Shown: positions 1-64,000 of the stretch, piece by piece
Numbering within the stretch: position 1 is the stretch's first letter
How the letters are laid out: every line of letters begins with the position of its first letter
Source of the DNA: Obrimoposthia wandeli
Lineage: Eukaryota
Assembly: GCA_977020255.1 (NCBI GenBank)
Contig: CDROCS010003176.1
Coordinates: 1 to 64,000, forward strand
Length of the DNA stretch: 64,000 nucleotides
Direction: 5' to 3'
Position numbers and translations under genes: made by a program
The notes under the pieces: model-generated
Databases searched by the model: none
What the model saw: only the letters and a program-made list of their open reading frames with translations
Told to the model about the DNA's origin: nothing

Positions 1-26
1 TAAAGTTACGTATATTGTTAACACTA

Positions 27-42
27 CTGTGTATCCATACAG
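27..42. promoter_or_regulatory. LexA (SOS) box upstream of sulA
   Basis: CTGTGTATCCATACAG matches CTG-N10-CAG, flanked by TA..TA, about 50 bp upstream of sulA. Confidence 0.9.
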
Positions 43-44
43 TA

Positions 45-60
45 CAGTATAGATACACAG
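45..60 (-). promoter_or_regulatory. Second, imperfect LexA box
   Basis: Reverse strand reads CTGTGTATCTATACTG, with one mismatch in the CAG half-site, directly adjacent to the first box. Confidence 0.55.
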
Positions 61-94
61 TACTTTTTAACCACTGGTATAAGGATGACAACCC

Positions 95-565
95 ATGACA
101 GCATTATTGAATAACCTACAATCGGTTACTGCTTCTCAGGCATATAAATCAACCTTTACAACAAACTCTACGTTATCTCAATACCAGTCGGTTAAATGCC
201 CTATTGATGTTTCATTTACAAATGAGTCGCAAACACAGCTCGCCTACTTTTTACGTTTATTAAAGCAAGCGAGCTTGCAGAGCCGTTGGATTATGTTCAT
301 TGGCGACGAAGCGATGATTGATAAAAAGCTTCTTATAAACGCAGGCATTGATATTAGTAAGGTGCTAGTCTTAAAAAACAAAAAGTTGTTAGATAACCAA
401 GCATTAATGACAAAGGCATTGATCAGCGGTAACTGTAGTGCCGTTATTGCGGCAGGCAATGTTACTAGTTTCCAAACAGACGCTATTCACCAAGCATCAG
501 AACAAGGTCAAACACTGGCATTTGTTATTAATCATGCTACAAAACATAAGGTTACACTGCATTAA
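95..565 (+). CDS. sulA: SOS cell-division inhibitor SulA
   Basis: 156 aa; LLRLLKQASLQSRWIMFI and KALISGNCSAV resemble the SulA core; LexA box upstream. Confidence 0.8.
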   Translation: MTALLNNLQSVTASQAYKSTFTTNSTLSQYQSVKCPIDVSFTNESQTQLAYFLRLLKQASLQSRWIMFIGDEAMIDKKLLINAGIDISKVLVLKNKKLLDNQALMTKALISGNCSAVIAAGNVTSFQTDAIHQASEQGQTLAFVINHATKHKVTLH

Positions 566-764
566 TTCACGATAGCGTTATATACAACTAATGGTATTGC
601 TGTTTAATCAAACGATCTGGTTAAATTTTTGATCTATAGCAACGAAAAGGGTTATCCACTGCTATTAAGTTAATGAATGTCACATAATTTCTGAAATTTC
701 TCAAAAAAGCACAATGAAATGCTTTATTATCTACGACCTATAGTTATTTACACCGGATTTTATT

Positions 765-2171
765 TTGGATAATAAACTTGGTTTAGGTGCGATGACCGCA
801 CTGGTAATAGGTTCTATGATTGGTGCGGGCGTTTTTAGCCTTCCCCAAAATATGGCCTCTGTGGCTAGCCCAGCAGCTGTAATGATTGGTTGGAGCATTA
901 CAGGTATAGGAATGATTTTTCTTGCCCTCGCTTTTCAACATCTTTCCCATTTAAAACCAGAAATTGAAAGTGGCGTTTTTGGTTACGCCCAAGCAGGTTT
1001 TGGTGACTTCGTAGGCTTCTGTTCTGCATGGGGCTATTGGCTAAGCGCAATGCTTGCCAACGTTTCTTATTTAGTGATCGTCTTCAGCACGCTAGGTATG
1101 TTTTTCGATCAACCTGATATGATTTTATTTGGCGAAGGAAATACCTGGCTTGCTGTTGCGGGCTCCTCCATTTTATTATGGCTTGTACACGCCTTAGTAC
1201 TGCGTGGTATTCAAACTGCTGCCATTATTAATATGGTAACAACCATCGCTAAACTTGTTCCCCTCTTTATGTTTATTGCTTTCGCCTTTGTAGCATTTAA
1301 GTGGGATACCTTTATTTTTGATTTTACTGGGCTTCATTTTGGTGAAGAGCATGATCTACTTTCTCAAGTAAAAAGCACCATGCTAATTACAGTCTGGGTA
1401 TTCATTGGTATTGAAGGCGCGGTGGTTGTTTCAAGCCGAGCAAGACACCGTAGAGATATTGGTAGAGCAACCATTCTTGGTCTATTAACCGCTTTATCTA
1501 TTTATGTACTTGTGACGCTGCTTTCTATGGGTGTTATTACCACTCAAGAGTTAGCGACTTATCACAACCCATCAATGGCACAAGTGCTCACGCATATCTT
1601 AGGCCCTTGGGGTGGGATTATTATTGGCTGTGGTTTGTTAATTTCGGTATGCGGAGCATTCTTAAGCTGGACTGTATTAGCCTCTGAAGCGCCCTATCTT
1701 GCTGCTAAAGATAAGATGTTTCCTAAGTGCTTTACCACTCAGAATAAAGCGGGAAGCCCTGTAAAATCCCTTTTATTAACTAACATCTGCATTCAAGTTT
1801 CATTGTTTTTTGTTATGTATGCAGGGGGAACGTATGACACCCTACTGGCCATCGCTTCTGAAATGATCTTAGTGCCTTATTTCTTAGTTGGTGCATATAC
1901 ATTGCAACTCGCAATCCAGACTAAAAATCGCGGTTCGCTGTTATTTGTTGGGATTTGTGCAAGTAGTTACGGCTTATGGCTTCTATATGCTTCGGGCTTA
2001 AATTATCTGCTACTTTCTGCATTACTTTACCTTCCCGGTTTGTATTTCTACGTAAAAGCTAAACGCGAACAAGGCGTAAAAGTCTTCGTGGGGAAAGAAA
2101 AAGCGGCGGCGGGTATACTCACCGTTGCTGCTTGTTTTGCAGTCGGCATGCTTTGGACGGGTATCTTATAA
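765..2171 (+). CDS. APC-family basic amino acid/polyamine antiporter (ArcD-like)
   Basis: GSMIGAGVFSLP and WVFIGIEGA motifs, about 12 hydrophobic segments, TTG start. Confidence 0.85.
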   Translation: MDNKLGLGAMTALVIGSMIGAGVFSLPQNMASVASPAAVMIGWSITGIGMIFLALAFQHLSHLKPEIESGVFGYAQAGFGDFVGFCSAWGYWLSAMLANVSYLVIVFSTLGMFFDQPDMILFGEGNTWLAVAGSSILLWLVHALVLRGIQTAAIINMVTTIAKLVPLFMFIAFAFVAFKWDTFIFDFTGLHFGEEHDLLSQVKSTMLITVWVFIGIEGAVVVSSRARHRRDIGRATILGLLTALSIYVLVTLLSMGVITTQELATYHNPSMAQVLTHILGPWGGIIIGCGLLISVCGAFLSWTVLASEAPYLAAKDKMFPKCFTTQNKAGSPVKSLLLTNICIQVSLFFVMYAGGTYDTLLAIASEMILVPYFLVGAYTLQLAIQTKNRGSLLFVGICASSYGLWLLYASGLNYLLLSALLYLPGLYFYVKAKREQGVKVFVGKEKAAAGILTVAACFAVGMLWTGIL

Positions 2172-2206
2172 TTCTGTTAATTTTATTCGTTTAAAATAAC
2201 AGACAC

Positions 2207-2238
2207 AAAAAAGCCAGCTTAAAACTGGCTTTTCTTTT
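2207..2238. terminator. Bidirectional intrinsic terminator
   Basis: AAAAAAGCCAG-cttaaaa-CTGGCTTTTCTTTT between convergent genes. Confidence 0.8.
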
Positions 2239-2288
2239 ATCTACAAATTCTTTTATCTACAAATGCTAGTTTGGCGCTAGATCGTGTA

Positions 2289-2684
2289 TTAGATATTGAC
2301 TCTTAACTGTTCACCATTGTCTTCAATAAATCCAATGTGGCAACCCGATTTCTTTTCGATTAACAATAATTGTTCTTCATCCAAAGAATATGGCAACGAA
2401 ATCACAATCTCATCAATGTTCTCTGAGCGCGCTAACCGCAACAAACGCACAAGATTGCTGGTATCACTCACATTGGTAGAAAGCACTTTTAATGCTTGCA
2501 TTTGCAACTGTTCAGAAACACTTAACCCGCTAGGTAAAGATGACCTCCATGATATCTCAAAAGCAGGTATACACGCTTTTATCGCATCTAAAAAAGTGAA
2601 CCGATGCTTACAAGACGCAGATAAGAATAACGTGTAATCAAACACTACATTTTCTTTTTTTGAGGATGCGGCTAATATTTCCAT
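2289..2684 (-). CDS. Hypothetical protein (131 aa)
   Basis: ORF with AAGGAG RBS before ATG at 2684 (track start 2708 extended); no family recognised. Confidence 0.65.
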   Translation of the reverse strand: MEILAASSKKENVVFDYTLFLSASCKHRFTFLDAIKACIPAFEISWRSSLPSGLSVSEQLQMQALKVLSTNVSDTSNLVRLLRLARSENIDEIVISLPYSLDEEQLLLIEKKSGCHIGFIEDNGEQLRVNI

Positions 2685-2725
2685 ATATCTCCTTAAAAGA
2701 AAAATCACTTACCTTAACTAACCTT

Positions 2726-2749
2726 ACAAGTGCAATTAATTGCACTTGT
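2726..2749. promoter_or_regulatory. Perfect 24-bp palindrome, candidate operator
   Basis: ACAAGTGCAATTAATTGCACTTGT is its own reverse complement, about 40 bp upstream of the 2684 start. Confidence 0.5.
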
Positions 2750-3141
2750 CATTTACTATACGATTAAGTTGTTTAGAAGGTATTCTAAGTTTTAAGAAAT
2801 TTGCACTGGATCTTACTTTTTTAGCATGTAAATCAATAATTAAATACAACTAGAACATACCTTTAACACATAGCAAACCTAATTTGAACATCTGTTACAC
2901 TAAATGTGTAACTTTCCCTTTTTTCGTAATAGATATAATAACACCTAACATGAAATCAATTGTTCACATTAACATTAACGCATAAGTCATTATTTTACTG
3001 GGTATAATTAGAAAATGAACATGTTAAATATTATATTCAAAAAAATATGCATCAATATTCTTTATAGTTAACATTGAAATATATTATTTTATTATTAGTG
3101 GAAAACTTTTCATGCATATTCTTGGTATTATTTATACGCAT

Positions 3142-3190
3142 AAAAAAACCCAGAGACTATTAATGGATAATAGATTCTCTGAGGCTTTTT
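3142..3190. terminator. Terminator downstream of fruA
   Basis: A-tract, CAGAGA-CTATTA..TAATAG-a-TTCTCTG stem, T-tract. Confidence 0.6.
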
Positions 3191-3214
3191 AAAGTATTAC
3201 TTACACGCTACATT

Positions 3215-4954
3215 TTATGCTGCTGCTAATTGCTCTTGGTCTGATTTTTTCAAAAGTGCATAGCTAATACCTGTTACCAATGTACCTGCTGCTATCGCGA
3301 CTAAATACAGAAGTGCTGGGCTAATAGCATTTGGAATAAGCAGAACAAATAAACCGCCATGTGGTGCCATTAGCTTTGCACCAAATAACATCGATAATGC
3401 ACCTGTTAACGCACCACCAGCCATACAGCATGGGATTACACGCATTGGATCGCGCGCTGCAAAAGGAATGGCACCTTCAGAGATAAAGCAAAGACCTAAT
3501 ACAAATGAGGCTTTACCTGCTTCTGATTCGCTTGAGTTAAACTTACGTTTAGCAAGGAATGTTGCTAAACCCATTCCCATTGCAGGCACCATACCCGCCG
3601 CCATTACTGCAGCCATTGGTGCGTACGTTTGTGATGCTAATAGACCTACACCAAACGTATATGCCGCTTTATTTACTGGGCCACCAAGGTCGAAACACAT
3701 CATACAACCAAGAATAATACCCAGTAGTACTGCGTTGGCAGAACCCATGTTATTCAAAAATTCTGTTAAGCCTGTCATTGCTGCTGCAACAGGGCCACCA
3801 ACAATGTAGATCATGATTAAACCGGTAATTAAACTCGCAACAAGCGGAATAATCAGAATAGGTTTAAGTGCTTCCATCGATTGCGGTAGCTTCACTTTAT
3901 CGGCTAAGAACTTCGCACTGTAACCAGCAAGGAAACCTGCAACAATACCACCAAGGAAACCTGCCCCCGTTGAACTCGCTAACATACCGCCAATTAAACC
4001 AGGTGCTAAGCCTGGGCGATCAGCAATAGAGAAAGCAATAAAGCCGGCAAGCACTGGAACCATTAATGCGAAGGCTGAACCACCACCAATTGTCATTAAT
4101 GCCGCTGCTAATGTGCCTTCTTCTTTAAAGGCTTCGATACCGAAAACAAAAGAGAGAGCAATAGACAAACCACCTGCAACAACCAGTGGCAGCATGTGCG
4201 AGACGCCAGTCATAAGGTGTTTATAGGCACCTGCTTTTTCTTGATTCTGATCGCTAGAAGATGCACTGCCCGCTTCGTGTTTGTATACCGATGCGCTGGC
4301 AAAGGCTTTGTCCATTTCTTGCTTCGTTTTCTTAAGCGCTAAGCCTGTGCTTGTCTTATACAGCTTTTTACCATCAAAGCGGGCTAAATCAACTTCGATA
4401 TCAGCGGCAATGATCACAAGATCGGCTGCTGCAATTTCTTCATTGGTTAACTGGTTTTTAGCACCCACTGAACCACGTGTTTCAACTTTAATATCGTGAC
4501 CTTGGCGTTGGCCTTCTTGCTCAAGTGCTTCAGCCGCCATGAATGTGTGCGCAACACCAGTAGGACACGCTGTAATAGCAACAATCTTCTTCTTACCAGA
4601 CGTATTACTAACAGCAGCGTCTGCACTTTTTAGTTCAGATGCTGACAACACAGCTGCCTTATCAACGGCAACTTCTAAATAAGCTTTTGGATCAGAGAAA
4701 CAAGCAGACACTGCTGATTGATAAACTTTTTTACCCGCAAAACGTGATGTGTCAACCGCTGTGCTCGCTGCAATAACAATGTAGTCTGCCGCTTTAATTT
4801 GTTCTGTTGTGAGTGATGTAGGGGCTGTAACGGTTGACTGACACTCAATGTCAGCATTCCATTTTAGCTCTGCTGCTGCTTTTTCTAATAAGCCAGCAGC
4901 AATTACGCTGTTGGCAATACCACTAGGACAAGCTGTTACGATTGCAATTTTCAT
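3215..4954 (-). CDS. fruA: PTS fructose-specific EIIBBC
   Basis: Two IIB domains (ACPSGIANS, ACPTGVAHT) followed by IIC (HLMTGVSHMLP, DLGGPVNKAAY); last gene of fruBKA. Confidence 0.95.
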   Translation of the reverse strand: MKIAIVTACPSGIANSVIAAGLLEKAAAELKWNADIECQSTVTAPTSLTTEQIKAADYIVIAASTAVDTSRFAGKKVYQSAVSACFSDPKAYLEVAVDKAAVLSASELKSADAAVSNTSGKKKIVAITACPTGVAHTFMAAEALEQEGQRQGHDIKVETRGSVGAKNQLTNEEIAAADLVIIAADIEVDLARFDGKKLYKTSTGLALKKTKQEMDKAFASASVYKHEAGSASSSDQNQEKAGAYKHLMTGVSHMLPLVVAGGLSIALSFVFGIEAFKEEGTLAAALMTIGGGSAFALMVPVLAGFIAFSIADRPGLAPGLIGGMLASSTGAGFLGGIVAGFLAGYSAKFLADKVKLPQSMEALKPILIIPLVASLITGLIMIYIVGGPVAAAMTGLTEFLNNMGSANAVLLGIILGCMMCFDLGGPVNKAAYTFGVGLLASQTYAPMAAVMAAGMVPAMGMGLATFLAKRKFNSSESEAGKASFVLGLCFISEGAIPFAARDPMRVIPCCMAGGALTGALSMLFGAKLMAPHGGLFVLLIPNAISPALLYLVAIAAGTLVTGISYALLKKSDQEQLAAA

Positions 4955-4975
4955 GTTGATACCCTCATATCCGTG

Positions 4976-6007
4976 TTAGCACTTCACATTATTAATTGAA
5001 TTATCCAGTTCGTTTGTACTTGCAAGTACACAACCAGAAATAATGACTCTTTCTTTCATCGCATTAACTGCATTAATGTCTTCAACGCCCACGCCGACTT
5101 GGCTGACAGCTAAAGCAGAAAGCGCCGTTGCGAAACGAAGAGTTTCTTGTTTCGACCACTTATTGATATGTCCCCAGCACATTCCAGCCACCAGCGTGTC
5201 ACCTGCACCAACGGTACTGACAACCTGCATTTTGGGTGGTTGCGAACGTAACCAGCCTTCATTATTCAGCCACATCACACCGCCTGCCCCTAAAGAAACC
5301 ACCACATTAGCGATACCTTGTTCAGCCAGTTGTTCTGCAACCTCTGTAAAATCGTGTTCCGTTGTTAACTCTCGACCCGCCCACTGTGAAAGTTCTTCAT
5401 CATTGGGCTTAACTAACCACGGGTTCTTACTAAAACCAGCGACCAATGCCGCTTTACTGCTATCAAAAAGCACCTTTTTGCCTTCTTGATGTAAACGCGC
5501 AATCCAATCGGCACATAATTCAGGGGTAATGCCTGCTGGTAAACTGCCTGCAATCACAAATACGTCATGTGTTTGTGCTAATTCAAATAACGTCTGTTCA
5601 AATCGATTGATATCATCTTGTGATACGGCAACCCCCGGGAAGTTGATATCGCTGACTATTCCTGTATTTTCAACAAGCTTCACATTGATACGGCTAGCGC
5701 CCTTTACACGAATAAACTTGTCTGTCGCACCAATCTCTTCAAATAGTTGGCAGAAAGGTTCTTGGTTATCAGCACCTAGTAGCCCCGTCACCGTTACATC
5801 TGCACCTAATTCAGCCAGCACTTTTGCCACGTTAACGCCTTTGCCTGCAGGATGAAGGCTGCCTTTATTCACCACATTAACAGTGCCAAGGGATAATGAA
5901 TCTAAACTGCCCGTTAAATCCAATGCTGGGTTTAACGTAACGGTGACTACTTTAGGCTTAATAGCGCCTGTTGCTTTAGTTGTAGTGATAGTCGTCGTAT
6001 CCATCAT
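4976..6007 (-). CDS. fruK: 1-phosphofructokinase
   Basis: PfkB signatures TLNPALD, AGKGVNVA, STVGAGD; TAATG overlap with fruB. Confidence 0.95.
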   Translation of the reverse strand: MMDTTTITTTKATGAIKPKVVTVTLNPALDLTGSLDSLSLGTVNVVNKGSLHPAGKGVNVAKVLAELGADVTVTGLLGADNQEPFCQLFEEIGATDKFIRVKGASRINVKLVENTGIVSDINFPGVAVSQDDINRFEQTLFELAQTHDVFVIAGSLPAGITPELCADWIARLHQEGKKVLFDSSKAALVAGFSKNPWLVKPNDEELSQWAGRELTTEHDFTEVAEQLAEQGIANVVVSLGAGGVMWLNNEGWLRSQPPKMQVVSTVGAGDTLVAGMCWGHINKWSKQETLRFATALSALAVSQVGVGVEDINAVNAMKERVIISGCVLASTNELDNSINNVKC

Positions 6008-7125
6008 TATTTACCTTCACCTAAGCCATCTGCAATGGCTTGACCAATCGATTCAAGTGCAAGTTCAGCGTCATCACCTTGAGCGGTAAATTGCAGTTCG
6101 TGCCCACATTTCACACCCAGTGCAATCACTTTCATCAAGCTTTTCGCATTTGCAGGTTTACCTTCACCGTTAAGGTTAACCACCTGAATAGCTGAGCTGA
6201 ATTTCTTCGCTACGCTCACTAACATCGCACCAGGGCGAGCATGTAAACCATGTGCATTTCTAATTTTAAAGGCTGCCGTAGAACCCTCTAAGGTTTCTTG
6301 AGTCAGTAAAGACACCACTTTGTCTGCATCTGCCGTTGCCAATTTATCAGCCTGTGCTGTATAGATAAGCTGTGTTATGAAGCCCAAATTTGATACATGC
6401 GCGCTATTACACGCAGCAACCATAATCAACCCTTTAACGACTTGACCATTTTCTTCAAACGCCACAGCAGGAGTAACAAAAGACAATGCTGTGCGTGACA
6501 CTTCTTGATTGCTTTTTGCCAACCAAATTCCCTGCCCTAAATGTGTAGCACCTGTTGCAATCGCATCTGCTACGCAGCCATTACCTGCAAACTGGCGATT
6601 CTTAATAAGCCCAGCCGCAACGGCTGTTAGTTGAATCAAATCTGTTGCTGGAAATGCCAATTGAATAAGAGCTTTATCGAATTCAGCTTCTAATTGCGCT
6701 TCACCATTTAAGATAGAAATGATGCCACTTTCGCTATCGCAATTTTTTAATTTATCTTCAACGCCATCAGCTGAAAGCACTTTCGTTAGCTGTTTCAAAA
6801 TGCCAAGGTGCTCATCAGATTTAGCCGCAATACCAATCGCTAAATAAACTGTTTTGCCATTGCCCCAGTTAACGCCTTGTGGGAAATGATGTACTTTCAC
6901 ACCTGTTTGCTTCACCAAACCGCGTGTATCTGTTGTACCGTGTGGAATCGCAATGCCATTACCTAGGAATGTGGAATTTTGCGCTTCACGTGCAAGCATG
7001 CCATTCACATACCCAGCTTCTACTAACCCTTGTGTTTCGAGGCTTGCTGCTAATGCTTTAATGGCATCTTCTTTATTGGTCGCGGTTTGCTTTAACTCAA
7101 TATCGTTCTTAGATAGTGACAACAT
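6007..7125 (-). CDS. fruB: PTS fructose EIIA/FPr fusion
   Basis: IIA motif GIAIPHG, middle domain, HPr motif NAHGLHARPG. Confidence 0.95.
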   Translation of the reverse strand: MLSLSKNDIELKQTATNKEDAIKALAASLETQGLVEAGYVNGMLAREAQNSTFLGNGIAIPHGTTDTRGLVKQTGVKVHHFPQGVNWGNGKTVYLAIGIAAKSDEHLGILKQLTKVLSADGVEDKLKNCDSESGIISILNGEAQLEAEFDKALIQLAFPATDLIQLTAVAAGLIKNRQFAGNGCVADAIATGATHLGQGIWLAKSNQEVSRTALSFVTPAVAFEENGQVVKGLIMVAACNSAHVSNLGFITQLIYTAQADKLATADADKVVSLLTQETLEGSTAAFKIRNAHGLHARPGAMLVSVAKKFSSAIQVVNLNGEGKPANAKSLMKVIALGVKCGHELQFTAQGDDAELALESIGQAIADGLGEGK

Positions 7126-7263
7126 GTATTCACTCCACTGGCATTTTCTGTTTTCTATTTGTCTGATTAAGCGCTAATCACTAAGGCGAAAGTCTCTATT
7201 CATACCCAGTTAAAATGCCCATCGACACGTCGTTTAATTATAAGTTAATACTTCGACCTGAAA

Positions 7264-7279
7264 GCTGAATCGTTTCAGC
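7264..7279. promoter_or_regulatory. Cra/FruR operator 1
   Basis: GCTGAATCGTTTCAGC, Cra consensus palindrome between fruB and cra. Confidence 0.9.
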
Positions 7280-7330
7280 ATTTAGGGAAATTAAAAGTTT
7301 CAGTAAAGCCACTTAACATTTTAGAGCTTT

Positions 7331-7346
7331 GCTGAAACCTTTCAGC
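7331..7346. promoter_or_regulatory. Cra/FruR operator 2
   Basis: GCTGAAACCTTTCAGC. Confidence 0.85.
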
Positions 7347-7352
7347 AGACAT

Positions 7353-7368
7353 ACTGAATCGTTTCAGC
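7353..7368. promoter_or_regulatory. Cra/FruR operator 3
   Basis: ACTGAATCGTTTCAGC. Confidence 0.85.
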
Positions 7369-7468
7369 TATGATTGCAATTGTTCTATAAAGGATCATTT
7401 ACGATTATATGATCAAGCGCACAGATCTCTTTTTAATCCCTATTATAAGCAAACGATAAGAACTCATC

Positions 7469-8452
7469 ATGACGTTAGATGAAATTGCAAAATTGGCTGG
7501 TGTATCTCGCACAACAGCTAGCTATGTCATTAATGGCAAAGCCAGCAAATACCGGATCAGTGAAAAAACACAAATAAAGGTAATGGCAGTTGTTAATGAA
7601 CATAACTTCCGCCCAGATCACGCCGCTACCTCTCTTCGTGCAGGCAGTAGCCGATCGTTTGGTTTAATTATTCCCGATTTAGAAAACAGCAGTTATGCCA
7701 AGTTAGCAAAATTGCTCGAAAGAAATGCGCGTAAAGCAGGGTATCAATTGATCATCTCGTGTTCTGATGATGATCCTGATACAGAAATGAAAGTTGCAGA
7801 AACACTCTTAAGCCGTCGTATCGATGCGCTGCTTGTTGCCAGTGTGCTTCCTGCTGATAATGCGTTTTATCCACGCATTCAAACTGGCGGCGTACCCGTT
7901 ATTGCACTCGACCGTGCGTTAGACGATGAGATCTTTGCCAGTGTAATCAGTGAAGATTTAGAGGGGGCATTTGAGCTTACTCAGACCCTTCTCAATAAAG
8001 GTGTGAATAGCATTGGGCTGGTAGGAGCCGTACCTGAGCTAGGTGTATCGAAAGAGCGTGAACAAGGTTTTTTAACGGCTATTCGTCGTCATCAACCAGA
8101 TATCACCATGCACGTTGCCTATGGCGATCATTTCAGCCAAGAACAAGGGCAAAAACAGGTGCAACATTGGATTGATTCAGGACACTTCCCTGATGCGATT
8201 CTCGCTACCTCTTATACCTTATTTGAAGGCATTCTTGATTGTTTGCTGGCGAATCCCGAATTGATGTCAAAAATTCATTTAGCGACATTCGGTGACAACC
8301 GTTTATTGGATTTTTTACCCATCAAAATTCAATCTTTACCCCAACAATTTGAGCTAATTGCAGACAACGCCCTAGAGCTCGCACTCAACGCCGCAGCAGG
8401 GCGCTACCGTACCGGTGTTGAAGTTGTACCAAGAAAGATAAAAAGACGGTAA
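7469..8452 (+). CDS. cra: Catabolite repressor/activator Cra (FruR), LacI family
   Basis: MTLDEIAKLAGVSRTTASYVINGKA HTH, PDLENSSYA; divergent from fruB. Confidence 0.95.
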   Translation: MTLDEIAKLAGVSRTTASYVINGKASKYRISEKTQIKVMAVVNEHNFRPDHAATSLRAGSSRSFGLIIPDLENSSYAKLAKLLERNARKAGYQLIISCSDDDPDTEMKVAETLLSRRIDALLVASVLPADNAFYPRIQTGGVPVIALDRALDDEIFASVISEDLEGAFELTQTLLNKGVNSIGLVGAVPELGVSKEREQGFLTAIRRHQPDITMHVAYGDHFSQEQGQKQVQHWIDSGHFPDAILATSYTLFEGILDCLLANPELMSKIHLATFGDNRLLDFLPIKIQSLPQQFELIADNALELALNAAAGRYRTGVEVVPRKIKRR

Positions 8453-8566
8453 CGAAAGAAAAACCTCAGCGAGTAATGTGAATAAGGATAATTCAACCTA
8501 TATTCACATTAACTCAACTAACGTTATAGTTACGTATAAGTTACGTTCTATATAAGAAGAAACGTT

Positions 8567-9091
8567 ATGACACGTTTTACTCGTCATCAAATTTGGTTTC
8601 ACTGGCTTAGCCTACTGCTTATTGCTATTACCTATTCAGCCATTGAGCTGAAAGGCATTGTACCTAAAACAACCCCTTGGCATGACTACCTTAAAATCAT
8701 TCATTTCAATGCCGGTTGTTTTGTCTTGGTTTTGATGTGCATTCGGCTTTACTTTCAGCGCAATCAGGTAACACCCGAAATTATTCCCGCGCCTCCCCAA
8801 TGGCAATTAACCTTGTCAAAAGCGATACACTACATCATGTATGCAGCCTTTATTCTTTTACCTTTATTAGGGTTAATTATGCTGGCTGTAGGGGGGAAGC
8901 AATGGGATTTATTAGGCATACCCATGCCTGCTTTTTCAGTGCCTGATAAAGAAACATCAAAGTCGATTAAAGAAATTCACGAAACTATCGCCGACATTGG
9001 TTATTTTCTGATTGCGATACATGCAGGGGCTGCTATCTACCATCACTATGTGGTGAAAGACAATACGCTACAGCGAATGCTGCCTAAATAG
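8567..9091 (+). CDS. Cytochrome b561 (CybB/YodB family)
   Basis: Four TM segments with heme His ligands: FHWLS, IHFNAG, IHETIA, IHAGAAIYHH. Confidence 0.9.
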   Translation: MTRFTRHQIWFHWLSLLLIAITYSAIELKGIVPKTTPWHDYLKIIHFNAGCFVLVLMCIRLYFQRNQVTPEIIPAPPQWQLTLSKAIHYIMYAAFILLPLLGLIMLAVGGKQWDLLGIPMPAFSVPDKETSKSIKEIHETIADIGYFLIAIHAGAAIYHHYVVKDNTLQRMLPK

Positions 9092-9159
9092 CGACCCCAA
9101 ATAGCCATTAACAAAAATGAGAGCCTATTAGTTACGAATAATACGCTCTCTTTTTACCA

Positions 9160-10785
9160 TCAACTAGAGTGCTTATCGGCATCTCTTAACTGTTTAAACG
9201 CCACTTTACTTAAACTAAAAAGACGTTTAGCTTGATTGAGGTAATCGGTTTTATCCCCCTCAATTCTTCGACGATTAAGCTGCGTATTAACACCATCTTC
9301 ATACGCAAATTGTAACAGTACCCCTATTTCATCAAGGTTAAATGCCGCCTTATTTTCACTCACGCATACTGGAATAATATGATCAGGCGATAACAATTCT
9401 TGGTTATATTCAACGGCGGCTTTAATGGTGTTAGCTTTGGCTGTTGTCGGCTGCTCTATGTTGTAAGGTGGTTGCCATTCTTGCACAGGCTGAAGGCGAT
9501 CAACTTGATTAACCAATGCCAATATCTGCGGTTTTTTTCGTGATCGGTTTTTCGGTTGTGTATAAAAGTCATCAATAGCCGCTTTTAGATGAGTGTCTAA
9601 TGTTCTGGCTGATTGATTAGCTTTAAGTACCCACAAGACAAGATCACTGTTAGCAATCTGATCAACAATCAAGGCTTCTGTTTTAGGATTGCCATCAATA
9701 CCAGGAAGATCGACCAAATGGATCAGATCGACACCATCGACTTCGCATTTATGAACATGAATACTGTCGGTTGAAGGAATGGCACTGACTTCTGCAACCA
9801 TACTGCCAACCACGGCATTCACCACTGACGATTTACCCGCACTCACTTGCCCAATAACAGCAACACGCAACGGTTCAATATTGGGTTCGACTCGCGCATG
9901 ATCTTTAGTGACAACGTCACTCCCTGCGAGCTCTGCGTCTCTGGCTTTAAAACGACCACTGTATAAATCGATTGCCACAGAAACCACTTCTTGTAACAAC
10001 GACTTCTTCAGGCGATGCTGCACATCGGTGCTCACTTCATCAAAAAGTCGACCAACAATCTGACTTCTGGCTTCGGCAATCCAACCTGCGGGGGTAACGG
10101 CACGAAAGATACGATAGACGTCGTACGCTTTCTTCGCGGTGTCCATTTTGTCTTTGTGTGCATACCCTTGCTTGATAGTGGTTAGCTTTATCTTTTCTGA
10201 GAATGGGATATTTTCTTTAAGGAAGTGACGATAACGATGGCTAACCTCTTCGACCATCAATAAGAACTCTGGTGCTGTAAATGCTAAATCGTGGGCGGTA
10301 GCATTAGGCGCATATTCACGGGCAACGTGAGAGGCTAATTCAAAGCCATGCTCACGCAAACTGCCCCACTCATCATCAGTTTCTAATTTTTGTTGAATCG
10401 TCGTATTGAGCTTTTTCCACACTTGAAGATCAAATTCAGACCATTCTGCATTAGGTTCGACAGTGGCTTTCTCAAAGTCATCATCGGTTAGCGTATTCTG
10501 TTGTGTGCCGTTTCGTTTTTGGTTTTGGTTTTGCTTCGATGGGTCTTGTTCAGAAAAGCGCTGTTTTGCCGCCCTTTGTTTCAAGAAAAGAAACGGCAAA
10601 AAGATAACAAAACAAAACACGGCTGATAAGCCTAAAAATAGCAGCCATTGCCCTTTTTCAAATAATGACACCGCACCAAAAACAGCCAAAATAATGAAGG
10701 GAATGAATATCGCGGTAATCATTAAAGGGATAAAGCCATGAGATAAACGGCTCAATAATCGATAACTATTTTTAAGCTGCTTCAT
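9160..10785 (-). CDS. Membrane-anchored P-loop GTPase (N-terminal 2 TM, C-terminal G domain)
   Basis: G1 GQVSAGKS, G3 DLPG, G4 NQVD; two hydrophobic helices at the N-terminus. Confidence 0.8.
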   Translation of the reverse strand: MKQLKNSYRLLSRLSHGFIPLMITAIFIPFIILAVFGAVSLFEKGQWLLFLGLSAVFCFVIFLPFLFLKQRAAKQRFSEQDPSKQNQNQKRNGTQQNTLTDDDFEKATVEPNAEWSEFDLQVWKKLNTTIQQKLETDDEWGSLREHGFELASHVAREYAPNATAHDLAFTAPEFLLMVEEVSHRYRHFLKENIPFSEKIKLTTIKQGYAHKDKMDTAKKAYDVYRIFRAVTPAGWIAEARSQIVGRLFDEVSTDVQHRLKKSLLQEVVSVAIDLYSGRFKARDAELAGSDVVTKDHARVEPNIEPLRVAVIGQVSAGKSSVVNAVVGSMVAEVSAIPSTDSIHVHKCEVDGVDLIHLVDLPGIDGNPKTEALIVDQIANSDLVLWVLKANQSARTLDTHLKAAIDDFYTQPKNRSRKKPQILALVNQVDRLQPVQEWQPPYNIEQPTTAKANTIKAAVEYNQELLSPDHIIPVCVSENKAAFNLDEIGVLLQFAYEDGVNTQLNRRRIEGDKTDYLNQAKRLFSLSKVAFKQLRDADKHSS

Positions 10786-11984
10786 CGTTTATCCTGTTTG
10801 ATATTTTGTTTGATGCCTTGTTCTCTATTATTGGTATTCTGATTATGGCGCTTTTCTATTGTGTCGGTTTTATGCATCTCCGTTTCAGCAACATTTTTAA
10901 TGCTATCAAATGCTTGCTCAAAAACGGCTTTCATTTCTTCTTTCGTTACCGTTTCGCCTTTGCTCTTATGGTATAGGTATTTACATGCCGCACGACCAAT
11001 CGCGTATGTCGATGAAAAGCTCATTGCAGCTGCTGTTGCACTGCCTATCGTTTGACCATAAAACGGAATGAATTTCACCAACTGGCGAATCCCCAACTTC
11101 GAGAGATACTGCACCATAAAACCTGTGCCTAATGTGCCTATAAACTCAATAAAATCTTGTTTCGTCCATTCGATACCGTATTGATTGCCTAAACTGTGCA
11201 GCATTTTCCCTTGTATAGCGGGTACTGAGACAAAGCCTACCGCTGGAATAGCATCACTTGCACCAGCAGCGCCTGCGCACCACAGTACTTCGGTTTTCAG
11301 TTTATTGAAATTACCTTCTTCACGAGAAATATGTGCTTTGGTATTCGTGAATAAACTTAAAATAGGTAGCATATCTGCCAAGGTGGTTTTCAGCGTATCA
11401 AGCCCAATAACGTCACCCGTTTCTGGTGAGAAGTCGGCTTGAATGGACTGTACTGACCCACCCCACACATGTTCAACTTGGGTTTGATTGTGCAAAATCG
11501 CTTGTTGTTGCTCGGTATACGTTCCCAACGAACCAATAGCGGTGTGGACAATCAGAAGATGCTTTATATCACCTGATTTTTTAATCTGTTTAAGTGCATT
11601 CAGTACATCACTTTGTTCTGGCTCTTCTGCTTTTAGTACCACAATTAATGCATGGCTTCGATCTTTACAGGTTTGAATATCTTCATGAGGATCGTAATCA
11701 GATTCAGAGAGGCCACGCGTATCAAGAAAACATAATAATGGGTTTTCAGCAGGATAATGATAGCTATGTGCCGTTTGGGTACAAGGTTGAAAACCATTAC
11801 CAACTTCAACAGCAGAGTTACCCGTTAAGGCTTGAATTAACGTCGATTTACCCGCGCCTGTTTTACCTAACAACCACAATGTAGGTAAATGCTGCTGCCA
11901 TTGTGTGAACGCAGGTTCGATATCAGGGTTCACTGACGGATTCATGTAACTAAACACTTTCTTGAAAAAGCTATTCATTGCCAT
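10782..11984 (-). CDS. GTPase fused to DUF697/YcjF-like C-terminal domain
   Basis: G1 GKTGAGKS, G2 PCT, G3 DTRG; C-terminal AAGASDAIPAVGFVSVPAIQGKML..IPFYGQTIG..TYAIG pattern. Confidence 0.75.
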   Translation of the reverse strand: MAMNSFFKKVFSYMNPSVNPDIEPAFTQWQQHLPTLWLLGKTGAGKSTLIQALTGNSAVEVGNGFQPCTQTAHSYHYPAENPLLCFLDTRGLSESDYDPHEDIQTCKDRSHALIVVLKAEEPEQSDVLNALKQIKKSGDIKHLLIVHTAIGSLGTYTEQQQAILHNQTQVEHVWGGSVQSIQADFSPETGDVIGLDTLKTTLADMLPILSLFTNTKAHISREEGNFNKLKTEVLWCAGAAGASDAIPAVGFVSVPAIQGKMLHSLGNQYGIEWTKQDFIEFIGTLGTGFMVQYLSKLGIRQLVKFIPFYGQTIGSATAAAMSFSSTYAIGRAACKYLYHKSKGETVTKEEMKAVFEQAFDSIKNVAETEMHKTDTIEKRHNQNTNNREQGIKQNIKQDKR

Positions 11985-12016
11985 ACGTGATTCTTATTCT
12001 CTACTTACGTGATGCA

Positions 12017-12055
12017 TATACCCAAGTTACCTTAAGATGCTCGTTTCAGCGAGAA
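12017..12055 (+). repeat. MITE/ERIC-like repeat family 1, terminal copy
   Basis: TATACCCAAGTTACCTTAAGATGC; the same terminus recurs at 32440, 52914, 55597 and 57392. Confidence 0.75.
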
Positions 12056-12139
12056 TTTGTTGGGATCTTGGCAAGATGCTGATATATAAACCCTGTGTGT
12101 CTTTATTCTCTTTATTCAATACCTTTACAAGGCCGTTGC

Positions 12140-12175
12140 AAAAAAGGCTAAAGCACCATAGATGCTTTAGCCTTT
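12140..12175 (-). terminator. Intrinsic terminator of the efflux/channel operon
   Basis: A-tract plus GGCTAAAGCA..TGCTTTAGCC 10-bp stem. Confidence 0.8.
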
Positions 12176-12226
12176 CGTTATATTTGCAACTTTACTTATA
12201 ACAATGTTTAGTACAAATAAAGACGG

Positions 12227-13348
12227 TTAATCTTTCGCCTCAACCAGATCTTCTTTAGCCGCTTCTAATGGGGTTTCATCTTGATCTAACTTCAACCAAG
12301 TCACGAATAGTTCATACCAAATAGCCAGTACAACCGCGCCAAGGAATAAACCAATAATACCTGCCGCCAACATACCACCGATAGCACCAATCAAAATAAC
12401 AGGCATAGGTACATCAACCCCACGCCCCATTAGCATTGGTTTTAAGAAATTATCAGATATACCCGCGAGCAGTACCCAAACCGTGAAGATAGTTGCCGGT
12501 GTGGTGTCTTGTGTCGAGAATACATAAAAGATAACGGGGGCTACAATAATAAGCGCTGGAAGCTGAGCAATACCCAAAATCAACACGCCGAGTGTAATTA
12601 AGCCCGCAGCGGGTACACCGAATACGAACATTCCTGCGCCCACCAGCATTGACTGAATAAAGGCAACGCCAACAACACCGAGTAATACACTACGAATGGT
12701 AGCTGCTGTCAGTGTTGTCCACTCTTCACCGTGTTTTCCTACAACACGGACAGCTAACGTACCGATGGCTTCAGAACACGCTTTAGAGTGCGTCATGAAA
12801 CCCGCAGCAATCGCCAATGAAATAATAAACATCACTAAGGTTGCTAAACTACTGCCCACTAAAGATGCCATTGTGCCGACTGCGCTTTTAATTTCAGGCA
12901 GGAAGTGCGTGACGGCTTTTTCTAAATTCGTCGAAAATAAAGACCACACTTCAAACAACTTATCACCAATAACGGGAATATCAGCAATGCGTTGTGTGGG
13001 GCCTGGGATTTTAATTTCGCCGCTTTGTACTACGTCAGTTAAATGGGTTACTGCATCAAAAATAGACCCTGACACCAAAACAAAAGGGGCAACTAACAAT
13101 GTAATACCCAGTAATGCCAATATTGTTGCCGACAAACCACGTCGACCGCCTAGCATATTTTCCAGTTTTTGAGTTAACGGTAATAGCGCAACGGCAATAA
13201 TTGCACCCCATAACACGGGGATAACGAACGGCTTAATAATGTCATACGTCCACGCAATTAGGATAAACAACAATCCAATTCGAATGGCAGATTCCACCAT
13301 ATTATTGACAAATATTTTACTCTGCTTAACGTCTATTTGTTTATCCAT
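12227..13348 (-). CDS. AI-2E family transporter
   Basis: Multi-TM; DNFLKPMLMGR..MPVILIGAIGG..GIIGLFLG motif. Confidence 0.9.
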   Translation of the reverse strand: MDKQIDVKQSKIFVNNMVESAIRIGLLFILIAWTYDIIKPFVIPVLWGAIIAVALLPLTQKLENMLGGRRGLSATILALLGITLLVAPFVLVSGSIFDAVTHLTDVVQSGEIKIPGPTQRIADIPVIGDKLFEVWSLFSTNLEKAVTHFLPEIKSAVGTMASLVGSSLATLVMFIISLAIAAGFMTHSKACSEAIGTLAVRVVGKHGEEWTTLTAATIRSVLLGVVGVAFIQSMLVGAGMFVFGVPAAGLITLGVLILGIAQLPALIIVAPVIFYVFSTQDTTPATIFTVWVLLAGISDNFLKPMLMGRGVDVPMPVILIGAIGGMLAAGIIGLFLGAVVLAIWYELFVTWLKLDQDETPLEAAKEDLVEAKD

Positions 13349-13349
13349 T

Positions 13350-14063
13350 TTATTTCTCTTCCTGATTACTTTGACTTGAACTCACTAAACTGGCGACAAC
13401 AATCGCCATATAAAATACGCCAGCAATTGCTTCAAGATAGACAACAACTTGTGCAATCGGTGATAAAGGGCTGATATCGCCATAACCTAATGTGGTTAAG
13501 GTGACAAAACTGAAATAAGCCATGCGAGAGAAGTTCTCTCCCCACGGGGCGGCAGTCATACCTGTAAATGCTTCAGGTGAAAATTCCATGACTAACAGAT
13601 AAATAATGGTCCACATTAAGCCTAAAAGCAGAAATAACGAGACAGAACCCACGACTTTGTTGCTATCAACACTACCAGTGAATAATATTTGTCGTGCAAC
13701 GGATTTAAACGTGCCGAGGAAAAAGCTAAACATTAGCCCCAGCATAACTAAATCCATTTCCTTTACGCCTAACCAGTTCCGAATAATCGTGGCAACTAAC
13801 CAGCATCCAGCCAGTGTCATCATGAATCGGTACCAATTTTTATCAAATCGTAGACTCACTAAACAGACCAGAAATGTAAGCGCAGTAAAACCTTCCAATA
13901 TATATTCAAGTAGACCAAATTTATTCGGTAATACCGCCACTAACGACGTACTCACTAATAGCATGACAAGTGCCACTGTCATGTAATAGAAATTGTTCTC
14001 TGTGTTTATTTTCTTTTTAATAACCCTTCTCTTATGATGGTTATTTGTTTCTACGGTCATCAT
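13350..14063 (-). CDS. Potassium channel family protein (Ion_trans_2)
   Basis: Pore loop YFSFVTLTTLGYGDISP preceded by extra TM helices; no RCK domain. Confidence 0.85.
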   Translation of the reverse strand: MMTVETNNHHKRRVIKKKINTENNFYYMTVALVMLLVSTSLVAVLPNKFGLLEYILEGFTALTFLVCLVSLRFDKNWYRFMMTLAGCWLVATIIRNWLGVKEMDLVMLGLMFSFFLGTFKSVARQILFTGSVDSNKVVGSVSLFLLLGLMWTIIYLLVMEFSPEAFTGMTAAPWGENFSRMAYFSFVTLTTLGYGDISPLSPIAQVVVYLEAIAGVFYMAIVVASLVSSSQSNQEEK

Positions 14064-14108
14064 TAGCCTCGCAGTTATTATTTGAAATCGGGGGTGAAAT
14101 ATTCACAT

Positions 14109-15005
14109 TTATTCTTCTGATTGTTCTTGCTGCACCATAATGGATGCAGATAAACCAAACCGTAGTGCAACACCTTCAGGTAATTCATCAAGGGCAATAC
14201 GAACAGGAATTCGTTGTGCTAATCGGATCCACTGAAAAACAGGGTTCACATTAGGCAATAAGTTATACCCTACGGTGCCGTCTTTCGGGGCTATACCCCA
14301 TCCTAACGATTCAACAACCGCATCAATGGGTTTGTCGGGATGTGCCATTAGCGTGACTTTAGCTTTACTGCCAATTTGTATTTGCTCTAACTGGTTTTCA
14401 CGAAAGTAGCCAAATACCCAGAAGCTATTACTATCGACTAACGCAATTAACGGCTGATTGGCAACAGCTTGCGTGCCATTACGAATATCAACATTGGACA
14501 CGTAGCCATCAACCGATGCATGCACATTGGTAAATTCCATGTTCAACTTAGCCGCTTTTAATTGCTCTTCTGCTGACTTAATTTGCAACAGCGATTCTTC
14601 GTAGGCGATTTGGCGGCGCACAAGATCTTTATGAGACACCGCCCCTTTATCTTTCGCGCGAATATCCAGCAATCGATCGTATTCGATCTTTTTTCCGCGC
14701 GAACTTATTTTTGAACGAGCAAGTGATACTTCAGCTTGCGATAAAGAAATCGCATACGTGCTGGGATCAATTTGGAACAGTAAAGCACCTTTACGTACAA
14801 ATTGGTTATCATTTACCGCCACATTCACTATGGGGCCTGAAACACGAGGCGCTACTTTGATTATATTTGCTCGTACCTGACCGTCGCGTGTCCATGGGTT
14901 ATTGAAATACTCTTCATATTTCTGATACCCCAGATAAATTGCGCCTCCTATGATTAGGATATTAAGCGCTATAACGAATAGTTTTTTTATCTTGTTCAAA
15001 ATCAC
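14109..15005 (-). CDS. HlyD/AaeA-like membrane fusion protein
   Basis: PWTRDGQVRA..VAPRVSG and WIRLAQRIPVRI motifs. Confidence 0.9.
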   Translation of the reverse strand: MILNKIKKLFVIALNILIIGGAIYLGYQKYEEYFNNPWTRDGQVRANIIKVAPRVSGPIVNVAVNDNQFVRKGALLFQIDPSTYAISLSQAEVSLARSKISSRGKKIEYDRLLDIRAKDKGAVSHKDLVRRQIAYEESLLQIKSAEEQLKAAKLNMEFTNVHASVDGYVSNVDIRNGTQAVANQPLIALVDSNSFWVFGYFRENQLEQIQIGSKAKVTLMAHPDKPIDAVVESLGWGIAPKDGTVGYNLLPNVNPVFQWIRLAQRIPVRIALDELPEGVALRFGLSASIMVQQEQSEE

Positions 15006-15007
15006 AC

Positions 15008-15217
15008 CTAAAATCGTAAAAAGAAACTATCAATAGCGACCACATAAAAAACAGAAATCGCGATAAACGTAATGGATGGAAATGCTATTAATCGAGATAG
15101 CCGCGTTTTATTTAAAATAGCGACGGTTATCCATGTTGCAATAATGGCAATAATCATCACTAATAAAAGAGGTGAATAGTAAATATCACCTATTTGTAAT
15201 TCATGAGGGATCTGCAC
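15008..15217 (-). CDS. DUF1656/AaeX-like small membrane protein
   Basis: 69 aa, PHELQIGDIYYSPLL with 2 TM, located between the OMF and MFP genes. Confidence 0.75.
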   Translation of the reverse strand: MQIPHELQIGDIYYSPLLLVMIIAIIATWITVAILNKTRLSRLIAFPSITFIAISVFYVVAIDSFFLRF

Positions 15218-16881
15218 TATTCCGCCCCCTCATTGTTTGTCGAATCAGTAAAGCCGAGTTCTTCTTCAAACAAGGGTTTGGGTTGCTTAACGGGATCGGG
15301 CAATAATGGTGGCAATACTTGAGGATTATCTAACTTATCTCCCCAGTCTGTTCTTTCTTTCATTTGCTGAATTTGAGCATCTTTAATAAACGCTTTACCT
15401 GTGTTCGCTTCCCAACCACCGCCTAGTGCTTTGTATAACGCCACAACCTGATTTGCGACATTGCCTTTGATTTGCGCGTAGCTGTCTTCACTTCGCGTCA
15501 TGGTTTCTACCGAGTTCAACAAACGTTCAAACGTAATCTGTCCGTTTTCATATTGCGTCATAGAAATATTGTAGGCACGTACTGCTGAGCTAACAGAACT
15601 TAAACGAAGGGCTTTTTGCTGTTGGTATAACTCGTAAGATTCCAATGCATTACTGACTTCTTGAACGGCTACTAACACTTTTTTATTATAGTTTGTCAGG
15701 CTTTCTTGGAAACGGGCATCTTCTAAACGCACATTATTTTTCACTCGGCCGTATTGAAATATATTCCAAGAAAAACTCGGACCTGCCGCTAGCGTAAGTG
15801 AATCACTAAAACTAAAGCTTGTACCCGATTGCACTGTACTGTTGATACCAATTGAACCGAACAAAGAGAAACTCGGGTATAACGCCGATTCTGCAACGCC
15901 AATTTGGGCACTTTGCGCATGTGCTTGTAACTCGGCAACCTGTAAATCAGGGCGGCGAAGCACTAATGATGCATCAACACTTGTACTCATACCTGGGGCA
16001 CGAGGCACCAATGAGTAATCATCATAACTCGCGGCTGTACGCTTTGAATTGGCTTGAGAATACCCCGTGTTATACGCCTTCATTCGAGCCTCAATAGAGT
16101 CAGAATAAAGCAAGGGCTCAGCCTCGTAAGGCATAACACCTAACAATACCGCCAATGCATTTCGAGCCTGATTCATGCCAATTTCTAATGATGGCAATGC
16201 CGCTTGCGTGCCATATAACTGACTTTTTGCTTGCTGAATATCGAGCTCGGTAACATTGCCAGAATCAAATTGAACCTGAGTAATATTAACTACGCGTTCT
16301 TGCACTTCAATATTGCGTTTTGATAATAAAATACGTTCTTGGAATGTACGGTAGTTAACATAATTACGCGCTACCTCGGCAGAAATAGTCACCGCAATAT
16401 CATTGTAAGATGCAATAGTTGCATACATTGCGGCTTCAGCAGATTCAATACCGCGTGAATATTTGCCCCAAATATCCATTTCCCAGCCAGCATCAAAAGA
16501 TAAGGCAGCGTTGTTAAATGAATTTTCATTGTTGTAAGCACGCGCTAAGTTACCCGATACGGTTTGTACTTGTGGGTAACGGAACGAATCAGAAATACCC
16601 AATATCATTCGTGCTTGCAGAATACGTAACCCGGCCGATTCAAGATCAAGGTTTTGCTGGTTAGCACGTTCAACCAAGGTATTTAATGTAGGATCATTAA
16701 ATTGCATCCACCATTGTTCAATATTCTTGTTCGCTTGCTCGGTATCATTTTGAGTCCAAGCCTCTGGCATTTTTACTGACTCGATAGCCTTATAATCAGG
16801 CCCTACAACGGTACAAGCTGTTAAGCTGTATAACGGCAGTATAGTGATACATGTTTTTAAGTATTTCTTAAACATTGCCAT
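15217..16881 (-). CDS. Efflux outer-membrane factor lipoprotein (NodT/OprM family)
   Basis: Lipobox LTAC-TVVGPDY, WW.QFNDP.L, WEMDIWG, RRPDL, LYKALGGGW. Confidence 0.9.
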   Translation of the reverse strand: MAMFKKYLKTCITILPLYSLTACTVVGPDYKAIESVKMPEAWTQNDTEQANKNIEQWWMQFNDPTLNTLVERANQQNLDLESAGLRILQARMILGISDSFRYPQVQTVSGNLARAYNNENSFNNAALSFDAGWEMDIWGKYSRGIESAEAAMYATIASYNDIAVTISAEVARNYVNYRTFQERILLSKRNIEVQERVVNITQVQFDSGNVTELDIQQAKSQLYGTQAALPSLEIGMNQARNALAVLLGVMPYEAEPLLYSDSIEARMKAYNTGYSQANSKRTAASYDDYSLVPRAPGMSTSVDASLVLRRPDLQVAELQAHAQSAQIGVAESALYPSFSLFGSIGINSTVQSGTSFSFSDSLTLAAGPSFSWNIFQYGRVKNNVRLEDARFQESLTNYNKKVLVAVQEVSNALESYELYQQQKALRLSSVSSAVRAYNISMTQYENGQITFERLLNSVETMTRSEDSYAQIKGNVANQVVALYKALGGGWEANTGKAFIKDAQIQQMKERTDWGDKLDNPQVLPPLLPDPVKQPKPLFEEELGFTDSTNNEGAE

Positions 16882-16885
16882 ATCC

Positions 16886-19180
16886 CTAAAACCTCTTCTG
16901 TCGCAAATTCACCCAACTGATATCCTCGTACGCTACTTTGCATTGATTCATCGCTTCAAAGACATTCTTCTTTAAATTCAGGAAAATATATAATCCTGCT
17001 ATATCTGTATGAGAATAGTCACTCAAATCCAAGCCATTGAAAAAGCTTTCAAGTTTTTCTTCAGTGCTCTCATAATTAATAGTATAAGAATGAAAAATTT
17101 CATTCAGTGCTTCGTTTTTACGCCCACTCGCCAAAGATTGCGCCATGTGCGGTAATACTTGATCGGTGTAGGTTTCTCTTACTTTGTTAACTAACATATT
17201 TGTTTGGAATTTTTGGTCAGCCATTACAAATGTGTTCAGGTGGTTATTTAATAAATTGCATGCACCTGTAAATTTCACGAGTGCTTCTGGTGAGGTTTGA
17301 TCAAAATATTTATGATTAATTTTACTGCTCCACATCATCATTTTTTTCACCGTCGCATTCATCGTGACGACATGCCACCGACAACGTAAACGACTAAACA
17401 ATGAGGGGTTATGTATTTGGTGCGAGCGCAAAACCCCCATTACATGCCTGAAAAAACGCTCTTTCATGACAAGAAAAAGGTGTTCAGGTCGGGATGAAAA
17501 TGGAAAGTAATAAGAGAAGATAATCATGAATACGACAAGATAAAACAACAACATAATAGTAAGAATTACGCCGAAGTGGTAATTCATCGTATTATCGATA
17601 CCTAAAATAAACAGTCCCAATAAAAAGAAAATAGTGACAGGGCCTTTGAACAAATAAAATGCCGCAAAAGTATAGATAAAGAGAAAGGCACCCAGCTCTA
17701 TACCTAACGACAGTTGAGGTAAAATAAAGACATAGGCAGGTACGGCAAACAAGAAACCAAAAGTAAATAACACTAACAACAACACAGGATGAACGGGTAA
17801 GTAAGATAATACCGATGCAAAAATTGTGGCAAAAATAACAAAACTGTATCCCCCTGGAGGATTAAAATAAATCCATAAAATACCGGCAACCCAGTAAGTC
17901 ACAAAAACCTTAATCGCTGTTTTTGCATTTTCAGCATCCCACAGTAAAAATCGCCCCTGTTTCTTAGGAAACGTTTCATTAAAAGAGACACGCCCTGTTA
18001 GTGAGTCGATGCAACTTGCTGTTACTGCTAAGCGTGATAGTTTTTCGTGTAAAGTATTAATCAAATACCCAAACGTAATAACAGAACCCTTTTCAAGATG
18101 ACTACACTGCGATAATTTTTGTGTATTAATATCGACCTTTAAGGGTTCCCCCATCTCACGTACTGTATCTTTATCATCCCATGCGTTTTGCGATGCGGTA
18201 AATAAAGCATCTATTCGTGATACGGCATCTTGGTAGTCGTTAATTAGGGAAGGCATATCGATAGATTGTTCATCTTTGCTTTCTGCAACGAAAATAAGTA
18301 GAAGCGTCACTTGTTTGTAGTAAAACAGCGCCAAATCCCACTCTTTTTTATACGAAGACAGGTCACTGCATTCTGTACTTATTGTGCTGTATCTTTGCTC
18401 TAAAGCATTCTGTGCCGCATAAAGCTGTTTAATTGCATCTTGTAAGGGAATTTCTTTGGCCTCTGGCTCGTCGGTTGCTTCCAGTGCATCTTCATTTTTT
18501 TCGTCTGGATTTTTATCTTCTGGTTGTTCATTTATACTTTGAACATCTGACGGAACAGCAATTAAACGGCTAAAAAGTGTTTGTTGTATCTGGCTTAAAT
18601 CATCGGCGAGCTTACGTAAGTTTTGTTCTGTTTTAGTCGGGAAAACAAATACACCGACCAAGGTATAAATTATAACGCCAAACGATGTCATGAAAGTACG
18701 ATCGACACCGTATGTAAATGCACCAGTAGCATCACCACCATTTGACATCATCAACACCATTACACCGGTTAACATGAACAGTGTCGGATCTTGTTTGTAA
18801 GCATTACGGATATAAAACACAAAAGAAATAACAATGGATACCGCTAGCATGTACAGCAAGCGGTCTTGCGCGAATAACCCAACCAGCAATAATCCAATGA
18901 TCGCGCCGACGATAGTACCAAGCACACGTAATGTGCCTTTAGCGAGAGATTCACGGCGGCTGCCAGTAGATGCGATAAGCATAACGGTTGTTGCCGCGGT
19001 TGACGCTTGAGGCCAGCCCATTGCCATTGGAATTAAAAAAGCCAACGTTAGGCTCAGTGCAACTTTAGAGGCGAACTTAAACTTCTCGCTTAAGCAAAAA
19101 GGGATCAGCCAGTTGTTAAATGTGAGTATTGACCTTAAAATATTAGGTTGTTCCAATTGTTTGGTGTCTCTAACTGACAT
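16886..19180 (-). CDS. FUSC/AaeB-like inner-membrane efflux protein
   Basis: KFASKVALS..AATTVMLIA..KGTLRVLGTIVG and a second TM cluster. Confidence 0.85.
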   Translation of the reverse strand: MSVRDTKQLEQPNILRSILTFNNWLIPFCLSEKFKFASKVALSLTLAFLIPMAMGWPQASTAATTVMLIASTGSRRESLAKGTLRVLGTIVGAIIGLLLVGLFAQDRLLYMLAVSIVISFVFYIRNAYKQDPTLFMLTGVMVLMMSNGGDATGAFTYGVDRTFMTSFGVIIYTLVGVFVFPTKTEQNLRKLADDLSQIQQTLFSRLIAVPSDVQSINEQPEDKNPDEKNEDALEATDEPEAKEIPLQDAIKQLYAAQNALEQRYSTISTECSDLSSYKKEWDLALFYYKQVTLLLIFVAESKDEQSIDMPSLINDYQDAVSRIDALFTASQNAWDDKDTVREMGEPLKVDINTQKLSQCSHLEKGSVITFGYLINTLHEKLSRLAVTASCIDSLTGRVSFNETFPKKQGRFLLWDAENAKTAIKVFVTYWVAGILWIYFNPPGGYSFVIFATIFASVLSYLPVHPVLLLVLFTFGFLFAVPAYVFILPQLSLGIELGAFLFIYTFAAFYLFKGPVTIFFLLGLFILGIDNTMNYHFGVILTIMLLFYLVVFMIIFSYYFPFSSRPEHLFLVMKERFFRHVMGVLRSHQIHNPSLFSRLRCRWHVVTMNATVKKMMMWSSKINHKYFDQTSPEALVKFTGACNLLNNHLNTFVMADQKFQTNMLVNKVRETYTDQVLPHMAQSLASGRKNEALNEIFHSYTINYESTEEKLESFFNGLDLSDYSHTDIAGLYIFLNLKKNVFEAMNQCKVAYEDISWVNLRQKRF

Positions 19181-19406
19181 CCATATTCCTTATCAAATAA
19201 ATCACGTTTGGCACATCTCAAGGTTAGGTCAAAACAGGAAATTAGCGTAATTAAATGTTTCAATCTACTGATAAATAGGGATTCAAAAAATATTCAGATC
19301 TTTTAATTTCACCTAAAATAGTAAAAACAAAAAAGTTCTAACTCATGAAGTTCCAAAACATTCAAAGAAGATAAAGGAATATGAAAGAGGCAAGCAGTTT
19401 AAACGC

Positions 19407-19421
19407 AGTTACTTGGGTATA
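19407..19421 (-). repeat. Repeat family 1, partial terminus
   Basis: Reverse strand TATACCCAAGTAACT. Confidence 0.5.
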
Positions 19422-19525
19422 CGTGATAGATGAATATAAAAAATCCCCAATACATTCATATTGAGGATTTGAAAAATATGTTCTTTCTATATATCGATAG
19501 GAAGACTAATACTTCGATTAATACT

Positions 19526-20821
19526 TTATTGCTGGGCTTGTATTTTCTCAATCACAGAGGCAAATAACTTTACGCCTGATAGCATGCGGCTTTCATCAAT
19601 GTCGAAATCACCATTGTGATGCCCTGCTGTTAAGTCAGACCCCACTAAACAATACACGGCCTTTCCGCCTTTAGATTGCACCCGATCAACCAGATAGCCA
19701 GCATCTTCACTTGCACCAAAATCTTTCTGACGTACAACATGAGTAAAGCCGCTATCGTAGCCAACACTCTCTAAGATATCGACCATTTCAGGATCATTAT
19801 GCAAGCCGATGGCTTCACCTTGTGCTTGTATCTCAACCTGCACGCCATGCATCATTGCTGATGCTTGAGCGATTTGCTCAACCTGCTGATACATGAAACT
19901 GTTCAATTCGCGATTTTCGCCACGAGTTTCACCTTTTAGCACTGCTCGCTCAGGTATTACATTGCGCCCTTCACCTGAAGTAAGTTGACCAATGTTTACA
20001 CGAGTCATTCCATCACGGTGACGAGGTATAGCTAACATCTGTGTGACTGATGTACAGGCAGCAGCGAGTGCATTACGCCCCACATTAGGTTCAATGCCTG
20101 CATGTGCTGGTTTACCTTTAAAATGTAAATCAAACTTAGAGCTACAAAGAAAATGCTGAGGATCACAAACTAATGTGCCACTTGGCACATTCATACCAAT
20201 ATGCGCAGCAAGAAAGTAATCAGCATCGTCTAACCAACCGCTTTCTGCAATTGCTTTACCTGCACGACAACCTTCTTCGGCGGGTTGAAAAAGTAATTTG
20301 ATTTTACCATTCAGTAATTCTATATTTTCAGCAAGCACTTCGGCCAAGCCTAATCCCATTGCCGCATGGGCATCATGACCACAAGCATGAGCGACACCGG
20401 GAGATAGAGAAGAAAAACCTAGAAAACAAGGTCGGTGGGAATCATTCTGGCTTTCCATTACTTCGACTGCATCAATATCGAAACGAAATACATATACAGG
20501 CCCTTCCCTACCAGTATCAAGCAGCGCACCAACACCGGTAATACCCTGCATTTTAGATATGGTATTCTCGTCGGTTCCCCAACTTAATGCGCGTTGTTGT
20601 TCTTTTGCTATCGTACTTTCATCACGCCCCATAATGGTATCGGATGCTATTATCTGGTCAGAAAAAAACAGTTCAAACCCTAAGTTTTCTAAATGACCTG
20701 CAATACGACTGGTTGTAAAAAACTCACACCATGCTGCTTCTGGATAGCGATGAAGCTCGCGACGGTAATTCATTAAACGCTGTGACAGCGCCTGCTCATC
20801 AAACGTTATTCTTTGTACCAA
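19526..20821 (-). CDS. M20 family amidohydrolase (AbgA-like)
   Basis: RRELHRYPE, RFDIDA, HACGHD, FQPAEEG, ASED, HHN metal-binding motifs; TTG start. Confidence 0.85.
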   Translation of the reverse strand: MVQRITFDEQALSQRLMNYRRELHRYPEAAWCEFFTTSRIAGHLENLGFELFFSDQIIASDTIMGRDESTIAKEQQRALSWGTDENTISKMQGITGVGALLDTGREGPVYVFRFDIDAVEVMESQNDSHRPCFLGFSSLSPGVAHACGHDAHAAMGLGLAEVLAENIELLNGKIKLLFQPAEEGCRAGKAIAESGWLDDADYFLAAHIGMNVPSGTLVCDPQHFLCSSKFDLHFKGKPAHAGIEPNVGRNALAAACTSVTQMLAIPRHRDGMTRVNIGQLTSGEGRNVIPERAVLKGETRGENRELNSFMYQQVEQIAQASAMMHGVQVEIQAQGEAIGLHNDPEMVDILESVGYDSGFTHVVRQKDFGASEDAGYLVDRVQSKGGKAVYCLVGSDLTAGHHNGDFDIDESRMLSGVKLFASVIEKIQAQQ

Positions 20822-20855
20822 AACATCATCCTATTACTTCTTATGGCAAACAAGA

Positions 20856-21947
20856 TTAGTACCCTGTTAACTCCATAAATCCTTGTCCAGAATGGCTACC
20901 TACAACCTTGATAGGCCCTTCCCAATATGGAAAGACGAAAGGTAACCACTGTTCCTTTCGGACAGCTTCCACTTTTAATTTTAAATCTTGTGATCTCACA
21001 TCTAAACGCCAATCCAGCGGAATACTCTTCCCTTCAACTGACGTATATATTATAGGGGTTAATCGAATATCGCTTGTGCCTAACTGCACCACTCGTCCAT
21101 CAGGCCAACTACGTGAACCAAAATAAAACGGCAAGGCGTTTTTCTCTCTTACTTGAGAAATCATTAAAGCACTACCATCGTCAAGGTGTATAGAGAACCA
21201 ATCCCACCCTTGTTGGCTTTTGGACAGCATACTACTGCTCCATTCGCGATCGTACCAGCCTTTGCCTGTCACATTATATTGAGTGCCATCGAGTGTAATG
21301 CTGCCGTTGATACTTAGAAATGGTGCACTGTAATAGTAAGAGGCCATATCATCAGTCGCATGTTTTTTGCTGTAGCCGTCTTCACCTTGCAAAATGATTG
21401 AACCGACATTGTTAATATCCAACTGCGCAAACATGTCATCATCTTCAAATTCTAATGAGCCAGGAAATGGACCTTGAGTGAATGAACGCCACGACCAGTT
21501 ATCTAACCATGCACGATAAGGCTGTTGCATTACCCCTGCTTGACCTATGCCACCACGAGAAAAACGCTCGGCTTTCCACACTTTTTCATCAGTCGTTATA
21601 ACAGCATGCGCCATGTAAATTTGAGGATTTTCCCAACCAATCGCTTTACTTTGCTCTAACCCTGTAGCAATACGAAACAGGGTCCATTGAACGGCTATTT
21701 GCTTACCGGTATCGGTTTCAAGATTGGCGGTTAAGTACCACCACTCTGACTTAAATGATGGGTGACTATTATGATCTCGAGGAAAGCTGAGTTCATACCC
21801 TTTAACAACAGGTTGATATTCATTGATATTAGATTGCTTTAATATCTCTGTTGTACTTGAAGGTGACTCACTTTGCTCACAGCCAACTAACGGTAAGATC
21901 AACAATAATATTACCCAGAAAAAATGTTTAATATTCTGCGTAAACAT
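20856..21947 (-). CDS. AttH/CrtC-like lipocalin-fold lipoprotein
   Basis: Lipobox LVGC; FPRDHNSHP..EWWYLTANL, WYDREWSS, GWDWFS, YWEGP. Confidence 0.85.
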   Translation of the reverse strand: MFTQNIKHFFWVILLLILPLVGCEQSESPSSTTEILKQSNINEYQPVVKGYELSFPRDHNSHPSFKSEWWYLTANLETDTGKQIAVQWTLFRIATGLEQSKAIGWENPQIYMAHAVITTDEKVWKAERFSRGGIGQAGVMQQPYRAWLDNWSWRSFTQGPFPGSLEFEDDDMFAQLDINNVGSIILQGEDGYSKKHATDDMASYYYSAPFLSINGSITLDGTQYNVTGKGWYDREWSSSMLSKSQQGWDWFSIHLDDGSALMISQVREKNALPFYFGSRSWPDGRVVQLGTSDIRLTPIIYTSVEGKSIPLDWRLDVRSQDLKLKVEAVRKEQWLPFVFPYWEGPIKVVGSHSGQGFMELTGY

Positions 21948-24406
21948 TAGAATGCCTCTCGTAATGATAAAATAGCTGAACGTTTAACCAATCGCCATAC
22001 AGGCCATGCTCCGGCACACAGCAATACAAACAATGCTGTGCCTAAAGATATTAAATACTGACTCGGGAAGAAACTGATTGGCATTGTCCAACCAAATGAA
22101 TATTTCAATACAACATCAATCAATAGCTGCGCTAATACCAACCCTAATGGTAATGCCATTAACGCGGATAATAACCCAATAATCAACAGTTGACCGCCAC
22201 CAAGAGCGGCTAACTCTCGCCCTGTCATGCCCATGCAACGCAATAATGCAAACTGCCTTTGTCGTGACACTTCACCCGCGATGGTCGCAACAAATAGTCC
22301 ACATACGGCAATGAATAACGTCAATTTACCCAAGGTTTCTGTCACAATAAAGGTGCGGTCAAAAACACGCATTGCCTGATTCAATAAATTAGCATTATCA
22401 CTGATTCTTTCAGGCTGCAGGCGAAATCGCTCCCCCATTCTGGCCATCAAATCTGCACTGTCGCTATTATCATTAATGTGAACAGCTAACCCCACCTGAC
22501 CATCTTGAGGCCATAACGCTTGCCATGTGGGTTGAGAAATTAAGACCTGACCATATGGGTTACCATAATCATAATACACCCCTGTTATTAACCAGTTTTT
22601 CAGCATAGGTGCAGGCAAATCAATAATATCACCGGGATGCCAATCATTTTTAATCGCAAGCGATTCACTCACCATTACAGCGCGTTCAGTATGCAATTTT
22701 TCCCAATAATTTGGCTCTACCACTTTAATCGATAAGGCTTTCTTTTCACCTTTAGTTGAACCCACACTCATGCCCTGTAAAGTGCCAGCATCGGTTTGCA
22801 TTTCTTTACGCCATTGCCACCATACTTGATCAACTTCAGGTTGCTCTGCTAACCACTTAGACATACGAGGCGCAACATTTGTTGGTGGGCGTACATAAAT
22901 GTCAGCAGCTAATCGCTGGTTTAGCCATGTTTCTGTTGTGGTGCGGAAACTGCCTACCATGGTTTCCATACCAATATTGGAAGATAGAGCCAGCATAAAT
23001 GCCATTGCCGCAACGCCACGATAGCTCAGGCTTGCTGCTGCATCTGAAAAGAACCAACGTAATCGAGCGTCTTTGAAAACTCGCCCTAGCCCTTGAAATA
23101 ACTGCCATAACAGAAATGGCATCATTAATCCTGAGGCAATCAAAATGAAAGCAATAAGCACAAATCCAGCTAACTGGCCATGCGGTAACTGATAAACGGC
23201 AAAAGCAGCACCAATAAACACACAAGAGAATAAAGCTTGTAAGGCGAACTCTCGTCCAGTGATACGAACAAGTGCCATATGAGTCGCTAAACGTGCCGGC
23301 GGTGTATTGATCAAACGCAACATTGGCCAGCCGCAGGCTAGTAAACTGCCAAATACAGCAATGGCAACACTCGCTAAGCCCCACTTCCAATGCCAATCAA
23401 TCGACATATTCACATTGGCGCTATAGAGATCATTTAACGTCGCGGCAACCGAAGGAAGTAACTGTTGAGCAAGTAACAACCCCAAAAGATTTCCGCCAAT
23501 TAATCCCAGAATAATCCAAACGATAAGCTCAATGATCAATGCACCAGCCAGTTGAAATCCAGAAACACCGGCTTGTCGTAGTAGCCCAACTAAGGGTTGA
23601 CGCTGCGTTAACGATAACGACATAGCTTGATAAAAAATGAATAAACCGATCACAAACGATAGCATGCCCATAGCGAACAAATTCAGGTGAAATGCTTCGG
23701 TTAATGGCTCTAACTTTTCACTTTGATGACGATCTAGTGTTAAACCAGGCGGTAAAATTTTATTTAATTTCGCTAATGCTTTTGGTGACATTTCACCACA
23801 AGCAATCATTGAAAAACCAGCACTTGGTTGTAGTTCTCGAATCAGTGCCATATCAGCAATCATTCGTGGCCCACCCACGCGCTCATCGCTTACAACATGT
23901 AATGGCCCGATCTTGCGCCCTGAATCTAATGTCAGTTTATCGCCCTCTTGTACCCCTATGTAATTGGCTAACTGAGTGCCTATCATGATTGGGTAAGGCG
24001 GTTTCATTATATCCATTAACTGACTTTGATCTTGTACGGTTGTATGACCTTTAACTAGCGGGAACATGGCAATTGGATCAATGCCTATGATTTCAAAATC
24101 ACGCGCTTGGTCTGTAACAATACGGTGTTGTTCTATGGGCATGCAGGTTTTTAAACCCACGCGTCGCATTTGAATATAAAAGCCTTGAGGTACTTTAAGT
24201 CCCGTTTGACTATTTCGAATACGATAAGGGAAAGGGTTTGCAAAGAGCTGTTCGCCTTGCTGGTAGCTTTCTTTCGCTTGCTGATTCACGGCCATTACAC
24301 CGACAAGCAGTGCAATACCCAGCGTTAAACCTAACCAAACAAGTAATATTTGAAATGGATGGCGTTTATAGTGCCCCCATAGTGCTTTAGCTACGGGGCT
24401 TGACAT
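21947..24406 (-). CDS. ABC transporter permease (FtsX/MacB-like, AttF/G-type)
   Basis: Two FtsX-like TM clusters; start moved to the ATG at 24406 (MSSPV), which overlaps the ATPase 3' end. Confidence 0.85.
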   Translation of the reverse strand: MSSPVAKALWGHYKRHPFQILLVWLGLTLGIALLVGVMAVNQQAKESYQQGEQLFANPFPYRIRNSQTGLKVPQGFYIQMRRVGLKTCMPIEQHRIVTDQARDFEIIGIDPIAMFPLVKGHTTVQDQSQLMDIMKPPYPIMIGTQLANYIGVQEGDKLTLDSGRKIGPLHVVSDERVGGPRMIADMALIRELQPSAGFSMIACGEMSPKALAKLNKILPPGLTLDRHQSEKLEPLTEAFHLNLFAMGMLSFVIGLFIFYQAMSLSLTQRQPLVGLLRQAGVSGFQLAGALIIELIVWIILGLIGGNLLGLLLAQQLLPSVAATLNDLYSANVNMSIDWHWKWGLASVAIAVFGSLLACGWPMLRLINTPPARLATHMALVRITGREFALQALFSCVFIGAAFAVYQLPHGQLAGFVLIAFILIASGLMMPFLLWQLFQGLGRVFKDARLRWFFSDAAASLSYRGVAAMAFMLALSSNIGMETMVGSFRTTTETWLNQRLAADIYVRPPTNVAPRMSKWLAEQPEVDQVWWQWRKEMQTDAGTLQGMSVGSTKGEKKALSIKVVEPNYWEKLHTERAVMVSESLAIKNDWHPGDIIDLPAPMLKNWLITGVYYDYGNPYGQVLISQPTWQALWPQDGQVGLAVHINDNSDSADLMARMGERFRLQPERISDNANLLNQAMRVFDRTFIVTETLGKLTLFIAVCGLFVATIAGEVSRQRQFALLRCMGMTGRELAALGGGQLLIIGLLSALMALPLGLVLAQLLIDVVLKYSFGWTMPISFFPSQYLISLGTALFVLLCAGAWPVWRLVKRSAILSLREAF

Positions 24407-25058
24407 GTAAGCGTCCTCCTTGAAGACGAATACAACCATTCATATGAGAAGCAACCTGCTCACTGTGCGTTACCATCAGTAAAGTACAATCGAGCTTTTT
24501 CGTTAAATTGATAAGCAAACGAATAACCGCACTGGCATTACGTTCATCTAAGCTACCTGTTGGTTCATCAGCTAATAAGATGGTCGGTTCCATGTACAAT
24601 GCGCGGGCAATTGCCGCTCGCTGCTGTTGACCACCCGACATTTCTTCAGGGTAGCGGCCAAGCAAGGGCATAAGATCTAACGCTGAAATGATTTGACGCC
24701 ACAATTCAGGCTTTTCTGGTAATTTTTTAAGTTGGCGACAAAAACGAATATTGTCGGCAATGGTCAAGGTCGGTAATAAATTGAATTGTTGAAAAACGAG
24801 CCCGATATTATGTCGACGGAATGCAGTACGTTCACGTTCTGAAATAGAATGAATAGGTACTTTACCCATCCATATTTCACCCGAATCAGCAGAGTCTAAC
24901 CCTGCAATTAGGTTTAATAATGTACTTTTACCAGAACCACTTTCGCCCATTAGCGCAAGTTGTTCTCCTTGTTTAAGATCAAGCTCTGCACCCTGTAAAA
25001 CAGAATGATGTTCACCGCCATCCTGATAACCTTTACAGAGTTTCACAAGTCGTAACAT
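24387..25058 (-). CDS. ABC transporter ATP-binding protein (LolD/AttE-like)
   Basis: Walker A GESGSGKST, signature MSGGQQQR, Walker B LLADEPTGSLD. Confidence 0.92.
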   Translation of the reverse strand: MLRLVKLCKGYQDGGEHHSVLQGAELDLKQGEQLALMGESGSGKSTLLNLIAGLDSADSGEIWMGKVPIHSISERERTAFRRHNIGLVFQQFNLLPTLTIADNIRFCRQLKKLPEKPELWRQIISALDLMPLLGRYPEEMSGGQQQRAAIARALYMEPTILLADEPTGSLDERNASAVIRLLINLTKKLDCTLLMVTHSEQVASHMNGCIRLQGGRLHVKPRS

Positions 25059-25342
25059 CAACACTCACCAAAATAAAATATACCCGAAGGTGAAACGTAA
25101 TGAAATTTACAGTAAAGCCAGACAACGAGAAAGGCTTTTGCGTGTTATCGTCATAAATAAATGTAATACGTTACATTTTCGCTTTAAATAAAACGAATAA
25201 ACTACACTGAGCCAACATATTCTTTATTAAATATTCCACTTCTCGCTATCTTGTATAAATAGCGACTACAATATGCAACTGCCCACATAATCATCAATAA
25301 CTGAACATTCAGCTCTGAATCAACGCTTACTGACGACTTTCT

Positions 25343-26710
25343 TTAAGCCACCAAATTATTCATCCATGCTTTAGATCTCACTCTAATTGTAGAGCCAAAC
25401 CATTTTATAACTTCTTCAAGTGCAAGTAATGCGTAAATCCATTCAAGTGGTAACTTCAACACGAGTGCGCAAAATGCTGTTATAGGAATGCCTATAGCCC
25501 ACTGTGCGATCAGATCTTGATACAAGCAAAAACGAATATCTCCCCCCGCACGAAGCACTCCCACAATCATTGTCATCGGTATACTTTTCAATACGATAGA
25601 AACAGCTAAAATCACAAAGAAATGCTCTGCCAGCTCTCTTGTCTCACTCGAAATAGCAGAAAAAAGATCCAAAATTGAATCTTGGATCAATAGCATACCA
25701 ATGGCGAGAATGATGCTACAAAGAAGATTAAATATCGAAACGGCCCATGCTTGTTGATAGGCTTCTTCCATGTTGTTTGCACCAAGCTGATTACCAATCA
25801 GAACCGCTGATGCATTAGAAATACCAATTAACATCGCAAGTGATAAAGACTCTATGGGTGTCATTATCGATAAAGCCGCTAAGCCTTCAACACCAGCTTG
25901 ACCAATTATCGCGTGGTAAACAAAAATACCCGAAGCCCATGCTAAATGGTTAAACGTCGTGGGTAACGATAAGCTTAAAAAGCGTTTAACCCGCTGCCAC
26001 TCACAGACTGCAATCAAGGTTTTAGTCGTAAATGCGAGAAGGTGTTTACGCGAGTATAAATAGGTATAAAGTAAGGTAACTTCAACAAGGCCACTGATTA
26101 ATGTTGCCCATGCTGCGCCAACAATCCCCATTTCAGGAAAACCAATTTTCCCGAATATTAGCACCCAGTTAAGGAAAATATTTATACCAATACCAATAGC
26201 GCTAAAGAAGGTACTCACACCAGGCTGGTGCATCGCACGCAACCCTACCGCCATACTGATAACCCACGCCATAGCAAACATACTAAACGACGTAATCGCG
26301 AGATATTTTGCCCCTAGTGCAATAACGTCTGGCGATTGAGTGGCTAATCCGACCACTTTTTCAGGTATCCAGAAGAATACACAGCCTAAAATCATTGCCG
26401 TTATTGTACTCATTACCCAGGTTAACGCTGTGCCTTGCTTTACCCCTTCTTTGTTTCCTGCTCCCCAGTATTGCGCGGTAAGTAATGCACCACCAGTGCT
26501 AACACCAAACAACATAATCACCGCGACAAATAACGCTTTGCCTGCAATACCCATTGCTGCGACTTCAAACTCACCAAGCTGCCCTAGCATCAAAATATCA
26601 ACAAGGCTTCTGCTCGAAAACAGCATTGACTGCAAAGCAATAGGCAATGCGATAAGTAACAAGCGGCGTAAAAAGTCACCACGTAAATGCGATAATGCCA
26701 GTGAAAGCAT
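25343..26710 (-). CDS. MATE family efflux transporter
   Basis: 12-TM protein, IALPIALQSML..VDILMLGQLG, GVLRAGGD. Confidence 0.9.
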   Translation of the reverse strand: MLSLALSHLRGDFLRRLLLIALPIALQSMLFSSRSLVDILMLGQLGEFEVAAMGIAGKALFVAVIMLFGVSTGGALLTAQYWGAGNKEGVKQGTALTWVMSTITAMILGCVFFWIPEKVVGLATQSPDVIALGAKYLAITSFSMFAMAWVISMAVGLRAMHQPGVSTFFSAIGIGINIFLNWVLIFGKIGFPEMGIVGAAWATLISGLVEVTLLYTYLYSRKHLLAFTTKTLIAVCEWQRVKRFLSLSLPTTFNHLAWASGIFVYHAIIGQAGVEGLAALSIMTPIESLSLAMLIGISNASAVLIGNQLGANNMEEAYQQAWAVSIFNLLCSIILAIGMLLIQDSILDLFSAISSETRELAEHFFVILAVSIVLKSIPMTMIVGVLRAGGDIRFCLYQDLIAQWAIGIPITAFCALVLKLPLEWIYALLALEEVIKWFGSTIRVRSKAWMNNLVA

Positions 26711-26936
26711 GCGGGCCTCGACAAGAAGTAAATCACCTTCTTAATGATTCAGTGATCAATAAGACGTGCGAAATGAAAGACAGAGCAGATATTATCCGCT
26801 ACAGTTTGAATAGCTATGATTTTTAACAACTAAATGTACTTATATTCAAATATTAAGTACATAACCGCGTATATCACAAAAATAATTTAATCTCATTTCC
26901 TTACACCAACCGCTGCAAGCAAGGAGCATGCATTAC

Positions 26937-28397
26937 ATGATTAAAACAATTCTGGTTGTCGGGGCATCAGGTTATGTTGGCAGTCACCTAGTACCAGAAC
27001 TCGTGAATAGCGGTTATAAGGTAAAGGCTACAGGACGCAGCTTAAAATTACTGAAAAAACGAGGCTGGGGTGAGATCCCCAACATTGAGCTTCATGAGCT
27101 TGATTTAAGTAAAGATACAGACCTCAAACCACTTCTTGAGGGCGTTGATGCTGTATTCTTTCTTGTTCATGGTATGAACCATGGGCATGATTTTATCAAT
27201 GTTGAATTGGGGGCTGCTCGGCACTTTAGCCAAGGGTTAAAGCTCAGTAATGTAAAGCGCGTTATCTACCTTGGTGCGCTTCAATCTGACTCGAGTGATT
27301 CTAAACATTTAGTTGCACGTAAAGCGACCGGTGAAATCTTGCGTGAAAGCGCTATTCCAGTTACTGAATTACGTGCGGGTATCATTATTGGCCCTGGCTC
27401 TGCGGCATTTGAAGTGATGCGAGATTTCGTTTACCACTTGCCGATAATGCTAACACCTAAATGGGTAAAATCACGTAACTCCCCTATTGCTTTACACAAT
27501 TTACTCCACTACTTATTAGAGCTGCTTAAATTTGAACCCACTCGACATCAAATTATGGATGTTGCAGGACCAGAACCATTAACCTATGAAGATCAAATGC
27601 GTTCATTGGGCAAGTTAATGGGGAAAAAAATTCGCGTTGTTCCACTCAGTTTTCTCACTCCCACAATGGCTGCTTACTGGCTAAAAATCATCACCTCTGT
27701 ACCCACCAATATCGCCAAAGCATTAATCGGTGGATTACGTTTTGATTTACAAGCCGATGGTACAGCGATTCAATCTTTAATTCCTCAGCATCTATTGCCC
27801 TATGATGAAGCAGTTAAAGAGGCACTTCGACAAGAAACTGAAGTGGTTCGCAGTGAAATTTGGGGATTTGACCCCGATGCCCTTGCTCGTTGGCAGACGG
27901 GTTACGGCTATTATCCCAAGCAAGCGGGATATACATTAAAAACCGATGCAAGTGCAGAAGATCTGTGGCGTCAAGTTCAATTAGTGGGTGGAAAAGAAGG
28001 GTATTTTTTCGCCAACAGTTTATGGCGAATTAGAGAGTGGATGGATTTTGCCATTGGAGGGAATGCATTAAAGCGTTATCGACGTGACCCGAATACCTTA
28101 GAACAAGGCGATAAGATTGACTCATGGAAAGTCATTAATATTGTGCCTAATGAATTTCTGTCGTTATTGTTTGGCATGAAAGCCCCTGGCCTTGGACGAC
28201 TTGAATTTACCATTGAAGATAAGGGCGATTATAGAGAAATTGATATTCGCGCTTGGTGGCACCCTGAGGGGTTTTCTGGCTTGCTGTATTGGTTCGCCAT
28301 GATGCCTGCTCACCTGTTTATCTTCAGAGGCATGACTCGTGCGCTTGTGAAGCGCTGTAAAGCAAAGGCTCAATCAGGTAGTCATGAAACGATTTAA
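26937..28397 (+). CDS. Atypical SDR with DUF2867 (YbjT-like)
   Basis: Rossmann GASGYVG, C-terminal LLFGMKAPGLGRLEF..AWWHP.GFSGLLYW; AAGGAG RBS fits the ATG at 26937. Confidence 0.85.
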   Translation: MIKTILVVGASGYVGSHLVPELVNSGYKVKATGRSLKLLKKRGWGEIPNIELHELDLSKDTDLKPLLEGVDAVFFLVHGMNHGHDFINVELGAARHFSQGLKLSNVKRVIYLGALQSDSSDSKHLVARKATGEILRESAIPVTELRAGIIIGPGSAAFEVMRDFVYHLPIMLTPKWVKSRNSPIALHNLLHYLLELLKFEPTRHQIMDVAGPEPLTYEDQMRSLGKLMGKKIRVVPLSFLTPTMAAYWLKIITSVPTNIAKALIGGLRFDLQADGTAIQSLIPQHLLPYDEAVKEALRQETEVVRSEIWGFDPDALARWQTGYGYYPKQAGYTLKTDASAEDLWRQVQLVGGKEGYFFANSLWRIREWMDFAIGGNALKRYRRDPNTLEQGDKIDSWKVINIVPNEFLSLLFGMKAPGLGRLEFTIEDKGDYREIDIRAWWHPEGFSGLLYWFAMMPAHLFIFRGMTRALVKRCKAKAQSGSHETI

Positions 28398-28415
28398 CTA
28401 ATAAATAACAGGTAT

Positions 28416-28446
28416 AAAAAAAGAGGCGAATCTATCGCCTCTTTTT
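28416..28446. terminator. Bidirectional intrinsic terminator
   Basis: A7-GAGGCGA-atcta-TCGCCTC-TTTT between convergent genes. Confidence 0.85.
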
Positions 28447-28491
28447 CTTCACGCTTTATCAATACCATTGAAGGAATCGATATGTGACCGA

Positions 28492-30084
28492 TTATGCAGC
28501 TTGTAATGCTTTATCAGCAATACGTGCATTCTGCATCTTGGTCATTTTAATCGCAGCTATAGGACCGGTTATCAAGGTCGCAGCGATGATAAAGGACACT
28601 GGCACTGCTGTAATCACAATGAAGGATTGCAACGCATTTAAGCCACCATCACCAGCAAGTAACAACACTGCTGCTACTGCACCCATAATAACAGCCCAGA
28701 ATATACGCTGCTTACGGTCCGGTTCATTATCACCAGACACAACCATTGCGATAGAATACGCCATAGAATCGCCCGTAGTCACAACAAACGTTGTGGTCAA
28801 TACCAAGAATGCTGGCAACAAAATGCCACTTAATGGTAATTGCTGAAGCGAAGCCAACAGTACAGCAGGTAAACCAGCATCGTTTAGTGGACCAGAAATG
28901 ATTCCGGGAGTTTGTAACTCAAGGAAGATACCTGTACCACCCAATACGGTAAACCAGAAATTAGTTACAATCGGTGCGCCAACAGCAACAGCCAATACTA
29001 ACTCACGAATACTACGACCTTCTGAAATACGCGCAATAAAGATTGCCATCATAGGTGCGAAACCAATGAACCAGCCCCAGAAGAACCATGTCCACCATAC
29101 ATTCCAACCTGGTGTGCTGTTAGTCAAACTCATCGTTGGCATGTGCTGTAAGTAACCAGCAAACGCGTTACCAAACTGTTCAAAAATAAACTGTGTTGGA
29201 CCTAAAATAAGAATAGCCAATAACAAGGCAAACGCGCCAATCACATTCATACGGCTAAGCCACTGTAAACCTTTATCCATACCGGATGCAGCAGATATGG
29301 CGCAGATTGAAACAACAGCCGCTAAGATCATTAACTGAGTACTACTGTCATTTTTAATGCCAGTTAGCACCTCTAAGCTATAACCCATTTGTGATGCTAA
29401 GAAGCCAATTGGACCAATCGTACCTGCTGCTACTGCAATAATAGAACATGCATCAATAACAGCACCAAACCAATGGTTTTCAAGGCGATCACCCACTAAT
29501 GGGAACAACAATGCACGTGGACGCAGTTTAATACCATGGTTATGGTGTGCATACATCAATACGATCGTTGCTAATGTGCCCAGTACAGACCACGCTAGAA
29601 AGCCCCAGTGTAAAAAGCTTTGGCTTAATGCGGGTACAACAGCTTCAGCTGTAGAACCAACGATACCAGGGTAGCTTGGTGACGGTGTAATGAAGTGATA
29701 AATCGGTTCGGCCGCAGACCAGAAAACGCCACCACCTGCTAATAACGTACACATGATCATCGCTAACCAGCGAAATGTACCAATGGTAGGTTTGGTTTCG
29801 ACACCCATACGGGTTTTTCCGTAACGGCTTACTGCGATGCATAGCGCAATGGCAAAGTTAGCAACCATTAGCCACTGCCACCAGAAGCCAAATTGTTCGG
29901 CTGCTGCTGAGAATAATTCTTGGATCAAGAGTGTAAAACGAGGAAGATCAATAAGGGCAGCCAATAAGAAAAGGCTGATAAAGCCAATCGTTAGTACTGG
30001 AACGAGTTTTCCGTCAATACGACGCTTTGTTGTACTTGATGTTGCTGTATTATCTTTGCCAATCTGGCATGCATTGCTTTGCAT
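28492..30084 (-). CDS. BCCT family betaine/carnitine/choline transporter
   Basis: GGVFWSAAEPIYHF, FLHWGFLAW, WTWFFWGWFIGFAPMM.FIARIS.GRSIRE. Confidence 0.92.
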   Translation of the reverse strand: MQSNACQIGKDNTATSSTTKRRIDGKLVPVLTIGFISLFLLAALIDLPRFTLLIQELFSAAAEQFGFWWQWLMVANFAIALCIAVSRYGKTRMGVETKPTIGTFRWLAMIMCTLLAGGGVFWSAAEPIYHFITPSPSYPGIVGSTAEAVVPALSQSFLHWGFLAWSVLGTLATIVLMYAHHNHGIKLRPRALLFPLVGDRLENHWFGAVIDACSIIAVAAGTIGPIGFLASQMGYSLEVLTGIKNDSSTQLMILAAVVSICAISAASGMDKGLQWLSRMNVIGAFALLLAILILGPTQFIFEQFGNAFAGYLQHMPTMSLTNSTPGWNVWWTWFFWGWFIGFAPMMAIFIARISEGRSIRELVLAVAVGAPIVTNFWFTVLGGTGIFLELQTPGIISGPLNDAGLPAVLLASLQQLPLSGILLPAFLVLTTTFVVTTGDSMAYSIAMVVSGDNEPDRKQRIFWAVIMGAVAAVLLLAGDGGLNALQSFIVITAVPVSFIIAATLITGPIAAIKMTKMQNARIADKALQAA

Positions 30085-30101
30085 AAAATACTCACGGTGT
30101 G

Positions 30102-30117
30102 TGTGAGGGGCGTCACA
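30102..30117. promoter_or_regulatory. Putative CRP site
   Basis: TGTGA-GGGGCG-TCACA perfect core, 18-33 bp upstream of the BCCT start. Confidence 0.5.
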
Positions 30118-30366
30118 TTAGCAGCATGATCATTATTATTCCAGAAAAAAATACGTTTATTTTTAGTCACTAAGCGATTCATCTCCATGAATAGCATTCC
30201 AGTATCATTCAAAAAATCTTCGATATCAGATAGTTAGGGCTCTAATCATTATCACTTTAATTATTTTGCTCACTTCACACTTCCAACTCTCTACCAGTGC
30301 TTAAGCTGTGCATTTTTTAGCCCCTTAAGTGCTTAAAATATAGGCTGAAATCAGTAATAAAAAAGC

Positions 30367-30392
30367 AAAAAAAATGGACCCTATTGGGTCCA
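30367..30392 (-). terminator. Intrinsic terminator after the DUF2913 gene
   Basis: A8-TGGACCC-tatt-GGGTCCA. Confidence 0.75.
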
Positions 30393-30421
30393 CTTTGATT
30401 TGTACTCTAATGAATTTACAC

Positions 30422-31075
30422 TTACAGATTGCGTGTTGGCAATTCTGGCAGTTGCTCACCATTGTTGGATGGATATATTACAAATTCACCGTGATACTTC
30501 ACCTTCGATTTGTAATCTGTCACTTTAAAAAGTAACAAGCCAGATGAAAATGCAATATCAATAAACGGCTGAATGTTCCCGCGCACATACAATGATAACT
30601 GTTTTAACAATTCACCCTGCTCATCAAAGGCATTTTGATATTGCTTACTGCATACAACTAATGATGCCTGTCCGTCTGTAAAGTGTGTCACCTTACGGTT
30701 CACTTCAAACTCTTGTGTGATAAGCCAGTCATCGCGCTCTAGCGCAGTATAAAACGCCTGAAGTGTTGCTTGTGTTACATACTCTGCTTCACCATCCGCA
30801 TTTTTTACACCCGCCAATGTTTCAGCTAAGCACTCAAAATTCAATTTCAGTTGGGCATTCTTTCCCATACTGCGACTTTGCTGTTGCCACATCATCAAGG
30901 TTTTTACGACGCTACGATCAAAGCTTTGCTGCTTAATCGATTTTGTCACCCATGCACTCAAATAATGCGCTTCACTGACTGGGTTTCGAGGTGTTTTACC
31001 TGATGCTTGTGATAATTCCAACGCATTCAAACCGAATGTGACCACTTTGTAGATTTCTTGAGAGTAAATTGCCAT
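30422..31075 (-). CDS. DUF2913 family protein
   Basis: AAGGA RBS before ATG at 31075; PVSEAHYLSAWVTKSIKQQ.F and VKYHGEFVIYP resemble the Vibrionaceae DUF2913 family. Confidence 0.65.
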   Translation of the reverse strand: MAIYSQEIYKVVTFGLNALELSQASGKTPRNPVSEAHYLSAWVTKSIKQQSFDRSVVKTLMMWQQQSRSMGKNAQLKLNFECLAETLAGVKNADGEAEYVTQATLQAFYTALERDDWLITQEFEVNRKVTHFTDGQASLVVCSKQYQNAFDEQGELLKQLSLYVRGNIQPFIDIAFSSGLLLFKVTDYKSKVKYHGEFVIYPSNNGEQLPELPTRNL

Positions 31076-31168
31076 GTTATTCCTTTGCATAAGCGCTTAA
31101 TCATGGCTGTGATTAAGCACGTATCATTTTTATATATTAGGTTTTAGATTCAACTGCATCGCTAAAGG

Positions 31169-32359
31169 TTATGCATTTTTTGCAAGCAACCAGTAAAACG
31201 CAGCAGATAATACAGAACACAGAGCCATTGTTGCTGCCATCGGCCATACAGTCGAGTTATGCAGCAAGGCGACAGTACCACTTACTACGGTACCCGTACC
31301 AAAACGTAATGTACCGGCTAATGAAGATGCAGTACCTGCCATATGCGGGTATTTAGATAATAAGCATGCCATGGTATTACTACCAATGATCGAGATAGTA
31401 CCCACGAAAAGCATGACAGGAACCACGACTCCCCACAAGCCAAGATTAAACACTTGTCCAACGATTAATCCGATACCGGCAATGAGCTGTACAATCAAAC
31501 CGAAACGTAACATCCAGTGTGATCCTACTTTTTTCACCATTCGACCGTTTATGCTTGTCATCAAAATTAAGCAAAGCACATTAAGACCAAATAAATAACC
31601 AAAGTTTTGGGTACTGACATGGTAAATATCGATATAAACAAACGAGCCAACGGTCAGAAAGGTAAACATACCCGCGAAAGAGAAACCGCTACAAAATACC
31701 AAACCAACAGCCGTTGGTGTGGTCATTAGCTTGGCATAATTTCTGAACGTTGAACCAATATGGAAAGGTAAGCGCTTTTCAACCGCTAACGTTTCTGGAA
31801 TTTTCCATACCACAGCAATAATAACCAATACTGCACATATCGCGAGCAACCAGAAAATAGAACGCCAGCCAAACCAAATTGACATATAACCGCCAATCAT
31901 TGGTGCTGCAAGTGGTGCTATCGTCATTACCAACGTAACAAAAGACATAGTACGAGCAAACTCATCGCGCTCAAACATATCTCTTACTAAGGCCTGAATA
32001 ATCACAGCAGCAGAGGCACCAGCAAAACCTTGTGCCGCACGGAACCACATAAGCTCATGAATATTTGTACTTAACGCACTCATCACCCCAGCAATAGTAA
32101 AAAATACAATGCCAATGATAAGAATAGGACGACGACCATAACTGTCTGCTAATGGCCCGTGTAATAATTGTCCGATAGCAAAGCCAGCGGTATAAGCGGT
32201 TAATGTCGCTTGAACTAAACTTGGCGACACCATTAGATCTTTGGCGATCGCAGGCATCGCAGGCAAATACATGTCGATAGCGAGCGGGGTTAGCGCCGCA
32301 ATCGCACCCAAAATAATAATAAGTTGCAGGCTCAGTCGTTGACTGTCTTGTTGGGTCAT
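31169..32359 (-). CDS. bcr: Bcr/CflA MFS efflux transporter
   Basis: LTPLAIDMYLPAMP, GPLADSYGRRP; adjacent to rsuA as in enterobacteria. Confidence 0.9.
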   Translation of the reverse strand: MTQQDSQRLSLQLIIILGAIAALTPLAIDMYLPAMPAIAKDLMVSPSLVQATLTAYTAGFAIGQLLHGPLADSYGRRPILIIGIVFFTIAGVMSALSTNIHELMWFRAAQGFAGASAAVIIQALVRDMFERDEFARTMSFVTLVMTIAPLAAPMIGGYMSIWFGWRSIFWLLAICAVLVIIAVVWKIPETLAVEKRLPFHIGSTFRNYAKLMTTPTAVGLVFCSGFSFAGMFTFLTVGSFVYIDIYHVSTQNFGYLFGLNVLCLILMTSINGRMVKKVGSHWMLRFGLIVQLIAGIGLIVGQVFNLGLWGVVVPVMLFVGTISIIGSNTMACLLSKYPHMAGTASSLAGTLRFGTGTVVSGTVALLHNSTVWPMAATMALCSVLSAAFYWLLAKNA

Positions 32360-32439
32360 AATTTCACTATACTATGTGCCATCTAGAAGGTAGCAGAATG
32401 GAAGATAAAGAAAGTTATTGTACGATACTCTATTAACGT

Positions 32440-32497
32440 TATACCTCACGACCTCAATATACAGTATTCAGAGTGATCTTGAGGTAACTTGGTACAC
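32440..32497. repeat. Repeat family 1, short copy with both degenerate termini
   Basis: TATACCTCACGACCTCAATAT ... ATCTTGAGGTAACTTGGTAC. Confidence 0.65.
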
Positions 32498-32559
32498 GTA
32501 ATAAAAAAGCATAACAAGATAGGAAATCTACGTTATGCCTTAGATTTTAGCTCAATACA

Positions 32560-33258
32560 TTACTTTTTCAGAAAAGAAGCAATCTCTTCTTCTGTTAAGC
32601 GACGGTATTCACCTGGTTTTAAGTTTTCATCAAGAACAACAGCACCTACTTGCTCACGATGAAGGCTAACAACTCGGTTACCTACAGCGGCAAACATACG
32701 CTTAACTTGATGATATTTACCTTCAGTGATCGTTAGTATTGCTTCACGCTCACTTAAAATTTCTAATTTAGCTGGGCGAGTAATATCTTTCTCACCGCGC
32801 AGCTGAACGCCTTCTAAAAACGTTTGAATCGTTTCTTCAGGTACGGGGTCTGCCAGCTCAACATGGTATACCTTTGCACAAACATGACGAGGAGAAGTCA
32901 CACGGTGTGACCATTGACCATCATCAGTTAATAACGTTAACCCTGTTGTATCATTATCTAAACGCCCTGCAACGTGCATTTTTTCAGGGCTTACTTCATC
33001 AAACAAAACGAACACGGTAGGGTTATGATCATCTACGTGTGAACAGACAAAACCTTCAGGCTTGTTCAGCATGAAGTATTGCGGCCCTTGTAAGGCTAGT
33101 TTTTTGCCATTAAATTCAACATCGCAATCGTCGGTGATCTTCAGTGAAGCGCTCTTAACAATGCTGCCATTCACTTCAATCATTTTATTACTTAATAGTC
33201 GACCAGCTTCTTTACGAGTAATACCTAAAGTGGTAGCTAAGAATTTATCAAGCCTCAT
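32560..33258 (-). CDS. rsuA: 16S rRNA pseudouridine(516) synthase
   Basis: MRLDKFL S4 domain, LNKPEG, AGRLD.DTTGL, ITEGKYHQVKRMF; start moved to ATG 33258. Confidence 0.95.
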   Translation of the reverse strand: MRLDKFLATTLGITRKEAGRLLSNKMIEVNGSIVKSASLKITDDCDVEFNGKKLALQGPQYFMLNKPEGFVCSHVDDHNPTVFVLFDEVSPEKMHVAGRLDNDTTGLTLLTDDGQWSHRVTSPRHVCAKVYHVELADPVPEETIQTFLEGVQLRGEKDITRPAKLEILSEREAILTITEGKYHQVKRMFAAVGNRVVSLHREQVGAVVLDENLKPGEYRRLTEEEIASFLKK

Positions 33259-33568
33259 TACGGGCTCCGCGTGTAACAAAAGGGACGGCATTATAAAAAG
33301 CCCGCGCCTAACTTGCATTAAAAACTTACGAATTATAACCAACTAAGTGAAATTCAATTTTTTGAGTCAAAATTTTCGCTTTTTTTTAAAATCTATAGCT
33401 AAGCTCAAAAAGCTGAACATTTTTGTCATATATGGGTCTTATAACAGTAGACTCATTACACAGTTGTTACGTATAACCTGTATGCTACTAACGTTACTCA
33501 ATAACCAAAAAAGAGTGATACTGGTTACTAATCAAAATAATGATACGCCTTATAACAAAGGTCTAATT

Positions 33569-34063
33569 ATGAATATATCTCTTATTGCGCCAAGCTCGTC
33601 GTCTGTAGACATGCTAATGAAACTCATTGAAGAACTTTTTGCTTATGAAGCTCTGCCTCAAAAAATAGAGCAGACTAATCATGCAGTTAACCAACTAATC
33701 AGCAATCCAGAACTTGGGCAGGCATGGTTGATTGAAGTTGAGCATGAAGGTGAGAAAATCATCGCTGGCCATATCATCGTCAGCTACAGTTTTAGCCTTG
33801 AATACGGTGGCCGTGTTGGGCTTATCGACCAATTTTACCTAAAACCTGATTGGCGCCAACAAGGGATAGGCACAGCGTTAATTCCGCAAATTGAGCATCA
33901 TATGGCGCAATCAGGAATCCACGCGCTTTCACTAGAAGTTAATATTGGTAACGCCGGTGCTCGTAGCTTCTATGAAAGGCATGATTACGTTCCTCGTCGA
34001 CAGTTTTGTATGATGACAAAAGTGATTATCCCTACTGAAATCCCTTTGAATATCGCCTCTTAG
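33569..34063 (+). CDS. GNAT family N-acetyltransferase
   Basis: FYLKPDWRQQGIGT acetyl-CoA motif, N.GARSFYER; start moved to ATG 33569. Confidence 0.85.
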   Translation: MNISLIAPSSSSVDMLMKLIEELFAYEALPQKIEQTNHAVNQLISNPELGQAWLIEVEHEGEKIIAGHIIVSYSFSLEYGGRVGLIDQFYLKPDWRQQGIGTALIPQIEHHMAQSGIHALSLEVNIGNAGARSFYERHDYVPRRQFCMMTKVIIPTEIPLNIAS

Positions 34064-34150
34064 GCTGCAAAGACTTAAGTGTAAGGCTCATTACATTACT
34101 ATTATTTATGAGCCTTACTCTATCGCTTCTATGCCTAAGTTACCTAATCG

Positions 34151-35221
34151 CTAACGATGCACATGGCTTTCTTTAACTGTTCCATTTTTCGTCAAGTAAT
34201 TTTTCTTCATCTTCAACGTAAAGTTCACAAGCGCGATCAATACTGGTACTTCAACAAGTGGGCCAATAACCCCTGCAAATGCTTCTGGTGAGTTCAAACC
34301 AAACACTGCGATGGATACAGCAATCGCCAATTCAAAGTTATTACCTGTCGCGGTATACGCTATGGATGCATTCTTATCAAACGGCACACCCATCTTTTTC
34401 GCAGTAAAAAAGCTGATCAAAAACATCAATACAAAGTAGATAACCAATGGAACAGCCACCAGCACAACTTGCATTGGTAATTCAACAATCATCTCGCCTT
34501 TCAAGCTAAACATCAGAACGATGGTGGCTAATAGCGCAATTAACGTAATAGGTGAAATAGCAGGAATATACTTCTCGGTGTACCACTGCTCCCCTTTCTT
34601 CGCGACCAATATTTTGCGGCTAAGAAAACCAGCAATGAACGGAATACCAAGATAAATAAAGACGCTTTTTGCAATATCACCAATCGAAATGTCTACCAAT
34701 TGGCCTTTAACACCAAAGTAAGGTGGCAGCACTGTTATAAATAACCATGCCATAAAACTGTATGTCACAATTTGGAACATGCTATTCAGCGCCACTAATG
34801 CTGCAGCGTACTCTTTATTGCCGCCACCTATGTCATTCCATACCAGCACCATTGCGATGCAACGCGCTAGACCGATTAAAATGACGCCGGTCATTAAACT
34901 TGGGTGATCACCTAAGAAGATGACTGCCAGCGCAAACATCAAAATCGGACCGACTAACCAGTTCATCACAAGTGACAACGTAATGGCTTTCTTATCTTCC
35001 AATACCTTGCCCATTAAACTGTAATCCACTTTAGCCAAAGGTGGATACATCATTAAAATAAGGCCAATCGCTAACGCTATATTCGTTGTACCTATCGACA
35101 ACGATGCATTCCAACTCGCAATAGCATCAGGAAAAGAGACGCCCAAAACAACACCCACAGCCATTGCTATGAATATCCACAATGTTAAAAATCTATCGAG
35201 AAAACCTAGTTTAGGTTGCAT
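34151..35221 (-). CDS. acr3: ACR3 arsenite efflux transporter
   Basis: LGFLDRFLTLWI, LMMYPPLAKV, GLARCIAMVLVWN, GNNFELAIAV, IGPLVEVPV; GAGG RBS before ATG 35221. Confidence 0.93.
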   Translation of the reverse strand: MQPKLGFLDRFLTLWIFIAMAVGVVLGVSFPDAIASWNASLSIGTTNIALAIGLILMMYPPLAKVDYSLMGKVLEDKKAITLSLVMNWLVGPILMFALAVIFLGDHPSLMTGVILIGLARCIAMVLVWNDIGGGNKEYAAALVALNSMFQIVTYSFMAWLFITVLPPYFGVKGQLVDISIGDIAKSVFIYLGIPFIAGFLSRKILVAKKGEQWYTEKYIPAISPITLIALLATIVLMFSLKGEMIVELPMQVVLVAVPLVIYFVLMFLISFFTAKKMGVPFDKNASIAYTATGNNFELAIAVSIAVFGLNSPEAFAGVIGPLVEVPVLIALVNFTLKMKKNYLTKNGTVKESHVHR

Positions 35222-35262
35222 ATTAGCCTCACTCACAACTTGAATATTCATTTAAAATCGTC

Positions 35263-35366
35263 AATCGTCGAAATACGATTAGACAAGACAAAAAAACATA
35301 CACTCATCGTCTTTTAACGATTAATATACGCCTTTCTCATACCGGATCAATCGTTAATTGACGATT
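35263..35366. promoter_or_regulatory. Three phased AATCGT-N6-ACGATT inverted repeats upstream of acr3
   Basis: 35263-35280 AATCGTcgaaatACGATT; 35305-35322 cATCGTcttttaACGATT; 35349-35366 AATCGTtaattgACGATT. Confidence 0.7.
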
Positions 35367-35528
35367 AACTATAATTACCTCTGAAATACCCCTCGCTCAC
35401 TTAATTCTTATTCATCGATAATCAATTTATTACGTAACCTTTTACGCAATGATAACGCCGCTTTCTTATCGCCATCAGCCTTATTTATCGTTACACTGAT
35501 AAACTGTTTTATGTGCATTATCGAGTTT

Positions 35529-37292
35529 ATGTATACCCTTCGTCCTTATCAACAAGACAGCGTGAAAGCGACTGTTCATTACTTTCGTAAACACACCAGC
35601 CCAGCCGTTTTAGCATTACCAACTGGCGCAGGTAAAAGCCTTATCGTGGCTGAATTAGCACGTATTGCGCGTGGTCGAGTATTAGTGCTAACGCATGTGA
35701 AAGAGCTTGTTGAACAAAATCATGCAAAATATGAGAGCTATGGTTTAAAAGCTTCTATTTTCTCTGCAGGATTAGGGCGAAAAGAGACAGATCAACAGGT
35801 TGTATTTGCCTCGGTGCAATCAATGGCCAATAGTTTAGAACTGTTTGCTAATGAGTTTTCATTACTGGTTATTGATGAATGCCACCGGGTACCTGACGAT
35901 GAAAACAGTGCGTATCGTCGTGTAATCACTCATGTTCAAAGTATTAACCCTGGCATCAAAATTTTAGGGTTAACGGCGACGCCTTATCGATTGGGTACGG
36001 GGTGGATTTATAAATACCACACCCGTGGGCAAGTAAAGACTGAACAAGAACGCTTCTTTCGTGATTGCATTTTCGAGCTTCCTATTCGCTATTTGTTGGA
36101 TGAAAACTTCCTAACAGAACCCAAAATGATGGATATGGCGGTTATCGGGTACGACTTTTCTAGCTTAACGCCCTCTGCATCGGGGAATTATCGTGAAGCG
36201 GATTTAGACGGTATTATCGAAAAATCATCTCGTGCGACACCTATGATTATTGAGCAAGTTATTGACTATTCGAAAGATCGTAAAGGTGTCATGATCTTTG
36301 CTTCTACTGTTAATCATGCCCAAGAAATTCTTGGTTACCTTGCTCATGAAAATGCTGCATTGGTTGTTGGCGATACACCATTAGACGAACGCGACCGCAT
36401 CATTAATGCATTCAAACGCCAAGAAATTAAATACCTTGTAAATGTATCGGTACTCACAACAGGTTTTGATGCGCCACATGTCGACTTAATAGCAATATTA
36501 CGCCCAACAGAATCCATCAGCTTGTATCAACAAATAGTCGGACGTGGCTTACGTTTATCTGAAGGTAAAAAAGATTGCCTAATCTTAGAATATGCTGGTA
36601 ACTGCTACGATTTGTACCAACCCGAAGTCGGCGATCCTAAGCCCAACAGCGACAGTGAAGTGATTATGGTTCCCTGCCCTGCTTGCGGATTCAATAACAG
36701 CTTTTGGGGTAAACTCGATCCTGCTGGATTTTTGGTTGAACATTATGGTCGTCGTTGCCAAGGTTATTTTGAAGACGATGACACAGGCGAACGTGAAGAA
36801 TGTGGCTATCGTTTTCGGGCTAAATATTGTGAAGAATGCGGCGCAGATAACGACATAGCCGCTCGTCGTTGCCATCAATGTAATGCGGTGATGGTTGACC
36901 CAGACAAAAAACTGCGTGATGCATTAAAGCTGAAAGATGCCATGATCATGAAGTGTACCGATTTTCGTTTAGAGCCAGGAAAAAACAAATTTGATAAACC
37001 CCAGCTTAAAGTAATTTATGTGAGTGATGAAGGGGCTGAAATTAGCGAAGTATGGCCACTATCCAACAAAACGCAGAAAGAAAATTTTTTAAAGAAATTC
37101 ATTAATCCTCACCTTGTTGATCGCCATCGTCCGTTTACCGATACAGCACCAACAAAAGTGGCAAATAACGAGCACCGCTTACGCCCACCAGAAATTGTTA
37201 TCGCGAGAAAAAGTGGTCGTTTTTGGGCTATCCGAGACAAACTATTTGATTTAGACCAATATCAAAAAGTCGAAGTACCAGCCGCGTTATAA
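35529..37292 (+). CDS. radD: DEAD/DEAH-box helicase RadD (YejH)
   Basis: LRPYQ, LPTGAGKS, DECH, GLTATP, QIVGRGLR, C-terminal Cys zinc fingers; start moved to ATG 35529. Confidence 0.93.
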   Translation: MYTLRPYQQDSVKATVHYFRKHTSPAVLALPTGAGKSLIVAELARIARGRVLVLTHVKELVEQNHAKYESYGLKASIFSAGLGRKETDQQVVFASVQSMANSLELFANEFSLLVIDECHRVPDDENSAYRRVITHVQSINPGIKILGLTATPYRLGTGWIYKYHTRGQVKTEQERFFRDCIFELPIRYLLDENFLTEPKMMDMAVIGYDFSSLTPSASGNYREADLDGIIEKSSRATPMIIEQVIDYSKDRKGVMIFASTVNHAQEILGYLAHENAALVVGDTPLDERDRIINAFKRQEIKYLVNVSVLTTGFDAPHVDLIAILRPTESISLYQQIVGRGLRLSEGKKDCLILEYAGNCYDLYQPEVGDPKPNSDSEVIMVPCPACGFNNSFWGKLDPAGFLVEHYGRRCQGYFEDDDTGEREECGYRFRAKYCEECGADNDIAARRCHQCNAVMVDPDKKLRDALKLKDAMIMKCTDFRLEPGKNKFDKPQLKVIYVSDEGAEISEVWPLSNKTQKENFLKKFINPHLVDRHRPFTDTAPTKVANNEHRLRPPEIVIARKSGRFWAIRDKLFDLDQYQKVEVPAAL

Positions 37293-37316
37293 CTTATTTT
37301 ATAGGGTAAAAAGCTA

Positions 37317-37345
37317 AACATTGGGCACTGTAGGTGCCCAATGTT
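37317..37345. terminator. 12-bp hairpin between convergent radD and the diheme gene
   Basis: AACATTGGGCAC-tgtag-GTGCCCAATGTT; no clear U-tract. Confidence 0.55.
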
Positions 37346-37380
37346 CGCAGTACTAAACTAACGTTGAATTAGCTCACTTT

Positions 37381-38874
37381 TTATCGAATATATCGGCTTC
37401 TGATATATTCTCTGTAACTGTAAATAGGTGCTTCCTGTTCATACTCTTCTTCATCGTTATGCTCTAAACGACTTTTATCATAAGTATATGGTAGGTACAC
37501 ACTTGGCGGTTCAACGCTTGTTGTATCGCTTAGTGTTTTCAAATAAGAGACTAATGCAGCCTCTTGATCATCGTCCAAACCAAGATCACCAACAGCAAAC
37601 CCTGCAAAATTGTCACTTATCTCAGGCGTTGGCCAACAATCTTCAGCTATAGCTTGTTCAGCAGTAATATACTCGTTAGAACATGTTGCTTTCACAGTAG
37701 CCGTATTATAGAAATGGACAAGTTGCTCTAACGATTTAAACCAACCATTATGGGTATAGGCTTTAACAAAAGAAGGGGATGGTCGTTTATCCACATTACG
37801 CAACGTCGGTACTTTATGTTCACCTCTATGATTTTCTTGCGAAGTTGTGGCAAATAAACCTACATCAGGTGCTGGGTCATTAGGGATTTTATGATTCCTT
37901 GGTACTCCGATGTTAAAATAGCCATCATTGGTGTAACGTTCAAATTCCCCAACACCGTTATCATTTCCGCTCTGGTGGCAAAATAAACAACTAGCCCCTC
38001 CTCGAAATTGAGGAGTATAAAAAAGATCATGCCCTTCATTTTCCTGATCAGTGAAATCATCTAATGGGAATAAGCCATCATAATCATTCTTTAATGCTAT
38101 ATCTCTTTTAGAATCAAAGCGGTTGTTATCGCTAGACATTTGCCAAGCAGATAAGGCGACTGCAAATCTCGCAAATATCTCATCCGCTTTACCATAACTA
38201 CAGCGAAGGTGCTCTCCCCAAGCGTATTGGTATAACTGTCTACCCCATGTCGTTCCTCTAACCTGCAGACAGACTTTAAACTTATCTTCCTTTGCCTGTT
38301 CTACTGGATTAATAAATGGGCTTGCATGTGCCTGATCAGCAACGGGACCTAAATATTTCTTGTACATCGTTTCGTATTTACTATTCAAACCAGCAAATAC
38401 ATCAATATTATGCACAGTTTCAATTAAATCACCTTCAGCACGACCATTCCAGAATGCTCCACCACATGGTGCGCCACCTCCGAAACCAGGACAAGCCACG
38501 TCAAAAAGTTCTAATCCTTCAGGGTCTCCCACCTCATTTAAAAATTGGGCATATTTATTTGTAGGTGGCTTAAGATTACCAACGCCAAAACCATCAGATC
38601 CTGTTACTGCAACTTGTCCCTCGTTTGTTTCTGAATCACCGTTAGTACCACCAGTATCTGCGGTATGACACGTTGAACATGCCATATTTCTTCTTAAAGA
38701 AATTTTTTCAAAAAATAGACGTTTACCCATTTCTTCCAGATATGTCATATCCTCATCGGCTGCATTTGCTGTACTAGGTAAAAAACTCACACCAAGCATT
38801 AGACCTATAACAGCACTATAATGCTGTATGCTTTTTTTCTTTTTTAGCATTGTATTGATTAAGAATTCATTCAT
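37381..38874 (-). CDS. Diheme cytochrome c peroxidase/MauG superfamily protein
   Basis: Signal peptide; heme motifs CSTCH and CLFCH; GKRLFF, FWNGRA, KVPTLRNV, AYTHNG. Confidence 0.85.
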   Translation of the reverse strand: MNEFLINTMLKKKKSIQHYSAVIGLMLGVSFLPSTANAADEDMTYLEEMGKRLFFEKISLRRNMACSTCHTADTGGTNGDSETNEGQVAVTGSDGFGVGNLKPPTNKYAQFLNEVGDPEGLELFDVACPGFGGGAPCGGAFWNGRAEGDLIETVHNIDVFAGLNSKYETMYKKYLGPVADQAHASPFINPVEQAKEDKFKVCLQVRGTTWGRQLYQYAWGEHLRCSYGKADEIFARFAVALSAWQMSSDNNRFDSKRDIALKNDYDGLFPLDDFTDQENEGHDLFYTPQFRGGASCLFCHQSGNDNGVGEFERYTNDGYFNIGVPRNHKIPNDPAPDVGLFATTSQENHRGEHKVPTLRNVDKRPSPSFVKAYTHNGWFKSLEQLVHFYNTATVKATCSNEYITAEQAIAEDCWPTPEISDNFAGFAVGDLGLDDDQEAALVSYLKTLSDTTSVEPPSVYLPYTYDKSRLEHNDEEEYEQEAPIYSYREYIRSRYIR

Positions 38875-39334
38875 TGCATCCCCCTGCTATTAACCTAAAC
38901 CTCAAACAATTGGTAATAATTAAAAATGGTATATACACACTCAACCAAATAAAACCAACAGATTGAAATTAGCACATTAAATCATTACAACTAACGTCAA
39001 CACCTATAATTCTCACACAAAAGACAGGGTTTAATAATCAATAATTAAATAGGGCGGGCACAGTTTCACAACTAACAACAAAATATGGCTAAACTAAAAA
39101 TGCAAATCAATCACAAAACAAAAAAAACTAATAAAAACAATGCAAAAAACAGAGTTTCCCATTTAAAATAATTCGAAACTCATTTTGAGTTTGTATTAAA
39201 AACAATAAGTAATTCTCATTTCTTAGTTATTACCCCCACCCTCTCACTTTTAAAAATTAAATATAGAAGCCACAATCATAAAAAATAATACCCAAAAAGT
39301 ATTACTCGGAATTTTCTTTAAGGAAAAACGTATT

Positions 39335-39363
39335 TATTAACCTATTAACCTATTAACCTATTA
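39335..39363 (+). repeat. TATTAACC tandem repeat (about 3.6 units)
   Basis: TATTAACC x3 plus TATTA. Confidence 0.8.
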
Positions 39364-39605
39364 GATATTTAATTTAAAAATGCATTTCCAATGATGTATT
39401 CTGGCTTCATTATTTTTCACTCTACAAAAATAAACCTTTCCTATGTATACAATACACATTTTTAAGCTTAGATTAGTCTCGAATGAATCTAAAGCAATTA
39501 ACAGTAAGTTCTGACGGTAATGGCAAAAGGCAAAGTACTATTCAAACAAGGGGGATATTATATAAATGGCACGTTTGAATAATTGCTTTTTTATCACTTT
39601 TACAG

Positions 39606-39630
39606 AAAAACCGCATCAAACGATGCGGTT
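39606..39630 (-). terminator. Intrinsic terminator after the heme receptor gene
   Basis: A5-CCGCATC-aaac-GATGCGG. Confidence 0.8.
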
Positions 39631-39673
39631 ATTAGACCTTAGGTTCAAGCTATTAGCTGCATTGAACTATCAA

Positions 39674-41821
39674 TTAAAAATCATAGTTCAAGTTAACACC
39701 CCAGTTACGACCCGGCTGAGTACGGCGATCAATACCTTCAGTAGATGCTGTTTTACCTTCTAGATCTTGGTACTGCCAATATTTCTCATCAAACGCGTTA
39801 AACAGACCAGCGCGAAGTGTTAGATCATTCATTGGGCGGTAGTAAGCGGTTAGGTCAACAACCGTATAGCCAGAAGCATCTACATTGTCGTCTTGTTCCC
39901 AATCCGTTTTACTGGCCACCATAGTAACATTCACTGCACTACCCCATTGTTCGCTTGGTGCGTCGTAACCCAGACCAACAACAGATGTAAATGGCGCAAT
40001 AGTATCTAACGTTTTGCCCGTGTTTTTATCTTCGCCATCAAGATATGCTAAAGATAAACGTGCGTATGAACCCATTGGGGCATTTACGATTTCATCTAAC
40101 CATAAGCTACCTTTAAACTCAGCACCGTAAATTTCGGCCTCATCAACGTTTTCATTGGTTGTAATATCAAGACCGCCAGTATTTACCGTTGAGCTCTTAA
40201 TGAAGTTTGTATAATCGTTATAGAACGCTGAAAGCTCTAACGCGCCCATAGTATTATTTGCGCGTAAACCGATTTCATAAGACTGGCTTTCTTCTGGCTT
40301 CAAATTAGGGTTGGAAACAATTTTATAGCCATGCGCAGCATTATCTTTATCGTAATACAGTTCATAAATTGATGGTGCACGGAAGCCTTCACTGTATTGC
40401 GCATAAGTACTGAAGTGTTGATTCCAATGATATACGGCGCCTAAACGCGATGTGAGAGCATCACTGTTATGATCTTCTAACCCTGAAGACTGATCTGGCG
40501 ACGCTTTGTAATCATCGTATCGAAGCCCTGCCGTTACTACTAACGCTTCATCTAATAGATAGACTTGGTCTTGTACAAAGATACCGCGCTTCTCAGACTC
40601 AGATTTAGGCACTTCTGAACTACCTGGTTTGGATGTACCTGAATCTAAGAAGTAATCAGTGTAATCTAAATCGAAGCTCGCATTTGATGCTGAAAGACCG
40701 TACGTAAGCTCGTGACGATTATTCGTAAACTGCATTTCTTTTTGGAATTGAGCATCTAGCTGTGTACTTTCATCGGTACCAGAACGCGCACGGTTACGAT
40801 TACCGTACCTACCCGTATGATCATAACTGTTATGATCGGCCTCGCTCTTGCTCCAGTTCAGTTTCCATTCTAAAGAATCAAAAGCCACATTATCTGCTAG
40901 CCATTCATGCTCAAAGCCTAGGCGCACTCTTTCATCTTTGTCGTCTGCACGGTTATTGGTATATACGTAGCCCGGCATAAAGCCACCGCCACCATCATAT
41001 CCGTTACGAGAAAGGGTTTCACCATCGGCGCTACGTGTATAGTACTCTCCCGTAAATCCAATGCGGTTGGCATCGTTTATTTGATAGAACATTTTACCTA
41101 AAATATTATGTGACGCGATGTTGAAAGGATTTGCCGCACCACGATCAGGTCCCTCAATGTTCGCCCCATCACCATGAGTTTCAGTCTCATTTCCATCACG
41201 GTAGGTGTAGATCAACATTGTTTCTAAATCACCAATGCGGTTAGCCATTTCAATTGTTGCTTTATATTCATCACTTACGCTGGCATAGCCTGTTTTTAAG
41301 CTAACGTGGCTGTCATCACCGGCTTCCAGTAGGTCTTCAGGTTTTTTTGTACGTAAAAGTACCGTACCACCTAAAGCATCACTGCCGTATAAGCTAGATG
41401 ATGGTCCTTTGTTCACTTCAATGGCTGTTAACGTATCAACTTCAAAGGTATTGGTATTCTTACGCATAACATCTGCGCCAGGGTTATAAGATGATGGTTG
41501 TTCAACACCATCAACCATCACTTTAACGCGGCTGCCAGACATACCACGAATAGTGAAGTCTTCCATACCAAAGCGACCACGTCCATTTACCGTAACACCT
41601 GGCTCATACTTCAATGCCTCTTTCACATCATTCGACAGATTATTTTCCATGTCTTCAGACGTTACTTTAGCTACGCTAGATGGAATGTTCTTAATACTTT
41701 GTTCCGAACGCGTACCTGATACCACTATTTCGTCGAATACTGAAACAGCTTCTTCTGCGTGAAGTGCTGGAGAAAGTGCAATGAAAATCGAGCTTGCGAT
41801 GAATGTAAGTTTTTTACTCAT
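39674..41821 (-). CDS. hutA: TonB-dependent heme/hemoglobin receptor (HutA-like)
   Basis: TonB box DEIVVSG, IEVNKGP.SSLYGSDALGG plug, FRAP and NPNL motifs, C-terminal Phe; Fur box upstream. Confidence 0.85.
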   Translation of the reverse strand: MSKKLTFIASSIFIALSPALHAEEAVSVFDEIVVSGTRSEQSIKNIPSSVAKVTSEDMENNLSNDVKEALKYEPGVTVNGRGRFGMEDFTIRGMSGSRVKVMVDGVEQPSSYNPGADVMRKNTNTFEVDTLTAIEVNKGPSSSLYGSDALGGTVLLRTKKPEDLLEAGDDSHVSLKTGYASVSDEYKATIEMANRIGDLETMLIYTYRDGNETETHGDGANIEGPDRGAANPFNIASHNILGKMFYQINDANRIGFTGEYYTRSADGETLSRNGYDGGGGFMPGYVYTNNRADDKDERVRLGFEHEWLADNVAFDSLEWKLNWSKSEADHNSYDHTGRYGNRNRARSGTDESTQLDAQFQKEMQFTNNRHELTYGLSASNASFDLDYTDYFLDSGTSKPGSSEVPKSESEKRGIFVQDQVYLLDEALVVTAGLRYDDYKASPDQSSGLEDHNSDALTSRLGAVYHWNQHFSTYAQYSEGFRAPSIYELYYDKDNAAHGYKIVSNPNLKPEESQSYEIGLRANNTMGALELSAFYNDYTNFIKSSTVNTGGLDITTNENVDEAEIYGAEFKGSLWLDEIVNAPMGSYARLSLAYLDGEDKNTGKTLDTIAPFTSVVGLGYDAPSEQWGSAVNVTMVASKTDWEQDDNVDASGYTVVDLTAYYRPMNDLTLRAGLFNAFDEKYWQYQDLEGKTASTEGIDRRTQPGRNWGVNLNYDF

Positions 41822-41880
41822 AACCCCTGCTTATAAATAGATTTATTAGTAATTCCGTTGTTGCACAGTATACATATACA

Positions 41881-41905
41881 AATGAGAATTACTATCGTTA
41901 TCATT
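41881..41905. promoter_or_regulatory. Fur box (two overlapping 19-mers)
   Basis: AATGAGAATTACTATCGTT matches AATGATAATNATTATCATT at 16/19; the overlapping 41887-41905 copy matches 15/19. Confidence 0.85.
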
Positions 41906-42051
41906 TAGATTTAATTATTTATAAAGATAGGTACAGTGGAGATAAATATCGACTAATCTATTGAACTTGCTCTTTTTTCAACCAAAGTAATGAAGCAAAG
42001 CCCATAAGGTTCGCTTCGTTACGTTAAAATGGTCTATCTAGAGATTTAGTC

Positions 42052-42086
42052 TTGCTAAGAATAAAGCCGACTGTTAGTATGCGCGC
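42052..42086 (+). promoter_or_regulatory. Sigma70 promoter of rplY with GC-rich discriminator
   Basis: TTGCTA-17bp-TAGTAT with extended TG, followed by GCGCGC. Confidence 0.7.
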
Positions 42087-42151
42087 TCGTTTTTACGACA
42101 TTGAGTAAGGTCGCATTACTCAGTGAACTTATGAATTATAGAGTATTTAAT
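42087..42151 (+). ncRNA. rplY 5' leader (L25 autoregulatory element)
   Basis: Hairpin TGAGTAA-GGTCGCA-TTACTCA; the GGUCGC loop resembles the gammaproteobacterial L25 leader as I recall it. Confidence 0.55.
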
Positions 42152-42430
42152 ATGAAATTTAATGCAGTTGTACGTACTGATCTAGGTAAAGGTGCGAGCC
42201 GCCGTCTACGTCTTACAGAAAAATTCCCAGCTATCATCTACGGTGGCGAAGCTGCTCCTGTTGCTATCGAGCTTCTACACAGTGACGTGATTCACCAGAT
42301 GGATAAGCCTGAGTTCTACGAAGGTATCATCCTAGTGATCGACGGTCAGGAAGTTGCGGTTAAGCCACAAGACATCCAACGTCACGTGTTCAAGCCAAAA
42401 GTTGAGCACATGGACTTTAAACGCGTTTAA
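42152..42430 (+). CDS. rplY: 50S ribosomal protein L25
   Basis: [32 protein letters not shown]; start ATG 42152. Confidence 0.95.
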
Positions 42431-42452
42431 TTGCGTTGTTCATTCTCAATAT

Positions 42453-42478
42453 AAAAGCGCCTTATGGCGCTTTTTTTT
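42453..42478 (+). terminator. rplY terminator
   Basis: AAAAGCGCC-ttat-GGCGC-T8. Confidence 0.9.
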
Positions 42479-42533
42479 ATCGCGATAAAATGTATATCCA
42501 AACCTACAAACAATATGAGAAAGCGCGCTTAGA

Positions 42534-42785
42534 TTAGAAAAGGTTTTGCTGCGGATTATCATCGACTTGCTGCACTTCTATCGACGCCCCTTTTGCACGG
42601 CGTAAAATACGTAAATAACGTTGCTTACACAGCCTAATTACCTGCCGTTTTTGATCTGACGTCATTGCTTGCCAATTAAAACGCTCATCTCGGCTGCGAT
42701 AGCACCCTTTACAGTACCCTCGGTTATTCACTAGGCATATTCCAACACAAGGGCTAGGTATGGTGAAGAAATCTAATTGCTCCAT
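42534..42785 (-). CDS. DUF1289 family protein
   Basis: IPSPCVGIC..GYCKGCYRSRDERFNW Cys pattern. Confidence 0.85.
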   Translation of the reverse strand: MEQLDFFTIPSPCVGICLVNNRGYCKGCYRSRDERFNWQAMTSDQKRQVIRLCKQRYLRILRRAKGASIEVQQVDDNPQQNLF

Positions 42786-43015
42786 TTTCCCCTCGCTATG
42801 AAATAGAACTCTATTAACACTGAGTTTATACCACGTTAGCGCTATGAACCTTTTTGTACAAACTCTTCGTTACAAAATATCAATTTATGCAACTAACTTG
42901 CTAAAGTATGCTTTATTCTGGTAAGGTTCGGGTGGTTATTAAGATTGATAACAGGATTGTAATTAATCGCATCATTGTATTTTATGTCAATATCGATGCA
43001 CATCAGGAGGGATTC

Positions 43016-43327
43016 ATGGATTTTTTTGTACCATCTTCGTCTAACCCAGCTCAGGCTGAATCAGTTTTTTCTTCTATTGCTCAACACGTTGCAGCCCCGT
43101 CTCAAAAGAAGCGTATTCATAAACTTCAATGGAAGCACGAAGGCGAAATTTGTGCTTGTGAAGTAGGTGAAACATTACCTAACGTATTCCGTACCGACGA
43201 GAAAGTATTAGCTATTTTTGATTGTGGTGATGTATTCAAAGTATGTACACCAAGCCGTGGAGCAATCAAGTTTGACCCCATTCATGCGAGTAAATCAGCG
43301 GTAATTGATGTTGAGTTCTTCGATTAA
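43016..43327 (+). CDS. Hypothetical protein (103 aa)
   Basis: AGGAGG RBS before ATG 43016; terminator-like hairpin at 43351-43374. Confidence 0.7.
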   Translation: MDFFVPSSSNPAQAESVFSSIAQHVAAPSQKKRIHKLQWKHEGEICACEVGETLPNVFRTDEKVLAIFDCGDVFKVCTPSRGAIKFDPIHASKSAVIDVEFFD

Positions 43328-43560
43328 TAAACTCTTATCTATTTCAGTCCAAACGCGCTAATTAGCGCGTTTTCAATATCGTTTCAGTTCAGAATAACTC
43401 ACACCATAATCCTTAGATCGCAGTCTAACCATCTAGTTACACTTTTATCATTTAATTACTTGATATGCGCTTAATAAATCATATTAAATTCAAGTAATCC
43501 TCTCATTCCCAGATTCGCATCGCAAATTATCTACTGCCATTTTGGTACAAACATAAGTAT

Positions 43561-43617
43561 TACCAATCGTATTAAGTCACTGTTCATTCAGCGATTATCA
43601 TTTAACGAGTCGGTATA
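43561..43617 (+). repeat. MITE-like repeat family 2, internally deleted copy
   Basis: First 29 nt match 47474-47502 at 23/29 positions; degenerate right end GAGTCGGTATA. Confidence 0.6.
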
Positions 43618-43658
43618 ACTCAGTCAAAAACCTTTATGTTCGCCAAAAAGGACCCTTT

Positions 43659-44969
43659 ATGAAATACACTTTAGCAGCAGCGCTAATTGCCAGTTTACTG
43701 ACACCGGCTGCGCTTGCAGATCAACAAGTGATTGCGGGATATTTTGCAGACTGGCAATATGCAAATAAGCAAAAGCCTTACACCGTTAAAGATATTCCGG
43801 CAGACAAGCTAACGCATGTGATCTATGCATTTCTGAGTATGTGCGGACCACATACCGGGGCGTCAGAAAAAGTACAGCAACAAGTTACCTCAGCATGTAA
43901 AGACAAAGCCCCTTTCAGCGCGATTGTCGTCGACAGGGAAGCGGCACTTGATATCAATTTTGGTGCAGTCAGTGTTAACGTTCCTTACCAGGGCCACTTT
44001 GCCCAACTTGCCGAGCTTAAAAAGCAACATCCGGATCTGACCATCTTACCTTCCTTCGGTGGCTGGACTATGTCTGAACCTTTCCATGCTATGGCCAAAG
44101 ATCAAGCAAGTATTCGTCAGTTTGCAAAAACTGCTGTAGCGCTGATTGCAGAATATGATTTTTTTGGCGGTATCGATCTTGACTGGGAATACCCAGGTGG
44201 TGGTGGCTTAACAACATCCCCTTGGAATGAAAACACAAAATTGTCGGAAGTTCAAAAAGCGGCAGAGCGTGACGCCTACACTTTTCTGGTTAAAACACTG
44301 CGTGCAGAACTGGATCAACTGGAAAAAACAACTGCGCGCGACTACGAGCTCTCTACCGCTGTAGGTGTTGGCCCTAAGGCGGCACAAATTGACTGGTCAG
44401 GCGCTGCGCCTTACCTGACGCATATGTTTGCGATGACCTACGACTTTCTTGGTGGCTGGGGCCAGCAGACTGGTCATCTCACAAACTTACATGCCACAGA
44501 GCGGAGCTGGTGGGGAATGGGCGCAGATGCTTTCATCAATCAGATGATTGAAATCGGGATCCCGAGTGAAAAACTGGTGCTTGGTGCCGCGTATTATGGG
44601 CGTGGCTGGGAAGGCACCCAGAACTTTGATGGTAAACTGCCAACCGCCACACTCATATCAGAAAAAGGGGCGAGCATAGGTACTGACAAAGATGAACCGG
44701 GCTATTTTATGTACTGGGATCTGAAGCAGAACTACACCCCGAAGCAGGGTTACACATACGGCTATGATAAAGCGTCTGAAGCCCCATTCTTGTGGAACCC
44801 TGAGAAAAGAGTCTTCATCAGTTTTGATGATAAACGCTCGATTAAAGCTAAAACTGAGTGGGTAAAACAAAAAGGCCTCGCTGGTATGTTTACCTGGGAG
44901 CTTTCGGGTGATCCAAACGGCGAATTGACCGAAATCATGTATCAAACATTGAAAGCTGATAAACCCTAA
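43659..44969 (+). CDS. Secreted GH18 chitinase (catalytic domain only)
   Basis: Signal peptide, SFGGWT, catalytic DLDWEYP, MTYDF, GMFTWELSGD. Confidence 0.92.
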   Translation: MKYTLAAALIASLLTPAALADQQVIAGYFADWQYANKQKPYTVKDIPADKLTHVIYAFLSMCGPHTGASEKVQQQVTSACKDKAPFSAIVVDREAALDINFGAVSVNVPYQGHFAQLAELKKQHPDLTILPSFGGWTMSEPFHAMAKDQASIRQFAKTAVALIAEYDFFGGIDLDWEYPGGGGLTTSPWNENTKLSEVQKAAERDAYTFLVKTLRAELDQLEKTTARDYELSTAVGVGPKAAQIDWSGAAPYLTHMFAMTYDFLGGWGQQTGHLTNLHATERSWWGMGADAFINQMIEIGIPSEKLVLGAAYYGRGWEGTQNFDGKLPTATLISEKGASIGTDKDEPGYFMYWDLKQNYTPKQGYTYGYDKASEAPFLWNPEKRVFISFDDKRSIKAKTEWVKQKGLAGMFTWELSGDPNGELTEIMYQTLKADKP

Positions 44970-44989
44970 TCATTTATACAGCTAAATCA

Positions 44990-45024
44990 TGCAGGAATTA
45001 ACGACTGTTAATTCTTGCAAAAAA
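44990..45024. terminator. Hairpin terminator between convergent chitinase and polB
   Basis: TGCAGGAATTAAC-gact-GTTAATTCTTGCA-AAAAA. Confidence 0.7.
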
Positions 45025-45029
45025 TACCG

Positions 45030-47423
45030 TTAAAATAACCCTATCTGGGGTGCGGTAATATCATCAAAATACTTACCGATAAACGGTAAAATACCATCTG
45101 CAACTGGCTTTAATTGCTTTTCAAGATAATGATTATAGTCAATCGGGCTTTGTCGATACTCTTTCGGCTCTGAGCCAGAGGTTGTAAATACATACTCGAT
45201 CACCCCTTTATTTTGGTATTGCAGCGGGCGACCAAGTTTGGCATTCATTTCATCAGCCATTCGGGCTGCGCGTACTTGTGGTGGGATATTTTTTTGGTAT
45301 TCATCAAGGTTTCGTCTTAAACGCTTGCGGTATACCAAACGATCATCAAATACCCCTGCTAATGTTTTATTGGTGTAATCACGAATATATTCATCGGGAT
45401 CTTGGTCATGAAAAACCATCTCATATAAGGTTTTCTGGAATTCCTGAGCTAATGGCGTCCAATCTGTACGGACCGTTTCTAATCCTTTAAAGATCAGCTT
45501 CTCTTTATCATCTTGAACAATTAACCCTGCATAACGCTTTTTACTGCCTGTTTCAGATCCACGAATCGTCGGCATTAAAAACTTATGGTAATGGGTTTCG
45601 TATTCAAGCTCTAAATAACATTCAAGATTGAAATCATCTTTTAGCCGCCGTATCCATTCAGCGTTAATGCTTTTCACCAACTGGTTACCTACAATATCCG
45701 CTTCTTCTTGGGTATGGCTTTTACCTAATGAAACAAAAACAGAATCTGTATCACCGTAAATAACGTTATAACCGCTGTCTTTATAACCGTTATCTTCAAT
45801 CAGATCTTTCGTGACCGATAATATTTCATGACCGCGCATCGTAATTGACGAAGCCAATCGATGATCGAAAAAGCGGCAACCCGATGAACCAAGTACACCA
45901 TAGAATGAGTTCATGATGATCTTAATCGCTTGAGAAAAAGCTTTTTCACCATCACGCTTTGCTTGATCACGCGCAGACCACAGTTCTTCGATCATCGCGG
46001 GCAAAAAGTGTTTTTCACGATGAAACTGTCCGCCACGAAAACCCGAAATCGCTTGGTTAGGCAACTTACCTTCATCTTGTAATAACCCTTCCACCAACCC
46101 CATAGGATCAATACGAAATGAGCGAATAATCGACGGATACAATGATTTAAAATCCAGTACCAGTACCGAATTATATAAACCGGGATTAGAATCCATCACA
46201 TAGCCACCGGGGCTTGCTATCCAGTTCTCACTGACAAGATTTGGGGCTACATATCCGGCACGGTGTAATTGCGGCAAGTACAAATTGGTAAACGCTGCAA
46301 CTGAGCCGCCCACTCTATCTAGCTCTACACCTGTTAGACGGCTTCGCTCAATCGCGAAATCGAGTAAATGGGTATACTCAAATATACGGGTAACCAGCTT
46401 ACAATCTTGTAAGTTATATTTAGCCAACGACAACTTATCGTTTTTAAACATGTGGTTAATTTCAGCCATACGATCATGCACATTATGAATATGCTTACCT
46501 TCGCCTAACAGCTCTTGCGACACAGAATCTAGCGACCAAGAACGAAAGTTATAGGTTGCCGTTTTTAATGTATCAATACCATCGAGCACTACACGACCAG
46601 GAATAGAGATAAAACCTTGATTAGGGTTTTGACTAGATTGACGCCAATGCGGTGTTTGTTTACCACGACCAATACGTAAACTGATTGCATTCCATTCAGC
46701 ACGTTTTAGTAATAAGCGGAAATCAAAATCAATCACATTCCAGCCAATAATGATGTCGGGATCATACTGAATAAACCATGATTCAAGCGCCAACAATAAT
46801 GCTTTTTCTGATTCGACCCACTGAATCCATTGCTCGCCTTCTTCATCCGCTTTTGGCTCACCTATCATAATGACACGGCTATCCATATCACTATGCAAGC
46901 CTACCGAGTACAACACGCCTTTTTCTGAACACTCTATATCAAGCGATACAATCGACAAGTCAGGGACATAGTCAGTCGCTTTGGCTTTCACTTGTGAATA
47001 TTCAGTGTGCCCTAGTTTTTCTTTCGCAACCCCCGTAAAGGTAATGCCTCCACGAATGAACCGCTCCATCAAAAAGCGGTCAGCAAGGCGAATATCATAT
47101 TCAAACACCTCTATTCCTTCATTATTTAAGACCTTAGAAACTTGAAGGCTGTCTCTTATAGTTTGGGTATAGCAGGCAAAAAGTGACTGTTGCTGAAAAG
47201 TTTTAAGGGGTAATGGTTTCCAATCGACTTGAAGGTTAGCGGTTCGTAGCGCATTGTCGGCTTGTTTTTGCACATCAGAAGGGACAAAACACACTGGTTT
47301 GTCACCAATAATTAATAATCGAGCAGGACCTTGATCCGTTTTAACCCACAACACGACTTCGGTCTGACCTTGGGCATCACGACTTTGGCGTGTTAAAACG
47401 AAACCAGTAGATTGAACCTGCAA
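45030..47423 (-). CDS. polB: DNA polymerase II
   Basis: Exonuclease DIE and GWNVIDFD, LDFKSLYPSII, KIIMNSFYG, YGDTDS, KKRYAG; TTG start 47423 with GAGG RBS. Confidence 0.95.
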   Translation of the reverse strand: MQVQSTGFVLTRQSRDAQGQTEVVLWVKTDQGPARLLIIGDKPVCFVPSDVQKQADNALRTANLQVDWKPLPLKTFQQQSLFACYTQTIRDSLQVSKVLNNEGIEVFEYDIRLADRFLMERFIRGGITFTGVAKEKLGHTEYSQVKAKATDYVPDLSIVSLDIECSEKGVLYSVGLHSDMDSRVIMIGEPKADEEGEQWIQWVESEKALLLALESWFIQYDPDIIIGWNVIDFDFRLLLKRAEWNAISLRIGRGKQTPHWRQSSQNPNQGFISIPGRVVLDGIDTLKTATYNFRSWSLDSVSQELLGEGKHIHNVHDRMAEINHMFKNDKLSLAKYNLQDCKLVTRIFEYTHLLDFAIERSRLTGVELDRVGGSVAAFTNLYLPQLHRAGYVAPNLVSENWIASPGGYVMDSNPGLYNSVLVLDFKSLYPSIIRSFRIDPMGLVEGLLQDEGKLPNQAISGFRGGQFHREKHFLPAMIEELWSARDQAKRDGEKAFSQAIKIIMNSFYGVLGSSGCRFFDHRLASSITMRGHEILSVTKDLIEDNGYKDSGYNVIYGDTDSVFVSLGKSHTQEEADIVGNQLVKSINAEWIRRLKDDFNLECYLELEYETHYHKFLMPTIRGSETGSKKRYAGLIVQDDKEKLIFKGLETVRTDWTPLAQEFQKTLYEMVFHDQDPDEYIRDYTNKTLAGVFDDRLVYRKRLRRNLDEYQKNIPPQVRAARMADEMNAKLGRPLQYQNKGVIEYVFTTSGSEPKEYRQSPIDYNHYLEKQLKPVADGILPFIGKYFDDITAPQIGLF

Positions 47424-47469
47424 GAAAACCTCAGTAGCTGTGAGCAATAAAGAAAAAACACGGGGTTAT

Positions 47470-47478
47470 ATTATACCA
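47470..47478 (-). promoter_or_regulatory. Extended -10 (TGgTATAAT) at the MITE junction, facing polB
   Basis: Reverse strand reads ATTGG-TATAAT, about 47 bp upstream of the polB start. Confidence 0.6.
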
Positions 47479-47634
47479 ATCTAAATGAGTATCTGTTCAT
47501 TCTTGCTGGTTAAAACCGATAATAACTGCGTTAGAAATTTTATAATTAGAGCCACTAGTTACTTCATTTTCTATCTTGTTCTTACCGATTTTTTCTGCGC
47601 AAATTTATGAAAATTTACTTATCTAAATTGGTAT
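47473..47634. mobile_element. MITE-like element family 2 (162 bp)
   Basis: Terminal inverted repeats ATACCAAT../..ATTGGTAT, non-coding, related copies at 43561 and 62553. Confidence 0.75.
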
Positions 47635-48443
47635 TAACCAATTTTACGTTCAATTTTGTCAAATTCTGCCACTATCCAACCGCCAAATTGTTCAATCATA
47701 AATAATGACGCACGCTTAGGCACTTGTGTTCCGTCGATTAAGGTAAATAAGCGTTCAATTTCGATATTTTTCTCAGGGTAATAACACAAAAATATATCAG
47801 CACAATCACTCAAGGAATGTGCCAAACACTTTTCACGATGCATGACTAACGCAAAACAACTACGCAGCATTTTTTTACTGATGAATTGGCAATATTCTAC
47901 GTAGTTTTTAATCACTTTTGTGGTCATTATCTTTTGGCGATAATCCGCTAACATTGCCTTAATATCACCGTTCATGGCTTTAGCAACATCCCAGCTTGGT
48001 TCAAAGCAACCAAACCGTGTCGATAAATCGTCACCGTATAAACATACGCAGCAATGTTTAAGCCAAAAGCCCCACTCAAATATGCCACCAATTGAAACAA
48101 CTTCGCTCAATTGCCCCACACGCATATCAACACTCGCTACTTTCGGTTGATAGGTGGTTATACGCCACTTAACAGTATTTAAAACTGATTCTTCTGATGA
48201 ACTCAGATTACGGCTAAGCACAACCGTGACATTTAAATCAGACGATCCCCATACTGCTTTTCGTTGAGCAACACTGCCATCTAAATAAACACTATGAAGT
48301 GCCGATCCAAGACCAGCCCGAAGTTGATTAACCATATCAATCAAAATTGGCGTGTATTCTGGTTGAAAAGGTGTTTGATTATCTAAAGTTGGTAACGCTG
48401 CTGCCACTTGTTCACTCTCGCTATTATTCTTTTGTAAGCGCAC
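47634..48443 (-). CDS. Pol-beta-fold nucleotidyltransferase domain protein
   Basis: SVYLDGS-x11-DLN motif followed by a helical C-terminal domain. Confidence 0.7.
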   Translation of the reverse strand: MRLQKNNSESEQVAAALPTLDNQTPFQPEYTPILIDMVNQLRAGLGSALHSVYLDGSVAQRKAVWGSSDLNVTVVLSRNLSSSEESVLNTVKWRITTYQPKVASVDMRVGQLSEVVSIGGIFEWGFWLKHCCVCLYGDDLSTRFGCFEPSWDVAKAMNGDIKAMLADYRQKIMTTKVIKNYVEYCQFISKKMLRSCFALVMHREKCLAHSLSDCADIFLCYYPEKNIEIERLFTLIDGTQVPKRASLFMIEQFGGWIVAEFDKIERKIG

Positions 48444-48640
48444 AATTTTTTATGCTCACTATACACCTTCATCAACCCGCTAATTCTACCAAAGCTAAGA
48501 TGCAAAACAATCAATGTCTTTTTTTCGTCAAGGTTTTATCCTTGAAGTGTACCTCACCCCCTTTAAATTTGGTATATACCCAAAGAACCCTGCCCTGCTT
48601 GTCGATCGTTTGAACCTCGAACAACTCAACAGCCTAATCC

Positions 48641-48687
48641 ATTACTTCTGGCATTAATTAGATTAACTAATTAATGCCAGAAGTAAT
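48641..48687. repeat. Perfect 21-bp inverted repeat with a 5-nt spacer
   Basis: ATTACTTCTGGCATTAATTAG-attaa-CTAATTAATGCCAGAAGTAAT. Confidence 0.9.
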
Positions 48688-48950
48688 AACAACAATTAAA
48701 CATGCATTTACAAAATAAATAACTAGATTAAACCCATATAGCCAACAAATACAAAGAAAAAAAACAGATTGCTTAATAATCATTACAATAAAAACTAATC
48801 TTATGGATTAGAAAATATAATTCATAATGTTGAGTTTTTGAGACAATACACTTAAATTAACTCGTCGTATTAATGTTAATATCAGCATCGATTTACAAAT
48901 ACTTACAATTTTGAATTTACTTTGTTATTTAACGAAGATGAGGTGTAGTT

Positions 48951-50420
48951 ATGTGGAATAGACTTAACAAGTCAATGATGGTGTGCCAAATGATGTTTGG
49001 CCTCTCTTTCTATGGCGTCATGGTTATTTTAACCCGCTTTTTCTTAGAAGACCTTGGTTACAGTGAAGCAGATACCATGATGGTTGTGGGTGCGTTTTCA
49101 TCTATTGGCCCTCTTTTTGCTATCGCTGGTGGATTCATAGCGGATAAATTTTTAGGTTCTTACCGCTCTTTAACGATCAGTTATTTCGGATTTGCTCTAG
49201 GTTACACATTATTAGTATTAGGCGCCTCAACCAACAATGTACCGATGAGCCTTGTTGGTATTGCACTCGCGAGTTACTCTCGTGGCCTTATGTCTCCTTC
49301 ATACCCAAGCCTCTTTAAACGCACATTTAAAACTGAAGAAGAATTCGAAAATGGTTATCCGGTAAACTATTCAGTTAATAATATCGGTGCACTTTTTGGA
49401 CAATACCTATTCCCAATGTTCGTTCTCGCTATTGGGTTTAATGGCAGCTTTATGTTATCTGCCTCTATGGCATTTGTGGCATTCATCATTCTGGTTATTT
49501 CTCATAAACCTCTATTAACAGTTGGTGCAGAAATAGATCAACAACCCGTTAGCCCTAAGAACTGGCTACTATTCTGCCTTGTTTCTCTTGGTATGATTGG
49601 TCTTGTTTTCTTCATGTTCTCAAACATGGATATTGGACAAAACATTGTTTACGCGATAGGTGCAGCTGCAATTTTATACTTCATTTCTTTAATGATTAAA
49701 GCGAATAAAGCTGACGCATTAAAAATGGGTACAATATTAATAATGACGGTACTAACAACAGCATTCTTTGTTTACTACGGCCAGATGATGACATCGATGA
49801 CCATGGTAACAATCAATACTATGCGTGGTGATCTGTTCGGATTTATTCCTATTGCGCCTGAAGCGTCAATGGCAATGAACCCACTATGGTGTATTCTTGG
49901 TGGCCCCGTTATTGCGATGACGTTCACTGCTTTAGAAAAACGTAATATCAACTTTTCAACCGCAACAAAGGTCGGCTTCGCGTTTATTCTAACCGCTATC
50001 GCATTTGGTATTCTTACCCTTGCTGTAATCTCTGTTGGCCCTGAAGCCGTTATTCGTCCTGAAGTATTCTTAGCGATTCACTTCTTCCAAGCATTTGCTG
50101 AAGTGATTGTAGGCAGTATGGTTGTCGCCTTTATTCTGTCTGTTGCACCTAAGCATATTGAAAACTTCTCGGTAAGCTTATTCTCAGTCGCAATTGCGTT
50201 AAGTGGTATCGTGGGGGCGGTATTCTCTACGTCGATTGCACTTGAAAAAGGCCAGGCTATTACACAAGAAATCGTACAAACAGTGTATGGTGACTACTTC
50301 AGCCTGCTTACTATGCTAGCTGTCGTGATGGTATTAGTGGCATTTTTTGCCTCTTTCATTATCCGCAAGATGCTAGAAAAAAGTGCAGAATCTGAAAAAA
50401 TGGTACTGTCAGAAGCATAA
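48951..50420 (+). CDS. POT/PTR family peptide:H+ symporter (MFS)
   Basis: FGLSFYG, GGFIADKFLG.YRSL, YSVNNIGA, FYVYYGQM, MNPLW. Confidence 0.85.
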   Translation: MWNRLNKSMMVCQMMFGLSFYGVMVILTRFFLEDLGYSEADTMMVVGAFSSIGPLFAIAGGFIADKFLGSYRSLTISYFGFALGYTLLVLGASTNNVPMSLVGIALASYSRGLMSPSYPSLFKRTFKTEEEFENGYPVNYSVNNIGALFGQYLFPMFVLAIGFNGSFMLSASMAFVAFIILVISHKPLLTVGAEIDQQPVSPKNWLLFCLVSLGMIGLVFFMFSNMDIGQNIVYAIGAAAILYFISLMIKANKADALKMGTILIMTVLTTAFFVYYGQMMTSMTMVTINTMRGDLFGFIPIAPEASMAMNPLWCILGGPVIAMTFTALEKRNINFSTATKVGFAFILTAIAFGILTLAVISVGPEAVIRPEVFLAIHFFQAFAEVIVGSMVVAFILSVAPKHIENFSVSLFSVAIALSGIVGAVFSTSIALEKGQAITQEIVQTVYGDYFSLLTMLAVVMVLVAFFASFIIRKMLEKSAESEKMVLSEA

Positions 50421-50453
50421 TAAGCGAGTGTCGTTTTAAAGATGTTTCATGCT

Positions 50454-50479
50454 AAAGCCTCCTTCTTGGAGGCTTTTTT
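50454..50479 (+). terminator. Terminator after the POT transporter gene
   Basis: AAAGCCTCC-ttctt-GGAGGC-T6. Confidence 0.85.
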
Positions 50480-50782
50480 CATGGGGAATATATAATGAGT
50501 AACTATCTGTAGCTGTGAAACTTTTACTGATAGCGAACGTATGCCACCCGTTCATTCGTCTCCTTTTCATTTTACCTTTAAAAACCTGCTTGTTTATCCC
50601 TGTAGTAGCGCCTAGTATATCGACCTTAAATAAACGGGTTCTTATACTCTGCAATATCTCACATCCGTTTATTATCTGCTGAAATTTGAATACCGATACA
50701 TCTACTGATGTTATTCATCAAAAGCATCATGCGTCGTGAGCATTTAATCACCACGGCACTTCAACACAATGGACATTTAGCT

Positions 50783-51379
50783 ATGCGCGCTTTTGTATTA
50801 CGAGCCAGATCTGCCCCTACCAATAGTCAACTGTTATTAGAATCAGTCGGCCAAGAAGCCCATACTGAAATTTTGGCTCATACCTTAATGAACGCTATAT
50901 TTGTGGCTCAATCTCACCGTGACGATGTTGTTGTGCATTTAGTATTGGAAAGCACGCAAGATTTCTCTCGTACTATTAGCTTTACTTCAAGTGAAATCAC
51001 TAACATTGGTGGTTTTCACGAGCAAGCATTACTCGCTAAAATAGCCAGAGCTTTAGATTTGTCACAAGGCATGACGAAAGAGCAAGAACGTAAAGTTGAA
51101 CCCGGTATTACCGTTCGTACCATCAGCTTCGAAAAGCTTGTTCAAGAATTAGCAGAAGATTACCAGCTATTCATGATGGACAAAAAAGGCACTAATATTC
51201 GTGAGCAAGAATTCGAAGGCAACCCTTGTTTCTTGTTGACCGACCATATTCCAATGCCCAAGAAAAGCTTTAACAGCTTAAAACGCCTTGGTGCAACAAA
51301 GATCAGCCTTGGGCCTAAGATGCTGTTTGCATCACAGTGTGTGGTGCTGATCCACAATGAATTAGATATTAATATGTAA
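50783..51379 (+). CDS. trmY: SPOUT methyltransferase, TrmY (pseudouridine N1-methyltransferase) family
   Basis: MRAFVLRAR, AIFVAQSHR.DVVVHLVL, PCFLLTDHIP, ISLGPKMLFASQCVVLIHNELD; start ATG 50783. Confidence 0.85.
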   Translation: MRAFVLRARSAPTNSQLLLESVGQEAHTEILAHTLMNAIFVAQSHRDDVVVHLVLESTQDFSRTISFTSSEITNIGGFHEQALLAKIARALDLSQGMTKEQERKVEPGITVRTISFEKLVQELAEDYQLFMMDKKGTNIREQEFEGNPCFLLTDHIPMPKKSFNSLKRLGATKISLGPKMLFASQCVVLIHNELDINM

Positions 51380-51472
51380 TGCTAATGAACGGCATCTCTT
51401 GTCGTTCATATTTTGCTTTCACATATAAAACGCAGTTACACTAAACATAGATAAAACTATGGATTGATTAAT

Positions 51473-52900
51473 ATGCGTATTTTGGTTTTACTCTTCACCT
51501 GCTTTGCTATTTTGTCTTGTTCTAGTACACCAAGATCAACGATAAACTATTCAGCAACCCAACAAAGCTGTGTGAATGAGCTAATCCAATTTAAACAAAC
51601 CGTTAAAACACAAGGCGTTCAAGATGCACAACTATTCTGGACTCCCGAGTATCCCTCGCTTGCTTTTGATCGCTTTACCGTAGCATTAATCCCTCAATTA
51701 ACATCCGATCTAAGTAAAACACAATGGTTAAACCGTGTATCTCGACAAGCTGAGATTCAACGAGAAATTGAATACAAAAATTTACTCAACAAACAAGCAA
51801 TCAATTTTGAACGCCAAGAAATCTGTGCCAAACAATTAACAGTATCGTTAACGACAAACGACCAGTTCTGGTCACTATTACAACAACATCCGCCAATTAT
51901 CGCATCTAATTACCAAAACTGGCAGCGTATTGTCGGTCTTTACCCTGCGAGTAAACTCTTCGCTACGCCTTCTATTAATAAAGAAAAAAAGCGTATATTA
52001 AGTGGATTTATTAAGCCTGTAGATAATGACACGATCGCTTATGCTATGCCTGATAAACCAAGATTAACGCAGCCAGAAATACAAAGCTGGTTTGCACAAA
52101 CAGTGGTTGGTACTGATCTTCACTGGCCCTTGCTAACAGATGATCAACTCACCCAATTATTGGCTTTTTATACCCCTGAATTTATTGTCGAATCTGTATC
52201 GCTTGATGATAAGCCCGGCTTAGTAACATACGTTTCAGATGATCAGGCAGCAGTTAATACTAATGAACCGATTGTTTATCTCGACCATAGTTTCACTCAG
52301 TTCCATGGCAGAATATTACTCCAACTGAATTACAGCCTCTGGTTTGCAAACCGTACTGCCACATCTTCTTTCGATCCCTATGCGGGTAAATTTGATGGTG
52401 TACTATTCAGGCTAACATTGGATGAACAAGGAAAACCCTACATTCTTGATAGCATTCATCATTGTGGTTGTTACCATATGGTTTTTGCATTAAATAAAGA
52501 ATTAAAGTTTGCACCAACAAGTGCCAAGATTGAGCCCCCCACTAGCCTGCATATATACCAACCGCAAAGTGCCAATACATTAAAAATCAGATTATCCAGT
52601 GGAGAGCATATGATTAACGATGTGCGCTGGGGAGAAAGTAATGCTTCCGCTCGCCACTTAACCGCACGCAATTATCAACACTTACGTAGCTTACCAATAC
52701 CAAATGGACAAAATAAAAGCCTGTTTGATAAGAACGGAATGCTACCGAGCAGTCAACGATTAGAGCGCTTCTACTTATGGCCATTTGGTGTAGCATCGCC
52801 CGGAACAACCCGTCAAATAGGTAAGCATGCTATCGCCTTTATTGGTGAAAGACACTTTGATGACGTCAATATCTTCGACACTCTATTCCTGAATCCGTAA
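51473..52900 (+). CDS. Uncharacterised lipoprotein (475 aa)
   Basis: Lipobox AILSC; HHCGCYH motif; C-terminal ERFYLWPFGV.SPG..RQ.G.HA.AFIGERHFDD. Confidence 0.75.
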   Translation: MRILVLLFTCFAILSCSSTPRSTINYSATQQSCVNELIQFKQTVKTQGVQDAQLFWTPEYPSLAFDRFTVALIPQLTSDLSKTQWLNRVSRQAEIQREIEYKNLLNKQAINFERQEICAKQLTVSLTTNDQFWSLLQQHPPIIASNYQNWQRIVGLYPASKLFATPSINKEKKRILSGFIKPVDNDTIAYAMPDKPRLTQPEIQSWFAQTVVGTDLHWPLLTDDQLTQLLAFYTPEFIVESVSLDDKPGLVTYVSDDQAAVNTNEPIVYLDHSFTQFHGRILLQLNYSLWFANRTATSSFDPYAGKFDGVLFRLTLDEQGKPYILDSIHHCGCYHMVFALNKELKFAPTSAKIEPPTSLHIYQPQSANTLKIRLSSGEHMINDVRWGESNASARHLTARNYQHLRSLPIPNGQNKSLFDKNGMLPSSQRLERFYLWPFGVASPGTTRQIGKHAIAFIGERHFDDVNIFDTLFLNP

Positions 52901-52913
52901 TATTTAGCGTGTT

Positions 52914-52937
52914 TATACCCAAGCTACCTTAAGATGC
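52914..52937 (+). repeat. Repeat family 1, terminal copy
   Basis: TATACCCAAGCTACCTTAAGATGC, 23/24 identical to 12017-12040. Confidence 0.75.
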
Positions 52938-53313
52938 TGAATCACTCTCGAAGGGGGATTTTTGTTAGGGTATATATGGTAATAAATAGACCAGCATTCT
53001 ATTTATTCACGACAGCGAATGCCTTACTAGCAATGCATAGCTAAATGCGTTACATTTTATTTGTTATTCTCATCCCAGTTTTGATAGAAAGCATTTTTAT
53101 TTTGTCGAGCGCTAGCATTAAGCACTTAACTAGCTGTATTAATTAATAAATAAATTCAAATTTATAAAGCTTTTTATATAATGCACTGCTTTCTGCCCCC
53201 TTCCTCATCTAACTGACAGACACAATACACCCATAAATATAAAACCGTTAAATAACAGAATCATAATTTTAATTTATGCTAAATATTAGGTCACAACGAT
53301 AGAATTTAAAGAC

Positions 53314-53400
53314 AAAAAAAACTCCGTTCTGGGAAACGGAGCCATAAATAAAACTATCCTACTCATACAGTAATAATTATATGCGTAAAGTTTCATCAAT
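53314..53400 (-). ncRNA. Candidate small RNA (about 87 nt)
   Basis: Minus-strand TTGCGA-16bp-TAAAAT (53434-53407), AU-rich body, CTCCGTT/AACGGAG hairpin plus U8; no minus-strand gene to explain the terminator. Confidence 0.45.
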
Positions 53401-53454
53401 GCCTATATTTTAATACACACGTTAACTTTCGCAATTAAGCGCACGGTGACTGTA

Positions 53455-53745
53455 ATGACTAAAAAAGCCAATTTCAAAAAGAACGGAATTTATTGGGAGC
53501 TATATGAAAGCCCTGATGAGATCGTACAATTTCTTGATTCTGAATCTGAATTTGCTCAAACCGCAATGAAGATATCTCTAACCCATGCCTATTTACGCGT
53601 TAATGATGTAGCAGAACTGAGTAAAGGCGCATTTGATACATTAGATAACAAAGAAAAATTTCTTCTACTAAAAGAAATGAATCATGATCAAACAGACGCA
53701 TTAACCCGATTTGTGATGGGGCATTTTTATCATTACATATCCTAG
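53455..53745 (+). CDS. Hypothetical protein (96 aa)
   Basis: Clean intergenic ORF, ATG 53455; no family recognised. Confidence 0.6.
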   Translation: MTKKANFKKNGIYWELYESPDEIVQFLDSESEFAQTAMKISLTHAYLRVNDVAELSKGAFDTLDNKEKFLLLKEMNHDQTDALTRFVMGHFYHYIS

Positions 53746-53771
53746 ATGCGTGTATTTTTGATTAAAGCTTT

Positions 53772-53900
53772 TATACCCAAATTGCAACAGGATTCAAAGT
53801 GATTTCAGCGTGTTTAATTCAAGGTAAATGTGTCATAGGAATAACACTCCCTTTCAAACACATTATCACAGAAGTAGTTACGCTGAGTCACTCCAAAGGG
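53772..53900 (+). repeat. Degenerate repeat family 1-related element
   Basis: TATACCCAA terminus plus CAGGATTCA.A.TG.T.TCAGCG shared with the 55597 copy; right boundary uncertain. Confidence 0.5.
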
Positions 53901-54069
53901 CGCGTTTTATTGAAGGAAATTAGGTACATCTACACCTGATCTGATTTACCCGCAGCATTCGCAAGCTTTACAAGCTGCAGATCAAACCAAAAAAACTTTT
54001 TATTAATAGGCTTCAATACGGTCGAAATAGTGCTGGCATCTCAGTTTCAGTAGGCATAGAATGCCCCTG

Positions 54070-54186
54070 TTTGGGGAGTAGTCACCAATTGTTCGTCTGT
54101 CGTCATCACGAAGCCCCATGCTTCCGGCAGCCGAGAATGGATTTGTTTCTGTAAAACAGTAAACACCATTCTGACGAGACCAACGC
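54070..54186 (+). ncRNA. yybP-ykoY manganese riboswitch
   Basis: GGGGAGTAG...CGTCATCAC...GACGAGACC core upstream of a TerC/Alx gene. Confidence 0.85.
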
Positions 54187-54289
54187 CATTATTTACTGCA
54201 TGTTTTGTGTAGTGTTTTTGATGCGCGGAAGGTCATTAGTCACATCTAATATCCATACCCTTCCGCGTTCGTTTGGAAGGATAAAAACT

Positions 54290-55243
54290 ATGAGCCTTTT
54301 TAGTTATGAAGGTTTCGCTATATTAACAGTACTTATGCTCGCGCTGGATTTGTATCAGACTCGCGGTGGTAAAGTTACTATCAAAAAAGCAGCAATCTGG
54401 AGTCTTTTCTGGGTCGTACTTGCGTTACTTTTCAATGCTGTTATCTATTTATACTGGCCATTAATGGCGCCAGAAAGTAGCTATACCAATGGTCAAGCTG
54501 CCACTGCATTCTTAACAGGTTATTTACTTGAAAAGTCGTTAAGTGTCGATAATCTATTTGTTTTTGCTCTTATATTTGGTCAATTTTCTGTACCTGCGCA
54601 TTTACGCCCTCGCGTACTGATGCTAGGTGTTGTTGGCGCCCTGATTCTTCGTGGCATAATGATAGCCGTTGGCGCTCAGCTTCTTAATGAGTTCCACTGG
54701 GTTCTATATATCTTCGCGGCCTTTCTGCTCTATACCGGTTACAAACTATGGAAAGAAGGTGAAGAAGAACCAGAAGATTTTTCTAACAGCTTGCCAGTTC
54801 GCTTAGTGAAACGATTCTTCCGCGTAAGTGATGAATATCAAGGCAATAAAATGTTAGTGAAAGACAACAAAGGCTGGATAGCGACACCACTCATGATTGT
54901 GGTTGCTGTTATTGCATTAACTGATGTTATGTTTGCGCTTGATTCGATTCCTGCCATCTTTGCCGTTACTCGAGAACCGTTTTTAGTCTTTACTGCTAAC
55001 GTATTCGCACTATTAGGCTTACGTTCGTTGTATTTCGTGTTGGAAGGTATGCTGACACGTTTCTGTTACCTACGTGTAGCACTGGCATTCATTCTTAGCT
55101 TCATTGGCATCAAGATGCTGTTAATGGAAACTGTATGGGCAATTCCAACCCCAGTATCTTTAGCGGTGATTGCACTGAGTATAACGACGGCTATTGTGGC
55201 GTCGCTTTGGAAAACTCGTGATCACCTTGAACAAACACAATAA
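54290..55243 (+). CDS. alx: TerC/Alx family Mn2+ exporter
   Basis: FLTGYLLEKSLSVDNLFVF, DVMFALDSIPAIFAVT, NVFALLGLRSLYF; start ATG 54290. Confidence 0.9.
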   Translation: MSLFSYEGFAILTVLMLALDLYQTRGGKVTIKKAAIWSLFWVVLALLFNAVIYLYWPLMAPESSYTNGQAATAFLTGYLLEKSLSVDNLFVFALIFGQFSVPAHLRPRVLMLGVVGALILRGIMIAVGAQLLNEFHWVLYIFAAFLLYTGYKLWKEGEEEPEDFSNSLPVRLVKRFFRVSDEYQGNKMLVKDNKGWIATPLMIVVAVIALTDVMFALDSIPAIFAVTREPFLVFTANVFALLGLRSLYFVLEGMLTRFCYLRVALAFILSFIGIKMLLMETVWAIPTPVSLAVIALSITTAIVASLWKTRDHLEQTQ

Positions 55244-55281
55244 TAAGATGTGTTTTTGATGCAACAGTGGCATTTATACCT

Positions 55282-55312
55282 AAAAAGGCTTGCTGGTTAG
55301 CAAGCCTTTTTT
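55282..55312 (+). terminator. alx terminator
   Basis: AAAAAGGCTTGCT-ggtt-AGCAAGCC-T6. Confidence 0.9.
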
Positions 55313-55596
55313 ATCGCTAAACTGTCCATCCTGAGATAAGTTGACACATTCAAACCACTCTTTAGAGAGTAATCATTATCCCCTTTTAAATACAAGCCTA
55401 TAGTAAACTGTTTGAATTGTAAGCAAATGTAGCATTGTCTTACAGGTATATCTCTATTATTAAAATCATATATAGACCAATATCTATGTTTTTATTACGC
55501 AAAGGATACTCTGTAAACATTTCGTGTAATATTTGAAATTGAAATCAGCGTTTTCATTGCTGAGGATACATGAGTTTATTGTTGTCATAATATCCA

Positions 55597-55665
55597 ATAC
55601 CCAAGCTACCTCAAGATACAGGATTCAGAATGTTCTCAGCGAGCATCTGGAGGCAACTTGGGTAT
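55597..55665. mobile_element. Repeat family 1, complete 69-bp MITE-like copy
   Basis: ATACCCAAGCTACCTCAAGAT ... ATCTGGAGGCAACTTGGGTAT imperfect terminal inverted repeats. Confidence 0.8.
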
Positions 55666-55736
55666 GCACCCTAGTGATGCTCATTCATGTTTATTGGTTA
55701 GGTCTTTCTCGCTGAAATGGCATAAAGGTACGAATT

Positions 55737-57302
55737 ATGAAAAAAATAATATTAATTGTTGTCTGTCTAATGTTTGCAATTGCTGCAATAACAAGCGTTA
55801 CCTCAACCTCTTATATATCTCATCAAGAAATTGATAAGATCATTTTAAAAAAATCTCAGGCACAAGCGGAGTTGTTAGCTAAAAATGTAGAATATGTATT
55901 GAGTACATCTCCGAAGCCTTTAGATGATTTACAAGACTTAGTCCAATCACTCAAAAGTCGTTCAGATATTAGCTATGCCATCGTAATTAACAAAAATGTT
56001 AAAGCGATTGCTCATAGTGATATTGAAAAATTAAACAAAACCTATAGTGACAATTATACCGTTGATGGAGCCACTACAGGAAAAGCACAACATTCAAAGT
56101 GGTATGCAGATATACAGGGTGTTTGGGTGTACGACATTTTGACACCTGTTTATGTTGATGGGAAATTATACGGTACTTTCGATGTGGGTATCCCTATCAC
56201 TGAAGTCAGTGAAGCGGCGAAAGGCATTGTAATTACTCAGTTAATCGCCATCTTAGCTATCTTCTCTATCTGTGGCTGTATACTTATGTGGCTACTAGGC
56301 AAACTGTTAAGACCGCTTTCCGGATTACAATATGCGCTAGAAAATATTTCTAAAGGCGATGGCGATCTGACCATTCGACTACCCGTACGTGGCAACGATG
56401 AGATCGCCCATATTTCTACAGCCTTCAATATATTTGTGGGCAAAATCAATGACATTATTGGTCAAGTAGTCAATACCGGAACAGAGCTAGGTCATTCTGC
56501 AACTGAACTTCATAGCCAATCTCAGAAAGCACTATCACGAGGTCACGAACAAAGCGAACAGTCTTTATTAGTCGTGACTTCGATGAATGAAATGATCGCA
56601 ACAATTGGTGAAATTTCTCAAAATGCAGCAAGTGCCGCAGAATCTGCAGAGAGCGCCAACGTCGAGACTCAGGAAGGACAAAAAATCTTACAGGAAGCAA
56701 CCAGTAGCATTACAAATCTTGCTTCTCAAATGAACAATATGTCAGAGGTAATTACTTCCTTAGCAGACAGAACACAATCCATAGGGTCTATTCTTGACGT
56801 TATTCGAAATATTTCAAACCAAACTAACCTCTTGGCGTTAAATGCGGCCATTGAGGCTGCACGGGCTGGTGAAGCTGGTCGTGGTTTTGCTGTTGTTGCA
56901 GATGAAGTAAGAAACCTTGCGACCAAGACGGCTCAATCCACTAATGAAATTCAAAATATGATTGATCAACTGCAAAATGAAGCCAAAAACGCTGTTAATG
57001 CGATGGACAGTAGCAAATCATTAACAGTAGAAGGCTCTTTAGCAACTGAAAAAGCTCAGCAAGCCCTTGAACAAATTTCAGCACAGATCATGACGATACT
57101 TGATATGAATACGCAAGTTGCTACTGCTACTGAAGAGCAATCTAGCGTTGCCAATGAAATCAACCTCAACATGGACACTGTGGATAGTTCGGTAAAAGTT
57201 GGTCTAACTGCTAGTCAAGAGTTGGAAAGATCAAGCCAGAACTTATCTGAGCTTGCTCAGACACTCGATCATCATGTTGGCTCTTTTAAAATTAGCCACT
57301 AA
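55737..57302 (+). CDS. Methyl-accepting chemotaxis protein
   Basis: TM-sensor-TM-HAMP (GDGDLT.RL...DEIA); signalling motif [31 protein letters not shown]. Confidence 0.95.
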
Positions 57303-57319
57303 CATGTAGAGGCTTTAAA

Positions 57320-57351
57320 TTAGCCCCTTTTTTATTAGGGGCTTTATTTTA
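57320..57351. terminator. Terminator after the MCP gene
   Basis: AGCCCCT..AGGGGCT followed by TTATTTT. Confidence 0.7.
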
Positions 57352-57371
57352 TTCACAAGACGACAGAGATG

Positions 57372-57414
57372 ACTCTGAATCCTATATCTTTCATCTTGAG
57401 GTCGCTTGGGCATA
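57372..57414 (-). repeat. Repeat family 1, terminal copy
   Basis: Reverse strand TATGCCCAAGCGACCTCAAGATG..AGGATTCAGAG. Confidence 0.7.
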
Positions 57415-57418
57415 CACC

Positions 57419-59155
57419 CTATCTACGATAGTTTTTCATAGATATAAATTGAGAATCGATCGCTTCTTTTTGCGGGCTATCATACCCGTAAATATCTTCA
57501 CGCATTTGTAGGGTATTCTTTTCATCAACCCACGCAGTAAGATAAACAAAATCGACACCTAAACGCTGAGATAGCCTAACTGTGTCTACATCGCCATCTT
57601 TCAACATTGTATTAATCGGTTCAATATTCTTACGTTTTTGGAAATCGATAATAAAATTGGCTAAATCATACGCTTTTTCGACACGCACACAGCCAGAGCT
57701 GAGGTTCCGCTTAGATTTATTAAACAAGCCTCGGGCGGGCGTGTCATGTAGATAAATAGAATAATCATTTGGCATTAAAAACTTAACACGGCCTAAAGAA
57801 TTACTTGGACCAGGCCCTTGCTGAAACTCATAGGGGAACGTTTTAGGATTTACACTAGACCAATCTATTTGATCTGCCGGAATTTCAGTACGATCACGCC
57901 AGCTATTCAATATCCGCATATTGTGCTTAGCTAAGTAATCACGAGAATGTTTCACTTTAGGAATGACATCTTTTCGTTTGATCGTTTCAGGCACATTCCA
58001 TGTTGGGTTTACCACCATGGTATTGATTGCTGATGAAAACAAATTAGTTGGACGGCTTGTTCGGCCAACAATCACTTTTGATTCAAAAATCACATTACCT
58101 TGATCAAAAATTTTCAGCATATAATCAGGAATATTCACCCAAATATGTGGCTGGTTATCAATTACATTGATATTACGAAAGCGCTGTATATTTAAAGCAA
58201 CTCTACGTGCAATATCAGTATATGGCATCACTACCTGGGCTGTGGTTGCCACACCGATAACGCCATCATCCGCTAATCCATTACGTCGTTGAAAGCGCTT
58301 AATCGCCTCTAGCATTGTACCGCTGTTTGTTATCGTTGGCATTTGTGTAATGAACGTGTACTCAGCTTCCGTTAGGTCATTTAAATTAAATAGCACCTTA
58401 GCCAGATCTTTACCTGCAACAATAACATCACCTTTGCGGATAAGTCCTTTCAGATCAGAGGGTATCAAACTGTGGGGCGGCAATTGCTGTAATCTTTCAA
58501 TTACAGACATGCTTTGCTCAAAAGGAATATTGGCAGGACGAGTAAGTGTCAGTTTGTCTATTGTTATCGGAAAATAATGCCGTGTATTTAACGCATTAGC
58601 CTGTATCGAAAAATTAACAGGCTTCAACGTAAACAAGGTACTTCTATTACGCTGAATCGTATTCAAATACGTTCGGTAAACAAAATAACTATCTGTAGCA
58701 AGTAAATCATATGCTCGCTGGTCATTACGTTTACCAAGCAAGTACAACTCATCTAAACGATTTTTAAGCCCAGCAACCATTCCTGTATCGACCACGGATT
58801 TTAGCTGTAATTCAAACTCCCGTCGTTGCTCGGGGTTTTGCCACAGTGGATAAAAATGATTATCTGCATAGGCTTGCTCTGTCAGCGTCTTAAAGCACAC
58901 TGTTGACCCTGAATTAGGGCATAGCTGTCGACTGCTATTTACCGTAATCGCATTAAGATAAGACCAATCAACATGGCTTGTGGGTAAATTAGCATTAATT
59001 GGTGCGAGTGGTTTTACTGAAAAGTCAGGGGTATCTATCGACGAGCGATCTGAAAAAACACCCGACTCTACCGCAAAGGCACTACTAGAAATAAAAAAAG
59101 ATAACGCAACAAGAGTGCTGAAACGTTGAATAACAATTCGCTTATAATTAAACAT
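57419..59155 (-). CDS. ldtD: L,D-transpeptidase, YcbB/LdtD-like
   Basis: PG-binding AIKRFQRRNGL.DDGVIG, VNIPDY, NP.WNVP, YkuD catalytic IYLHDTP..SSGCVRV. Confidence 0.88.
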   Translation of the reverse strand: MFNYKRIVIQRFSTLVALSFFISSSAFAVESGVFSDRSSIDTPDFSVKPLAPINANLPTSHVDWSYLNAITVNSSRQLCPNSGSTVCFKTLTEQAYADNHFYPLWQNPEQRREFELQLKSVVDTGMVAGLKNRLDELYLLGKRNDQRAYDLLATDSYFVYRTYLNTIQRNRSTLFTLKPVNFSIQANALNTRHYFPITIDKLTLTRPANIPFEQSMSVIERLQQLPPHSLIPSDLKGLIRKGDVIVAGKDLAKVLFNLNDLTEAEYTFITQMPTITNSGTMLEAIKRFQRRNGLADDGVIGVATTAQVVMPYTDIARRVALNIQRFRNINVIDNQPHIWVNIPDYMLKIFDQGNVIFESKVIVGRTSRPTNLFSSAINTMVVNPTWNVPETIKRKDVIPKVKHSRDYLAKHNMRILNSWRDRTEIPADQIDWSSVNPKTFPYEFQQGPGPSNSLGRVKFLMPNDYSIYLHDTPARGLFNKSKRNLSSGCVRVEKAYDLANFIIDFQKRKNIEPINTMLKDGDVDTVRLSQRLGVDFVYLTAWVDEKNTLQMREDIYGYDSPQKEAIDSQFISMKNYRR

Positions 59156-59507
59156 CGTTATAGCGTTCCTTATTGTTTAAAAATAGATAAATGCCAATCA
59201 GTGACACAAAGTACATCAAGCAGTAATACAAGTTTGAGCCAACTTCGCTCATCACTAAATAATGTTCATACTCTTATATTTAGACAAAAAAACACCATTC
59301 ATACAATTTAACGTCTCTATTTTTAATTATTAATTATCACAACTAATGTTTACTAAACATCTCAACCGGAGCAAAAACACACTTAAGATAATGATTATAA
59401 TCAATAAAAACATCAAATTTCATTTCTTAACATGCCTTTATTTTGACGCTTAGATAAAATGCCTAATTTGGTATTTTATCTATTACTCCCACAAGACAGT
59501 GCTCTTA

Positions 59508-59759
59508 TTATTTCTGATTTTTACGAAAATAAACCCATTGCTCGACAGTTGTTCCATCAGATAACTGGCAATACCCTACGCTATTACCTTCTGTATCTTT
59601 TCCCATCACAAGCTTACCTCCCTGCTCTGTACAGAAAACAGAAGCAGGATTAGCCATACCAATAGGCTTTACTGGCTCTGGTTCTTTTGTTGAACACGCC
59701 GATAAAAATGATGCCGCTGTCACTACACCCAATAATACCGCCATTTTCTTTGAAATCAT
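59508..59759 (-). CDS. DUF333 lipoprotein (putative hemolysin/HslJ-associated family)
   Basis: Lipobox LSAC; IGMANPASVFC..QGG..GYC; GGAG RBS before ATG 59759. Confidence 0.85.
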   Translation of the reverse strand: MISKKMAVLLGVVTAASFLSACSTKEPEPVKPIGMANPASVFCTEQGGKLVMGKDTEGNSVGYCQLSDGTTVEQWVYFRKNQK

Positions 59760-59901
59760 TTTATTCTCCATATAACAAAATAGACGTGATCGACAACGGC
59801 CGATTTCTCAAATGGAAATATACACCTTTATATTTTTCACTTCTGGAAACTTATTGTTCACGCTACATTCATATCCATACAGTTTAAATGGATATATTGT
59901 G

Positions 59902-61464
59902 ATGACCTTACAAGACAAGCTTAGACGCATAATTACAGATAACACGCTGACAGTTAAACAAAAGTCGACCTACCTCTCATTAGAAGCAGAGGCTAGCCTG
60001 GACTATGTTCCCGTTACAGAAGGCGTAAACACCGCGATGAAAGCAGGTATTATCTGTGACATGTTTGAAGGACATGCTCCCTTTAAACCGCGCTATGTCT
60101 TACCTGATTACGCTAAGTTTCTTCAAAATGGCTCGGTATATTTAGAATTGCCTCCAGTTGTCGATTTTGATGATGCATTAAATGCGCTGACAATTATTTA
60201 CCACCATGTTCCTTCTGTAACGAATATTCCAGTGTATTTAGGATCTCTAGACGATATTTTGATCGATTATGTACAAGATTTGACACACGATGAAATTTAC
60301 AGGAAATTGAAACGATTTTGGATCATGCTTGATCGCACATTGCCCGATGCATTCATGCACGTGAATATTGGTCCTACTGATAACATTATCTGTCGAACCA
60401 TTTTAAAAATTGATGCAGAACTGAAACAAATTGCACCGAACCTTACCTTTATGTATGACCCTGAAATAACACCAGATGATTTACTGCGCGTAGCAACAAC
60501 CAATATATGTGAATGCAGCAAGCCACACATTGCTAACTACCCTGTTCATGCAAAAGCTTATGATGAAAAAGGCTTTGGAATTGTAAGTTGTTATAACTCA
60601 TTACCTTTAGCAGGTGGTGCCAATACATTGGTACGAATGAACTTAAAAGAAGCCGCGCAACAAGCACAAAACAGTTCATTATTCTTAGCCGAAACCTTGC
60701 CACATTATTGCCAAGTCATGTATGAACTCATTGAAGCGCGCACTCAGTTTTTGCATGAAGAATCACATTTCTTTGACAGTTTCTTGGTGAAAGAAGGATT
60801 AATTGAAGAAAGTCGCTTTGCCCCTATGTTTGGTATCTACGGTATGGCAGAAGCGGTTAACATTTTAATCGAAAAAGATTCGCAAGAAAAAAGCCTATAT
60901 GGTCATGATGAAACAGCGAATCAATTAGGTCATCAGATCTCAGCCACACTTGATCGTATTGTTAAATCGACACCCGTTAAATATGGCTATAACAACCGCG
61001 CCCTATTGCATGCCCAAGGTGGCATTAGCCTTGATAAAGACGTAACACCTGGCGTGCGTATTCCTTATGGCACTGAACCCGATCCTGTTACGCATATCAA
61101 AGCGTTGGCGGCGCATCACCAATATTACACATCGGGTATCAGTGAAATTCTGACAATTGATGAAACTGTAAAAGACAATCCTGAGGCAATGTACCAACTG
61201 TGTAAGGGCGCGTTAAATCTTGGATTTCGTGAATTTACGGCCAATGTAGCTTCTAACGACCTAGTACGTGTGACGGGCTATATGATCAAGTTATCCGATG
61301 TTGCGGTATTTAAAGAAAAAGGCTCTCGCACCAATACTACCTGGCTAGGCGCAGAGGCATCTGAAAACACAGGGATCTTGAACCGAAAACCGCGGGTCGC
61401 CTGTCATGAGCAATCGCCAGTTTATACAGAGTCCAAGTATGCAGAATCAATGTATACAGAATAA
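59902..61464 (+). CDS. yjjI: YjjI family glycyl radical enzyme
   Basis: DMFEGHAPFKPRYVLPDY, IVSCYNSLP, glycyl loop DLVRVTGY; start moved to 59902. Confidence 0.9.
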   Translation: MTLQDKLRRIITDNTLTVKQKSTYLSLEAEASLDYVPVTEGVNTAMKAGIICDMFEGHAPFKPRYVLPDYAKFLQNGSVYLELPPVVDFDDALNALTIIYHHVPSVTNIPVYLGSLDDILIDYVQDLTHDEIYRKLKRFWIMLDRTLPDAFMHVNIGPTDNIICRTILKIDAELKQIAPNLTFMYDPEITPDDLLRVATTNICECSKPHIANYPVHAKAYDEKGFGIVSCYNSLPLAGGANTLVRMNLKEAAQQAQNSSLFLAETLPHYCQVMYELIEARTQFLHEESHFFDSFLVKEGLIEESRFAPMFGIYGMAEAVNILIEKDSQEKSLYGHDETANQLGHQISATLDRIVKSTPVKYGYNNRALLHAQGGISLDKDVTPGVRIPYGTEPDPVTHIKALAAHHQYYTSGISEILTIDETVKDNPEAMYQLCKGALNLGFREFTANVASNDLVRVTGYMIKLSDVAVFKEKGSRTNTTWLGAEASENTGILNRKPRVACHEQSPVYTESKYAESMYTE

Positions 61465-61536
61465 GAAAAAGCACGCTAAATAAACTCAACACCCAACTTC
61501 AATAAAGCAACACACCTAATAAGCGACATATTCGAC

Positions 61537-62493
61537 ATGAGTGAAAGACAGAAAACGGTTCAATCGCATAACCAACACATGCTAAATGGTGAAGATTCGA
61601 TAACTGTAGCTTCCACAGCTACACGTTTAAATGCGCGAACAGCGACAGTCAGTAAAATTCTGAATTTCTCTTGTGTCGATGGCCCCGGTAACAGGCTGGT
61701 GATTTTCTTGCAGGGGTGTAACTACCACTGTAAAAATTGCCATAATCCACAGACTATCGATATGTGTAATCACTGCGGTGATTGTGTCGAAACTTGTCCG
61801 ACGAATGCACTTTCGTTTATTTCTAGCAAAGTCATTTGGGATGCGTCGTTGTGCTCCCATTGTGATAATTGCTTAGCTACATGCCCAAAGCAATCTAGCC
61901 CGAAAACACAACAATATACTGTTAAAGAAATGCTGGATATTATACGTGACAACCTCTTTTTTATATCAGGTATTACTGTTACTGGTGGGGAAGCAACACT
62001 GCAATTGCGTTTTATTCAGGAATTATTTAGTGCCATTAAATCATCGTCCGATTTACAGCACTTAACCTGCATGATTGATAGTAATGGAAGTTTACGCACC
62101 ACAAGCTGGGCTAAGCTGCTTCCTTTTACAGACTGCGTAATGATTGATTTAAAAGCATGGCAAGAAGAAACCCATTTATGGCTAACTGGGCGGCAACATC
62201 ATCGTGTTTTTCAAAGTATTGATCTATTAGCACAACACAATAAGTTGTACGAAGTACGGTTGTTACATATACCAGGAAAAACAGATTTTGATACGGAAAT
62301 TGATGAACTTTCGCGTTATTTAACGCAATTACCTAAAGACACACGCATTAAGCTTAATGCGTTTCAGCATCACGGCGTAACAGGTGAAGCATTAACATGG
62401 GAAACGTGCCAAGAAAGTGATATTACCCATCTAGCGAATCAGCTTGCAGAGCGTGATGTAACAAATATTGTAATGCCATCTGTATATCTATAA
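61537..62493 (+). CDS. yjjW: YjjW glycyl-radical activating enzyme (radical SAM)
   Basis: VDGPGNR..QGCNYHCKNCHNP, two ferredoxin CxxCxxCxxxCP motifs, TVTGGEAT. Confidence 0.9.
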   Translation: MSERQKTVQSHNQHMLNGEDSITVASTATRLNARTATVSKILNFSCVDGPGNRLVIFLQGCNYHCKNCHNPQTIDMCNHCGDCVETCPTNALSFISSKVIWDASLCSHCDNCLATCPKQSSPKTQQYTVKEMLDIIRDNLFFISGITVTGGEATLQLRFIQELFSAIKSSSDLQHLTCMIDSNGSLRTTSWAKLLPFTDCVMIDLKAWQEETHLWLTGRQHHRVFQSIDLLAQHNKLYEVRLLHIPGKTDFDTEIDELSRYLTQLPKDTRIKLNAFQHHGVTGEALTWETCQESDITHLANQLAERDVTNIVMPSVYL

Positions 62494-62552
62494 AGCGACT
62501 GATATAACCCATTACACTTCGCTATTTGCAGATACAAAGCAGCTACAAACAT

Positions 62553-62615
62553 ATACCAACCTATCTAGGTCAGTAGTTTTAACCAGCAAGATAAAATCCT
62601 TATTTAGGATGGTAT
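62553..62615. mobile_element. MITE-like element family 2, short copy (63 bp)
   Basis: TIRs ATACCAACCTA / TAGGATGGTAT; the reverse strand shares TCTTGCTGGTTAAAAC exactly with 47501-47516. Confidence 0.75.
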
Positions 62616-63544
62616 TAGATGTCTATATCTTTGCAGCACGCTTTTATTTGTTCATACATCCAACGGTGAGCCGGATCATTCATACTGGGTTGATGCCACA
62701 CCAAGCTATAAGCCACATCACCGTAATTGAACGGTAAAGGCTTGCCTTTCAAACCTTTAGCTTGAAAGGCAATGTTTGCCCAACGACGAGAACAGGTAAA
62801 CAGTAAATCACTATGATGGCACATCAATGCCGCGCTACCAAAATCAGACACGGTTACTGTGATTTTTCTTTTCTTATGCTGTTGTGCTAATTGCATTTCA
62901 AAGAAAGGGACATTTAAATCAGTATCCATAATACCGATGTGCCCATAACTTAGGTAGTTATCGATACTCAATGTTTGATCAGCTAAAGGGTGCGATGGAT
63001 TCATCAAACACACCATGTCGTCATCGATCAAGGTTTCCCAAATAAGGTTATTTTGAGTACTCGGTGGCTGGCTTCTATCATGCGGTAATATCACAAAATC
63101 AAGCTTACCTTTGGCTAGCGCATCAAAACCCAAGCTATCTTTTGACCAGATATCTAAACGAATATTAGGGGCTAGGTTTAATACATTAGCACTTAACTTC
63201 GCTGCTAATAACTCAAAAGTACTTTCACGCATCGCTAACGAAAAACCACCCTCATAACGCGAAGGGTCGAAAGCCTCTTGCGTCATAATTTGGTTCATGT
63301 CGTTAATCATCTGATGAACACTTGGACCAAGTCTTCGTGCCAGTGGGGTTGCAACAAGCTTATTACCATGTCGGTAAAACAGCTCATCATTCAAAGAATC
63401 ACGCAACTGGCTTAATGTTTTACTGACAGATGAAGGGCTAACACATAGACGCTCTGCACTGCCCGTTACACTCAATGTGTCTAACATGACATGCAGAGTA
63501 ATCAAATGTTTCATGCTAATTCGAGAAAGCTTTATAAGATCCAT
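62615..63544 (-). CDS. LysR family transcriptional regulator (LeuO/NodD-like)
   Basis: SVTGSAERLCVSPSSVSKTLSQLRDSLNDELF HTH; W HQPSMNDPAHRWM C-terminus. Confidence 0.9.
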   Translation of the reverse strand: MDLIKLSRISMKHLITLHVMLDTLSVTGSAERLCVSPSSVSKTLSQLRDSLNDELFYRHGNKLVATPLARRLGPSVHQMINDMNQIMTQEAFDPSRYEGGFSLAMRESTFELLAAKLSANVLNLAPNIRLDIWSKDSLGFDALAKGKLDFVILPHDRSQPPSTQNNLIWETLIDDDMVCLMNPSHPLADQTLSIDNYLSYGHIGIMDTDLNVPFFEMQLAQQHKKRKITVTVSDFGSAALMCHHSDLLFTCSRRWANIAFQAKGLKGKPLPFNYGDVAYSLVWHQPSMNDPAHRWMYEQIKACCKDIDI

Positions 63545-63608
63545 ATCGCTCTATTCATAACCCATTCAATTTAAAGCTTCAACTTACCGTTCAGAACACT
63601 TTACGGAC

Positions 63609-63635
63609 AAAAAAGCCGCGAAAAAATCGCGGCTT
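63609..63635 (-). terminator. folE terminator
   Basis: A6-GCCGCGA-aaaaa-TCGCGGC. Confidence 0.85.
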
Positions 63636-63653
63636 CCGATAAATTATTTTTGC

Positions 63654-64000
63654 TTAGCGAATACCGTGGAAAAACTCAGCACGCGTTGCAGGAATCCTCT
63701 TAAAGATACCGCCAAGTGCAGTCGTCGTCGTTTCACTGGTTGCATCCATCACACCACGTGCTTTCACGCAGTAGTGGGTCGCATCAATCGTTACGGCTAC
63801 ATCATCACTTTCAAGCAATGTTTGTAGCGCAACTAAAATTTGCTGTGTCATTCGCTCTTGCACCTGAGGGCGCTGAGCAAAGAAACGAACGATGCGATTA
63901 ATCTTTGATAGGCCAATGATTTTACCACGCGGAATATACGCAACCGTCGCTTTTCCATCAATCGTGACAAGGTGATGCTCGCAAGTACTGGTTAGCGTAA
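63654..64000 (-). CDS. folE: GTP cyclohydrolase I, 3' part (runs off the window edge)
   Basis: Reverse strand translates [39 protein letters not shown]. Confidence 0.95.

What the first reader, a model, noticed from the sequence alone, without database searches (positions are those of the whole stretch)
9160..11984. Translationally coupled pair of uncharacterised membrane-associated GTPases
Seen: two co-oriented genes overlapping by ATGA (10782-10785) with mirror architectures. One has an N-terminal G domain plus a hydrophobic DUF697/YcjF-like tail and a degenerate G4 (HTAIG). The other has two N-terminal TM helices, a long helical middle and a C-terminal G domain with intact G4 (NQVD). A MITE end sits 33 bp upstream, and the cassette lies convergent to cybB, consistent with an accessory insertion. 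Established: paired GTPases occur in bacterial dynamin-like systems (DLP1/DLP2, LeoABC), and YcjF partners the YcjX NTPase. Inference: a heterodimeric membrane remodelling, repair or anti-phage module that has not been characterised.
Basis: partly seen in the sequence, partly recalled or inferred. Interest (0 to 1): 0.7.

Follow-up and report, generated by a model that had tools for sequence, protein, structure and literature searches.

The report
Conserved paired membrane GTPase operon
Two overlapping genes in this Photobacterium contig encode a pair of related membrane-associated GTPases that always occur together, in the same order, in scattered and mostly marine bacteria; nothing I could search says what they do, and a cytoplasmic-membrane role fits the context better than phage defence.

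Summary
Both genes lie on the minus strand and overlap by ATGA.

- **Gene A** (10782-11984, 400 aa) has an N-terminal G domain and a DUF697-like helical tail.
- **Gene B** (9160-10785, 541 aa) has two strong N-terminal transmembrane helices, a conserved helical middle and a C-terminal G domain.
- **G4 motif:** A lacks the guanine-specificity Asp in all 53 relatives checked. B keeps it in 52 of 53.
- **Linkage:** B lies directly downstream of A in all 61 relatives' loci with enough flank to judge, from Pseudomonadota (three classes), Thermodesulfobacteriota, Campylobacterota and Planctomycetota. The same 90 of 201 Vibrionaceae species genomes carry both genes.
- **Relatedness:** the two G domains are homologous to each other, and the two families' divergences track (Mantel r=0.89).

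"Accessory insertion" is not supported here. The 76-bp repeat upstream is real but incidental, and hlyD-channel-perM-A-B synteny is kept in other Photobacterium species. More widely the pair is patchy (5 of 300 sampled Gammaproteobacteria) and has been transferred horizontally.

I found no third conserved gene, no defence, psp or mobile-element neighbours, no phage copies, and no literature.

The pair fails membership tests for LeoA/Eleos, Era/Der, IRG and YcjX. Its DUF697 link is weak.

The likeliest reading is a heteromeric, asymmetric membrane GTPase complex. That function is inferred, not shown.

The parts
10782..11984 (-). Gene A: 400-aa GTPase with an N-terminal G domain and a DUF697-like C-terminal helical domain. 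The true start may be the second ATG at 11978.
   Evidence: ORF. Pfam MMR_HSR1 38 bits, AIG1 27.1, DUF697 24.5. More than 1500 homologues. AF2 pLDDT 75.5, pTM 0.72.
11355..11888 (-). A's G domain (residues about 33-210). G1 GKTGAGKS, T69 and DTRG are intact; the G4 position is HTAI, with no NKxD.
   Evidence: Alignment A1. Motif counts over 53 relatives. VIA Z 12.5-16 to G domains. Best PDB profile hits are IRG proteins, E=3e-8.
10896..11324 (-). A's DUF697-like helical domain (residues about 221-363). It is rich in Gly/Ala/Ser and only moderately hydrophobic.
   Evidence: Pfam DUF697 matches residues 246-363, E=2.5e-5, below cut-off; 13 of 20 relatives match. Hydropathy maximum 1.37. Helices in the AF2 model.
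10782..10785 (-). ATGA stop/start overlap of A and B, indicating translational coupling.
   Evidence: Sequence. Overlapping junctions in 53 of 55 relatives' loci with both ORFs called; the overlap is 4-26 nt where B's start is reliable.
10792..10795 (-). AGGA Shine-Dalgarno-like site, 6 nt before B's ATG and inside the 3' end of A.
   Evidence: Sequence read directly. Its function is inferred.
9160..10785 (-). Gene B: 541-aa GTPase with an N-terminal transmembrane hairpin, a helical middle and a C-terminal G domain.
   Evidence: ORF. Pfam Dynamin_N 50.8 and MMR_HSR1 49.1 bits. More than 900 homologues. AF2 pLDDT 65.
10582..10737 (-). B's two transmembrane helices (residues about 17-68), joined by a 2-4 residue loop. 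Both ends are predicted to be cytoplasmic.
   Evidence: Kyte-Doolittle 2.7 in this protein and family-wide. The topology is inferred from the flanking basic residues.
9886..10473 (-). B's family-specific helical domain (residues about 105-300). It matches no Pfam family.
   Evidence: Invariant W115, W123, W140, E179/E180, R184/Y185, LYSGRF. No Pfam hit. ESM Atlas search returns only unnamed clusters.
9346..9879 (-). B's G domain (residues about 303-480): GQVSAGKS, T339, DLPG, NQVD.
   Evidence: Homologous to A's G domain over 160 columns (hhalign P 88%, E=2.8e-6). Best PDB profile hits are Der/EngA at 2e-11 and LeoA at 7e-6.
9166..9336 (-). B's C-terminal helices, carrying the nearly invariant QLNRRR motif (residues 502-507).
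   Evidence: Q 48/53, N 46/53, R505 51/53, R507 43/53. Its role is unknown.
12017..12092 (.). Dispersed MITE/REP-like repeat of about 76 bp, between the perM terminator and gene A, ending 33 bp before A's ATG.
   Evidence: At least 40 copies at 83-98% identity on many contigs of the assembly. Contig depth about 1600 against about 13, with loose ends at 12016/12017.
12143..12175 (.). 13-bp-stem hairpin with a T run. It is the likely terminator of the upstream perM-like gene, so A-B would need its own promoter in 11985-12142.
   Evidence: and the sequence. No consensus sigma-70 site was found on the minus strand.

Best explanation
A and B are the two subunits of one membrane-bound GTPase machine, made in fixed proportion from an overlapping two-gene operon.

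B is anchored in the cytoplasmic membrane by an N-terminal helical hairpin. Its helical domain and a canonical guanine-specific G domain face the cytoplasm. A is a paralogous G domain fused to a DUF697-like helical domain. It joins B at the membrane, most likely by nucleotide-dependent pairing of the two G domains across their nucleotide sites. That is how Toc33/159, GIMAP, IRG, septin and dynamin-like GTPases work.

The pair is asymmetric. A keeps its P-loop, switch-I Thr and DxxG but has lost the G4 Asp in every relative checked. It probably has relaxed or altered base specificity and acts as the regulatory or differently timed partner.

The likely job is upkeep or remodelling of the cytoplasmic membrane under stress, in the same functional neighbourhood as YcjX-YcjF and bacterial dynamin pairs. 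It is an optional, horizontally spread trait found mainly in marine bacteria.

Shown: the gene pair, the domains and motifs, strict co-occurrence, G-domain paralogy and the lack of defence context. Inferred: complex formation, membrane association of A, and the cellular role.
For: Linkage:
- B follows A on the same strand in all 61 relatives' loci with enough flank to judge, from four phyla, including three classes of Pseudomonadota.
- Stop and start overlap in 53 of 55 loci with both ORFs called.
- The same 90 of 201 Vibrionaceae genomes hold A and B, adjacent in each.
- No other conserved neighbour.
- A and B divergences track each other: Mantel r=0.89, 0 of 2000 permutations as high.

Paralogy and asymmetry:
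- The G domains align over 160 columns, including a shared YNQ helix after G4.
- A's G1/G2/G3 are kept in 53 of 53 relatives but no G4 Asp is present; B's G4 Asp is kept in 52 of 53.

Membrane link:
- B has two transmembrane helices, KD 2.7 family-wide.
- A's tail matches DUF697, the domain of the inner-membrane protein YcjF, in 13 of 20 relatives.

Fold class:
- A's nearest solved relatives are G-dimerising membrane GTPases: IRG proteins (E=3e-8 by profile; Foldseek about 1e-7), then EHD, LeoA, DLP1/2, BDLP, Toc33 and GIMAP.
- More distant G+DUF697 relatives also come as tandem pairs (L004 and L073; Septin and AIG1 Pfam hits).

Expression: fragments of both genes occur in two marine-sediment metatranscriptome assemblies. 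This is weak evidence.
Against: - There is no experimental or predicted-complex evidence for an A-B interface; no multimer predictor was available.
- A's tail is not clearly membrane-spanning (KD maximum 1.37). Its DUF697 score is below Pfam's cut-off, and E. coli YcjF itself gives no significant profile match.
- B's model is poor outside the G domain (pLDDT 65, pTM 0.42), and its structural matches are generic G domains.
- No stress-type promoter is conserved upstream, and there is no psp linkage.
- A is split in two pieces in P. profundum SS9 and in one other genome, so it is dispensable at least there.
Confidence: 0.55

Rival explanations
1. The pair is an anti-phage defence module of the Eleos (LeoA/LeoBC) type. 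Two membrane GTPases would sense or block infection at the membrane.
For: - Weak PADLOC hits: A to LeoBC at 2e-11, B to LeoA at 4e-13.
- Patchy distribution (90 of 201 Vibrionaceae; 5 of 300 sampled Gammaproteobacteria) and clear horizontal transfer across phyla.
- The nearest solved relatives of A include the eukaryotic immune GTPases IRG and GIMAP.
- A structurally similar ESM Atlas cluster is fused to TerB.
Against: - The PADLOC hits cover only about 80-130 G-domain residues of 560-600-position models. The NCBIfam LeoA family scores 32.8 against a cut-off of 325.
- Neighbours in ten distant loci are metabolic or envelope genes, with no defence or mobile genes, and there is no conserved third gene.
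- The site is syntenic within Photobacterium.
- No phage copies; the only plasmid hits are Vibrio replicons of 0.9-1.7 Mb.
- A is 55-59% identical between phyla, which is unusually conserved for a defence gene.
Confidence: 0.15
2. The pair is a GTPase gate or receptor for a membrane process such as protein insertion, translocation or transport. The model would be Toc33/Toc159 or SRP/FtsY, where two related GTPases activate each other to time a hand-over.
For: - Paralogous G domains in a strict pair.
- Toc33 is among the better structural and profile matches for both proteins.
- The membrane anchor in B.
Against: - No transporter, translocon or cargo gene is linked.
- The Toc matches are no better than those of many other G domains.
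Confidence: 0.1
3. The proteins are ribosome-associated or assembly GTPases, as the database label '50S ribosome-binding GTPase' implies.
For: Pfam MMR_HSR1 hits for both proteins. B's best PDB profile hits are Der/EngA and TrmE G domains.
Against: - Era, Der, HflX, YsxC and MnmE NCBIfam scores are 16-40 bits against cut-offs of 116-630.
- B has two transmembrane helices.
- Neither protein has a KH or other RNA-binding domain.
- The pair is missing from most sampled Gammaproteobacteria.
Confidence: 0.03

Closest known systems
YcjX-YcjF of E. coli (DUF463 NTPase plus DUF697 inner-membrane protein; adjacent to psp genes in some genomes, PMC3041696)
   Same: Both are two-gene units that combine a P-loop NTPase with a DUF697-type domain at the cytoplasmic membrane, and both are uncharacterised. 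A's tail matches Pfam DUF697 in 13 of 20 relatives.
   Different: - Here the NTPase is fused to the DUF697-like domain, and the transmembrane hairpin sits on a second GTPase.
- B shares only the P-loop with YcjX.
- E. coli YcjF gives no significant profile match to A or B.
- There is no psp linkage.
Bacterial dynamin-like pairs: DLP1/DLP2 of Campylobacter jejuni (PDB 5oxf/5owv), LeoABC/Eleos, BDLP
   Same: These are also operon-encoded pairs of related membrane-associated GTPases expected to pair through their G domains. B passes Pfam Dynamin_N (50.8 bits against 27). LeoA, DLP1/2 and BDLP appear among A's Foldseek hits.
   Different: - The G domains here are Ras-sized (about 175 aa), not the dynamin size of about 300 aa.
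- There is no stalk or paddle following the G domain.
- B's membrane anchor is an N-terminal transmembrane hairpin.
- The NCBIfam LeoA family scores 32.8 against 325.
- TM-scores are 0.29-0.35, and B's structural hits are generic G domains.
Septin-like ('paraseptin') GTPases: IRG/p47 (Irga6, Irgb10), GIMAP/AIG1, Toc33/159
   Same: - These give A's best sequence-profile hits in the PDB (Irgb10 E=3e-8; also GIMAP7 and Toc33).
- Pfam AIG1 matches 17 of 20 A relatives, and IIGP matches 10 of 20 B relatives.
- A has the same order as an IRG: N-terminal helix, G domain, C-terminal helical domain, about 400 aa.
- These families act on membranes as G-domain dimers.
   Different: - Whole-chain TM-scores to IRGs are only 0.33-0.38, and IRGs are not in the top 50 by VIA Z.
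- Pfam IIGP scores 15.6 against a cut-off of 24 for A.
- A lacks the G4 motif that IRG, GIMAP and Toc proteins keep.
- The partner protein B has no counterpart in those systems.

Membership tests
DUF697 / YcjF family (Pfam PF05128) | Score at or above Pfam's gathering cut-off for DUF697 | tested here: inconclusive
   The window protein scores 24.5 bits against a cut-off of 27.7 (E=2.5e-5, residues 246-363). Thirteen of 20 family members match at E<=1e-3, best 5.6e-7.
DUF697 / YcjF family (Pfam PF05128) | Detectable similarity to E. coli YcjF itself, and a YcjX (DUF463) partner | tested here: not met
   hhalign of A1 against YcjF gives a 20-column match at E=0.25. A2 against YcjF gives E=0.29. 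A2 against YcjX matches the P-loop only, P 5%.
LeoA/HP0731 dynamin-like GTPases and the Eleos defence system | Full-length match to the LeoA or LeoBC models | tested here: not met
   NCBIfam NF041922 scores 32.8 bits against a cut-off of 325. PADLOC LeoA and LeoBC hits cover only residues 303-431 of B and 37-118 of A.
LeoA/HP0731 dynamin-like GTPases and the Eleos defence system | Location among defence or mobile genes | tested here: not met
   No conserved neighbour. Twenty neighbours in ten loci are non-defence genes. No phage hits, and the only plasmid hits are large Vibrio replicons.
Dynamin superfamily (Pfam Dynamin_N plus stalk) | Dynamin_N domain above cut-off | tested here: met
   B scores 50.8 bits against 27, and all 20 relatives match. 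A scores 20.8, below cut-off. MMR_HSR1 scores about the same as Dynamin_N for B.
Dynamin superfamily (Pfam Dynamin_N plus stalk) | Enlarged G domain with a helical stalk or bundle built around it, and structural similarity to solved dynamin-like proteins | tested here: not met
   B's G domain is about 175 aa, followed by only about 60 aa. B's Foldseek hits are Nog1, GIMAP5, Arl, Era and G-alpha, with dynamin-family hits limited to EHD2 at rank 43. For A, TM-scores to BDLP, DLP1/2 and LeoA are 0.29-0.35.
Era/Der/HflX/YsxC-type ribosome GTPases | NCBIfam equivalog score above cut-off | tested here: not met
   Era 40.2 against 116; Der 33.9 against 307; HflX 16.1 against 217; YsxC 25.9 against 124; MnmE 30.5 against 253.
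IRG / IIGP (Pfam PF05049) | IIGP domain above cut-off and the whole-chain IRG fold | tested here: not met
   A scores 15.6 bits against 24 and B 13.4. Foldseek TM-scores are 0.33-0.38 with rmsd 16-19 A. IRGs are the best PDB profile hit only over the G domain and its edge.
Canonical guanine-specific GTPase | G4 [NT]KxD with the specificity Asp | tested here: not met
   This verdict is for A: it has [H/Q][T/S]xx with no Asp in 53 of 53 relatives. B does meet the feature, with [N/T/S][Q/H]xD and the Asp in 52 of 53.

The most novel reading that the evidence does not exclude
The pair defines an undescribed class of bacterial membrane machine: an obligate, asymmetric heterodimer of septin-like GTPases related to the stock from which eukaryotic IRG/GIMAP/Toc membrane GTPases arose. 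A G4-less subunit, possibly ATP-using or non-selective, would control a canonical GTPase anchored by a transmembrane hairpin. The DUF697 domain would be the membrane-acting element, which would also give the first handle on what YcjF-type proteins do.
Probability: 0.2. Interest if true: 0.7.

Novelty: new variant of a known kind. Interest (0 to 1): 0.45.

Why it matters
DUF697/YcjF proteins and many bacterial membrane GTPases are widespread, yet their function is unknown. This pair is a compact system for study:

- It has two genes, strict co-inheritance and no other required partner.
- One nucleotide site is visibly altered and the other is canonical.
- The species that carry it are culturable (Photobacterium, Vibrio splendidus group, Pseudomonas).

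Working out its function would show how small septin-like GTPases act on bacterial membranes. It could also clarify the bacterial roots of the eukaryotic IRG/GIMAP/Toc GTPases. If the pair turned out to be a defence system instead, it would be an unusual one: conserved in sequence and not located in defence islands.

Tried and rejected
- **Literature.** Searches for DUF697, PBPRA1570/PBPRA1571 and COG3596 found nothing on this pair. Searches for YcjF/YcjX, paraseptin, and IRG/GIMAP bacterial homologues gave only background.
- **YcjF and YcjX comparisons.** Profiles of A and B against E. coli YcjF and YcjX showed no significant similarity beyond the P-loop.
- **Promoter scan.** I scanned 57 upstream regions for sigma-E, sigma-32 and sigma-54 type promoters. 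Sigma-32-like hits were 8 against 2.7 in shuffles but at inconsistent positions, so I did not count them as evidence. No consensus sigma-70 site lies upstream of A on the minus strand.
- **B's middle domain.** It has no Pfam family, and the ESM Atlas search returned only unnamed clusters scoring below 0.9.
- **B's tree.** It did not finish in the time allowed. I used the Mantel test as the co-evolution measure instead.
- **Relatives search.** The genome search 'relatives' is not available for this assembly. I used the genome of a fetched Photobacterium locus as the centre instead.
- **Large representative-protein search.** The family has plenty of relatives and no claim here rests on their absence.
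- **'Accessory insertion by MITE'.** Considered and rejected on synteny.
Full report
**What is there**

Two minus-strand ORFs fill the interval: gene A at 10782-11984 (400 aa) and gene B at 9160-10785 (541 aa). A's TGA stop (10784-10782) overlaps B's ATG (10785-10783), giving ATGA. An AGGA lies 6 nt before B's ATG.

Upstream of A are a dispersed repeat at 12017-12092 and a hairpin with a T run at 12143-12175. The hairpin probably terminates the AI-2E/PerM-type gene at 12227-13348. Downstream, a cytochrome b561 gene (8567-9091, plus strand) converges on B.

**Domains and motifs**

- **Gene A.** Pfam gives only generic G-domain hits (MMR_HSR1, AIG1) and a sub-threshold DUF697 hit at 24.5 bits against 27.7. 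Thirteen of 20 aligned relatives match DUF697 at E<=1e-3.
- **Gene B.** It passes Dynamin_N (50.8 bits) and MMR_HSR1 (49.1 bits). Residues 100-300 match nothing.
- **NCBIfam.** No equivalog comes near its cut-off, so neither protein is Era, Der, HflX, YsxC, MnmE, HydF or a LeoA-family protein.
- **Nucleotide motifs over 53 paired relatives.** A keeps G1, the switch-I Thr and DTRG in all of them, but its G4 position is [H/Q][T/S]xx with no Asp. B has [N/T/S][Q/H]xD with the Asp in 52 of 53.
- **Hydropathy.** B's residues 17-68 form two strongly hydrophobic helices joined by a very short loop. A's tail reaches only 1.37 on the Kyte-Doolittle scale, so its membrane insertion is not established.
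- **B's C-terminus** carries a nearly invariant QLNRRR motif.

**Are the two proteins a unit?**

A genome-collection scan with the A alignment returned 61 loci that carry a true A relative, excluding two short contig fragments from one Bosea genome. They come from Gamma-, Alpha- and Zetaproteobacteria, Thermodesulfobacteriota, Campylobacterota and Planctomycetota. In each of the 61, a B relative starts right at the end of A on the same strand.

In the 55 loci where both ORFs were called, 53 junctions overlap. The overlap is 4-26 nt wherever B's start is reliable.

Clustering all flanking ORFs found no third conserved gene. The next "families" are antisense shadows of A and B.

In 201 Vibrionaceae species genomes, A was found in 90 and B in the same 90, adjacent each time.

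Pairwise distances of A and B correlate at r=0.89, with 0 of 2000 permutations as high.

The two G domains are homologous to each other over 160 columns, including a shared helix with a YNQ motif after G4 (hhalign P 88%, E=2.8e-6). The pair is therefore an old duplication that has stayed together.

**Distribution and mobility**

The organism belongs to the Photobacterium profundum / frigidiphilum / indicum group: 98% identity for A and 94% for B. The P. profundum SS9 genes are PBPRA1570 and PBPRA1571.

The order hlyD, K channel, perM, A, B is kept in P. chitinilyticum and P. sanctipauli. This argues against a recent insertion at this site.

At larger scale the pair is sporadic. It was found in 5 of 300 evenly drawn Gammaproteobacteria.

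The A tree shows horizontal transfer:
- Vibrionaceae copies fall in three separate clades.
- Planctomycetota, Desulfotignum and Sulfurovum copies nest among gammaproteobacterial ones.

There are no phage copies. The five plasmid hits are all non-mobilisable Vibrio replicons of 0.9-1.7 Mb. Immediate neighbours in ten distant loci are PPK2, an L,D-transpeptidase, a lytic transglycosylase, a CAAX protease, XdhC, regulators, cytochrome bd, MsrA, tryptophanase and the like. None is a defence, psp or mobile-element gene.

**Structure**

- **A's model** is usable (pLDDT 75.5, pTM 0.72): an N-terminal helix, a G domain and six C-terminal helices.
  - Foldseek ranks the IRG proteins first (E about 1e-7, TM only 0.33-0.38), then EHD, LeoA, DLP1/2, BDLP, mitofusin and GIMAP7.
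  - The exhaustive VIA search gives generic G domains at Z 12.5-16, with Toc33 and EHD4 extending into the tail.
  - By sequence profile, the best solved relatives are again IRG proteins (3e-8), then GIMAP and Toc33.
- **B's model** is weak outside the G domain (pLDDT 65). Its hits are generic.
- **ESM Atlas.** It shows a wide superfamily of G-domain plus DUF697 proteins in Pseudomonadota, Cyanobacteriota, Bacillota and Myxococcota. One cluster is fused to TerB.
- **Pairing recurs.** More distant members also occur as tandem pairs, and one such pair on another contig of this assembly passes Pfam Septin.

**Reading**

The shown facts fit a two-subunit, membrane-anchored GTPase complex with one canonical and one G4-less nucleotide site. 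By analogy with the septin-like and dynamin-like families that are its nearest relatives, the G domains probably pair across their nucleotide sites.

The cellular role is not shown. A cytoplasmic-membrane maintenance or remodelling function is the best guess (0.55). Phage defence (0.15), a Toc- or SRP-like gating role (0.1) and a ribosome role (0.03) are the rivals.

I found no paper on the pair. Database names such as 'YcjF family protein', 'kinase', 'dynamin family protein' and '50S ribosome-binding GTPase' are automatic labels. The membership tests here do not bear them out, apart from a weak DUF697 link and a Dynamin_N hit for B.

**Expression**

Short contigs from two marine-sediment metatranscriptome runs cover parts of both genes at 90-99% identity. 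Contigs cannot show a transcript spanning both genes, and DNA carry-over is possible, so this is weak support.

**Limits**

- No multimer prediction was available, no experiments exist, and the large representative-protein search was not run.
- B's tree did not finish.
- Genome tallies are samples: where the pair is missing, read "not found in those searched", not "absent".

Noticed in passing
window 12017-12092: A dispersed repeat of about 76 bp (MITE/REP-like). It has at least 40 copies at 83-98% identity on many contigs of the assembly, and contig depth is about 120 times that of the flanks in two runs. Shorter matches to its first 25 bp lie at 52914-52938, 55597-55617, 55640-55665 and 32476-32492 in the window.
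   Followed up: partly
G000 as a whole; L002 (C410:354436-355530) and L003 (C3952:160453-161547): The assembly holding the window has 1.35 Gb in 6912 contigs and carries further complete A-B pairs at about 60% (A) and 38% (B) identity on other contigs. It therefore mixes several bacteria (a host plus microbes, or a metagenome-like assembly), and the window's contig is one Photobacterium among them.
   Followed up: partly
L004 (G000:C1802:1121392-1125480), ORFs 1492-2592 and 407-1480, minus strand: Two tandem paralogous GTPases of 366 and 357 aa that pass Pfam Septin (36 bits against 26.2) and hit AIG1. They are 28% identical to gene A over its full length. This is a second, more distant paired septin-like GTPase locus in the same assembly.
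   Followed up: partly
relatives of gene A: G107:C1:1786883-1788071 and G139:C51:15257-16417: Gene A is split into two pieces in two Vibrionaceae genomes. G107 is 93% identical to the window's A and may be P. profundum SS9, where A is annotated as the 314-aa PBPRA1570. B is intact in both genomes. This is either real decay or a sequencing error.
   Followed up: no
window 10473-10580 (B residues about 70-105) and 10785-10860 (A residues about 375-400): Asn/Gln/Lys-rich low-complexity stretches that are absent from relatives outside the P. profundum group. Three of the four runs laid on the stretch (two metatranscriptomes and an ice metagenome) have contigs with a 6-nt deletion at 10517, inside B's linker.
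   Followed up: no
ESM Atlas cluster, row 2: A cluster of 639-aa proteins has a fold like gene A (TM 0.63 by query) fused to a TerB domain. This links the G-domain family to TerB-type membrane stress or defence modules.
   Followed up: no
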